Shown: piece after piece, positions 1 through 64,000 of the stretch
How the letters are laid out: each line of letters begins with the position of its first letter
Numbering within the stretch: the stretch's first letter is position 1
NCBI RefSeq assembly: GCF_035084215.1
Contig: NC_090328.1
Coordinates: 30,442,001 to 30,506,000 of the forward strand
Source: Heptranchias perlo
Taxonomy: Eukaryota
DNA length: 64,000 nucleotides
Direction: 5' to 3'
Made by a program: the position numbers and the translations under genes
The notes under the pieces: model-generated
What the model was told of the DNA's origin: nothing
Seen by the model: only the letters and a program-made list of their open reading frames with translations
Databases searched by the model: none

Positions 1-493
1 ACCATGTCTAAACCAGAAATTTTTCCAGGGTATGAAGATTAATTCAGTGCTTCATAAATGGTGGGTCTTTAAGAGAAGTGAACATTGATTTTAGTGATCT
101 GGAAATGACCCTGTTAAATTCTTAGTAAAGTATTTTATCTTAGTTATTTGTAACAGTCCTTTTTTTAAAAGAAACACTGGTAACATGCTCTTTAAATTCC
201 ATTTTGAAGGAAAAGGGTAAGCTTGAATCCAAGCAATTCACATATCCTTAATTACAGTGGTGAACAGACCAGCTGAATTGTGTGTAGTGAGCCATCTGTT
301 TGTGTCAGTGACTGCATAAAGCAAAAAATGCATAATATCTGATGGGGAGGGAGAGACTAAGGTTCGCAAGATGAAGAACTCCCAGGTCACATGGAGACTA
401 GAATAATAAGCAGATAATGTTGAAATTATTTTAATTTTTTTCTGGGCCTAGGTCAGTACATAAATCAATCGATTTGCTCTCTCTTTTGTGCAG

Positions 494-577
494 ATGTCCT
501 CCGATGAAGAGAGGATTTCCAGCCCTGTATTGCCTAAAGATTCAGATCGGGGTAGTTCAGTCTCTTCTGATCTGCAG
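494..577 (+). CDS. POC5: POC5 centriolar protein, first coding exon (MSSDEERISSPVLPKDSDRGSSVSSDLQ)
   Basis: Pyrimidine tract and cag precede ATG at 494; 84 nt, ends CAG|gtaggg. Translation matches the recalled vertebrate POC5 N-terminus (MSSDEE...RGSSVSS.LQ). Confidence 0.93.
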
Positions 578-844
578 GTAGGGAGGAGGAATTTCAAGTT
601 TAGGTACTTGAGATAATCAGTCACTAAACATAATTTGTATATATATATTTAATAAAACATAAATCTCACATGCTTTTAGCAGTAACATTATGATACTACA
701 TGTACTGTCACTGTTTGCAGAGTTGTGCTGTATATTGGCATTTGTGGACAAATTGGTGCTTCCACCATCACCTGGCCCATCTTCTGTAGTTGTCCCAGAA
801 TACCATAGATGGGGAGGAGCTGTGTCTACAGCTTTGTTCATAGA

Positions 845-3235
845 ATCAGAAATTTATGGCACAGAAGGAGATCACTTGGCCCATTGTGTCGGTGCCAACT
901 GAAAAGAGTTAGCCCACTTTCCAGCACTTGGTCCATAGCCTTGTAGGTTATGGCACTTCAAGTGCATGTCTAAGTATTTTTTAAATGAGATGAGGGTTTC
1001 TGCCTCTACCACCCTTTCAGGCAGCAAGTTCCAGGCCCCCACCACCCTCTGGGTGAAAAAATTTCTCTTCCGCTCCTCTCTAATCCTTCTCTCAATTACT
1101 TTAAATCTATGCTGCCAGGTTATTGACCTCTCTGCTAAGGGAAATAGGTCCTTCCTATCCTCTCTATTTAGGCCCCTCATAATTTTATACACCTCAATTA
1201 AATCTCCCCAGCCTCCTCTGTTCCAAACAAAACAACCAATTTTTCCTCATAGCTAAAATTCTCCAGTTCTGGCAACATCCTCGTAAAACCCCTTTGTACC
1301 ATCTTTAGTACAATCACATCTTTCCTGTAATGTGGGGACCAGAGCTGTACGCAGTACTCTAGCTGCGGCCTAACTAGTGTTTTATACAGCTCTAGCATAA
1401 CCTCCCTGCTCTTACTTTCCTTTATTAGCTGAGGCATAGAATGTATCCCGTTTGGCTTAGCCACCTTATCTATCTGTCCTGCTACCTTCAGGGATTTGTG
1501 GACGTGCACTCCAAGGTCCCTCTGTTCCTCTACACCTCTCAGTATCCCCCATTTATTGTGTTTTCCCTTCCCTTTGTCCTCCCCAAATGCATCACCTCGC
1601 ACTTTGCTGGATTAAATTCCATTTGCCACCTTTCTGCCCACCTGACCTGTCCATTGATATCTTCCTGCAGTCTACAGCTTTCCTCCTCACTATCAAGCAC
1701 ACAGACAATTTTTGTATCATCTGCAAACTTCTTAAACATGTTCCCCCCCCCCGCCCCCACATTTAAGTCTAAATCATTATTATATACCACAAAAAGCAAG
1801 GGACCTAGTACTGAGCCCTGCGGGACCCCACTGGAAATAGCCATCCAGTCACAAAAGCACCCGTCAACCATTACCCATTGTTTCCTGCCACTGAGCTAAC
1901 TTTGGATCCAACTTGCCACTTTCCCTTGGATCCCATGGGCTTTTACTTTTCTGACTAGTCTGCCATGTGGGACCTTGTTAAAAACCTTGCTAAAATCCAT
2001 GCAGACTACATCAAATGCACTACCCTCATCGACCCTCCTTGTTACCTCCTCAAAAAATTAAATCAAATTAGTCAGACACGACCTTCCCTTAACAAATCCA
2101 TGCTGACTGTCCTTGATTAATCCGTGCCTTCCTAATAGCGATTAATAATGTCCATCAGAATTGTTTCCAATAGTTTGCCCACCACCGAGGTTAGGCTGAC
2201 TGGCCTGTAATTACTCGGTCTATCCCTTTCTCCCTTTTTAAACAACGTTAGCAGTCCTGCAATCCTCCAGCACCATGCCTGTAGCTAGAGAGAATTGTAA
2301 AATGATGGTCAGAGCCTCTGCTATTTCCTTCCTTGCTTCTCAACTGCCTGGGATGCATTTCGTCCGGCCCTGGCGACTTATCTACTTTCAAAGATGCTAA
2401 ACCCCTAAGTATTTCCTCCCTTCCTTTGTTTATCCCATCCGATATTTCACAGTCCTCCTCCTTAACTACAATGTCTGCATCGTCCCTCTCTTGTGAAGAT
2501 CGATGCAAAGTATTCATTAAGAACCATACCCACATCTTCTGTCTCCACATACAGGTTACTTTTTTGGTCTCAAAGGCCCTACTCTTTCCTTAGTTATCCT
2601 CTTGCTCTTTATGCATTTAGAAGACATCTTTGGGTTTTCCTTGATTTTACTTGCCAATATTTTTTCATGCCCTCTCTTTGCTTTCCTAATTTCCTTTTTA
2701 ATTTCACCCCTGCACTTTCTATACTCCTCTAGGCTTCCTGCAGTCTTGAGCTCTCAATATCTGATCATAAGATTCCCTTTTTTGCTTTATCCTATTCTGT
2801 GTGCTCCTTGACATCCAGGTGGCTGTAGATTTGGGAGACCCACCCTTTTTCTTTGTGGGAACATATTTGCTCTGAACCCTCACCATCTCCTCCTTGAATG
2901 CCTCCCACTGCTCTGATACTAATTTACCCTCAATTAGCTGTTTCCAGTTCACTTTTGCTAAATCACTTCAGCTTAGTAAAATTGGCCTTTTCTCCAATTG
3001 AGAACTTTACTCCTATCTTTGTCCTTTTCCATAACTATGCTAAATCTAACTGAATTCTGATCACTACCACCAAAATGCTCTTTCACCTGCCCAGCTTCAT
3101 TCCCTAAAACTAAGTCCAGAACTGCCCCCTCTCTTGTTGGGCTTGCCACATACTGGCTAAAAAAATGCTCCTGAATGCATTTTGAGAATTCTGTTCCCTT
3201 TATATCTTTTTACACTGATTCTATCCCAGTTAATA
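845..3235 (-). mobile_element. CR1 LINE, degenerate ORF2 (RT and 3' part)
   Basis: ORF fragments SGVPQGSVLGPLLF, KFADDTK, KSPGPD, LYKTLVRPQLEYCVQ; multiple frameshifts. Confidence 0.9.
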
Positions 3236-3340
3236 TTAAACTGAGGCCCTGTCTGCGCTCTCAGGTGGACGTAAAAGATCTCCTGGCACTATTTGAAGAA
3301 GAGCAGGGGAGTTCTCCCCGGTGTCCTGGCCAATATTTAT
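3236..3340 (+). mobile_element. Deu-domain SINE, 5' piece of a split copy
   Basis: AAACTGAGGCCCTGTCTG...GGTGTCCTGGCCAATATTTAT, colinear with the intact copy at 15880-16318. Confidence 0.8.
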
Positions 3341-4530
3341 AGGAACATAGGAACAGGAGTAGGCCCTCGTGCCTGCTCTGCCATTTGATAAGATCATGGC
3401 TGATCTGTGATCTAACTCCATATACCTGCCTTTGGTCCATATCCCTTAATACCTTTGGTTGCCAAAAAGCTATCTATCTCAGGTTTAAATTTAGCAATTG
3501 AGCTAGTATCAATTGCCGTTTGCGGAAGAAAGTTCCAAACTTCTACCACCCTTTGTGTGTAGAAATGTTTTCTAATCTCGCTCCTGAAAGGTCTGGCTCT
3601 AATTTTTAGACTGTGCCCCCTACTCCTAGAATCCCCAACCAGCGGAAATAGTTTCTCTCTATCCACCCTATCCGTTCCCCTTAATATCTTATAAACTTCG
3701 ATCAGATCACCCCTTAACCTTCAAAACTGCAGAGAATACAACCCCAATTTGTGTAATCTCTCCTCGTAACTTAACCCTTGAAGGCTGGGTATCATTCTAG
3801 TAAACCTACGCTGCACTCCCTCCAAGGCCAATATGTCCTTCTGAAGGTGCGGTGCCCAGAACTGCTCACCGTACTCCAGGTGCGGTCTAACCAGGGTTTT
3901 GTATAGCTGCAGCGTAACTTCTGCCCCCTTGTACTCCAGTCCTTTAGATATAAAGGCCAGCATTCCATTAGCCCTCTTGATTATTTTCCGCACCTGTTCA
4001 TGACACTTCAATGATCTATGTACCTGAACACCTCGGTCCCTTTGGACATCCACTGTTTTTAACTTTTTACCATTTAGAAAGTACCCTGTTCTATCCTTTT
4101 TTTGATCCAAAGTGGATGACCTCACATTTGTCTACATTGAATTCCATTTGCCACAGTTTTGCCCATTCACCTAATCTATCAATATTGTTTTTGTAATTTT
4201 ATGTTTTCATCTACTCTGCTTACAATGCCACCAATCTTTGTCATCAGCAAACTTAGATATGAGACTTTCTATGCCTTCATCTAAGTCGTTAATAAATATT
4301 GTGAATAATTGAGGCCCCAAGATAGATCCCTGCGGGACTCCACTAGTCACATCCTGCCAATGTGAGTACCTACCCATTATCCCTACTCTCTGTTGCCTTT
4401 CACTCAGCCAACTTCCTATCCAAGTCCGTATTTTTCCCTCTATTCCATGGGCTTCTATCTTAGCTAATATATCAAATGCCTTCTGGAAGTCCATATAAAT
4501 AACATACATTGACATTCCCCTGTCCACTAC
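3341..4530 (-). mobile_element. CR1 LINE 3' portion nested in the SINE
   Basis: [27 protein letters not shown]; tail repeat AGGAACAT at the left end. Confidence 0.9.
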
Positions 4531-4625
4531 TCAACCAACACCTAAAAATTATCACATTGCTGTTTGTGGGACCTTGCTGTGCACAACAGTGACTACGTTT
4601 CAAAAGTACTTCATGGGCTGTAAAT
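4531..4625 (+). mobile_element. Deu-domain SINE, 3' piece of the split copy
   Basis: TCAACCAAC...ATTGCTGTTTGTGGGACCTTGCTGTG...AAAAGTACTTCAT resumes where 3236-3340 stops. Confidence 0.75.
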
Positions 4626-4990
4626 CCCCTACTATTACTGCCCTATTCGTCTACATATCTTCTATCTCCCTCTGACTGTTTGGGGGTCTACGGTACATTC
4701 CCAGCAGTGTGATTACCCCTTTTTTGTTCTTTTAGCTCAACCCATATGGCCTCATTTGATGATCCTTCAAACATGTCATCTCTCCTCACAACTGTAATTA
4801 TTTGTTCAACCAATATTGCCAACCCCCTCCTTTTTTAACCCCCTTTCTATCTCGTCTGAAAACCCTGTAACCAGGAATGTTGAGCTGCCATTCCTACCCC
4901 TCTTTAAGCCATATTTCAGTAATAGCTATGATATCATACTTCCACGTGTCCATCTGTGCCCTTAGCTCATCTGCCCTATTCACTCGACTC
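4626..4990 (-). mobile_element. CR1 APE-endonuclease fragment
   Basis: Minus-strand translation gives DELRAQ..YDIIAITE.WL and RPPNS motifs. Confidence 0.75.
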
Positions 4991-5480
4991 AGTATTGACG
5001 TCACTATATACAACAGTTTTATTGTCGATTATATAAGCATTCCAGGTTGATTACTTTTTTAGTGCAAGTATAACTGTTCTGGAGATGTGCCTTAAGCATT
5101 AGTCACCCTTGTGGTGCTGCTACCTGTATTTCTTCAATAGCAAGGAGTAAGACATCCTGATGCAGTTAATTGTCTGCATGAATTTACACTACTGCATTCA
5201 GGAATGAGAGATGATGGGATATTTTTCTGCAGCCTGCAAAACAAGATGACAGTATACCATTCCTGAGTGCCAACTGTCATACAACACTGAAAACATCAAT
5301 GATAAATGGAGTTAAACTTTGAGCATATATTTTCTGAGGTTTTCCAGGCACATTTGCTACTTATTCATCCCAACGTAGTTTGGTTGTGATTACCAAATGA
5401 AAAGCTCAGTGTTTGTAATTGGAGTTGGATGTGTAACATCACACTTAATCTTTTTCAAAAGGATTATTAAATTAGTGTAT

Positions 5481-5757
5481 TCACTCCTGAGTCAGAAGGT
5501 GGTGAGTTCAAACCCCAATCCAGAGACAGCACGTATTCTAGACTGACACTTCAGTGCAGTACTGAGTACTGCATTGCCAGAGGTGTTGTCTTTTGGATGA
5601 GACGTTAAACTGAGGCCCCCGTCCACCCTTTGAGGTGGATGTAAAAGATATCGTACTATTCAAAGTTGCCAGTGGAGTTTTTCCAGTGCCCTGGCCTAGA
5701 TTATCCCTCAACCAACATCACTAAAATAGATTATCTAATTGTTTACCTCATTGCAAA
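5481..5757 (+). mobile_element. Deu-domain tRNA-derived SINE
   Basis: B-box GAGTTCAAACC; core GGATGAGACGTTAAACTGAGGCCCC. Confidence 0.8.
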
Positions 5758-6039
5758 ATAGTGCATTGTTATGTGGAGCACTGTTTAGAGGTCTCCCTGA
5801 TGTCTTTAGTGGTACATACCTTATCTGCTGTTAGATGACCAATAAAGAATACACACTAATATATATGTGCTGTACATAGTGAGGTGGAGGGGTTTGTTGC
5901 AAGAATTGTATGTCAGGGATGAAAGTATCTTTCTGTTCTTACTCTCCTTGCCTTTTACATTGTACATGTTAAAACCAAAACTTATCTCTTGTAAGTCTGT
6001 CAATTTAAAAATATTGGGAGAATTGCTGCTCTGGTTGCT

Positions 6040-6357
6040 GAGTTGCAACTTGGGCAAGTGGGTGGGCAAAAAAATGGCAGATGGACTATGAAGTATGAGG
6101 TTATCTGCTTTGCAGAGACTAGGAACTGTGGAGGAGCAAAGGGACTTAGATGTCCATGTGCACAAATCACTAAAAGCTAGTGCGTAGGAACAAAAAGTAA
6201 TTAAAAATGGCTAATGCAATCGTGACCTTTATCACAAGGGGGTTGGAATACAAAAGTGAGGAACTGATGCCTCAGCTGTACCAAGCATTGATCAGACGCC
6301 ACCTGGAGTACTGCATTCAGTTTTGGACATTGAATCTCAGGAAAGATATTGACCTTG
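6040..6357 (+). mobile_element. CR1 RT fragment
   Basis: RGLEYKSEE..QLYQALIRRHLEYCIQFW. Confidence 0.8.
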
Positions 6358-6359
6358 GA

Positions 6360-6690
6360 AAAGAAAGAAAGACTTGTATTTATATAGCGTTTTTCACAAT
6401 CTCAGGACGTCCCAAAGCGCTTTACAGCCAATTAAATATTTTTGAAGTGTAGTCACTGTTGTAATGTAAGAGACGCAGCAGCTAATTTGCGTACAGCAAG
6501 CTCCTGCAAACAGCAGTGTGATAATGACCGGATAATCTGTTTTTATTGATGGTTGCGGGATAAATATTGGCCAGGACACCAGGGATAACTTCCCTGCTCT
6601 TCGAAAAATAATGCTGTGGGATCTTTTACGTCCACCTGAGGGGGTAGATGGGGCTTATGTTTAACGTCTCATCTGAAAGACGGCACCTCA
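6360..6690 (-). mobile_element. Deu-domain SINE
   Basis: Reverse complement of the body and tail of the 15880-16318 copy. Confidence 0.85.
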
Positions 6691-6691
6691 A

Positions 6692-8005
6692 AGATGACAG
6701 GTAGCGTTGTAAGCAGTGTAGATGGAAGCATAAAATTAGAGATATATTAATAGATTAGGTGAATGGGCAAAACTGTGGCAAATGGAATTCATTGTAGGCA
6801 AGTGTGAAATCATCCACTTTGGACCTAGAAAGGATAGATCAGAGTACTTTCTAAATGGTGCAAAGCTCCAAAGAAACTTAGAGGTCCATGTACATAGATC
6901 ATTAAAATGTCATTGACAGATATAGAAAATAATCTGTAATGTTAATGGAATGCTGACCTTTATATCTAGAGGACTGGAATACAAGGGGATAGAAGTTATG
7001 CTACAGCTATACAAAGCCCTGGTTAGATCGCACCTGGTGTACTGTGTTCAGTTCTGGGCACTGCACCTTAGGAAGAATATATTGGCCTTGGAGGGATGCA
7101 GCATAGATTCACTAGAACGATATCTGGACTCCCAAGGGTTAAATTACGAGGTGAGATTACACAAACCAGGGTTATATGCCCTAAAAAAAAAATTAGAGCC
7201 AGGACTTTCAGGATTGAAGTTGGGAAAACTTCTATATGTAAAGAGTGGTGGAAGTTTGAAAAACTCTTCTGCAAATGGCAGTTGATGCTAGCTCAATTGT
7301 TAAACTATCAATCTCAGATTTAAATTTTTTTTTTGTTAACCAAAGGTGAGGCGAGTATATAGTTAGGTCACAGATCAGCCATGTTCTCATTGAATGGCGG
7401 AGCAGGCTCGAGGGGCTAACTGACCAACTCCTATTCCTATGTTCCTCCAACAATGCAGCACTCCCTCAGAACTGCACTGGAGTGTCAGCCTAGATTTTGT
7501 GCTCGAGTCTGAGTGGGACTTGGAAGGGATACAGTGTAAAATCACCATACTGATACCAGGACTTCAAGGGTTAAATTATGAGGACAGGCTACCGAAATGT
7601 GGCTTGTGTTCCCTCAAGTTTAGGAGATTTGAGGTGTGATCTAATTGAGTTGTTTAAAATGATAAAGGGATTCAATAGGGTAGATACATAGAAACTATTT
7701 CCTTTGATGGAGGAATCCAGAACAAGAGGGCATAATAAAATTGGAGCTAGGCCATTTAGGAGTGAAATCAGGAAGCACTTTTCCCCATGAAAGGCTTTTG
7801 GAAATCTGGAAAACACTCCCCCAAAAAACTGTGGATGCTGGGTTAATTGAAATTGTCAAGAGATTGATCGTTTTTATTCGTTCCGGGTGTCAAGAGATAA
7901 GGAGCAAAAGTGGGTAGAGTTAAGGTACGGATTAGCCATGATCTAATTGAATGGCAGAACAGGCTCGAGGGGCTAATTGATGTTCTCCTGTTCCTAAGTT
8001 ATGTT
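6692..8005 (+). mobile_element. Two tandem CR1 3' fragments (about 6692-7445 and 7520-8005) separated by a SINE head fragment
   Basis: RGLEYKGIEVMLQLYKALVR; two CR1 tails GAATGGC(G/A)GA(G/A)CAGGCTCGAGGGGC. Confidence 0.8.
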
Positions 8006-8266
8006 CTAACATTGTAAATGCGTTCAAAAGAACATGTTCATGATGTGCATAGTAACCAAAGTAATTTATTCCCATGGTTTCTCATTACTATATTCACTTT
8101 CTAATTTCTTGTTTCTTAGCTCCTTTTCTATTGTTTTGCTATATTTTCAACTATCTGGATCAAATAGTTCTGGTTTTAATGTTTTTTTTTTCTCTCTGTG
8201 GGTTACCTTTATGATCTTTTTATAATATCTTGTTGCTGATATGTGAACCTTGTGATTGTAGCACAT

Positions 8267-8575
8267 CACTACTTGAGTGCAGAATCTAGGCTGACACTCC
8301 AGTCTAGTGCTGAGTGCTACATTATTGGAGGTGTCATTCTTTGGCTGAGACATTAAACTCGTCTCAATTGCTTGTTCCTGTAGACATTAAAGATCCCAAA
8401 GCAATGAGCTGTCCGGGTGTTCTGACCAACAATCCTTCCTCTACCAATAACACTTTTTAAAAAAAAAAACTAATTGGTCGATCTCATTGCCGCATTTAAA
8501 TCACTGCATTCCAAAAGTAATTCTTTCTTTAAAGCTCGTTGACATATTTTGATCATTTGGTAAGGCACTAATATG
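8267..8575 (+). mobile_element. Degenerate Deu-domain SINE
   Basis: TCTAGGCTGACACTCCAG...TGAGACATTAAAC...AAAGATCCC similar to the other copies. Confidence 0.65.
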
Positions 8576-9329
8576 TGAAGTATGTTTCTTCTCATCAGAC
8601 TGAGACCTTGTAAGGTACACAGTCCCTAACTCAGCACAACCATTGAATGTGTAATGTATTCACTGATTGAAAGCCCACTAGGAGGACCCTTTGATCAAGT
8701 TCACTAATTTGTTGTCCACCTGCACTAGGTCGAAGGGACCACAATCTAAGGAGATGTTTAAAGTAATGGGCACTCCCAAGCCATGAAGCTGAAACATTTT
8801 GTGTGTTATATCGATATTGACAGCAAATACTAGTGGCCTGCAGTTTTTTTTAGTATGGGCGGGGGGGGAGGGATTTGAAGGGTTGTCCATCTAACATAAA
8901 TAATTTTTAGCTGCTGGATTTGTCCATGTATGGTGATTCTTCATTTGCTCCATCTCGTGCTTTCCAACTGGTTTGGTAGAAAATTCTACAAAGTGTAAAC
9001 CCAATCCAATTTGATAACAAGATGATCAAAAGTCAGCTAACTATGCTGGCTAGTAATTATAATGATACAGTCCCCAATGCTTATAGTGGGCATGTTGGTG
9101 TCAATGAAATTTGCCTGCTATATGCGGTGATGGGTGTAATCTGACAGCCGAGATCCTGGAGGTGACGGGCAATGCAGCGCGGGACCATGCTATCTTCTGA
9201 CACTTGCCATTGCATCACAGGTGTGTTTTCCAGTAAAGGATGCATTGAACTTGGTTTATTGCAATGATCTGAATGTAGATTCGTTAAAAGGATTCTGGGT
9301 GTAAACTGTTCTGGTTGTGTATTTTAAAG

Positions 9330-11180
9330 AGGAGATAGTGTGGGTACAAACTCGACACATTCCCACGAGGGGGAAAGTAAGTGACTAAAGATTTAGAGAT
9401 TAAAATGAAACAGAAAAAGGAGGCTTATGATAAATGTTGGTTTCATAATTCAGTAGAGAACCAAGCTGAATACAGGGAGAACTGAAAAAGGAAATGAGGG
9501 GCAAAGAGAGTGTATGAGAATGGGTAACATAAAGGAAGCCCAAAAGTTTTTTTATAAACCTATAAATAGTAAATGGGTCGTCAAGGGAAGAGTGGAGCCA
9601 ACTAGGGGCCAAAAAGGAGATCGTCTCACGGAGGCAGAGGGTACTAAATGAGTACTTTGCATCTGTCTTCACTAAAGAATTGGATGCTGCCAATGTCACA
9701 GTAAAGGAGAAGATAGTAGAGAAATTGGATAGGATTAAAAATAGATAGAGGAGGTACTAAAAAGGTTGGCAATACTCAAATTAGATAAGGTACCCGGTCT
9801 GTATGGGATGCATCCTAGGTTGCTAAGGGAAGTAAGGGTGGAAATTGTTGAGGCTGTGGCCACAATCTTCTAATCCTTCTTAGATATGGGAGTGGTGCCA
9901 GAGGACTGGAGGATTGCAAATGTTATACCCCTGTTCAAAAAAAGGGGAGCAGGATAAACCTGGCAACTACAGGCCAGTCAGCCTAATGTTGGAGGTGGGT
10001 AACTTTTAGGGACATTAATCTGGGACAAAATTAATTGGCACCTAGAAAAATATGGGTTAATAAATGAAAGCCAGCACAGATGTTAAAGGCAAATCGCGTT
10101 TGACTAACTTGATTGAGGGTAGTACAGTTGTATACAGATTTTCAAAAAGCGTTTGAAAAGTATCACATAATAGACTTGTTAGCAAAGTTGAAGCCCATGG
10201 GATTAAAGGGCCAGTGGCAGCGTGGATATGAAATTGGTTGAGGGACAAAGCATAGAGTAGTGGTGAATGGTTAGTTGGTTTTTCAGACTGGAGCGAAGTG
10301 TGCAGTGGTGTCCCCAGGGGTCAGTGTTGAGACCACTGCTCTTCTTGATACATATTAATGACCCGTACTTGGGTATACAGGGCATAATTTCAAAGTTTGC
10401 AGATCTCTCAAAACTCAAATGTAGTAAACAATGTGAAGGATTGTTAGACATTAGGAGGACATAGACAGAATGGCGAAATGGGCAGACACATTGCAGATGA
10501 AATTTAAGAAGAGTCAAGTGATTCATTTTGGGAGGAAAAATGAGGAGAGGCAATATAAAACTAAATGGTACAATTTTAAAGGGGTTGCAGGAACAGTGAC
10601 CTGGGGGTGTAAGTACACAAGTCTTTGGAGGTGGCAGAACAAGTTGAGAAGGCTGTTAAAAACACATATGGGATCCTCGGCTTTATGCATAGAATACAAA
10701 AGCAAGGAAATTATGCTAAACCTTTATTTAAAAAAAAATGGTTAGGCCCAGCTGGAGTATTATGTCCAATTCTGGGCACCACACTGTAGGAAGGCCGTCA
10801 AGGCCTTAGAGGGTCCAGAAGAGAGTTACTAGAAGGGTACCAGATTTCAGTTATGTGAGAGACTAGAGAATCTGGGGCTGTTCTCCTTAGAGCAGAGCAG
10901 AGCAGGTTAAGGGGAGATTTGATAGAGGTGTTTGAAGTCATGAAGTGTTTTTATAGAGTAAATAAGAAGAAACTGTTTCCAGTGGCAGAAGGGTTGGTAA
11001 CCAGAGGACACAGAACTAGAGGTGACCATAAGGAAAAAATTTTTTAGAGTTATGATCTGGAATGCGCTGCCTGACAGAGTGGTGGAAGCAGATTCAATAA
11101 TAACTTTCAAAAAGGAATTGGATACTTGAAGTGGAAAAGTTTGGGCGATGGCGAAAGAGCAGGGGAGTGGGACTAATTAG
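9330..11180 (+). mobile_element. Degenerate CR1 ORF2
   Basis: LNEYFASVFT, PGNYRPVSL, PQGSVLRPLLFLIHIND, KFAD; CR1 tail near 11100-11180. Confidence 0.88.
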
Positions 11181-12205
11181 AACTTAATAGTAGCAGGAGT
11201 AGGCCATAAGGCCCCTCGATCCTGCTCTGCCTTTAATAAAATCATGGCTGATCTTTGACCTCAATGCTGTTTTCCTGCCCGATCCCCATATCCCTTGATT
11301 TCCCCTAGAGTCCAAAAATCTATCTATCCCAGCCTTGAATATACTCAATAACTCGGCATCAACAGCCCTCTGGGGTAGAGAATTCCAAAGATTCACAACC
11401 CTCTGAATGAAGAAATTCCTCCTCATCTCAGTCTTAAATGGCCGACCCCTAATCCTGCAACTGTGCCCTCTAGTTCTAGACTCTCCAGCCAGGGGAAACA
11501 AACTCTCAGCATCTACCCTGTCAAGCTCCCTCGTAGTCTTGTGTTTCAATGTGATCACCTCTCATTCTTCTAAACTCCAGAGAGTATAGGCCCATTCTAT
11601 TCAACCTCTTCTCATAGGACAACCCTCTCATCCCAGGAATTAATCTAGTGAACTTCTGTTGCACCGCCTCTAAGGCAAGTATATGCCTCCTTAGATAAGG
11701 AGACAAAACTGTACCAGTACTCCATGTGAGATCTCACCAAAGCCCTGTACAATTGTAGTAAGACTTCCTTACTCTTGTAGTCCAACCCCCTTGCAATAAA
11801 GACCAACATGCCATTTGCTTTCCTAATTGCCTGCTGTACCTGCATGCTATCGTTTTGTGTTTCTTGTACCAGGACACTCAAATCTTTCTGGACACCAACA
11901 TTTAATAGTTTCTTATTTAAAAATATTCTGTTTTTCTATTCTTCCTATCAAAGTGAATAACCTCACATTTCCCCACATTATACTCCATTTGCCACCTTCT
12001 TGCCCACTCACTTAACCTGTCTTTTAACCCTTTGCAGACTTTGTCCTCCTCACTGCTTACTTTCCCACCTAGCTTTGTAGTGTCAACAAACTTGGATAAA
12101 TTACTCAGTTCCTTCATCCAAGTCATTAATATGGACTGTAAATAGCTGAGACCAAGCACCGAGCCTTGTGGCACCCCACGAGTTACAGCCTGCCAACCTG
12201 AAAAT
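11181..12205 (-). mobile_element. CR1 3' portion, tail-to-tail with the preceding copy
   Basis: PQGSVLG, WQMEYNVGKCEVIHF, RRNFFIQRVVNLWNSLP. Confidence 0.9.
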
Positions 12206-14940
12206 TAATAGTTTAAGAGGCACCTTTGAAACTGATGCTTATCGTAATGGAAAATGGTTAGCACCATTTGCCCAATATAGGCGGCTTTCCAGGATAAGTG
12301 GGGACTGTAAGTGGGCAGTCATTTATGGCCAAACAGCGATAACCATTAATAATTTGCATTAACATCAATTGCAAGGTTGCCGGTTATAGCGTCTTAAGTG
12401 CTCTGTTTATTTTGGGCAGAAACAGCTGTGCTTAGTGATATTGTGTGAGTGAAGTACACATGAAAATATATATCAATTTTCTCCATTTTATATATACACA
12501 AAAATAGTGAGGGAAGTACACAGGGTAAACACTATACTGTTTTTGCAGCACCCTATCTGTAATATGCTGGAAAATTAATAGTGCTAAAAAAAACCTACAC
12601 AATCTACTGAAGCTCTGGTTTCTATTCTGACGCCATTGGTGATGTAATTCAGTTCCTCCACCCTGGTGAACGACCTGCTTGTCACAATTCAGATTATGAA
12701 GCACCACTGTTTATTATCCGTTGCTGTTTAGTATTGAGTTATGCTACGACAAAAGGATAGTGAGGCATTAAGAGACAGGTCCTTAAGTGCTAGAGAGCAA
12801 GAACTCCAGATGAGAAGGGGGAAAGCTGGAAAAGATTGAAATAAGTCTGTCCTTGGTCAGGTCTAGGGTCCGACATTAAGGAGGTTCATTCAGATAGTGC
12901 TTCAGGGAGCTGCAAATGCTGATGAGCGACAACATATGTCTACAGTGCTACTACGTTATACTGGCAATTGCGTTTGCACGAACACACCTGATATAAGCGG
13001 TGGGGCTTGTACTATACTCCATACGTACATTTGTGCAACATTTTTCTAATTTCTAGGTATGGTTGCTCTCTGAAAATTCATGGGGTGCCACGATATACCA
13101 AACAAGTAAGTTGAATCGGATTGGAAATATTTATTATGGTTTGAGTTGTGGGAAAATAAACTTTGTATTAAAATTTGAGGACATTTAGTTTTTGGAATCT
13201 TGGTGCATTTAATCTGGACCTCTGTTTGGGAACTCCTGATTTTTAAGCTCCAATAGTTAGATTTTAATGAGGTGCTGGAGACCCTCCAAGCACTAGCTAG
13301 TTTGATGCATACATCCAAAATGCATTTCCAAAGTATACATACTGTTATGGAAAACTGTTGGACATTGGTCTCTTGAATCTTTTCTCCTGTCGTGTTTTCC
13401 ATGTTAGTGTTATGAACAAGTTTTTTTTCATTACCCCCCATTATAAAGTTATTAGGAGAAATTTCAACCACATGTAGAATGTTCCACAATTATCTCCATA
13501 AGGGTATGAATTTGCAATGATGATGCACAGCAGAACAAAAACTGATCCTCTGTTCAAAAGCACATATAATGGATGCTAGGGATTACAAGCCTATGTAAAG
13601 GGCATATGTTGGAGATTCATGGACTGATAACTTCTGAATGACAGTCATTACATCCCATTGTAGCTCTGACTATAACTTGTTAAAGTGTACCTTGCAAGTC
13701 TTCATGCATTCTTATTTATACCACACATTAGATAGGATTGTGTTGAATTTAAATACAAGCTATATTCAGATTGCAGACATCACTTTTTTTTCTAATTATG
13801 ACATTTCCACAAAATGTGAACAGGTTTTCGAAATGTCATTTTATATGGTTTTTCAAATCTCTCCAACAATAAGTCTGAACTCTATCTGTTATTTCCTTGA
13901 TAACGCACTCTCTGGTATTTGTACTCTGTAAATCAAAACCTTTTTGGTCATTATCTGTAGTATTTTTGCATTCACCCATAGGTTGCTGTAGGGTTTATGC
14001 AACCTTTCATCGGACATTCTTCAATTTTTGGCCCTAGCATAGTGCTCTGTGCATTCCATCATGAAATCAGGAGAGAGCGGTATACTTAGTTGTCTTATAT
14101 GGTAATAAACTTTTATGTGGACCAAACAAAACCAGAGTGAACTGGACAATATCTAATCATTAGCAGTTAAACAGATATAATTGCTAACTGTGTTCAGATG
14201 ATGACCAGTTACAGCTTCAGTTTTACTGACCAGTATTAAAGTGAGTGGATAAGAAAAAAAAATGTCTAAAGAAACAAATTAAAAGGGGAGAATTTTGAAT
14301 TCAGTGGAAAAAGTTTGCAAGTGAACTGATGAAGAATCTCAAAAGACTATATTTAGCAAGGATGTAATCAGAGACTTGAAGGCACTTTTTTTGTTTTTAA
14401 TGCCTGATATGAGACCTAGTTTATAAAATAAGCATATAAGCTATCAGTCTTTAAGATCCTACTGGACTTTGCATGAAAAGAAGGGCCTTAACATATTGCC
14501 CCTTTTTTTTTGCCCTTCCCCTCATTTACAATTTTCACACAATGATGAACAGTCATGAAATCAATCCACAAAGCACCAATAAAAATTCCAGAATACTGTT
14601 TAATACAAATGAAATTTCAATTGGTCACTAAATCAGTGGCCTTGATGTGTGTGGAACTGGAGTTATTGTGTTCTGAAAATCAGAGTAGGTGGCATTATGA
14701 TTTTTCCCATTTTAGATAGGTGTTGTACCCTTAAGGATTAGGTATTCAAAGAATTGCTTAAAATTAAGGTATTATGTTATGCATCAGTCAAGTTATAAGC
14801 GAGTGACCAAAATTGAACTCTCAAATTTGATGACTACGTATAGTGACTTCCTAGTCAACAGCTTACTGAGGTACAGTAATTACATTACAGGATGATTGAC
14901 CAGATGTATTTGATGTGCCGTGACACCAACTGATGACCAT

Positions 14941-15083
14941 GAGTGGAACTTTCAACTTTGGCAAGAGCGTAAATCGGGCGGTAGCGATGTCTGCCCGTTA
15001 TGGAAAGGAATATGCGGCATGTATAATGGGTCCTATCTGCTACCACCCTTTTTACACTCCAGCCAAAGTTGTAAGTTCCAATC
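14941..15083. mobile_element. Short imperfect fold-back element (MITE-like)
   Basis: Left end GAGTGGAACTTTCAACTTTGGC versus reverse complement of right end GATTGGAACTTACAACTTTGGC; pairing continues inward. Confidence 0.65.
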
Positions 15084-15495
15084 TATGTAAATAAAGTGCA
15101 TATGATGGTAATGTTGGATTGGCATATCTAGTTTTGAAATGTGTAAGAAATTATACCACCTGAGACCAAAACCGACTCCTAGAAAATAAGTTGCCTGAGG
15201 GAAGCTTTTCTTTATTATGACAAGATCCCTCAGGTGTCAAAACTTGAAATATTTTGGCTTCAAAAAGTGTCTCTGAAAAGATTAAAATGTACTGAAACTG
15301 CACAACGTAAAAATGAGTGTGGTTGGGATTGGCCTGCAGTATTTAAAGGTCATTCTGCTGTGAATCTTTTCTATCCTGTGTGCATCAGATGTAGTTAATT
15401 TGAAGGAATAGGATTCAAAAATAAGTGCTAAGTATGTTTCTTTATTTCTCCTTCCCTCTTTTCTCCCCTCCCCCCCCCCCAACCCACCTTGTAAG

Positions 15496-15643
15496 GATGA
15501 GTATGAAGAGCTCCTACGTTATGCAGTAGTAACTCCAAAGTGGGATTCTGGTGTCCTCGGACAGTCACATTGCGAGACAAAACTTGCAACAGACGGCCAA
15601 GATTCAAGTCCAATGGAAGGTGACCAATCTCAGCATTTTACAG
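15496..15643 (+). CDS. POC5: POC5 coding exon 2 (DEYEELLRYAVVTPKWDSG...QHFT, phase 0-1)
   Basis: Long pyrimidine/C tract then aag| acceptor; donor ACAG|gtgaag; 148 nt; EYEELL.YA.VTP is the POC5 motif that follows exon 1. Confidence 0.92.
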
Positions 15644-15879
15644 GTGAAGCCCTGACCTGCTCCAAACAAAATTCTGGTAGTGCAAATATGATCCCATGCT
15701 TTCCAAAGTTCCCTTTAAAACTGCACAAACTAAAGAAAATTAAACTTTCTATATTACAAATTTTAGTCTTACTCTTTTTTAATAACCACTCTTTAAAAAC
15801 TTGTTAAGTCATTGATTAGGTTTCATTTGATCAGAAATCTACATTCTTAATTCATTCAACCTTCACAAAGTCATAAAGG

Positions 15880-16318
15880 TGTCAGCCTTGGCTCAGTGGT
15901 AACACACTCTCATCTGAGTCAGAAGGTTGTGGGTTCAAGCCTCACCAAAGACTAGAGTATATAATCTAGGCTGACACTCCAGTGCTGCACTGTTGGAGGT
16001 GCCATTTTTGGGATGAGACATTAAACTGAGGCTCCATCTGCTCTGAGGTGGATGTAAGAGATCCCATGGCACTATTTGAAGAGCAGGGGAGATTGCCTGT
16101 GTCCTGGCTAATATTTCTTCCTCAGCCAACATTACTTAAAACAGATTATCTGGTCATTTATCTCATTGCTGTTTGTGGGACCTTGCTCTGCACAATTTGG
16201 CTGCTACGTTTCCCTACGTTACAACGGCAACTACACTTCAAAAGTAATTCATTGGCTGCAAAGTGCTATGGGATGTCCTGAAATCGTGAAAGATGCTATA
16301 TAAATGCAAGTTCTTTCT
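15880..16318 (+). mobile_element. Near full-length tRNA-derived Deu-domain SINE (SacSINE1/AmnSINE1-like)
   Basis: A-box TGGCTCAGTGG, B-box GGTTCAAGCC, Deu core, L2-like tail GCTATATAAATGCAAG. Confidence 0.88.
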
Positions 16319-16756
16319 GTCGCATAATGTACAATGAGAAATCTTGACTTTAAGGGAGAGGAGAAATTACCTAGGGAGCTCTGTCCTTTTAAGAAATATT
16401 CCTGCTTGTGCAGTTACTTTTGACAGCTCTTGGAGCTTCCCTTTGTTGGGCAAAGGATATTCTCCAATGATCAAGTTCAAGAAATCCAGCAAAGCCTGAA
16501 AGTTGTATTGACTACGGCTCCTAAACCTTCGATGATTCCTGCTCAATGGTCATCGTCTTCATGAGTTGATTGACTTCATTTTGAGCCCTATGAGGCTTTA
16601 TATAAGTTGGGCAACGAGGGGAAAAATAATCTGCTACCTAAACACCACCTCTCCTTCCCAGTTGGAGACTCCAGTGGGGGTCAGACCGGCAAAAATGGTC
16701 TTGCGTGAGGCATAATTTTATGGAGGGTTTTTCCCTGCATTAGATGAAGTATTCAG

Positions 16757-18177
16757 AAGAACATAAGAAATAAGAGCAGGAGTAGGCCATACGGCCCCTC
16801 GAGCCTACCCCGTCATTCAATCAGATCACGGCTGATCTTCAACCTCAACTCCACTTTCCCACCTGATTCATAAGAGTTCAAAAATCTATCTATCTCAGCC
16901 TTGAATATACTCAACGACTCAGCACCCACAGCCCTCGGGTAGAGAATTCCAAAGATTCGCAACCCTCTGAATGAAGAAATTCCTCCTCTTCTCAGTCTTA
17001 AATGGCTGACCCCTTATCCTGTGACTATGCCCTCTAGTTCTAAACTCTCCAGCCAGGGAAACAACCTCTCGGCATTTATCTTGTTAAGCCGTCTCGGAAT
17101 CTTATGTTTCAATGAGATCACCTCTCATTTTTCTAAACTCCAGGGAGTATAGGTCCATTTTACTCAACCTCTCCTCATAGGACAACCCTCTCATCCCAGG
17201 AATTAATCTAGTGAACCTCCATTACACCGCCTCTAAGGCAAGTATATGCTTCCTTAGATAAGGAGACCAAAACTGTACGCAGTACTCCAGGTGAGGTCTC
17301 ACCAAAGCCCTGTACAATTGTAGTAAGACTTCCTTACTCTTGTAGTCTAACCCCCTTGCAATAAAGACCAACATGCCATTTGCTTTCCTAATTGCCTGCT
17401 GTACCTGCATGCTAACTTTTTGTGTTTCTTGTACCAGGACACTCAAGTCTTTCTGGACACCAATATTTAATAGTTTCTCATCATTTAAAAAATATTCTGT
17501 TTTTCTATTCTTCCTATCAAAGTGAATAACCTCACATTTCCCCACATTATACTCCATTTGCCACCTTCTTGCCCACTCACTTAACCTGTCTATAAACCAT
17601 TTGCAGACTTTGTCCTCCTCACTGCTTATTTTCCCACCTAGCTATGTATCATCAGCAAACTTGGATAAATTACACTTGGTCCCTTCATCCAAGTCACTAA
17701 TCTAGATTGCAAATAGCTGAGGCCCAAGCACTGATCCTTGCAGTACCGCACTCGTTACAGCCTGCCAACTTGAAAATGACCCGTTTATCCCTACACTCTT
17801 TTCTGTTCGTTAACTCTCTCCATGCTAATATGTTACCCTCAACCCTGTGAGCCCTTATCTTGCATAACAGCCTTTTGTTTTGCACCTTATCGAATGCCTT
17901 TTAAAAATTCAAATATACTACATCCACTGGTTCCCCTTTACCTGCTAGTTACATCCTCAAAAAAACTCTAATAAATTTGTCAAACATTATTTCCCTTTCA
18001 TAAAACCATGTTGACTCTGCCTAATCATTTTGATATTCTAAGTGCCCTGTTACTACTTCCTTAATAATAGATTCCAGCGTTTTCCCGACGACTGACGTTA
18101 AGCTAACTGGCCTGTAGTTCCCTATTTTCTCTCTTCCCTCCTTTCTTGAACAGTGGATTACATTTGCTGCCTTCCAG
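16757..18177 (-). mobile_element. CR1 LINE 3' half
   Basis: AAGAACATAAGAA tail; MEYNVGKCEVIHF...LVRPHLEYCVQFWSP; NYRPVSLT near 18100. Confidence 0.9.
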
Positions 18178-18864
18178 TTGTTAATAAAGTTGAACTTCTT
18201 TCAAAGAAGGAAGACTATACCTACAGGAGATAACCTAACATTTCTAAAAGCCAAATATAAATTATCTGAGTTGGAACCTGCTACTCTTATGGATTTTACC
18301 TTTTTACTACATAATGCTATTCTAAATGGCAAATATTTGAGTGTGCACCACAGGAAGTAGTCTGTTATATGAATGAGTTCACTTGCGATATGTAAATCGT
18401 AACGGTCATCTTTAATGCTTGCAGCAACAAGTGAGCTCCCCCTACTGTACCATCGGCATAACTGGGCCCATTTCCTACACATTTATAGCTTCTCATTCAG
18501 AGTTCCCAGTTGTGTGCTGTTTTAACACTATTTATTCAGCATTGAGACTGTCCAAGTTACTTTCACTAATGAACCATAAATGACAAAGATTTTCATACCA
18601 TCAGTCCTTTTGTGTTCTCCTTTAAATAAGCTAAAGCAGCTTATTGGAATTAAGATATCTCTAATTGTCAACCTTATTTTTTATGTCTCGTCTTTAAAGT
18701 CGGATCATAAATCTTTTTTCTTGTTCACACCTGTAACCTAGCTTTTAACTGAAATTTTCCTGTCATAAACTTACGCCTTTAAATATCTTTCTTTATCAAT
18801 GTACTAACCTGTACAAAACCAGGGGAATTTGTGATGCAACACTTGTTTGCATAATTACTCATTT

Positions 18865-20160
18865 ATACAAGCTGGCAAAAGGTGGGCAGTGGTGTTCTAT
18901 AAGGATTGGAGCTGGGACCACTATTGTTCACCATTTACATAAACTAATTGGATTCGGGAATTAGAAGTACAATTTCAAGATTTGAGGAAGTGATCAAATT
19001 GGGGGGTATAGTTAACACTGAGGAGGACTGCAACAAAACATATTGATAACTTGCAGAATGGGCATATAATTGGCAAACTAATTTCAATATAGTTAAATGT
19101 AGGTGGTATATTTTGGTCAGAAGAATGAGGAGGCCACATACTCCTACGAACATATAAAATTGACAGGCAGGAAAAGACCAGCTGGTCCATCAAGCCTGCC
19201 TCAGACCATCATGGCTAAACATGTCTTTCCTCTCACATTTACCCCCACAGTCATGTAATCTCCTGGGAGAAGCAAAAAACATTCAAAACCCATGGCCAAT
19301 AAGGGAAAAGCTGTAAAATTCCTCTCCGACCCCTTCAGGCGATTGAAACCAATCCAGGAGATCACATGGACCAAGTGTTATTAATAGACACTTGCCTTCT
19401 ATGTCCTTGGAAAATAAGAGTCTAAATGGGATAGAGGAGCAGAGGGATCTGTGCGTACAAATACACATCACAAAGTAGCAATGCAGATTAATGAGGCCAT
19501 TTTTTTTCTAGTGGGATAGAATTGAAATGCAGAGAAGTTATGTTAAACTTGTATAGAACTGTAATTGGAGTACTGTGAACAGTTATGATCTGTGTACTAT
19601 AGAAAGGATATAGAGGCATTGGAGACGGTGCAAAAAAGATTTACTAGGATGATACCAGAACTGAGAGTTTATACCTATCAGGAAAGATTGAGCAGGCTGA
19701 GGCTCCTTTATTTTCTCCAGAAAAGACGACCTGATAGAGGTCTTTTAGATTTTGAAAGGGTAGATGTAGAGATGTTTCCACTTGTGGGGGAGACCAGAAC
19801 TAGGGACCATAAATAAAGTACAGTCATTAATAAATCCAATAGGGAATTCAGGAGAAACTTCTTTATCCAGAGTGTGGTTAGAATGTGGAACTTGCTACCA
19901 CGAGGAATAGTTGAGGTGACTAGCATAGATATATTTATGATGTGGAGATGCCGGTGATGGACTGGGGTTAGATATATTTAATATATCTAACTGGGATAGA
20001 TATATTTAAGGGGAAGCTAGATTAAACACATGAGGGAGAAAGGAATAGAAGGATATACTGATGGGGTTAGATGAAATAGGGAGGGAGGAGGCTCATTTGG
20101 ATCATAAACACTGGCATGGACCTGTTGGGCCAAATGGCCTGTTTCTGTGCTGTATATTTA
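18865..20160 (+). mobile_element. Degenerate CR1 3' part with two nested insertions (19148-19410 and 19937-19969)
   Basis: RKDIEALETVQKRFTRMIP; RRNFFIQSVVRMWN; CR1 tail near 20110-20155. Confidence 0.8.
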
Positions 20161-20239
20161 ATTGTCATGACACATGCTGGATTAATTACTGTTGGAACAA
20201 TAACAGCCTGATTACTATTTCACTTCCCAACACCCCCTT

Positions 20240-20460
20240 GCAATTTTTCTGTTACCATTTGTTTTCTGGAAATGGTACCTTCATGTTCAACAGATATTGG
20301 CACCCTGAGCGTGCTGGTGATCATTTTTCATCTAAGTATGTATGGTGCTTATCAGACTGTTCAACCAAGGAAGGCATTGAAGCAAAGCTTGATCCTGGCC
20401 CCTCACAATATCCACATGTGCACAGCTCTAGTAGGAGTCACTGGATAGCGACTGGTTGTA
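20240..20460 (-). mobile_element. LF-SINE-like SINE, degenerate
   Basis: Colinear similarity to 40755-41130 and 41563-41935 (GATCCTGGCCCCTCAC...GTCACTGGATAGCGA). Confidence 0.55.
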
Positions 20461-20489
20461 TTTATCCATCTCTCATGGACATGTTAACA

Positions 20490-20725
20490 ACAATTTGCAT
20501 CTATGTAGCACTTTTAACATAGTAAAACATCCTAAGGCACATCACAGGAGTGTTATCTAGCAAAATTTGATACCACGCCACGTGAGGTATTAGGGACAGA
20601 TGATCAAAAGCTTGGTCAAAGAGGTAAGTTTTAAGGAGCGTCTTAAAGGAGGAGAAGGTAGAGAGGCGGAGGGGTTTAGGGAGGGAATTCCAGAACTTAG
20701 GACCTAGGGAGCTGAAGGCATGGCG
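20490..20725 (-). mobile_element. L2-type LINE 3' end
   Basis: Reverse complement of the tail at 42310-42510. Confidence 0.75.
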
Positions 20726-22338
20726 CAGTGGGGTGGGTAGGAGGAGGGTGGTGTGAGCATAAGCCTAGGCACCGATGTGTTAAGATTCAACACCTTCAAT
20801 TCGGATTGATCAGAAAATGATATTTTCAATTGAGATCATGAAATGACTGCATTACAACTTTAGGGTCTGCCTTAGATATTCTCCTGGGTACAGTTGTGCT
20901 GGTCATACCTATACAGCCAAATATCTAGCTAAGCGTAACCCAGGGGTGTAATAATAGGACACCCTTGTGACCTGAACTTCATATCTTTCTCACGAGTGCT
21001 TCTCCAATCTTTTTGATAGACTTAAATGCTTGGTAAGACAAGGCCACATACAAATTGTTAGACTGCTTTATTTTGCAGATAGCAAGTGAGCATTGAGTAA
21101 TAGTCAAAGCAAATTCTACTTATTTAGCTCAATCTCTCTTCTCTCCTTGAAAATGGGTATAAAGATAATAAACCATATGCCCTCTCTGTCATGACTTGAC
21201 TTACTCAATTATGGCATTAATGTTCTTTCAGACTACTTCTAACTGCAAAAACTGACCCTGCATTTTTAACTTCTAGGTTCAAGCCCAGAGCTCATTGTGT
21301 CTCTCTGTTAATTTTGGCCCGAGAAAGCAGAGGGTTGATGCCACACCAAGGCAGACCTTTGCCAGCAGCCCTGTCAACCAAATTGTTTATCCTCTTTGCC
21401 AGGTGTGTACGCTTCATGGGCACATTATGCCAAGCCCTCATGAATAGAATCGTTCTCATCAAAATGGGTGTGAATATTTGATACCTAAGACAAGATGACT
21501 ACCTTGCTTAATGTCCCTGGTCATCCTGACTTGTCTGGTTTTAATGCACATTTTCCAATGCCTGTGGCCTTTGTGTGAATTTACTTAGAAAGAAAGATCT
21601 TTGAACAAAAAAATGATCAAAATTCAGATTGGAGATTGCAGGCATTGTATGCCCCTACTTGACTGTCTCTAGTGAGTATGCAAATTATTTCACTGTTAAT
21701 TAAGAGTTGTACTTTTGGTGAACTGGATGGAACAGTGGATTATCACATAGGCCTTTCAGCTTTGGTTTAGAATGCAGGCCAGACTGGGTATTTTTTCTCG
21801 CTGTCTATCTGGGTGTATTAATGCCGCAAGTTAGTGCATATCAACACTGCAGTTGCATTGCAGTATAAATGTTCAGGTAGGTCTGTTCCCCTCCCAACCC
21901 ACCCACCGACCGCCCGCACTAGAGGGTGCATGACACTGCATCGAACCTGCCTGCAAATGCTTGATGCCAAAAACAAAGAAGTACCCACTTCCTATCACTA
22001 AGCTCCCGCGCCTTGATGATACAATTGTTTTTAAATTTGAGGTGGGAAAGATGTACCTAATTCAGAGAAATAAGAAAACATTAGTTTTATTTGTTGCACA
22101 GGAACTTGAACAGTACCACTTTACAGTATGATGGATTTGGCCATTTATAAGGAACTATTACTACCAAAGAAAGGCCATCCTTTTTCTGGGGTTCTGCTGG
22201 TATTTTGAAATGAAGCTTTTTTGTTGCATTATACTTGTTACAGTCACTGAAATTTTAGAATCACTTTTCTTACTAAAGAGAAGGCTGGAGCGTGAAAATT
22301 TTCAATGAGAATTAACTGAGGAATTGATATTCAAACAG

Positions 22339-22452
22339 GCACGACTTCAGAAGATAGATGCGAAAGCACTTTAAGGCAGCAGAGTACCGCTGGCACAACC
22401 ACAACAGCTCCTGACAAATCTAATTCAACAACAACAGAAAAGCCACCAGAAG
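22339..22452 (+). CDS. POC5: Probable POC5 coding exon 3 (GTTSEDRCESTLRQQSTAGTTTTAPDKSNSTTTEKPPE, phase 1-1)
   Basis: aaacag| acceptor with a weak pyrimidine tract, GAAG|gtatat donor; 114 nt open in the required phase; low-complexity linker with no recognisable conserved motif. Confidence 0.6.
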
Positions 22453-22575
22453 GTATATACTTGAAAAAGAAGAATTTGGAGGGCAATGGGGAAAGAGCAG
22501 GGGAGTGAGACTAATTGGATAGCTCTTTTAAAGGCTCAGTGGGCTGAATGACCTTTTTTATGCTGTATTGTTCTG
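22453..22575 (+). mobile_element. CR1 3' tail starting at the exon 3 donor
   Basis: TATATACTTGAAAAAGAAGAATTTGG...GGGGAAAGAGCAGGGGAGTG.GACTAATTGGATAGCTCTTT matches tails at 26580-26660 and 37700-37785. Confidence 0.8.
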
Positions 22576-24386
22576 AGGTACAGTACTTGAACTGAAATGT
22601 TTGGCTTGTTTGCACATAAACAGCTAATTTTGGGATGGGGGATTTGAGGCTTGTTTTGCACTCTTCTAAATGAAGACTGTGGAAAAACTAATGAATTTTT
22701 AAATTATTTTGGTTGCTAAGGGCCTTTTTTATAAAAACTTGCACATTTAGGATTGTGTTCATTACAATAATACCTTGCATAAGAAGTTATTTTGATCACA
22801 AACTGCATCATTTAAAAATTCTGAAGCTTGTCACTTGCTATTGTGCAGTTTTTTTTGTAGTCCGTAAATGTCTGGTAGCAACTTGATCAAATGTTAAAAG
22901 CCTTTGAAACCTCATGTCTGTTTATGTACTTACTACCTCGATAATAGACCTGTAAATAGGCATGTTCTTCAAAAATAATTTGTCACTGTTAGTTTATAAG
23001 AGTTTTATTTATTCTACAGTTATGCTGCTCAGGGCTGGCGAAGTGGAGAGTCAGAAAGGTGAGGTCTTATGGCCTCTATAGCCAATCTCATAATGATATA
23101 GCAGTGTGTCATTCAAGTCTGAATGAAAGTACTACAACAATTTCAAAGTGCTTTATTTTAGTTTCAAGAAAACAACAGTATAAAGTACTATTGAAAGTTA
23201 ACTCCATTATTCTTGTATCATGCCAGTACCAGGATGGTAGAAGGCAAACAGTATGGAACTTGGCCTTTTTTAGTTTAGCAATTTCTGCGTTCCTGTGCTC
23301 CTAAAGTTAAATACTGAATACGTTTTATCTAATTTATTTTGGTTCCGTATAAATTTCTTAAAGTACAACTGATATAGTCTGAATTCTCCACCAATCAAAG
23401 CAATCAGGAGAGTTTTGTAGATCTTTACATCTTTATGATGTGTATTTGATAAGGCCATTGTACACCACCTCCACACACAAGATGTATAAGTTTCAGTTCA
23501 TAGGAAGTGCAGGCCTGCTTATGGAAAGTGTATTGTAAGCATGAATAAAATATTTTGGGACTAGCAAGGTTGCAATAGGATAATAGACTTGTTACCAGGG
23601 CAGGCAATTGAAGTAGTCCGTGCCAATTCGTTAAAGAAACCAGATGAAGATTGGTGAGATAGGGTTGAGATCTCAAGTGATGAATGGACTTGTTGGGCCT
23701 AATGACATTTTTCTGTTCTTAAAAACTCTTCTGGTGTCCATGGGGTTGTGATCAACAATAGTGTCATGTTCTCCACTGGTGCATTTGCAGTAAGTCCAAG
23801 TAAAACCATATTACTGCTGTTTCAAATACCTTTTTGTGGAAATTTGAAATTGGTCAAAGCCCAGTTTGACTACTTCATAGGAGTTAATTCAAGTGTAGCA
23901 GAATTGTCTTTTATCTTGGTTTATGATTATCAGCGTTGTATTATGATGTCACTGTTCAGTATCTTACTAATATGAGATATGGCACCTATTATTATGATGT
24001 GTTTATCACTTATGATGTCACTATTTATAAAATACAAATTTATTCAGTGGGATTCTCGAGTTGAGGCATCCCTAATGAAGCTTCTTTTAGTGGGCTGTGT
24101 GCATTACTTAAACTGTACAGTTAGATTATTGCTTCCTAGTGGAAGTGTAGTGACAATCTCAGATAGTAAATAGGATTAAGTGTTATTTGGGAGCTTCAGT
24201 TTTGATAGACCAGCAAAATGGATGGGACATTTTAAGGACTAATACTCATGTATGGCACCCAATTTATTACCCATTTTTATTACTTTAAGTATATTTTTCT
24301 TTGTCAGTTTTGGCAGCGTTAGATATGTTTAGACTATAGTGTCAGTTGAACATTTATAACTTTACTTTTATGCTTCCATTTTGCAG

Positions 24387-24598
24387 GCCAGGAAGTGGCC
24401 CAGAAGACTCCTGTTCCATCTCTCTCAGAAGCAGGTTTGCCTGTAGAACCACTTGCTTTTTCTGAAAGTACCCCATCACGTGTGTCAGTATCCAGCAAAC
24501 TTGATATGTCTGAATCTGTATGTTGCCAGTTACCTATTCCTGCTGAGAATCTGGACAGGGTAGAAAATATTCTCAACATCTCCAGTGACCACCTCAAG
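24387..24598 (+). CDS. POC5: POC5 coding exon 4 (QEVAQKTP...PAENLDRVENILNISSDHLK, phase 1-0)
   Basis: ttttgcag| acceptor, AAG|gtcagt donor; 212 nt; end aligns with recalled human ENLQKMENVLDLWSSGLK. Confidence 0.9.
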
Positions 24599-25462
24599 GT
24601 CAGTAAAGTTGCTTAAAGAGTCTCATTATCAGCACCATATTCAAAAATCAATTGGTTTAACAGAATTATGATTGACAGAAATAATAGTTGGTCTTTTTTG
24701 ATGTGTCTATACACTGAGTACTGATGAACCACTGAGGTGCTGATTGTCTGGCTTAGTAATTCCTTCAATGAGAGGGCTGCATTATTGATAAAAATTTGAA
24801 CTGTGCATGCTATTGCAACTTGTTTGCGTTGTTGAGTTCAGTATATTCTACAATCCAGTACCATGTTGGTAGCACTCACTATTTAAACAGCAAAACTCAA
24901 CAAGTGAGGGTTGGTAGTAATTCTTTGTAACCATTTAATTTTTTGAAAGAGGTGCTGATGGGGAATTGCTTCTTCAACAAACCTACACCATTTTTAGTTT
25001 TCAAAGAATTTTGTTGGTCAGTTGGAATCTAATAAGCAAGGTGTGTGTTTGTGTATATCTAATTTTTTAAATATTGTTTGAAAATATATCACTTGCATTT
25101 AAACGGGGGAAGCTTGAAAGAGAAAGTAATGAACAGCTGCATGAAAAGTAGTGTCGAGGGAATGATTGGAATTTGAATTGAACATCAAAATGAGCATCCT
25201 GCATCTGCTGGGGGATTTGGAGTGGGGGTAGTAACACTGTCTCAACTAATCACAACATTGCTATTATCGATGCAGTGACTTAAGTACTTTTAATTTCAGG
25301 ACCTTTGCTCTAAGTATTTTGTGCAAATACATGAGATTGAAAAATGGCTGGTATAACTGTATTTTTGTTTCTTCAAAAAGCATTTGTGAATCATACAAAT
25401 TAAGCTACTGCTGCTTTTTGCTTGATCAGTTTGATTGTTCTAATGAGATGTTTCTTTTGAAG

Positions 25463-25639
25463 ACTAATATTCTATCCGAAATCCGTCATTGGAGACTCTC
25501 AGTTGTTCAGCAGTACAGACAGGAGTTGAAGGATGAAAAGGAGAAACATGAAGCTCAGATTGCTCAAATGGCCTGTCAGACTCAGAATTTGAATGAGTTA
25601 GTTTGTACATATGAGGATTCGGTTCGAAGAAAAGATGAG
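25463..25639 (+). CDS. POC5: POC5 coding exon 5 (TNILSEIRHWRL...EKEKHEAQ...RRKDE)
   Basis: ttttgaag| acceptor, GAG|gtacag donor; 177 nt, phase 0-0; coiled-coil segment matching POC5 TNI.SE...WRL...EKEKH...RKDE. Confidence 0.95.
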
Positions 25640-26469
25640 GTACAGTAACTGCAATGGCAAAAATATTTATTTTAAAAATGTGACTCATTTCACAAAAAAT
25701 CATTACTTTGTGACTGAAAAATGAATCATGTCTAAAGCAACAGTTAACAATCCTCAGTAGTGTCCAGTGTTCAGAAATAATTTAAAAGCAGCTATGTTTG
25801 TCAGAAAATCTACTTAATTCCCTGTTAAAGAGAAAGATTTCATTCATCCAAAAAGACTTGGAACTCACTCACATCTGCAGTGTTTATAAATTCTGAGTCT
25901 TGCATATGTGAGAAATGGCATAACCCCACGCCACTGGAGAGCTATGTATAACTAAAATGCCACCTAGTAGTGATATAAATCTGAACTATAGCTCTAACTT
26001 CCCATTACGTACAAAAGAAGCAATAACTGGATATTTTTGCAATAAGTTATATAACCTATAACAGTATCTATTTATAACTGGAAGTCTATGCTGTTGTCCA
26101 GCTATATCTGTTTTTGCTCCTGTATGCCTGAGAAATTATGTTCTTGTCATACAATATGGATAAAAAGCTGTTTGCTGTGGTGACTTGGTCCCAATTTTTG
26201 ACCAGCATTTAAAATAAAAAGCACAACAATAGGGGGGAAAGAATTTCCCCTTAAAATATGTGCAAGTTTGATCTGACTGTTCCTTTTCATTATTGTAATG
26301 TTCAGTCATTTCCATTTCCAGTCAAACTGCTCTGAGATGCACAACACCCTGCATATAATCTACATTTCAAATACATATGGCTCTTCTATTATAATGAGTA
26401 ATGTTACTCAGATAAGGCTGCTGACTAGCTTTGTGCTAATCTTGCACAATAAGATTTTTTTGGAAAAAG

Positions 26470-26705
26470 AATCGGGGCAGATGAGAAATTTTACGCAGGG
26501 AGTTTTTATGATCTGGAATAAACTGCCTGAAAGGGTGGTGGAAGCAGTTTCAATAGTAACCTTCAGAAGGGAGTTGGACATATACTGGAAAAGGAAAGAT
26601 TTGCAGGACTATCGGGAAAGACCAAGGGAGTGGAACTAATTGGATAGCTCTTTCAAAGAGGCACGATAGAACGAATGGTTTCCTTTTGTGCTGTAAGATT
26701 CTATG
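26470..26705 (+). mobile_element. CR1 3' tail
   Basis: IWNKLPERVVEAVSIVTFRRELDIY followed by the CR1 3' UTR. Confidence 0.85.
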
Positions 26706-26979
26706 ACAAACATTCATTCAAATCACCAAAATAAAGGAACTGGTGTGGTTTTAAGTGCTGTTTAAAGTGGTTACTTAAATGAATCCTACTTAAGCTCCAA
26801 CATCAGCAAAAGCTGTTGATCTATTCAAATATGATCAATAATGGCCAAGTACATTACATTTCCAAAAAGAATTCTAATCCTGGGAGAGTTTTATGTGTAT
26901 TAAAGACACTGCAGCGTGCACAGGAAGACCTTTCACTCAAACAGAAGAGAACCTGTAAATTTACAGTACTTACTAATAA

Positions 26980-27386
26980 AGACTTGCATTTAAATAGTAC
27001 CTTTTATGACCTTGGGACATCCTGAAGTACTTCTGAAGCGTAGTCGCTGTTGTAATGTAGAAAACGCAGCCGCCAATTTGCTCACAGCAAGGTCCCAGAA
27101 ACAGCAATGTAAATTGTAAAAAAACAGATCTGTTTTAGTGATATTGGTTGTGGGATAAATAATGGCCAGGACACTGAAGAGAACTCCTGTGCTCTTCTTT
27201 TGAAATAGTGCCATGGGATCATTATGTCCACCTGAGAGAGCAGACAGAGCCTCAGTTTAACATCTCATCTGATAGCATCTCTGACAGTGCAGCACTCCCT
27301 CAGTACTCAAGTCTCTGGAGTGGGACTTGAAACCGCAATCTTCTAACTGAGGTGTGAGTGCTACCATTGAGCCACAGCTGACACCT
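26980..27386 (-). mobile_element. Deu-domain SINE
   Basis: Reverse complement of 15880-16318, including the A-box. Confidence 0.85.
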
Positions 27387-27849
27387 GAATAGGTTACCGT
27401 TGAGGCTACTCATGCTAAAAATGTAAAATAATAATTATGAAAACAGTTTGTATTTTTTTTGTTTGTATCTTCCTTCTGCCTTTGTTTTATGCTTTCCATT
27501 GCTTCTCCTCTTTCCCCCCCACCTACCTTTTTTTTGTATGCTTGCTAATTTTTTTCTTGTCTTTGGATACAGTTCCAGTCCACTTTAAGCATTCCTGAAA
27601 GCTGCTTGTAATCTGATATAATAAATTCTGAATTACTGGGACCAACTAGCCACTGACTGGGGTGGGGTAGAAAGAGAGCCACAGAATCTGGCATCCACTA
27701 GATAAAGGAATGCAGCAGCGACTGGCACTGAGCAAGGAGGGAGAACAATGGGAGCTAGTACAGGTATAGCATTAGATGCCTAAACTTAGAGTTGGAAAGG
27801 AGCAGAGGGACCTTATGGAAGAGTCAGGGGAACCAGAAGACAAATGTCT

Positions 27850-28235
27850 CCCACATTCTCTCGCCTTGATCCCACCCCCCTTTTTGTCTTAAGGTTCTCT
27901 CCATCTCCCCTCCCCTCCAAGTTCATCTTGTCCAGAAAACCCAACTCTTGTTCCCTCAATCTCCTTATCACTCAAAACCAGACCACTCAACTTCTCTTCC
28001 TGGCCATCATGATACTTAATATTATCAGTGGTTCCATATCCTCTGGAACCGTTTTTCTTCCCTTCAAAATTGCCATCACCAATCCTTTTTTAAAAAAAAA
28101 CCTCATCTTCAGCCTTCCTTTCAACTCAAGTCCTCAAATCGGTCAATGCTGTGTCCATTTCTCCCATAGCTTTTTCAAATCTGTCCAGTCTGGCTTCCAT
28201 CCTCCTCCCAACACTGGAACAGCTTAACCAGAGTA
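27850..28235 (+). mobile_element. L2-type RT fragment
   Basis: NIISGSISSGTVFLPFKIAITNPFLKK...QSGFHPPPNTGTA resembles L2 IIN.SL.SG.VP..FK.A.I.P.LKK and QSGFRP.HSTETA. Confidence 0.65.
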
Positions 28236-28630
28236 ATGAATGTCTCTAATTCCGGTTAGTAGACCAGGTGATTGGTCAGATGTGCCAACGGCCAAAGGCC
28301 TGGAGAGTTGATGCTAGCCTCACAACAGCATAGGCTAATTCTTGAAGAGAACAGGGACTTGTTTTTCTTTTGTAACTTCTTCCAATTGAAACTTAGATCT
28401 TTTGATCTTCAAACCTATATTTAATACTCGGTCGATGACTCAAATCTGACTCTGGACCACCATGCATCTCAAATGCGTAATTTTTTAATAAACAGTTCGA
28501 ATTAAATAACATGGTATTCAAACAGACATTCTTCTTTGAATAGATGTAATAAATTATTTTTCCACAAGTAGAATCACTAAAATGAGGCTAAATAATAATT
28601 GCTGCATTGCTTTTTATTTTACCCACAAAG

Positions 28631-28735
28631 GTGATCTCCAACTTGATCCATGGAATTAATAATCTGAAAGAGAAGATAGAATTGATGCGCAGATTTACAC
28701 AATGGCGACTCCAGCATTCAGAAGCAAAAATGGAA
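28631..28735 (+). CDS. POC5: POC5 coding exon 6 (VISNLIHGINNLKEKIELMRRFTQWRLQHSEAKME)
   Basis: acaaag| acceptor, GAA|gtacgt donor; 105 nt; contains the Sfi1-like centrin-binding motif LMRRFTQWR. Confidence 0.95.
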
Positions 28736-29436
28736 GTACGTGTTAGGAATGCTTGCAAAATATATCATTTTAAAGCTAGCTGTAAGGGTCAACTGTTGTT
28801 CACCTGTGATTGTTAATTTTTAGTTAGTTGACAGATTCTGTGTGCTGCAGAATACTTAATGAAACAAAATCCTGCTTCATTTTTGTTTAAAGAATAAAGA
28901 CTTGGATAACTAACTTTTCAGCTGTCGCCAGTGTATTAACTTATTTAAATATAGCTCACGATTCAAATGGCTAGCACGACAATTTTTAGTAAGTGAATAG
29001 AGTTGTGATAATATTTTTAATGTTGTGTTCTGTGTGATATCAGATTATTTTAGTTGTGGGGGGAAAAAGATTTGAACAGCTGAGAATATTGAGTTTTATA
29101 ATCAAAATATCATACAATATTTCAATGTTTTCCCTGTGTTCTGATCAGCCATTTAAATATGCTTTCCTCTTTAACTGACCTTTTATCTGAATTGACACAC
29201 AATCCTGGATGTTATAAATTTACTCATGATGTGCAGCCTTCAGTTATTGAGCTTAAAAATTGCTGTCCAGAGTGACCTTTGATGCAGACAGTTTAGAATT
29301 CACCATGTGGCAATGTAGAACATACATAATTATGACATTGAAGAACTTGGTTTCTGTAAAGGAATTCTACAAAAGTGTGTGCTTGTATCAGCAATTTCAC
29401 ATTTTAAAATGAAAGCTCCATATTAGCTTGCCTCGT

Positions 29437-29635
29437 GGGTTCAATCCTCAGGCTGTGCAGAGTTAGATGTTCTCCGCCATGGCAGCAGTAGCAGGGCTCT
29501 GTACCCCTGGGTTAGGAAGGGAGAAAACAACCAGCATTCCCACTCCTGATAAGTGTCCAATGGCCCCTGTTGGAAGAGCGCATATATATAACAGCAAGGA
29601 GTAAATGCCTTCAGGAGCAATGGGGAGAAAATTGG
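29437..29635 (+). mobile_element. LF-SINE-like SINE with internal deletion
   Basis: GGTTCAATCC B-box; CCCCTGGGTTAGGAAGGGAGAAAA; tail GCCTTCAGGAG...GGGGAGAAAATTGG. Confidence 0.65.
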
Positions 29636-30972
29636 CAAGAGTTGGGAAATAGATTTAAATTGTGAACCTGCATTGAGGCTGTAATAAGTCTGCATCTCCC
29701 TTTTTAGTTTCTGTTTTGTATTCTGAGCTAAAGGTTTTATTCTAATCAGAGTTCTTCTGACTTCACCAATGACCTTATGATGTCACTGTCCTTCCAATTG
29801 TGATTTTAAAAAAAATAAATTGGGTGAATTGGCTTTTTTTGTTGGTAATAGATCACCAGTCCAGTTTGCATACTGTCATGTCATCACTGTGGAAGTGGTG
29901 TCACACCAAGACCAATAATGATGCAGTTGGAGAGATTGGGAGGGGAAACAACACAGCTCATTCATTATCTGGATGCAAGGCTAAGTGCAATACATGAAAG
30001 TTGGCAGTGGAGTTGCTCCACTAAGGGAATTTCAGATAAAAATGTCTATTTCTATAGCTACAGTAATCTGTTCTGGGATGATGATGTCTCTGCTTGTTAA
30101 TTTAATTTACTAATGGGATCTTTTATTGGGTTTGTCATTGTACAAGACATTATGTTAGACATGCCTTCAAGTTTTTGATGTGAAGGACACTGACAGTTTT
30201 ATTTGTATCGATACTTGGTATGAAAATTGGATAAGCTCATTGAGCCATCAAGTGAACTTCCATTTCAGACTTTAAAACTGATGATCCTAAGCAGATAGAG
30301 TGAAGACATTTTGTGCAGAATTCTGTTAAAGAAATCATGAAATTTATCTCCAGTAACCTGAATTGGGTATGCTATTCATCAACATGGCATCTCTAAAATA
30401 AATCACTTAAAATGTGTGTTTAATCTGTATATTCCATTAACCAGAGAGAGCATGCAGTAGTTCACATCAATAAAACTGTTGTGCTTGATTCAAAACTTCC
30501 AACATATTACTTACAAATCACTAAATTTCTATATGATTTCGATATTTTTGTTCACTCCACATGGCTTATTTGAATTAAAACCAGAAAATGGTAAAAATGT
30601 ACGGCAGATCAAGAAGCATCAGAGTGAACCGAATAAATTATTAAGTGAAATGCTTTTCAGAACTGCCTATTTCAGTGCCTAAAATAATGAATTGTTAGGG
30701 CTCATATGCAATGCATTGTTCAAATCTATTATTACATGACATCTATGTTAGATGGGTTAGTATGTAAAGATCAATCAGCTATTTAATTTGGAATATTTAA
30801 AATTTAGTTGTCTGTTACAGTATGAATTAATATACATTTGATTGGGCTTTGAGTATGATTGGTATTTTAGGGTACATTGTCTTAGAAATGACTTTTATTT
30901 TGAACAACTGTACAAATAAAATTTAGCCAGATTTCCTTCACCCCTAAAATATGGTGGCATTCCTAACTCAGT

Positions 30973-31706
30973 GGGCCAGATTTTGCTGTGAAAATAAGTG
31001 AGGCTAACAGTTATTATGTGCAAATCGGACAGCAGCTTCCAGCAACTGCACATGCGCAGTTAAAAGCAAAAATGCGAAAATTGCTGTCTGGGATGTGACG
31101 TTCCTCATAAGCTTCCCGAAAATGGCATCTAGACATCTGGCTCCCCATTCAAATGTATTGAATGGCATAAAGTTCCTGCACTTACCTCGTAGACACGGAC
31201 TAAACTCACCAAAAAAAGTTAGGGCTTGTCCAGTCTCGTCTAAGGATCCTTTTAATAGCGCAAGTCTTAAATACTGCCAAACAAACTCTGTGGCACTGAA
31301 TTAACTTTTACAAGTGTAGCGTCTCATTCCCTCAGCTTTTAATTATTGGAGATTTTTTTTAAATCTCAAGTAAATTTTTTTTTACTTTTTTGTCTCATCG
31401 CCCTCTTAATCCAGTCTTTCTTTCCCTCTTTGTTTCGCTTTCTGTATTTGATTTGACATTGAATTCGCTATTCTAACTGACATTTCCCTGTTCATACTAT
31501 GCTGCCCATTAATGATTCTGCAACCTGATTGGTTAAGGAGATACACAGTTGCTTGTCCTGTTCACAAAGGTCCCAGATGCCCTGTAGAGGGCGCTGTGCT
31601 GTTTGGCTGACAATAACTTGCTAAAACCCCCTAGAAAGTCTGTGGGCAAGTGCAAGTCTAACTAGCATCTGGCACCGTTCGTTTGGCACTCAGCAAAATC
31701 CGGCCC
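30973..31706. mobile_element. Non-autonomous DNA transposon (MITE) with 16-bp TIRs
   Basis: GGGCCAGATTTTGCTG at 30973 and CAGCAAAATCCGGCCC ending 31706 (15/16 match); no coding capacity. Confidence 0.8.
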
Positions 31707-32199
31707 ATTGTTTTATACGGTGACAAACCCAACAATGCAAGTGTCATCCAGCTGGAGGTTTTGCATTGCATCAATGTTCCTTTCAACAGCAATGCATCCT
31801 ATTGTATTGTAAGTTCCACTCACTCATCATTTCAGTCCTCACCAATCTCCACCAATAACCCATTTCCCAGCACATATTTAAATACCCTTCATGGGCTTCC
31901 AGTATCATACACCTGCAGCCTCTTCCAGCCCTACATCCCAGCTCAAGGAGTCTGTTCTAGAGTCTGGACTATTGTCTATCTCCCCACCATCCTTCTAGAA
32001 TTCTACCTGAACCCTTCTACCTTGCTGCAGCTCACCCCACTTTCACAAGCCTATCTATGCAGTCGTGCCTTTGGCTACCTCCCCTAATCTTCCAAATTTA
32101 ATTGCCAGAAATAGAGAAATTCAGAAGTGAAGAGCCATAGATGAGAGAGACACTGACACTGACCCTGATCCGATCCATCTCTGACCATTTTCCTTTATC

Positions 32200-33160
32200 C
32201 TTACCTCTATCTCTACTTTCTTTCCTCTAACAATGGGCTTTTATACCAATATCTATTACAAGCCCACTGACTAGCACAAATGCTTGCTCCTTTCCACCTT
32301 GCTTCTTGTAAAGATTTCTTCTCTCTGTTTCACTGTCTCTGTTGCGTCTACTCTGATGACTACACCTTCCACCCCAGAGCTTCTGAAATGTTCTTTATCT
32401 TCAGCTGAGGTTTTCTTCAATAGGACTCTTAACTGCATCATTTTCCTGTCTATTTTCCATGCCTCTGCTTTCACCCACCCCTTCCCTTAACAACAACGGG
32501 ATCCCTTGTTCACACCTTCCATCTCATTATCTATCACCAATTAGCACAGCTTCCTTCCCCTTGTCGCTGGCCACATCTTCCATACCCTCTCCACCTCTGG
32601 GTCTGCACACTTAGTGTTGACATACCTATGTCCAAGGGGAGGGCACGTTGGTTAACATTTCAGGTATAAACCCTTTGTCAGAACATATCCAGTTGGGTGG
32701 GTGGGGTGTCTGCGCTCTTTGTATTGACCTTTTTTTTTCCCTTGCAGAATTCAGATTGTATTTCCAACATTTCAGTTTTGACTTTAGACCTGTATTTGCA
32801 GGCTTTCTTTTTCTAATCCAGTTTGCCCTAGTTTCTAGCAGTCTTCCTTGGATGAGCTCTTGCCATCTTAGATGTTTGCACATTTTTTATTTTTCAGTCA
32901 CTGAGATGATAAAAGACCACCTGACAATTACATGTTTATCTTTTAAGCAGGTTGTTCATACTCTTAATTTCATCTGTGAATGGAATATCATTTTTTGTAT
33001 TTTCCCTTTTTGTCCCTCTTCCTTTCCCAATTTTACTAAAATGCTTGTTTATACTGTTCTCAGTTTTGAAGAAGGGTTATATCGGAAATATTAAGCTGTC
33101 TTTTCTCTCTCAAAATGCTGACTGACCTGTTATTTTCAGCATTTCTGTTTTTTGTTTTCT
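32200..33160 (+). mobile_element. Decayed Penelope-like element (RT C-terminus plus terminal repeat remnants)
   Basis: Translation TNIYYKPTD*H and SCKD...SDDYTFHPRASEM fit the Penelope RT thumb; decayed hammerhead-type repeats at 32651-32684 (-) and 33061-33100 (+). Confidence 0.7.
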
Positions 33161-33545
33161 AATTTAAATCATATATTTTGTTAAATAAGCAGTTTCTCCA
33201 CAGGATAGGAAAGAGCTGCAGCAAGTTTCAAAGCACTGCTCACCTTCAGCTCGTCAATATTGTAAGAATAATTTGCCCTGGCTAGTTGAGTATGAGATTC
33301 CAGCATTAATTTGTAATGTAATTGAAGCTAGTTAATTTAGACTTCTTATTTGAAATGAAGTAATCCTATTTAAGCTGATTATCTCCACTAAGTAAAACTC
33401 CATTTATACAATGAAAATCAATTTGTGCCTGAGGAAATGTTACATATAAAAGGATTAGCAATTGCTGCATTTACTCTACCCAGTTTAACAATCGGTTACG
33501 TGATGTGGATTGTTATTAAAAAAAGAGATAACAGTAATAAACAAA

Positions 33546-33561
33546 GGGGGGGGGGGGGGGG
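33546..33561 (+). repeat. G16 homopolymer
   Basis: Read directly from the sequence. Confidence 0.95.
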
Positions 33562-33903
33562 AAAGGCAGATTTGCTGTAAGGGCAGAGCTTATAAAAATG
33601 ATGCAAAACAGGTGATGGAAGTTAATTTTTTTCATTGACCAAGTCCAATTTGAAAACTAACATTGCAATAGTTTGTAAAATTGGAACAGTTTAGCTTACA
33701 ACAACAACTGAGGTGTTAAATAGTTTGAATGTATTTCCACGCTCTTCCTTTAGTCTGAAGTGGAAGTGCATTAAACAAGGCTCTGTCATGGTATAAAGTG
33801 GTACCAGTTATATAGGTAGTAATTTGGTGTAATTTTAGAAACTATTTACTATTGATTTGCAATCACAGTTTAAGTAGTAATAATTCTGGCTCATCTGTTC
33901 AAG

Positions 33904-34083
33904 GATTATGCAAATGCCCTGGCTGACAAGCATTATAGATTTTGTCTGATGAAGAAAGTGTGTACAGCTTGGAAATCAGCAGTGCAAGCAGAATGGAAAG
34001 ACAGGGTGGAAAAAGCATGCCAAGCCAGGGCTGAGGAGGTCTGTATTGAGCTGTCCAGGGACTACGAGGAAAAGCTCGACGCA
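33904..34083 (+). CDS. POC5: POC5 coding exon 7 (DYANALADKHY...LMKKVCTAWKS...ACQARAEEVC...YEEKLDA)
   Basis: ttcaag| acceptor, GCA|gtaagt donor; 180 nt; ACQARAEEVC is diagnostic of POC5. Confidence 0.96.
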
Positions 34084-34570
34084 GTAAGTACCAGTGAACA
34101 ACTTGAAAAAATTTCTTTGCACAAAGCAGGAGGTATAAATGTGCGAATATAGTTATCAGCAGGGACTCAGTAATGCACATGTGTCTAACACAAAACATTT
34201 GGCGGGGTAGGGGGGGAGGAAAGGGTGCTGTGAATTTCCACGTGGATTTCCCTACTTGTACACTCGTTTCAGCCTTTACGCTGTTTTTCCAGGATTCTCT
34301 GCTGCTCTTCCACCAATGTTACAGGGATGATCAGGAGAACCCCTGTAGAAATTTCCCCCCCCCCCCCCTTCTTGGTTTTGAAGCCAATAGTATATTAAGG
34401 GGTAAACAGACCCAAGACCCGCCCCAATAGCCAACCACACAGTAATATACAACTGATGGGATATGTCTGCAAAATTGATGTTCCACTTTCAACAGACTTG
34501 AAAATCAGTGTCTGGAGATGATCTGAAAGACAAGTAGGATTCTTCCCTCCCTTACCCACTCTTTTTCCTC

Positions 34571-34571
<1 letters not shown>

Positions 34572-34601
<30 letters not shown>
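34572..34601 (+). repeat. C30 homopolymer (also C14 at 34355-34368)
   Basis: Read directly from the sequence. Confidence 0.95.
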
Positions 34602-34603
<2 letters not shown>

Positions 34604-35146
34604 GCCACTTCTCTTGAAACTAGAAAAGGAAAAAGTCAAAAAGTATTCATTGTGACTAGCCAATTGAAATGTGGATATTTATTAATGCATTTGTTTTGTA
34701 TACAAGAAAATGATCTCCATTCCTGCTAAGATGAGCATTAAAAGGGGGAAAAACAAGGATAATCTGCAAGGAGCATGTTATAATTTTGGATCCCAAACTG
34801 TTTAAAAGCGAATTGAAACACTCCAGGAAAAGTGTGGAAATTGTTAAACTGATATCATGTTCTTTTTGGGTTGGAGGGGGGCAGGGTTAAGTACATGCTT
34901 ATATTTTGGGAGTATGGCTGTATGTATGGTAAAAATTTGAAGAACAAAAAGACTGACTTCTGTTTAAAAAGTTCATTTGAAGGACCTTGGAGACTTGAAA
35001 AGAAAGAAGAGCTTATTAACAGGGAGATGATATTGCAATTAGACAATGTGATCTGAAATGTAGACTGTGTAAATAGATATTATGCATTGTTGAAAATTGC
35101 AGTTCTGTTTTGTTCTCCAATCACTTTTTTTCATTTGAAATTTTAG

Positions 35147-35309
35147 TCGAACGAGGATCTGGAAGGAGCGAGAGCAGAGATAAGACGGTTGTTAGCTGAA
35201 AAGGACAAGTATACTGCTTCAATGAAAAAAGCATTCATGCGTGGTGTATGTGCTCTCAACCTAGAGGCAATGAGTATGTTTCAGAACGGAAACAGAAGAA
35301 TGGAACACG
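35147..35309 (+). CDS. POC5: POC5 coding exon 8 ([14 protein letters not shown]...[22 protein letters not shown]...)
   Basis: ttttag| acceptor, CACG|gtcagt donor; 163 nt, phase 0-1; contains the highly conserved [17 protein letters not shown] box. Confidence 0.97.
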
Positions 35310-36949
35310 GTCAGTACTCGTAGGAAAGCTTGTAGATGAAAAGTGCAGGAAGTTTATTCAACAAAACAAGTTAATGGATATTTTGGATGTAAATAAAGTG
35401 AAAACTGTTCACACAATTATATATAATTGTTTTAAAATTCCAAGAAATTAAAACCTTTTCATTTTCCTAATTTTTGTTTGCCATAACTATCTGAATATGG
35501 AAGGAATCATATAATTAGTTATTAAATTCTGGTGTATACATCTGTACAAAATAATCCACTGTACCAAAATTTTATATTTTAGAATTCAACTACTTTGATA
35601 ACCTGATATATGGAAGGCTTTTGCCTGTAGATCTGTACATTGGTATAAGTCGCCACCTTAGAGGTGGGGGAGAGGAGAGAAGAAACAAACTCATCACATG
35701 CATTCATTCATGCAAGAAAATCAATTGCAAATGCTGTTGCTTTAAGACTTCAGGTACAAGTCAGGTGACCATGTGGCACTCTGCTATATATAACCTTTTT
35801 TTTCTCAGGGCCTTTTCTTTTCTTTTTCTTCTCACTGGTGTAGATCTTCCCCTTCATCAAAAAGTTGAAGTCTTTGGCGTTAAAATGGGATTGGTATGTG
35901 GTGAAGGACAGAATACTAGAGCCTGGCATTTAGATGCTTCCAACCTTTATTCAGAGATTCCCCTTACACAGTACACCCTAGCTAAGCTCTTATAAAAAGG
36001 ATACAAGAGAGTCCCCAATTGATACCCACTAATGACACTAATTGATATAAATCATACAATTAACATTTGGTTCTTCTCTCTTACAGGGCAAAATTTTTCC
36101 TGCAGTCTATTTATTTTTAGTTCTGCAGCAAAGTTTTTTTCCTTGTTCGCAAGAGTTTTCCAAGCAGTTTTCTTCTCTCTCAAGTTACCAATCTACTTCA
36201 ATCAGTTCAATTCCTGCTGATTCTATCAGTCACTGGCCAATGCCAGTTCCTGATTTCAAAATCTGTGAATATCATCTGTCTTTGTTTGATTTCTGATACT
36301 TCAGCTGCATTAGATAAAGCTCTAATACCTGCAGGAAAAAATGTGCAAACTGTTCAACACATCAGATGCATATGACAGTTTTGTGAGGCTTGCAGACTGA
36401 AATCTGTACACAAGCAAACTACACAAATTTCATCCAGTAAGTATGGGCCAACCTGGACATTTTGGACAGTGAGCCCTGGATGCTTTGGACACTGCAGCTA
36501 GAACTGTTGTGTTGATCTTGGTCATTCTACTTAGTTGAGAATTCCAGCATTTTGAGCAGCAGACCTGCCAAAAAGGAGGCTGGAACTACCATTCTCTAGC
36601 AAGAGATGGTTTGACAACCGGATGAGTGTTAACAGTTGATAACTTTTTTTAAAAACACCAGCAAAACTTGAAATGACCTTTTATTTGGCAGGTATAACAT
36701 CTAGCCAGAATTGCCTCAACCTGGAAGCAGGCCTCCTTTTTTCAGATGTGGCATCCAGTAGCTTCTATCTCTGTGCAGGAACAAGAGTTACAGTTATATA
36801 GTGTCTTATTATCTTAGAAATATCTCAAAACACTTCACATATAATGAATTGCTTTAAAGTGCATTGTCCAACAATGCAGAACAGCAATCAACAAAGCCAA
36901 TAAAATGTGAAATATATATTCAAAACAGCAGGAAATAAATCACGATCAA

Positions 36950-37420
36950 ACTGTGTGGTGCTCTGCACAGATTGCAATTTGTCTACAATGTCTAGTTCTG
37001 GTCACTGAGACTCGTGGTAGATACTCGAGCACTGGAAGCAGTACAGAGAATAACCATAAAGCTGATCCTTAGTGTCAACTGCCTGAGTTATGAGCAAATA
37101 TTGGAGAAAGCTTGGCTTTTCAGCCTTGAAAGGTGGTATCTGGGATAGAGACATAAAAGATAGTATGTAAAATTACTTTAAATTATGAGTAAGACAAGGG
37201 GGCACAGTTTCAAATTTAGTAAAAGGTAAATTTACAGCTTTTAGGTAGTTCTTCACACTGTGGTCATCAATATATAGAATTGACTCAAATAGAGCTTTTT
37301 GAGGTACAGACTCAAACCATTTAAGGAACAATTAAATGCTGCATTGGGGAAGAGAGACTTCAGGATCTGTTTGGTTGGATGAAGTAAGATCGGCTGAATA
37401 ACCTCCCTCATTTGTTCTGT
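36950..37420 (+). mobile_element. Old CR1 3' fragment
   Basis: ALEAVQR..KLI....LSYEQILEK remnants; ACAAGGGGGCACAG motif. Confidence 0.6.
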
Positions 37421-37635
37421 TGGTAAACACAGCAGCCATTTTGTGGAAAAACCAGATCCAACAAATGGTTATCATAGCCAGTTAACCTGGTGGCTGAGAG
37501 ATGAATGTTGGTGAAGACAAAATTGGCTGCTGTACTTTGAATTTCATTCAAAGACTGAGGAATATACAATAATTTTAATTTCAAGATTTAATTACAACAC
37601 TCAAATTGCAACCTGAATTTGAGATGACAGTGAGT

Positions 37636-38395
37636 CATAGAATCATACATCACAGAAGGAGGCCATTTGGCCCATCATGCTTGTGCTGGCTCCTTGAAAG
37701 AGCTATCCAATTGGTTCCACTTCCCTGCTGTCCAGCCTCCCACCCCCATAGCCCTGCAAATTTTTCCTTTTCAAGTATATATCTAATTCCGTTTTGAAAG
37801 TCACTATTGACACTGCTTCCATCACCCTTTCAGACAGTGCATTCCAGATCATAACTCGCTGCATTAAAAAAAAAATTCTCCTCATCTCCTCTCTGGTTCT
37901 TTTGCCAATTATTTCAAATCTGTGTTCTCTGGTTACCGACTCTGGAATCAGTTTCTCCTTATTTACTCTATCAAACCCTTCACAATTTTGAACACCCCTC
38001 TTAATTAAATCTCCCCTTAATCTTCTCTGCTCTAAGGAGAACAATCCCAGCTTCTCTAGCCTCTTCACATGACTGAAGTCCCTCATCCCTGGTATCATTC
38101 TAGTAGATCTGCTGTGCGCCCGCTCCAAGGCCTTGACATCCTTCCTCAAGTGTGGTGCCCAGAATTGGACACCATACTCCAGCTGAGGCCTAACCAATTA
38201 TTTATAAAGGTTTAGCATAACTTCTTTGCTTTTGTACGCTATACCTCTATTTATAAATCCCAGGATCACATAGGCATTTTTAACAACCTTATCAACTTGT
38301 CCTGCCACCTTCAAAGATTTGTGTATGTGAACCCCTTGTATCTATTCCTGCAACCCCTTTAAAATTGTACCATTTAGGTTATATTTTTTCTTTTT
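37636..38395 (-). mobile_element. CR1 3' portion
   Basis: VRPQLEYGVQFWAPHLRKDVKALE...LGLFSLEQRRLRGDLI; tail CATAGAATCATA. Confidence 0.9.
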
Positions 38396-40754
38396 GAGAA
38401 TGGGTGACTGTTTTTCTACCTACAACCCTATGGAGTATCTCTGCTCAGCACCTCTTCAGCTGGTTTGTCTCTGATGACATGAGTGGACTATCCAATTGAG
38501 TTCTGACATGCTTTTCCCATTCCATGGCACTGCATGTTAATGCTTCAAAATGCAGCACTGTATCTCCACTGTGGTCACAATGTCTTTTTTAAAATTTATA
38601 TTGTTGGGGGGGGGGGGGCGCGGAGAGAATGGCGGCATGGTGAACCATGTGTTGAAGTTCTAATGTGCTACGTCCACAGTTCACCAAATGGAGAGTTCTT
38701 AATCTCTGAATATGCTGTAAGAAGGTTCTGAGTAGAAGAGATACTTCTACAAGGAAGGAAAATCAGAGGACTGGTTATCACAGGCATTCTCATAAACCCG
38801 CAGAGCATCAAAACCTTGATCAGGTCCCTATCTGCTTCCTCCAGGCCAAGAAACTACATCGCATAAAAGTCTGCAGACGAAAAAATGTCTTTTACAAAAA
38901 AAAAATGAAGCTGTAATAGAAATTAAGCCTTTGCTCGTCTGTAATGGGAATTGGTGCCAATGAAAAAGACATACTGCAATGAAGTTATACAGGGTAATTT
39001 CCGACTTTAACCGCCAGCAGGGAATCTCGTGCACTGGGAGTGCAGATCCTAAATTTGAGCGGACACTGCTCCAACCACTAATCAGAAAAAGTCATCCATG
39101 ATGCATGCCTGAATTTCCCATACGCACTCTCGGAAGCCTAGGCTTCCTGCCAGTAGTACAAGGTCAGAAAATTGTCCTATAAAGAAAATAACCAGGATTG
39201 TCTTCCATGTGAAAATTGGAAAAGAAAAGGCCTTCCTTCAGCTCACATAGTCCAAGAGCCTCATAATATTGGTTGAAGATATGAAATTGTAGTTGAGCTT
39301 CCCATCCCCCACAGAAATAAGTACAACAGACCTTTAAAATGTTCGGCGAGCTTTGCTGTGCTCCCTAGTTTCCAACCTTTTCTGTAATGGTGGTGGCTCC
39401 AGCACTGTGGAGCCAATTCCCTTCAACAGACCATGAGTAATATGCTTAAATTAGGGCTCTACCCAATCCATTTAAACTCCTCAGTTGAGTTTCTGTGCTT
39501 TTTGGCCCTTGTCACCACATTTTTTCCCCCCTCACTCTGAAATTGCGATCAAAATTTCAGAATACCTGTCTAAGATTACCACCTGCGTTTGTTTTCCTTG
39601 GCATAGCATTTCCATGGCTACAGCAGCTCAGTAACTATAATTTTCCACACAGCATTTAACTTTCTCTAACTGACCTTTTCCTTCTAACACTCTCATTCCT
39701 AATCAGATATGCATTCACTTGTTTTTGTAGGTCTGTTTAACTGCTTTAGCTAAAAGTCTACTTCACATATCCTTTTTCTCCACACCTCCTTCAAAAAAAG
39801 ACTGGTTTACTGGATATGAATCAACATTTCCAATTTTTTTCATTAATTTTTTGACACAAGCAAATCAACCTGTTGGTCCTGGGGTGGGGGGGGAGAAAGA
39901 TCAATGGAACCCAGCATCTTCTCTTTCCCCCCACCCCTCCTGTAAAATACACAATTCTAGTTTCCTGGAATTACAGATTTACAAGGATAACAACTTCGCC
40001 AAAGTTTTTTTTGATTTGCCACAATAAGCAGCTTGGATATATCAAGTTATTGGTATAGTATGGGAAGAAGGGCAGCTAAATTTGCCATTGGTTAAAATTA
40101 TGATCTATGGTACAGGATTTGATTATTAAACCTGTTTTTGATTTATAGTAATGGGGAATATTAATTTCACTGAATTGGCTTTCAGTAGATTGTAGATGTA
40201 ACTACAGCTACTGCTAGTGTGATTGAGATTCAGGTCGACCAAAGGTATCTCTTTCTTTAACAGATTCACTTTTTAAAAACTTTAGCCCAATTCTGAAGAT
40301 GAAAATGCTGATAAACAGGGGATGGGTACTAACTTGTAATTTAAATGTCAGTTGCTTAAAGTATAATCTCTATGCAAAACTCATTTTATTGCATAATTCT
40401 GATCTTTAATACATCTAGTTTATAAATTTAAATGAATAGATGATTGCTTTAAATACCTAGGTAACCATTCACATTAAAAAGGGTAGATTTGTAAATGTTG
40501 TTCATCACTTTTTGTACCATGGAGTGAGGCAGAGATCAGCTAGAAATCATCTACAGGGCAGTTATATTGATGTGAAAAGAACACTGTGTTTCCATGCTGC
40601 GCCAGTTGATCAGACTAAAATTATGGATTCACTTTATAGTTATGGAACAATAGTGTTGGTGTTGAGTGTTTTAATTCCAAGTAGCTAGCAAAAATTCTTT
40701 GCTAGCCTCCTCCCTACCCCACCAACTTTCTGCCCTTCTATAGCTGCTAACTTG

Positions 40755-41130
40755 TACAGGGATATGATTTCAGTGGTGCTCACTGCTTTCCAGTACTTCT
40801 CATAAGTGGCAATTCCTAATGTATGATTCGAATGCATCAAATGCCAGCATGCTATTCAACTGTGTTGGGCACCACAACTAAGCCCAATCCTGTCCTCACT
40901 TTGAAATTCACATACATGCTTTTGAACAAAAATCACTAGATAGGAATCAGGAGTGTCAGATTTTCTTCCATCCCAGCCCGAGGACACCAAAACCAATTAC
41001 AGCACCCCCACTACTGTTCCAGCTGAGATTAGTTAACTAGAAGCAAATCAGTGACTTAACCTAGAATACTTCTGCTCTGTATGGATCAGTTCCACAATGA
41101 ACATTGCTCTTAACTAAATGAGCCATTGGG
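40755..41130 (-). mobile_element. LF-SINE-like SINE
   Basis: Minus strand TGGCTCATTTAGTTAA head, CTAATCTCAGCTGG..CAGTAGTGGGGGTGCTGTAATTGG, GTGAGGACAGGATTGGGCT. Confidence 0.7.
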
Positions 41131-41562
41131 AAACTCATTTCCCTCATTTATTGAACACTACGTATAAAGCAGAAATTGCTATAATTGCATGAAGAATAAC
41201 ATTGCTAGTGATACTGTTTTTAAATTTTCATACTTCAGGTGAGGTGATAACCCTGTTTTTTTTTCTCCCCCACCACCATGTTCTGCTGACTTGCAACTTT
41301 ATTTCTTAGTTCTATTTGCTCCACTGACAACAAATCTGCCTGTTGTCTCAACAAAGGTTTTTGTATTTGCAGTCCTAGGATCAGTGTTTTGGTAGCTCTT
41401 CTGCTTTCAGAATTGTTTCACTCATTTTTCACACTATTCTGCGTTTCTGATTTGATATTGGATGTTAAAGGCACTGTATAAATGCAAGTTGTTGTTGTTG
41501 TGAACTGTCTTGAGATATTTCAGAGATGTGCTAAGGGGCCATGTATATACAAAAACCGCCTT

Positions 41563-41935
41563 CCAATTTTCTCCCTGCCTCTCCTAAATGCACTCATCCA
41601 TGCCAAGATATTGGTTCCACCTATGCCAACAGCCCTCTAGTGCCAGTACCAAGTGACCATTCTTAATGTGAGTCCAGATGCTGAGTGTCAACCAGGAGGA
41701 CATCAAAACTGAGCCCAATCGTAGCCTCATCTGAATCCCAATAGAAGTTACTCTATCAACGGGATAGAGAATCTTGGTTGATTTTTGCTACTCCCTAGCC
41801 AGGGACACTAAGACTAATGCTAGTGCCCCTATTGCTGCCCTTGCTAAGATCAGAAAGATTAACACAGACCGGGGTTCGAACTTGCGACTTTCTTGGTCCT
41901 TATGGCTAATATTACACTAGGTAATGCGTTTATCT
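41563..41935 (-). mobile_element. LF-SINE-like SINE
   Basis: Minus strand GTTCGAACCCCGGTCTGTG, GGCAGCAATAGGGGCACTA, CCCTGGCTAGGGAG, AAGAATGGTCACTTGG, GGGAGAAAATTGG. Confidence 0.75.
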
Positions 41936-41949
41936 GAATTTTCATCTGA

Positions 41950-42510
41950 TGAAACACTCATCTGTGCCTTTGTTACCCCTAGACTCGACTCTTCCAATAC
42001 TCTCCTAGCCAGCCTCCCACCTTGCACCCGCCGTAAACTTGAGCTCATCCAAAACTCTGCCGTATCCTAACTTGCACCAAGTCCCGTTCACCCATAACCC
42101 CTGTGTTCGCTGACCTACATTGGCTCCTGGTCCAGCAACCCCTCAATTTAAAAATTCTCATCCTGGTTTTCAAATCCCTCCATGACCTCACCCCTCCCTC
42201 TCTCTGTAACCTCCTCCAGCCCTACTACCCTCCCAAATCTTTACACTCCTCCAATTCTGGCCTGTTGCGCATCCTCCATTTCCATCACTCTGCCATTGGT
42301 GGCTGTGTCTTCACCTGCCTAGGCCCTAAGCTCTGGAATTCCCCCTCTACCTCTTTCTCCTTTAAGATGCTCCTTAAAACCAAACTTTTGATCACTCGTC
42401 CTAATATCCCCTTATGTGGCACAGTGTCAAATTTTGTTTGATAATGCTCCTGTGAAGCGCCTTGGGCTGCTTTACTACGTTAAAGGTGCTATATAAATAC
42501 AAGTTGTTTG
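41950..42510 (+). mobile_element. L2 LINE 3' end
   Basis: ADLHWLLV...KILILVFKSLHDLTPPSLCNLL is the typical L2 ORF2 C-terminus; tail TGTGAAGCGCCTTGGG...GCTATATAAATACAAG. Confidence 0.88.
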
Positions 42511-43670
42511 CATTCCCTTGGGCCCAGGTTCTACTTTGCGTTTTCAGTGTAATTGTTGGCTGGTTGATGGTACTTGGATTTAAGAAATCTATTCTCAACC
42601 TTTGAATTTTTCACAACTCCTCTTCAATTCCTTCCACCTACTCATTATTGGAATCTGTCAGAACTCTGCTTTAGGACTCGCAAGAAGTTAGCTAAATCAT
42701 TGCTAACTAATCCTGGCCTCTAGCTATCTCAGTTTGTGTTCTGTGCAGTTAATCCTCCTTTCCCACTGATCTTGGGCATCCTTGCTAAATACAGGCATAA
42801 CGTAGAACACTTGCCAGTGGTGGGCACAGGAAGTAAAGGGACTATGGCTGCAGCCTCCCTTGACAGATAGTTTGTCCATTTTGGAGGGCTTAAACCCACG
42901 ACCTTCTGACTCAGGTGTGAGTGCTACCAATTAGCCAAAGCTAATGGGAAAAGTTTGTGATCTCTAGCCTCCAACCTCTGTTTCTATTGCAGCCTTTTTT
43001 TGTTTCTCTCTATTTTATTGTTTTTATTTTCCTCTAGTTTCTCCTAACTCTTTTACAGATATTTCTCCCTTCCAACATCCTCACTGCATTAAAAATCTAG
43101 ACTCATTCAATAGTCTCCTATTCTCTCATGCTTTTCCATGAGTTAAACTGAGGTACTCATTTCATCCCATCTCTTTCTGCCTCTTTCCCCACCCCCCCAC
43201 CTTCCCCCTTCAAAAGCTTGGAATCAGCTAATTGCTACCTCTTGATTTACCTAACTCTCTGTTTTACCAACACTGGGCCATACCCTTTCACCTTTGTTCC
43301 TTAATTTAAAAAAAATCTTGTTTGACATGTAGGTAGGGCTATTCTTAAGTCCCATTTGCATTCATATCTAAAATTTACAAATGTTATCTGTCTCAGGAAA
43401 TCACATTACCAAGGGTTTCATACCAATTGTTCTTCCATTGAGAAGGAAGCACCTGGGGTGATGTATACAGGGATTACCCTATTCTGTAGATATTTAGAAA
43501 ATCTCTATGCTAGAGGGAGCATAAGTCCATTTAGTCTGCCTTCCTGTTGCCCTATTGTAACCATTGATGTTTCTATTCAAGATACTTGTCCAACTTTACC
43601 TTGGAAACCTGTTACTTGCCCCCACAAACCTCCCACCCAGTAAACAATTCCAAAAACTGATCTCTGTTAA

Positions 43671-43848
43671 TCAAAAGCAAAATACTGCAAATGTTGGAAA
43701 TCTGAAATAAAAACAGAAAGCTGGAAATACTCAGCAAGTCAGGCAATACCTGTGGAGAAAGAAACAGTTAACGTTTCAGTTAACTGTTTCTTTCTCCACA
43801 GACGTTGCCTGACTTGCTGAGTATTTCCAGCATTTTCTGTTTTTATTT
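43671..43848. repeat. Palindromic Penelope-type terminal repeat pair
   Basis: Arms 43705-43772 and 43779-43848 are near-perfect inverted repeats around GTTTCA. Confidence 0.85.
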
Positions 43849-43869
43849 GACTGACTGTTAGTTATGTTT

Positions 43870-46800
43870 TCTTGCATCCTGTCTAAGGCTAATTGTTTTC
43901 TTGTATCTCCTTTTTCTGCCTCCTTGTACCAATTCAAATAGCCCTGACTGATCCTCTGCATCCCTGAGCCTTTTTAATTTGAAAACCTGAGTTTTTTCTC
44001 CAATTAAAAGAATCCAAGTTCTTTGACTCTATCCTCATGTGTTTTATAGTTAGTTTAGTAGTTTTTCTCTGCTACATCCTTCTAATGTGGGTTCCAGCAT
44101 ATGTTCCAGGTGTGACCTGATCAGTGTTCTATACAATAGCAGGATTAATTCTTTTGATCTTATTATAGAACCTCAAATGCCATTTTTTTTGGCAGCAGCT
44201 AGGCACTGTCTTATATTTTGAGGTGTGTGTGTGTGTCGTCCGCAGATTGAGACTTAAAACATCTGACACAGGTCACAGGAAAATGTTGATAAATACAAGT
44301 CCCAACACACAGCTCTGTGGGGATCCACTTGTCACACTGTCCAACCCAAATACTTACCAGACACTACTTGATCTATCTTCACACGCTGTCACTGCACCAT
44401 GGCTACAAATTCTCTGAACTAATTTTATAAGACACCTTATCAAAAGCTTTACTAAAATCCAAGTATACCACATTCTCTTACTTACCTACATCTTTTGTTA
44501 CATTGCAGTGGCATTACTTGCCTTTTGTAAATCTCTGGCTCTTACCAATTAGTTTATATCTTCCTAAATCTTCTACTACCTTATCCTTGATGATTGATTC
44601 TAGAATTTTCACTGATTACAAATGTGAGGCTAACTTGTCTATGATTACATGGATCCCCCAGTTCCATTTTTAAATAAGAGCACTACATTTGCTATTCTCT
44701 TGCTCTGCTACTACCCTGTTTTCTAACTAATTGCTAAAGATTTCTGCTAGTACATCCATGAGTTCTCCAAGAACCCTAGGATGAATCCCATCCAGTCCAA
44801 GTTTATTTATATGGATCTTATTCAGTATTCAGCCAAAAACTCTGTAGTAATGTTAATTTTATGATACCTTAATCTAACTAGCTTGGAACATCCACTTGGC
44901 TATTTAGCCCTGTACTGTGCTTTACATAGAATCATTACAGTATCGCTATTGAGTCTCATTCCTCTGAACTTTTCCCATACCATTTTACATTTTTTTCCCA
45001 ATAGTTTTCTACTTTCTTTACAAAAGCTATTATGGATCCTGCTCCCACCACTTTTTTTGGGTATTCCATTCTCTTAAGAACCCTTTTTTTAGAAAAAAAA
45101 AGCACTTCTCCACCCTGGTATCTTTTTAATGAATCTCTGCTGCGCCATCTCCACGGCCTTGACATCTGCATAAAGTAGGGCTCCCAAAACTGAACACAAT
45201 ATTCCAAATGCTGCATCATCAAAGATTTGTATAGGTTTAGTATTACTTTGCTTTTGTATTTGATGCCCCATTATAAATCTAGCGTCCCACATGGTTGTTT
45301 TTTTTAAAAACAGCTGTATTAACTTATTCTCTCTTTAAGAAATCCCTATTTTCTCATTTAATATGGATCAGTAGAACTCAATTTTTCATCTGTCTGCATT
45401 TTCACTAATCTTGACACCCATTTCCTAAGCTAGACACTCCTGCATTTTTTTCCTTTCCCCAAAAATTGAAAAGTGTTGTAGTTTGTCTTGATTTCCCTAG
45501 CAATTCCAAGTTATTTTAGCAACTTTTTACACTATATAGATTTCCTTATATTGATGTTATCCACAATAGAGAATAATAAACTTGTAATATTTGAATGTCT
45601 TTGCTTTATTCTTAAAGTCCTTGTCTGCCATTTTGGCTGGTGGTCTTTATTCACTATTCTTCCTATTACTCCTAATTATACATTTCTGCAAATGCCCTTA
45701 AGTCTGTTCCAATTAGTTACCTCAGTGCCTCCTTTTTTTTCAGCCCTGTCCAATTCCCCTAAAATGTGTCTTCCTAAAGTTTATTGGTCTATTGCTACTG
45801 TTAATCTTTTTTTTTACCCTGAACCTCAGGACCCTGCAATCACACTCTCAACTATATCCTGCATTAACTCCTATTATGATGTCCCCAATGGTAAGCATTA
45901 GGTCAAGTACAGTCTCATTTCAAGTCCCTTCTATTGTTACATGTTGATTCATGCAGCAGCCCCTAACTACATTCAGAAATGCTGGATCTCTTTCCAGCAC
46001 TCTTTGATGTCCTGCCATTTATAAATTGCAATGACTCCACTGCTGCATTATATCACTTTTACACCATTTATGCTCTTCCAGCATCATAATCCCATTTGTG
46101 CTCTTCCTCCTCCCTCCACCTAACTAAATGTTCATTATACCTGATGTCCACAAATAGTCTATAAACCCTTACAATTCTAGCATTTGTGTACAACTTTATT
46201 CACTCATCTTTTAATTTATGTTTACTGTTTATCCTTTTGCCTTTTCTGTGATTTTTTTTTTTTTGATTAAGCATTGATTTCCTGTAGTATGGTGTACACT
46301 TGATTTTGTTGCGCCTTATCTAAACTTTCCTGGTTCTCTTGTACACATGTACTGGCTTCGTCCTCCAACTTCCTATTTGAAATATCCCTGTATCTTTTTC
46401 AGTCACTCTTCAAGTGACGCTCATCTGGTCAGTACAAGCTTTCTCTGGTCCAGAAGGCACTCTAGTCCCCTAGAAACCAACACCACACTCTTTGCCATGA
46501 GTTGATATCTTTTATCCTAGCCTGTCTCTGAAATACTAGTGATGCTACATGCTGGAGAAGAGAATGCTGCCTTGTCAGTCCTATCTTTTAAGCTTTCTCC
46601 AACCTTCCTGAAATTACTTTGAAGGACTACTGGACTACACCTGCCTATGTCACTGATTCCAACATGGACTACAATTGCTGCTTTTTGTCTCCCCCACTCC
46701 TTTAATAGATCATCAACCCTTGAGCTGAGATCAGTCACCCATGTATCTGGGAGACATCTGGCTGTTCTCATGCATACCTTCTAAGGGTGAACTCCCTGTT

Positions 46801-47250
46801 ATCATTACTGATCTTTTCTTCCTCTTGTGTTGCCCCCGCCCCATTCCTATTGAAAGGCCCTTGGTACTCTGAGTTTTTGTAGCCACCTGTTCGACTCTGT
46901 TTACCAGGCACTCTGTTTGCCATGGGAGGTGTTCTAGTGAAGTGGTAGTTGCAGCTTCCCCCCAACCTCCAAGCACAATTCCTTCCTCTATTTGTAAGTT
47001 TGTCTTGCAGCTTCCCTTGTCCCCTGTCTTTTTGTTGGGTGTGGCCACATAACTTTGTTAAACTCTTGTCTTCCCTTCTTATCTTAACACAACCAAGTCT
47101 TTCAAGAGCTGTGATTTGTATCCTGAGGGTTGCAATGAATTTGCATTTGTAGGAATCTTGCAATATGGGCAATGCAACACAAGAGATGTCCTGCCTTTCT
47201 TGAGGTTTTATCTCTTCCAGTTGTAAAGTCTACTATACTGTACTCTGTAG
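43870..47250 (-). mobile_element. Old, nearly full-length but fragmented CR1 (ORF1 esterase, EN, RT) with a separate CR1 3' piece near 44930-45330
   Basis: ORF1 remnants VMITGSS (GDS block), RCLP, IVVHVGISD (VHVGTND block); LYTNAR near 46180-46196; RT remnants at 44050-44800. Confidence 0.7.
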
Positions 47251-47529
47251 CACTCCACACAATCTTTCTTCCTTGTAGAAATCTATTTAAGCTGTGTCAC
47301 TCCTGTTTTGTCAGAGGATTAAAAAAAAATGCAACTGAATGTTAGTGGTATTACTAACCACCAACTCTTAATTCCAAGTCACAACACCCTTGATAAAGAA
47401 AAAGGTCATCCCTGCTCTACCAAATATTGCTCCACTTCATGTGATTATTTCATATGGAATCAAAACATTTATAGAACTCTCATTACTAAATGCAATTTGG
47501 GTTCTGAAGGTTGTTTCATTGTTCCTTAA

Positions 47530-47660
47530 AATCCACCTCTTTGACCAAGCTTTTGGTCACTCCTCCTTTGCCTTGGCATCTATTTTTGTCTGATTATGTT
47601 TGTGAAGCACAATGGGACATTTTTCTACATTAAAAGTGCTTTACAAATACAAGTTGTTTT
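47530..47660 (+). mobile_element. L2 3' tail
   Basis: CTCTTTGACCAAGCTTTTGGTCAC...TGTGAAGCAC...AAATACAAGTTG. Confidence 0.7.
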
Positions 47661-47867
47661 GCCTGGCAGGGCAGCAACCAAGGCTTTCTCTGCTCTTGCT
47701 GTGACACTCTCATGGGCCAATAACATGCACAGTTTTCCTAGATCACACTTTTGAGGCAACTAGCAAGAGCAATCTTCATACTTTCTAAAGGCATTGCTGC
47801 CTCAATTTTATCTGATCAGGACAGGTGCTTCAGTGTGGTTTTGCTCCAAGCTGGCCTGAAGCTGCAG

Positions 47868-48637
47868 ATGGCGAGAAACTGGAAAGTACTGCAGTACAAA
47901 GGGATCTGGGGGTCCTAGTGCAAGAAAATCAAAAGGTTAGTATGCAGGTGCAGCAGGTGATCAAGAAGGCCAACGGAATGTTGGCTTTTATTGCTAGGGG
48001 GATAGAATATAAAAACAGGGAGGTATTGCTGCAGTTATATAAGGTATTGGTGAGACCGCACCTGGAATACTGCATACAGTTTTGGTGTCCATACTTAAGA
48101 AAAGGCATACTTGCTCTCGAGGCAGTACAAAGAAGGTTCACTTGGTTAATCCCGGGGATGAGGGGGCGGACATATGAGGAGAGGTTGAGTAGATTGGGAC
48201 TCTACTCATTGGAGTTCAGAAGAATGAGAGGCGATCTTATTGAAACATATAAGATTGTGAAGGGGCTAGATCGGGTGGATGCGGTAAGGATGTTCCCAAG
48301 GATGGGTGAAACTAGAACTAGGGGGCATAATCTTAGAATAAGGGGCTGCTCTTTCAAAACTGAGATGAGGAGAAACTTCTTCACTCAGGGGGTAGTAGGT
48401 CTGTGGAATTTGCTGCCCCAGGATGCTGTGGAAGCTACATCATTAAATAGATTTAAAACAGAAATAGACTGTTTCCTCGAAGTAAAAGGGAATTAGGGGT
48501 TACGGGGAGCGGGCAGGAAATTGGACATGAATTTAGATTTGAGGTTAGGATCAGATCAGCCATGATCTTATTGAATGGCGGAGCAGGCTCGAGGGGCCGA
48601 TTGGCCTACCCCTGCTCCTATTTCTTATGTTCTTATG
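47868..48637 (+). mobile_element. Young 5'-truncated CR1, same subfamily as 59189-62550
   Basis: Open frame of about 205 aa nearly identical to the C-terminus of ORF 59399-60406; TTCTTATG tail repeats. Confidence 0.93.
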
Positions 48638-48792
48638 AGATTTCCCTCCAATATTTTGTGTATGGCTCCTATTTTATATGTGGAGTTTGAAGAGGAATAG
48701 TAAATTATTTATCATTTGGATTGTCTTTATTTTTAAGTTGAATGCAACCTCCACGTACAAAGCTTCTCTATGGGCAGCCTTGTCTCTTTCTG

Positions 48793-49143
48793 AATGTCAG
48801 GAATTTTACAACACCAGGTTATCTTACAACACCATTTACCTGACGAAGGAGGAAGCCTCCGAAAGCTTGTAGATTTCAAATAAAAATTGTTGGACTATAA
48901 CTTGGTGTTGTAAAATTGTTTACAATTGTCAACCCCAGTCCATCACCGGCATCTCCACATCAGGTTATAGTCCAACTGTTTTATTTGAAAATCACAAGCT
49001 TTCGGAGGCTTTCTCTTTCGTCAGGTGACGAAGGAGAAAGCCTCCGAAAGCTTGTGATTTTCAAATAAAACAGTTGGACTATAACCTGGTGTTGTAAGAT
49101 TCCTTACATTTGTCAACCCCAGTCCATCACTGGCATCTCCACA
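48793..49143. mobile_element. Penelope-type terminal-repeat array (direct and inverted copies) flanked by a 12-bp duplication
   Basis: Unit TGACGAAGGAG..AGCCTCCGAAAGCTTGT...TTGGACTATAAC.TGGTGTTGTAA...CCCCAGTCCATCAC.GGCATCTCCACAT is repeated; TCTTTCTGAATG at 48785-48796 and 49144-49155. Confidence 0.85.
48834..48874 (+). ncRNA. Minimal type I hammerhead ribozyme motif
   Basis: Stem I ATTTAC/GTAGAT, core CTGACGA, extra A, stem II GGAGG-AAG-CCTCC, GAAA, palindromic AAGCTT in place of stem III, UH site TT. Confidence 0.7.
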
Positions 49144-51409
49144 TCTTTCTGAATGGCTTACTCTGCTACTTTCAGTTTGTGCTTTTATAACATTTTGTAA
49201 TGTTTTATGCTACACATTTATACTTGAAGTGGTTCTGCTGTTAGTAACCTTTTATTGTTGATTTATCACTAAACAACTTTGTGTACAAAATTAGACTGGC
49301 ATGTTTCAGTTCTCTTACTTGGCTTAAACAACATTTTGCGCATAAAGAACCTGTGGGTGCACCCCAAAATAATGCTGTGAGTCCCTTGGCCTGATGTGAA
49401 CATTGAAACAGCTAGTGTTTCTAGTAGTGATTTTCCCCTTTTGAGATGGCAGGCATCCCTGTCTTGTATATGAAGACTGAACTTCATTCGTAGAATGACG
49501 AAGACTGCCCATGTTAAGTAATTTATTATTTCTTCAAATGCCCTAGTACAGTTGTGCCCAGAAAATCTTGTTGCAGTATTTTCTCTTGTTTGCTGATGTT
49601 TATTGAAGTGGTTTATGACTCTTTTAATATCAAAGGATTACTCCAGGAAGAGTCAAAAATTATACTTGTGACAGTGGTCTGTGCACAGACTAAGCTTTTA
49701 AGGAGAATTCTCAAAGTAAAATATAATTATATACCAGTGGCTGTCCTGCATATCATGATTATTGAGACCATTTAGCATTGCATCAGTACAATGAAAAAAT
49801 ATTAACTTATTTCTGTCATAAGGAATTATAGATAATTAGCTCTGACTCTGCGGATATTTCTTTAAAAGGTTTTTTTAATGAATGGAGTTTATTCATTTTA
49901 ATGTGCGATATTTTCAGTATAGAAAGGGCTTCCTGTAGTAGACAGAAACTTATGGATCAAGACTAGTGTACAATTGTATCTGTGAAGAAACACCAGTATT
50001 AGCAGCCTTTTGTGACCCTTCAGTTTTTTTTTAAAAGGCAAAGCAGGCAGAATGTGCATGACTAAATCAGAGTATAGGGATAGCTAGTTTCTCCTTTGTC
50101 ACCTTTACATACTTTTGACAGTTCTGCCATCAGCCTTAAAAGAAAAATTCAGTGAGCTACAGTTGACAACATGTCTCTTGTTTGCCAGTCACTTGAATTC
50201 TGTGGGAGGGGGACAGATAGGGAAGAGGTGGCATAATAGGATGGAATTGTAAGTTGGTTGACTTGGTTATTGGCATTAATTTAGCTCTTTTTTCCCCCCT
50301 CATCAAAGCAAGACTATTTGTGTTTTGCTGTAGTTGCAATGAAGGTGCCTTTTTCTAATCACATTCTGCAAAGGCTAATGAAAAATGTTAAGTGTAGTAT
50401 ATGGCCTAACCACCCCATCTGCTTCAGTTGGCTTTATCCAAACACCTATTAAATTTGGATCCTCCAGCAATGGCTTTTACTTGACGAGGAATGGTGCATT
50501 TTTCCTGTTACTTACCAGTCATAGCACAAGGCCCCAGTAGATGCAACTTGTCATGTTTTAATGGTGCATACTGTTAAGCAAACTGCAGACCCTTCCAACT
50601 TCAGACAGGAATTATAATGCTTCTAGCACTGTCTTACCTCAGGCCTAAGTTCATGCATTTTAATATTTCATTCAGTGCAAATGAAAACTTTATCAAAACA
50701 GTGAAGCAGCGATCCGCATCCAACAATTTGGGTCCGTTACTGTAGCAAGCGACTTTGTCTGTAATTCGCAGCTATTGAACACCACGCATCTGCTGCAGTC
50801 TAACACACCAGTTCTAAAGAAAATTGTGGACCATTGGTCGTATCTGGGTACCACTCATTATCTGATGTGAAATGTTTCATTTTGTAATTTTTATATTGAT
50901 CGCCCATGGCATTACTTATACATAGTTTGTGGTGTGGGCCAGGCAGCAGAGCATCAGGTGGGGAATGAATTGTGGCTCGGGGAATAGAGCAGGCAGGAAG
51001 GCGAGAGCTGTGGGCATCAACTCCTATGTTCAGTAACTATTTGAGGCGCTCAAAACTAATGTCAACAGACAGCTTGTGTCTTAGATAAAAAGGAAATGTA
51101 ATTTTTTTTAAGGTGTTCAGTGAATGAGCTGTACTCAGAATTTGTACAGTGCTTTTCAGTCTTAATCCAGTAAACTGACTTAAATTTTTGTGTGTATATC
51201 TTGTGCTCACTTTTTTTCAGTGTTCCATTTTAGATGAGTCAACGTCCTTTTTTTTAAAAAGGTAATGTTTTGGTGAAATCAAAACATGGATGTACTCAAA
51301 CATTGGTCTATAATGAATAACATTTCTACTGTAAAGCCACTAGCTGTTCTTTGTACAGGTTACTCATGGTGGAACAGAGGCGAGCCCAGTATGTTTTTTA
51401 ATAATTAAT

Positions 51410-53345
51410 TTTGTGAGTATGGGCATCGCCAGCAAGGCCAGTGTTTATTGCCCATCCCTATTAGCCCTGAGTAGGTGGTAGGCTCCTGCCTTGAATCACT
51501 GCAGTTTGTGTGGTGAAGGTGCTCCAACAATGCTGTTGGGTAGGGAGATCCAGGATTTTGACCCAGTAATGATGAAGGAAGGCAATATGTCCAAGTCTAG
51601 ATGGTGTATGACGTGGAGGGTGACTTGCCCTTCTAGATGGTAGAAGTCTGGGAGGTGCTGTCAAAGAAGCCTTGGAAAGTTGCTGGAGTGCATCCTGTAG
51701 ATAGTACACACTGCAGCCATGGTATGCTGGTGATGGTGGGGGTGGATTTTTAGGCTAGTGGATGAGGTGCCAATCAAGTGGACTGCTTTGTCTTGGATGG
51801 TGTTGAGCTTCTTGAGTGTTTATTGCAACTGCAACCAGGCAAGTGGAGCGTATTCCATCACACTGCTGACATGTGCCTTGTAGGTGGTGGATAGGCTTAG
51901 GGAGCCACTTGCCACAGAATACCCAACCTCTACCCTGCTCTAGTAGCTAATGGCATTTATGTGGCTGGTCCAGTTGAGTTTCTGGTCAGTGGTGACCCCC
52001 AGGATGTTGATGGTGGGAGACTCTGTAATGGCAATGCCATTGAATGTCAAGAGGAGGTGGTTGGGCTCTTGTTGGAGATGGTCATTGCCTGGCACTTTCT
52101 TGTGGCACGGACGTTACTTGCTGCTTATCAGAAGCCTGGATGTTGTCCATGTCTTGTTGCATGAAGGCATGGACTGCATCATCTGAGGAATTGCGAATGG
52201 AGCTGAACACTGCAGTCATCAGTAAACAGCCCCACTCTGACCTTATGATGGCAAGAAAGTCATTGATGAAGCAGCTGAAGATAATTGGGTCTCAGACGCT
52301 GCCCTGAGGAACTCCTGCAGCAATTTGCTGGAATGGAGATGATTGGCCTCCAACAATCTCAACCATCTTCCTTTGTGCCAGGTATGACTCCAGCCACTGG
52401 AGAGATTTCTCAATGATTCTTACTGACTTCAGATTAGTAGGTCTCCTTGGTGCCACACTTTGGTAATGCTGCTTTTTGTCAAGGGCAGTGTCTCATCACC
52501 TCTGGAATTCAGCTCTTGTGTCCATGTTTGGATGAAGGCTATAGTGCGGTAGAGTCAAGTGGTCCTGGCAGAACCCAAACTGAGCATCGGAGAGCAGGTT
52601 ATTTGAGTAAGTGCTGCTTGATAATGCTGTTGACAACTCCATCACTTCACTGATAATTGTGAGTAGGCTGATAGGGTGGTAATTGGCTAGATTGGATTTG
52701 TCCTGCTTTTGTGGACAGAACATACTTGGCAAATTTTGGCGGTTGGATGACCATGTTGTAGCTATACTGGAGCAGCTTAGCTTGGGGTGCCACTAGTTCT
52801 AGAGTTCAGGTCTTCATCACTACAGCCAGGATGTTGTTGGGGCATGTAGCCTTTGCTGTGTCCAGTGCACTCAGCTGTTTCTTGATGTAAGGTGGAGTGC
52901 ATCGACTTGGTTGAAGGCTGTGATGGTGGGGACCTCAGGAAGAAGCTGAGAAGGCCACTCGGCATTTCTGGCAGAAAACAATGGGAAGAGTGACATCACA
53001 GCCTCAAAACGAATCCTGTTCTCATTGATGTCCATTCTTGTCTTTTGCCCTTGCCTACTGGTCTCCGTCATTGTTGAGGATGTTCACGGAGCCTCTTCCT
53101 CCCATTAATTTCTTAATTGTCCACTATCATTAACGACTGGATGTGGCAGGGCTGCAGAGCTTTAACCTGATCTGTTGGTTGTGGGATCGTTTAGCTTTGT
53201 CTATAGCATGCTGCTTTTGCTGTTTAGCATGCATGTAGTCCTGTTGTAGTTTCACTAGGTTGGCACCTCATTTTCAGGTATGCTTGGTGCTGCTCCCGGT
53301 ATGCTCTTCTACACTCTCTACACTTATTGAACCAGGGTTGGTCAT
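51410..53345 (-). mobile_element. Second non-LTR family (CR1/L2-clade-like), degenerate ORF2
   Basis: KQDKSNLANYHPISLLTIISEVME, NLLSDAQFGF; its 3' tail differs from the main CR1 family. Confidence 0.8.
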
Positions 53346-53389
53346 CTGGCTTGAGGGTGATGGAGAATGTTCCTGGTAAAGGACAGGGG

Positions 53390-53645
53390 TAGGGGGAGAC
53401 CATTCAATGATTCCATTGCTATTAAGTGACCCTAGCGGAAGTGAACATGTGGACGTCAATGAAAATAGGATTAGTCTCAAGACTATGATGTTCCCCTTCC
53501 CATTGTTAAATAGCCTGCTGACAATTACTATCATGGGTCATCCATGAAGTAGTAATCATTTAGGAGAGGTAACAGAAGAATACAGGCACCTGTAGACCAA
53601 TACATCAGTATGAATCATCCCAGGAGAGAAGGGGTGATGGGGAGG
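53390..53645 (+). mobile_element. LF-SINE-like SINE, 3' half
   Basis: GTGACCCTAGCGGAAGTG..ATGTGGACGTC...AAATAGCCTGCTGACA...CATGAAG. Confidence 0.55.
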
Positions 53646-53689
53646 AGGTAAAAACAGTCAAGAAATGAACCGTAGACCGTAAGAATGTA

Positions 53690-54401
53690 GGCCCAGAGTT
53701 TCCGCTAGATTGCACTGGCTCTTTCAGCGCAAAACATTGTGGAATTTCGATTTACGCTAAGCGTAATTTGTGCTCGGCATATTTCGAGTTTCTGCGATGT
53801 TTTGTGCTGGCTTTAAAAAAAAATCATGCTGAAGCTAGCCCCGCCCACAAAACTGGCCACACCTCCACTCGAAACAACGAGGATGGTGAGTTTCCATCGA
53901 TTGCGCCAGCCTGTGGCAGTTCAAGGAGGATCTTAAAATTAAGCTCGTTTTCTTAGGCGCAAAGGCAACTAGCAGGCATGGTTTAAACATTTTTAGATAT
54001 TGAAAAATATTAATTTACTAAGGAACTGACTAGTGTACACCAATGAAAATAGGAAATGCTTTGGTATAGTTTGTCATTTTCAGTGACTTTAAATCTGGTT
54101 ACTGACAGGCAGAGGACTGGACAGCTTTATTAAAAATGCTCATTTTTAGTGATCAACCCTCTTTCAGCTGTACTAATAAAAAATTGCACCAGGTTACCAC
54201 GCTTAAATACCTCAATGAATATTTTTTTTGCAATTAAAAATAAACGATTGCATTATGTTAAGCTGCTAAACTGCGTTGATTCATGGCAGAGTTTATGTTT
54301 GTGGTTATATTGATGAATTTTAGCAGAAACTCAGCATAAAATGCACCAGCTCAATTTTTGCGCCCAAGTTCCAATTGCACCCAAAGCAGAAATTCCAAGC
54401 C
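53690..54401. mobile_element. Probable MITE with decayed TIRs
   Basis: GGCCCAGAGTTTCCGCT versus reverse complement of right end GGCTTGGAATTTCTGCT; CpG-rich subterminal GCGCA motifs. Confidence 0.5.
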
Positions 54402-55011
54402 ATAATATTTTTCTAATGCACTTTTTGCCCATATCACTATAATTGTAATAATTTGCAGCTTGAGCACTTGTTGACTATATGATAAGATTTGCTTATAGCC
54501 TGAAATTTATGTACCATGTTGACTGTCCCTCATTTCTTACTAAATTAATTCAACTGCAGCTCGGGCAGTGTGGCTGTAACATTACTTCCCATATGTGTAC
54601 TAACTATTTTTTGCCGATTATAATTTTGGGGAACTTGATTTTTTTTTTGAGGAATTGATATTAGCTGGGCTAGTACACCTGAGAAGAGGAAGAATGAAGG
54701 CATAAATGTTAAATCTATTTCATTATACTGACCAGTATGAGATTGTATAATACTATTCTTCTATTTAATGATTTGTTGAGCACTTATCAGTATTTAATTC
54801 CTCACCACCCCCGCCCCCCCCCCCCCCACCCCGGCCATGAATTTGTACTTATTACTTTACTCCCCTTCCAGGGGTGGGTATCTCCATACACTTTTCTAAG
54901 GGATCATCCATAATTTTCTCATATACAATAAAAATGCATTGTGTAGATTGCAGGAATCTTTTTTCTTTTACACTCCCACAGTCAATTTTCAAATTGTATA
55001 TTTCCTTTTAG

Positions 55012-55145
55012 AAACAGAGTCTGTACACAGAAGAGATGATTCGGATCACTGTTCTTCTGTCTCTGTACCTCAACCACCTGGCAGTTCGGTTGGTCCTATT
55101 CCTGCAACCTCAGATCCTTCAATTCCTTTTGACTCCGATCGGATG
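55012..55145 (+). CDS. POC5: POC5 coding exon 9 (ETESVHRRDD...PQPPGSSVGP...FDSDRM, phase 1-0)
   Basis: Strong pyrimidine tract and tag| acceptor, ATG|gtatgt donor; 134 nt open in phase 1; Ser/Pro-rich and ends in M like the recalled human exon (..SEEM). An alternative in-frame cag lies 6 nt downstream. Confidence 0.75.
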
Positions 55146-55409
55146 GTATGTAGTAGATCTGACTTAATTTAAATGTCATATTTGCTGTTGACATATACAT
55201 TGCTACTCTCCAGTTTTACAGTTAAATTGTGTGTGGTGCAGTAATACAAGGTGCTAGAGAATGACCTTACGATTGCATAGAATGATGCAGCAAAGGTTTT
55301 ATTTCCCCAACTCCACTAAGTTTCCAAACTGTGCCACACTACTGCGGAGGAAGGGATATCAAATTGAGAGTCTTCTAAGAGCAGCCCTTTTCATTGCACT
55401 TTAGCTACT

Positions 55410-55710
55410 GGAACAGAGAAGGATGAGAGGAAACTTAATTGAAGGTTTTTAAATTTATGAAGGCTTTTGATAGGGTGGATAGAGGAAAAACTATTTTCAC
55501 TGGTTACAGAGTCAGTGACTAGGAGTCATGAAAAAGGTTTGGTGAAATTTCTTTGTGCTGAGCATAGAATGCTTTGCCACAGACTATTTGCATCTTTTAA
55601 GGGAAGAGTAGATAAACATTTGAGAAGGAAGATATGGGGGTATGGGGAAGAGAACATGATAGTGGGAATTTTGGATTGCTGTATCACAGCTGGCACACAT
55701 ACTGCACTGT
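55410..55710 (+). mobile_element. Old CR1 3' fragment
   Basis: EEKLFSLVTESVTRSH...FKGRVDKHL. Confidence 0.65.
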
Positions 55711-56369
55711 AAACTTTTGCTATTGCCTTATTCATGGATAAATGCTAAATCCGCGTACTAGCATCTGCAGCTTGAGCCATATTGGATTGATTTAAACTTT
55801 CTATGTAGCCCATGAAGTTCCATAGTATATACTTGGCCCATGAAGACAAAAAATTGAACACTTCTGCCCTATATTGTGCCAGTTGGTTTGTTGCTTTCTG
55901 AAATTGTAAGGGTTTCTGTCATTTTTCTTGTGCTTAACTATTGTCTCATAGATTTGCAAGACTGGAATTAAAAGTTTATTTCCCTTTCTATGTATTCTTA
56001 AATTCTGAATGCTCTTTAACCCACCCCCTTCCCAAAAGAATTCAGTGCCTCTTCTGAAAATCGCCTCCAAAACTACATTGAATTCCTCAGTCTGCACCCT
56101 TATCCTTTGAGTATTTTGCTTTGTCTATAAATGATGGTGGTTTATGATTAGTGGTGCCAAATTGTCCTTTTACATGGGTAATTGAAGAAAAGGGCTAACA
56201 GCTCAACCCATTGACTATTTTGATGCTTTATGTTCAGAAGTTAGGTTTTGTGACCAGATAAAGTGGCAGTTAGGTAATGTAGCCACAGGTACTAACTGAA
56301 GACACATATTTATTGTAATCTATGCCATCGCTGAGTTAATTTATCCAATTTTTTTCCCACTGGATCCTA

Positions 56370-56570
56370 TGTGTCTGGAACGAGCTGCCAGAGGCAGTAG
56401 AGGCGGGTACAATTTTGTCTTTTAAAAAGCATTTGGACAGTTACATGGGTAAGATGGGTATAGAGGGATATGAGCCAAGTGCAGGCAATTGGGACTAGCT
56501 TAGTGGTATAAACTGGGCGACATGGACATGTTGGGCCGAAGGGCTTGTTTCTATGTTGTAACTTCTATGT
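56370..56570 (+). mobile_element. CR1 3' tail
   Basis: TGGAACGAGCTGCCAGAGG...GTTGGGCCGAAGGGCTTGTTTC. Confidence 0.75.
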
Positions 56571-57349
56571 GATTTGCCTCTGATGCCATTCAGTTCTAAG
56601 TCTCCTACCATCAGCATTAATTGCAGTCCAATGTATTGAGCGAGGAGCTCCTTTTTTTTTCTAATCCAAATTTGTACATTTTTTGTATGTTTGGCCTGTT
56701 GAGCTGTAATATTTGGTTTTTAAAAAAGATTTCATGGTTTTTCTGAGATGTGTGCCATGTTCAGTTTTTACAAATTAAGAAGCCACAGACTCTGTCAGAG
56801 GAATTGGTGCTTTCTGATTGAACATGTACAAATTATTCTATGGTGAATTTAGGGTAGGATAAAACTACAAATACTGTCACACATAACCCATATTGAAATA
56901 GTTTGCAAGAAATGCAATGCAAATTGGGCTTAATATTCTTTCCACAGACATTTGCAGAAAACCAAAGTACATTGAGTCTCATTGTTTTTAACCCATGTAG
57001 TCCTTGTCATCTGAGAAGATCTGCCATGTCTCAACTCAGCTCATTAATGCCAGTGTTAAATCCTTGAAGAAATCATCTTCATTGACAGGTGCTTCTGATG
57101 TGACATGGTTATACAAGGCCAATACAATTTATCTGACTGCAATTTGGAAAAAAAAATCTTCATTACCAATATGCTGACCTGAGGCTTTGGTCTTTGCATC
57201 AAAATCGAGTCCTCATCAGAAATATTAAGACCTGATTCCCATCACTCAATAGCACAGCAATCTAATCTACAGAATTGGGAGCATGCTCTCTCTGTAGCCA
57301 ATCTTTGTTCAGATACAAATATTTAGCTCTTTGATTTAAAAGAAGGTAG

Positions 57350-57625
57350 ACCTACATTTACATAGCACCTTATCACATCTCTGAAACATCTCTAAGTGCT
57401 TTACACACAAATTACTGTGAAGTATGGTTCCTATAATGTTGGCAAATTTAAGATTAATTTTTGCATACCAGATCCTGCAAGTAACATCAAGGATCAGTTA
57501 ACCATAGCATCAGTTAACGATAGGACCTCTCTCAGTACTGCCCTGGAATATCTAAATTATGAACCGAGTGAGGCTTGAACCAACAGTCCTCTGACTCAGC
57601 TGAGAGTGCTACCAACTGAGCTAAT
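57350..57625 (-). mobile_element. Degenerate Deu-type SINE
   Basis: Tail TACATTTACATAGCACC and head CTGACTCAG...GAGTGCTACCAACTGAGC. Confidence 0.55.
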
Positions 57626-59398
57626 TTTGAGATCCTCCAAAGGCAATAGGGCTGGGGTAAACACATGGTGAAGATCACTGGAAAAGCAGGTAGTGAGAGA
57701 ATACTCAAAACTCAGCTTTACTTGTCGCAATGAAGAACTTCTGTGTTCTGAAAAGTCTAAATGAGCAGCTATGGAATATTGTAATTCTGCCTGCTAGACT
57801 GAATAGAAAATTCATCTTGATCATAGATTTAGTATAATTGAAAGTCTAATGGGTTGGTTTAAAAACTAGTGGATTGAACTGGGTTGACTTGCTCTATACT
57901 GAAGCAGTTCTCTGCAGCATTGGGGTGATGTTGATGGGTTCATAGTCCTCTCCAAGGTAATGACCAGAGTAGCATCACAGAAGTTTGTGGCACTTAAGCC
58001 AGACCATTGTATTTGTGCCAAAATTATTTCCCGTAGGTGGAGTTTAATTCATAAGCTACTCTATTTTTGCTGTTGTGTTGGAGATATCGGGCTTTCTTTC
58101 AATTTGTCAAGGACGTACATGTCCTCTGATTCCTTTGTGAATTTAATTTTGTTTCTGACTATTTTGGGACAGGATGAATGATTGTGGGTTTAATCTGCTT
58201 ATTTTTGCCAACTTTTTGGATTTATGGCAATAGTTCAAAAACATAAATTGATAAATTGCCCAGCAACTTAGTACATCAGTATTTAAGGAAAAAAACACTG
58301 ACAGAACTTCACACAATTTTTAAAAATTGCCGTTAGCAACTCTACATCTTTGATGTACAGGATCTATCTCATTGAAAACATTTCCCCCTTTTTTGTTCAT
58401 CCACCTACAAAACCTGTTCATCGGGAATCTGGTTGGTTGGGTGACATGGACCGATCAGATCACTGAAAGAGGCAGTTTGACCAATGGGTGCCAAAGTCCT
58501 GTTAAGTCTGACTAGAAGTGACAAACTACCAAGTAGCTCCACAGTTTTAAGTGACAACTCATTGATCAGCCCTTCACTCTTCAACAGCATTTCTCTTTTT
58601 TTAAACTATGTAGTCCTCGCTTGATCTTTTGAAATGGTTCATTAGGAATTTTGCTGAAGTGGCACAAAGTATGCAAACGTAGTCTTAGGTATTGGTATAG
58701 GGATACAGAGAAAACAACGGGAAAGATCCTGTTGTGGGAATAGAGAGAGAGAGATAGAGACCTTATTGACAGGGGTGGTGAGTGTGGCCAATTCAGCTTG
58801 GGTGGAGAAAAAGGCTCCAGGGGAGGCTGCCCTGGTCCCAGATCCCACAAGTAAGAGAAGTGGCTGAAGCTGCGCACGTGGTCCTCCCCCTCTGCAAAAG
58901 GCAGTGTTTCTAATATAAGCAGCAGTGCTTGGTTTAGATCATTCTGTGGTCAGCTTTGTCTGTAATTGTTCCTCCCGCCCCGAGGTACTAAGCTGAATTT
59001 TGATTCAGGGCCGTGGCGCCCCGAAGATCACCTGGAAAGACTTGCTGCCCTTTTCCCACTGTCGCTGTGACAGCGGAGTCTCTCAAACAGCAAAAAAAAA
59101 TGTATCTTGTTCAGCGTGTCTGACACGTGCAGGAACCCATCACCATATTTTGAGTTTAAGTCAAGCCACTGAGCAATCTACACCCACCTATAAGAACATA
59201 AGAACATAAGAACATAAGAAATTGGAGCAGGAGTAGGCCAATCGGCCCCTCGAGCCTGCTCCGCCATTCAATAAGATCATGGCTGATCTGATCCCAACCA
59301 CAAATCTAAAGAACACAAGAAGTCGGAGCAGGACCCGGCCACATAGCCCCTGGGCCCTCTCCGCCACCCACAGGGCATTGACCGATCCGAACTCAGCT

Positions 59399-62340
59399 TC
59401 ATGTCCAATTTCCTGCCCGCTCCCCATAACCCCTAATTCCCTTTACTTCTAGGAAACTGTCTATTTCTGTTTTAAATTTATCTAATGATGTAGCTTCCAC
59501 AGCTTCCTGGGGCAGCAAATTCCACAGACCTACCACCCTCTGAGTGAAGAAGTTTCTCCTCATCTCAGTTTTGAAAGAGCAGCCCCTTATTCTAAGATTA
59601 TGCCCCCTAGTTCTAGTTTCACCCATCTTTGGGAACATCCTTACTGCATCCACCCGATCAAGACCCTTCACAATCTTATATGTTTCAATAAGATCGCCTC
59701 TCATTCTTCTGAACTCCAATGAGTAGAGTCCCAATCTACTCAACCTCTCCTCATGTGTCCGCCCCCTCATCCCCGGGATTAACCGAGTGAACCTTCTTTG
59801 TACTGCCTCGAGAGCAAGTATGTCTTTTCTTAAGTATGGAGACCAAAACTGTATGCAGTATTCCAGGTGCGGTCTCACCAATACCTTATATAACTGCAGC
59901 AATACCTCCTTGTTTTTATATTCTATCCCCCTAGCAATAAAAGCCAACATTCCGTTGGCTTTCTTGATCACCTGCTGCACCTGCATACCAACTTTTTGAT
60001 TTTCTTGCACTAGGACCCCCAGATCCCTTTGTACTGCAGTACTTTCCAGTCTCTCGCCATTAAGAAAATAACTTGCTCTCTGATTTTTCCTGCCAAAGTG
60101 CATAACCTCACATTTTCCAATATTATATTGCATCTGCCAAATCTCTGCCCACTCACCCAGCCTGTCTATATCCCCTTGCAGGTTTTTTATGTCCTCCTCA
60201 CTCTCTACTTTCCCTCCCATCTTTGTATCATCTGCAAATTTTGATATGTTGCACTCGGTCCCCTCCTCCAAATCGTTAATATAGATTGTAAAGAGTTGGG
60301 GACCCAGCACCGACCCCTGTGGAACACCACTGGTTACTAGTTGCCAGTCCGAAAATGAACCATTTATCCCAACTCTCTGCTTCCTGTTCGATAACCAATC
60401 CTCCACCCATGCCAGAATATTACCCCCATCCCGTGATTTTTTATCTTAAGTAATAATCTTTTATGTGGCACCTTGTCGAATGCCTTCTGGAAGTCTAAAT
60501 ACACTACATCCACTGGTTCCCCTTTATCCACCCTATACGTTATATCCTCGAAGAACTCAAGCAAATTTGTCAGACATGACTTCCCCTTCATAAAGCCATG
60601 CTGACTTTGTCCTATTAAATTATGCTTATCTAAATGTTCCGTTACTGTCTCCTTAATAATAGACTCCAAAATGTTACCCACCACAGATGTTAAGCTAACT
60701 GGCCTATAATTTCCAGCCTTCTGCCTACTACCCTTTTTAAATAACGGTGTTACATTAGCAGTTTTCCAATCTGCCGGGACCTCTCCTGAGTCCAGGGAAT
60801 TTTGGAAAACTATCACCAAAGCATCCACAATCCCTACTGCCACTTCCCTCAAGACCCTAGGATGGAAGCCATCAGGTCCAGGGGATTTATCCGCCTTGAG
60901 TCCCATTATTTTACTGAGTACCATCTCCTGAGTGATTTTAATCGTATTTAGCTCCTCCCCCCCGAGAGTCCCCTGTTTGTCCAGTGTTGGGATATTCTTA
61001 GTGTCCTCTACCGTAAAGACTGAAACAAAATATTTGTTCAGCATTTTTGCCATCTCCATGTTTCCCACCATTAATTTCCCGGTCTCATCTTCTAAGGGAC
61101 CTATGTTTGCCTTAGCCACCCTTTTTCTTTTTATATAACTATAGAAACTCTTGCTATCTGTTTTTATATTTTTTGCTAATTTCTTTTCATAATCTAACTT
61201 CCCTTTCTTAATCAATCCTTTAGTTACTTTTTGCTGTCTTTTGAAGAATTCCCAATCTTCTATCCTCCCACTAAGTTTGGCTACCTTATATGTCCTTGTT
61301 TTTAGTCGGATACTATCCTTGATTTCTTTACTTAGCCACGGGTGGCTGTCATTTCTTTTACACCCTTTTTTCCTCAGTGGAATATATTTATTTTGAAAGT
61401 TGTAAAATAACTCCCTAAATGAACACCACTGCTCATGTACCGTCTTACCCTTTAATCTATTTTCCCAGTCCACTTTAATCAATTCCGCTCTCATACCATC
61501 ATAGTCTCCTTTATTCAAGCTCAGTACGCTTGTTTGAGAATCAACCTTCTCACCCTCTAATTGGATATGGAATTCAACCATGTTGTGGTCGCTCGTTCCA
61601 AGGGGATCCTTAACTAGGACATTATTAATTAATCCTGACTCATTACACAGGACCAGGTCCAAGGTTGCCTGCCCCCTTGTAGGATCAGTTACATACTGCT
61701 CAAGAAATCCATCCCTGATGCACTCAATGAACTCGTCCTCAAGGCTGCTCTGCCCAATTTGATTTGTCCAGTTAATATGATAATTAAAATCCCCCATAAT
61801 TATGGCTGTTCCCTTATTACATGCCCCGACTATTTCCTGATTAATACTTCTTCCAGCAGAGTTGCAACTATTAGGAGGCCTATATACTACGCCCACTAAT
61901 GTTTTTTTTCCCTTATTATTCCTTATCTCCACCCAAACTGTTTCATTATCTTGATGCTTTGTCCCAAAATCATTTCTCTGTATTACAGTGATTCCTTCCT
62001 TTATTAACATAGCCACCCCACCTCCCCTTCCTTCCTGCCTGTCCTTCCTGATTGTTAAATACCCTGGCATATTTAATTCCCAGTCGTTGTCACCCTGCAG
62101 CCATGTTTCTGTAATGGCCACAAGATCATACCCATACGTAGTTATTTGTGCCGTTAACTCGTCCATTTTATTACGAATGCTACGTGCATTCAGATAAAGA
62201 ACTTTCAAATCTGTTTTGTGACGCTTAGTTCCTGCTTTTTCCTTTTTTAACACTTTACCTATTACTCCATACCTTCTGTCCCTTCCTGTTACGCTTTCCT
62301 CTCTCTCCCTGCTCAGGTTCCCAACCCCCTGCCACTTTAG
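59399..62340 (-). CDS. CR1 ORF2, APE endonuclease plus reverse transcriptase, interrupted by one 1-nt frameshift near 60423-60427
   Basis: YLNARS, ITETWL, YRPP, MGDFN, LDL, SDH; KSPGPDG, NYRPVSL, YLDFQKAFDKV, GVPQGSVLGP, FADD. No stops apart from the frame switch. Confidence 0.9.
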
Positions 62341-62550
62341 TTTAAACCCTCCCCAACAGCACTAGCAAACACTCCTCCTAGGACAGCGGTCCCGGCCCTG
62401 CCCAGGTGCAGACCATCCGGTTTGTACTGGTCCCACCTCCCCCAGAACCGTTTCCAGTGTCCCAGGAATTTGAATCCCTCCCCCTTGCACCATTCCTCTA
62501 GCCACGTATTCATTTGAAATATCCTCCTATTTCTACTCTGACTAGCACGT
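62337..62550 (-). CDS. CR1 ORF1 C-terminal SGNH/GDSL esterase fragment
   Basis: NTWLEEWCKGEGFKFLGHW...KPDGLHLGRAG (DxxH block), ends GEGLN*. Confidence 0.88.
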
Positions 62551-62699
62551 TTCTGTTTGCCCAACATGGAGTACACACACACTGTCAGGTCATTTAACTT
62601 GCCCAAGTCCAGAGAGCTTAGGCATAGATTATCAGGACCAAGGCTTAGGGACACAAGTTTACATAGTGGTACTGCTAGAGTTTAACTCTGTTTTTAAAA

Positions 62700-63440
62700 A
62701 AAACAGTCCATGCCAGCCGACAGCAGGACCTGGACAATATCCAGGCTCCAGGCTAATGCTGACAAGTGGCAGATAACATTCATGCCACATAAGGGCCATG
62801 GCAGTGACCATATCCAACAAGAAAAAGTCCACCAACCTCTCCCAGCCTTCAATGGCATCACCATTGTTGAGTCCCCCACCATCAACATCTTGGAGGTCAC
62901 CACTGATCAGAAGCTGAACTGAACCAGCCATTTCAACTATGTGGCTACAAGAGCAGAGGCTGGGTGCTGTGTGACAAGTGGCTCATCTCCTGGTTCATTA
63001 AAGCCTCTCCATTGCTCTGCAATGCACAAGTCAGTAGTATGATGAAATACTCATCACGTGCCTGGATGTGTGCAACTACAACATTCAAAGCTCAACACAA
63101 TCCATGACCCAATAGTCTCCTTGATCAGCAGCCTTTCTTTCTCACCTTCAATGCTATCCACGCACTGTAGGTGGAGTATGTACAGGACACACTACAGCAC
63201 CTCCTAGCCCCATTACCTGTACCATGAGAAGGGCAAGAGCAGCAATATCATGAGAACATCACCTCAGAGTTCCCCTCTAGTTTACATACCATTCTGTATT
63301 GGACATATACAAATAAAACCATTCCTTCGTGATCACGGGGGCAAAATCCTGGAATTCTCTATCATCATTGTGGGAACACCATCGCCAAAAGGACTGTGGT
63401 GGTTCAAGAAGAAAGTCCACTGACTCCCTTCTAGGACACT
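62700..63440 (+). mobile_element. Degenerate fragment of the 51410-53345 family
   Basis: ADKWQITFMPHK, ESPTINILEVTTDQKLN; reverse complement of 51500-52150. Confidence 0.8.
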
Positions 63441-63559
63441 GACCGATGGGACTGGCGTTCTCTCTCGCAGCAGCCACTTCCCCTTTTTTGCCATAAATCC
63501 ACCTCGCAATTTGGTTCAGGCTCTTGAAAATGTCCTTGTGTTTCATACCTAGGACTTCT

Positions 63560-64000
63560 GATCCATGAAGAACTGTTTAAATATACATTGTATGCCACAA
63601 GCTTAACCTCTCTCTTGGGATTTTGCCATCACGGAAGAAAAATTAGAAAAACTAAAGTGCCATTCGCCCATTCTCAACGCAGTCTGCGGACTGTGTCCAA
63701 TCTGAATCTGGCCAGTCAAGATCCCCAGGTAATTATCTAAATCAACATTTGGGACGTGCCTCTTGTATTTTCCAATCAGTACTCTCTAGGTCCCTTCTTG
63801 AGCCTTGCACGGCAATAATAACGCACTTGGGGTTACCCACCATTGATTAGCCCATTGTTCAAAATTGTGAGTAAAGCACACTTGATCCCTAGGTGATTCT
63901 GCTAGTAACAGTGATCTTTGAAGAAGAATGCTGCAATATTCTCAAATGTCTGGAACAGACACTCCTAGGTCATCCTATACACTATTATACACCACATCTT
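63560..64000 (+). mobile_element. Possible decayed endogenous retrovirus pol fragment
   Basis: One frame reads AIITHLGLPTID*P...STLDP...LEQTLLGHPIHYYTPH, with stops. Confidence 0.35.

Follow-up and report, generated by a model that had tools for sequence, protein, structure and literature searches.

Comparative evidence for a probable programmed -1 ribosomal frameshift between ORF1 and ORF2 of vertebrate CR1 retrotransposons

The translation of ORF2 in LINE retrotransposons has been called an open question in a review (PMC3894237, in extract), and the worked cases are reinitiation. In this study, the question was raised by a CR1 copy on the minus strand of a 64,000-nucleotide window of the Heptranchias perlo genome (NC_090328.1, 30,442,001 to 30,506,000; positions below are those of this window), in which ORF1 ends GAG GGT TTA AAC TAA, exactly as an earlier note on this DNA had read it. 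CR1 is the dominant retrotransposon group in most vertebrates (PMC13343379). The comparisons described here suggest, with a probability that we put at roughly 0.85, that ORF2 is made by programmed -1 ribosomal frameshifting at U_UUA_AAC, as an ORF1-ORF2 fusion.

The features of the copy are collected in Table 1. An SGNH esterase ORF1 and an ORF2 with APE endonuclease and reverse transcriptase domains were found, and the assignment to CR1 was based on these domains, on the 3' tandem repeat and on a junction that by eye closely resembles the published ScyCan_CR1-1a consensus. The copy was 99.4% identical to the one at locus L325 over 3,350 nt compared, with one gap, which splits its reverse transcriptase coding into two frames near 60430. 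Over a 401 nt stretch, 39 other scored copies (811 candidates) were 100% identical, which indicated that the family, F1, is very young. The full-length F1 ORF1 encodes 316 aa with an SGNH esterase domain by Pfam (PF13472), and it matched the solved ZfL2-1 ORF1 esterase (4C1B, E 1.6e-31); its top named matches were shark and ray proteins. The Pfam endonuclease match begins at the Asn of YLNARS, upstream of the first Met of ORF2. The ORF2 N-terminus gave no match against the PDB as a single sequence, and the profile of a three-sequence N-terminal alignment matched the L1 endonuclease, ExoIII and TRAS1 endonuclease structures, with the alignment to the L1 endonuclease running from residue 13 onward. 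Further CR1 fragments of different ages lie on the minus strand at 913-4990, 16759-18150, 11187-12205, 47868-48637 and 51511-51881, and an old esterase ORF1 remnant at 46411-46768 (minus strand) is too decayed for its junction to be read. The L325 locus itself holds a full-length F1 copy between oppositely oriented pieces of the same family (166-1161 and 5081-5999).

Table 1. Features of the CR1 copy and of its ORF1/ORF2 junction (window positions).
Feature	Position	Strand	Basis
CR1 LINE copy, 5'-truncated, very young family (F1)	59202..62550	-	similarity to other copies
ORF1 3' remnant, end of SGNH esterase domain, C-terminus AVGEGLN-stop	62337..62550	-	ORF reading
TAG 8 codons before the first -1 codon, closing that frame	62362..62364	-	sequence
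G_GGU_UUA overlapping heptamer, not conserved	62343..62349	-	sequence and cluster comparison
U_UUA_AAC slippery heptamer in ORF1 phase, conserved	62340..62346	-	sequence and cross-lineage comparison
ORF1 stop directly 3' of the heptamer; TAA here, TAA/TAG/TGA by lineage	62337..62339	-	sequence
-1 frame linker, 50 codons, no stop, no AUG, LKWQGVG...LKVLYL	62191..62340	-	sequence
G-run +11 to +15 (conserved) and second G-run +18 to +20, candidate stimulator	62320..62329	-	lineage alignment
APE endonuclease domain, starting at Asn of YLNARS (AAT 62190-62188)	61585..62190	-	PF03372 residues 51-252
First in-frame ATG of ORF2, 8 codons past the Asn motif	62164..62166	-	sequence
Reverse transcriptase and ORF2 C-terminus	59399..60732	-	RVT_1 in two ORFs
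3' UTR and terminal short tandem repeat	59190..59398	-	read from sequence; likeness to other copies stops at 59202

The layout that the earlier note had described at the junction was found as described. Two overlapping X_XXY_YYZ heptamers are present in the right phase, the -1 frame is that of ORF2 and runs open from 62361 to 60364 (665 aa), a TAG closes this frame just upstream of the heptamers, and the first AUG comes after the endonuclease Asn motif. The CUG at 62316 and the GUG at 62253 are likewise in the -1 frame, and no AUG, CUG, GUG, ACG or UUG lies between the closing TAG and the first -1 codon. Strict XXXYYYZ heptamers are common, however, with 889 in 128 kb (both strands of the window), so that a single site means little and cross-lineage conservation carries the case. 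In that comparison the two heptamers parted: U_UUA_AAC was conserved, whereas G_GGU_UUA was specific to the family, the codon before the leucine being GGT, GCT, ACT, TAT, TGT, AGT or TCG depending on the cluster.

Conservation was examined genome-wide with an anchor on the esterase motif DGLHLNxxG, a pattern that leaves out both the heptamer and the window's own family. It gave 9,704 matches against 6 for the reversed control. Leu/Phe-Asn codons stood at the expected distance from 6,023 of the 9,704 anchors, and the remaining 3,681 lacked Leu-Asn codons at the exact register. Among the 6,023 other-family junctions, 5,391 carried TTTAAAC, and the reversed-pattern controls carried none. In a sample of the first 100 anchors on contig C1, the exact site followed by TA or TG was found at 78, one mismatch at 14, two at 4 and no site at 4; hence 92 had at most one mismatch. 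Moreover, 202 open junctions (some loci fetched twice), anchored without the heptamer, were clustered at 85% identity into 31 clusters, of which 26 ended in Leu-Asn-stop and the other five were single decayed copies. The Leu-Asn-stop clusters used TTA in 26 of 26 cases, AAC in 25 of 26 and a preceding T in 25 of 26, although these clusters are mostly related shark subfamilies of one genome and the counts overstate their independence. In the same clusters, the two leucines of DGLHL, taken as a control, use six codons each. The earlier note had named conservation of the heptamer at synonymous sites as a test, and it held. Furthermore, in about 8,700 contigs from four other organisms covering 62310-62385, variants occurred only at 62347, 62349, 62350 and 62355, with none in the heptamer, the stop or the G-run, under an 80% likeness filter that favours close relatives. 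These sequence data indicate that the site is constrained at the DNA level, not only at the protein level.

The signal also extends far beyond sharks. The note had suggested that amniote CR1 ORF1 also ends in LN, and this ending proved to be conserved in the amniote homologs. Altogether, 85 of 120 ORF1 homologs end in LN, and they span sharks, rays, a mormyrid fish (teleost), coelacanth, frogs, turtles, lizards and a snake. The 35 homologs without this ending are in many cases partial or frameshifted, with a few real alternatives (QGN, FFR). The homologs P0098 and P0108 end in QGN, which could be coded by G_GGA_AAC, another classic slippery heptamer. Three database proteins read across the junction as G/D-F-K-L, which is the -1 translation of the heptamer bases; a search for natural in-frame fusions gave one match among 726 candidates, a ray gene model across the junction, which is uninformative. 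In the supplement of the 2026 CR1 survey (PMC13343379), searched over roughly the first 400 characters per consensus, the heptamer gave 23 matches, of which 17 were CR1 ORF1 ends by eye, one was uncertain and five were unrelated. The 17 consensuses carry 11 species codes, read as alligator, crocodile, bearded dragon, bullfrog, coelacanth, bowfin and five cartilaginous fishes. A heptamer-blind search of the same part of the supplement found the site in 5 of 5 CR1 rows, and two unrelated L2 rows were also returned. Taken as a sequence signal, the junction is deeply conserved from sharks to reptiles.

Several observations accompany this survey. The sequence TTTAAACTA also occurs in the 5' UTR of SquAca_CR1-18 and SquAca_CR1-3, followed by a short G-run (searched part of the PMC13343379 supplement). 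The 43 pattern matches in viral contigs included no relative. CR1 ORF1 sequence was also met in public proteins that bear names of host or bacterial genes (P0007, P0025, P0082, P0084, P0117 and P0122; the names include ribosomal protein S24, hydroxyacid oxidase 2 and a Pseudomonas hydrolase), and these are likely artefacts of gene models or contamination.

The -1 register of ORF2 relative to ORF1 that had been claimed for this copy was recovered in the other families, although their linker lengths are unrelated. Among 102 distinct junctions, 73 were in the -1 frame, and among the 66 with a stop-free linker the number was 60; the rest were mostly old copies with indels. The modal distances from the stop to the Asn motif, in the four families with enough copies, were 134, 149, 173 and 206 nt, all of which place ORF2 in the -1 frame, and all five foreign-host loci that reach the endonuclease were in this frame as well. 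A stop in the -1 frame lies 4-41 codons upstream of the heptamer in 11 lineages, the interval holding no AUG, and neither a stop-start overlap of the SART1 type nor an AUG adjoining the ORF1 stop was present. No AUG occurred from the stop to the Asn motif in six of these lineages, and in the other five the linker AUG lay at least 15 codons from the ORF1 stop. In F1, F2 and F3, the reading frame runs 8, 98 and 186 codons beyond the Asn, respectively, before an AUG is reached; both F1 and F2 are very young, and copies of F2 show a median pairwise difference of 0.7%. The three largest families examined are without a usable AUG for ORF2. In Zorro3, the endonuclease mutation N17A cuts retrotransposition to about 2% (PMC1965478, in extract), and N17 would be the equivalent of the Asn of the CR1 endonuclease.

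What might stimulate a shift at this site was examined by folding and by alignment. The CAGG/CCTG hairpin that had been suggested can indeed pair, but its -6.5 kcal/mol did not stand out from shuffled sequence (z -0.07; 93 of 200 shuffles as good), and as a stimulator it failed in the other families, which share no hairpin. In most of the 18 lineages folded, z was near 0. Folding against shuffles and a partner-strand search found no classical hairpin or pseudoknot 5-9 nt downstream, and no common long-range partner of the G-run was found within full elements, either in 13 lineages or by duplex scan. Since -1 frameshifting usually requires a stimulator, the absence of a conserved hairpin counts against the frameshift reading. 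What is conserved downstream is a run of G: positions +11 to +15 were G in 20, 20, 20, 18 and 20 of 21 lineage representatives, and two of these five are wobble positions in the -1 frame; +4 to +10, by comparison, vary. GGGG began at +11 or +12 in 16 of the 21, against 0.8% per position elsewhere, and the G4Hunter score of the region was seldom reached downstream in the same loci. With ViennaRNA, a quadruplex was predicted in 13 of the 18 folded lineages, often of two tiers only, and was absent in five. The G-run starts 10 nt past the heptamer, beyond the common spacer of 5-9 nt and near 11-14 nt, the values given for usual -1 sites and for the arterivirus and cardiovirus cases, respectively, in the Atkins 2016 review (PMC5009743, in extract). 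The same extract counts U_UUA_AAC as one of the heptamers on which mammalian ribosomes shift most readily, and natural quadruplex stimulators were anticipated there, with none then known. The lack of a hairpin or partner, the conserved G-run and the spacers of the review together leave a quadruplex, a bound protein or the stop codon itself as candidates. The stimulator is likely to be the neighbouring stop together with the G-run at +11, which would work either as a quadruplex or as a linear site for a bound protein; this is the least certain part of the proposal.

The absence of a structural stimulator at the junction also speaks for a different route, AUG-independent termination-reinitiation of the kind proposed for human L1. 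Ribosomes would then restart in the -1 frame near the end of ORF1 and make a separate ORF2p, and the bases that are conserved would serve to signal the restart. For SART1 and L1, ORF2 is reported to be translated by reinitiation or AUG-independent initiation (PMC2881922 and PMC5009743, in extract), and in CR1 the stop overlaps the nearly invariant first -1 codon, CUA. However, this explanation accounts neither for an exact X_XXY_YYZ heptamer in the phase of ORF1 nor for the constant -1 register, and the CR1 junction has no stop-start overlap such as the UAAUG of SART1; we consider it unlikely. A start within the linker, at a near-cognate codon such as the CUG at 62316 or the GUG at 62253 or at a lineage-specific AUG, reached by leaky scanning or internal entry, is a still weaker prospect. 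Suitable codons do exist, since ten of the 11 linkers contain CUG, GUG, ACG or UUG and five contain AUG, but their positions are unshared between lineages and the linker of L063 holds neither an AUG nor a near-cognate codon. Moreover, the frame is kept free of stops as far back as the heptamer, and the strongest constraint falls on bases upstream of the candidate codons.

A change at the RNA level could bring ORF2 into frame without any recoding by the ribosome, either by splicing into AG|G at +10/+11 or by polymerase slippage that adds one base. Several families do show ACTAA with CAG|G about 9 nt further on, which resembles a branch point with its acceptor; on the other hand, there is no pyrimidine tract, A stands at +10 in only 12 of 21 representatives, the T3/A3 runs are short for such slippage, and contigs from 8 runs, which may be DNA, showed no indel or joint at the site. 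We regard this as very improbable. No more weight is given to the idea that Leu-Asn is kept for the sake of the ORF1 protein, with codon choice and frame as inherited accidents. An alignment of 43 ORF1 proteins, a set picked from LN-ending ones, shows no variation at L315 and N316, yet the synonymous sites vary no more than the amino acids do, and more distant esterase ORF1s have other endings. In the AlphaFold model, Leu-Asn falls past the last predicted helix (297-312), in the last block with pLDDT 72, which is a weak argument against a purely structural reason. The residue before the Leu varies widely but avoids amino acids without an NNT codon, which account for 1 of 45 there and for 36 of 90 at the two positions before it, although the control is soft, as positions -6 and -7 are also low.

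Programmed -1 frameshifting is therefore preferred among these explanations. The heptamer stands in the phase of the upstream ORF, the -1 ORF is open from the site, and synonymous sites are conserved; the sequence tests named beforehand for this claim, namely the heptamer at synonymous sites, the -1 register and the LN ending, all came out in its favour. Under the proposed mechanism, most ribosomes would terminate after ...GLN, giving the free 316-aa ORF1p. A minority would slip, with tRNA-Leu and tRNA-Asn re-pairing from UUA/AAC to UUU/AAA, and would read ...GLN-LKWQG through the linker into the endonuclease and reverse transcriptase. By arithmetic from the coordinates, the fusion would have about 316 + 980 residues, that is, some 1,300 aa, and slippage would fix an excess of ORF1p over the fusion, as for Gag and Gag-Pol. 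No protease domain was found in CR1 by Pfam, so the fusion may stay uncut. If this mechanism is true, the real start of CR1 ORF2p moves, and engineered constructs or annotations starting from the first AUG would cut into the endonuclease; CR1 would also provide a very large natural set of frameshift sites without a classical stimulator. A signal of seven bases, open to mutation, makes CR1 ORF2 translation directly testable.

Retroviral gag-pol and coronavirus 1a/1b have the same arrangement, with X_XXY_YYZ at the end of the upstream ORF and the polymerase in the -1 frame, and U_UUA_AAC is the frameshift site of IBV (PMC5009743, in extract). Unlike these, CR1 is a cellular non-LTR retrotransposon in which a G-run at +11 was found instead of a hairpin or pseudoknot. 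In PRRSV, the stimulatory element is a linear C-rich motif, whereas the CR1 motif is G-rich and a binding protein for CR1 is only a candidate idea. PRRSV (nsp1-beta with PCBP) and the cardioviruses share the long spacer of 11-14 nt, and PRRSV is protein-stimulated (PMC5009743, in extract). Among LINEs, the APE-type elements TRE5-A and TRE3-A of Dictyostelium need a -1 frameshift for ORF2 according to a review figure legend (PMC5911963); these are other LINEs of an amoeba, whereas the signal in CR1 is one defined heptamer, preserved across vertebrates. Human L1 and silkworm SART1 also have bicistronic RNAs in which ORF2 depends on ORF1 translation (PMC2881922, in extract), but they give a separate ORF2p by reinitiation, whereas in CR1 the frames overlap at -1, a slippery site is present and an AUG is often missing. 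For Paramecium LINE groups 1-3, consensus sequences led to the suggestion that the ORF1/ORF2 junction is recoded (PMC5405496, in extract), by a +1 shift, reinitiation or readthrough, in contrast to the -1 heptamer of CR1. No literature proposal of CR1 frameshifting was found in a search outside which the original 1997-2005 CR1 papers and the Repbase/Dfam notes fall, and an earlier passing proposal in those papers or in Repbase notes is possible. The word 'frameshift' is absent from the text and the searched part of the supplement of the 2026 survey (PMC13343379).

More distant relatives were sought in metagenomes, where 80 loci were collected, 13 of which stop short of the junction and 67 of which reach it. 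TTAAAC with a stop ends 8 of the 67, one as G_UUA_AAC, and two more junctions carry the TTAAAC site shifted or with one change; the three compared lineages that keep the site have 27-42% esterase identity to the shark families. One natural variant of the site is found at L064:668-690, in a distant lineage where G_UUA_AAC is followed by TAG and a G-run is present, with ORF2 in the -1 frame.

A wider reading, which we offer tentatively and consider rather doubtful as a whole, would be that the polymerase of the dominant LINE of vertebrates is a Gag-Pol-like fusion made through a signal as old as jawed vertebrates, that the stimulator is a G-quadruplex or a protein (perhaps ORF1p) on the linear G-run, and that distant relatives fuse by UGA-C readthrough, recoding being the rule for LINEs with an esterase ORF1. 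If true, it would supply the natural use of a quadruplex-type stimulator that was anticipated in the 2016 review (PMC5009743, in extract). 

As regards the distant relatives, TGA followed by C ends 33 of the 67 metagenome junctions that are reached. In 25 metagenome loci, ORF2 was called in frame 0; 22 of these have TGA, and in 21 of the 22, which are related loci and not independent, it is TGA-C, against a background of 21% for C after TGA. The junction sequences suggest that more distant esterase-ORF1 LINEs may use stop-codon readthrough as a second route to an ORF1-ORF2 fusion. The in-frame TGA loci are L061, L070, L072, L075, many of L085-L128, L138 and L140.
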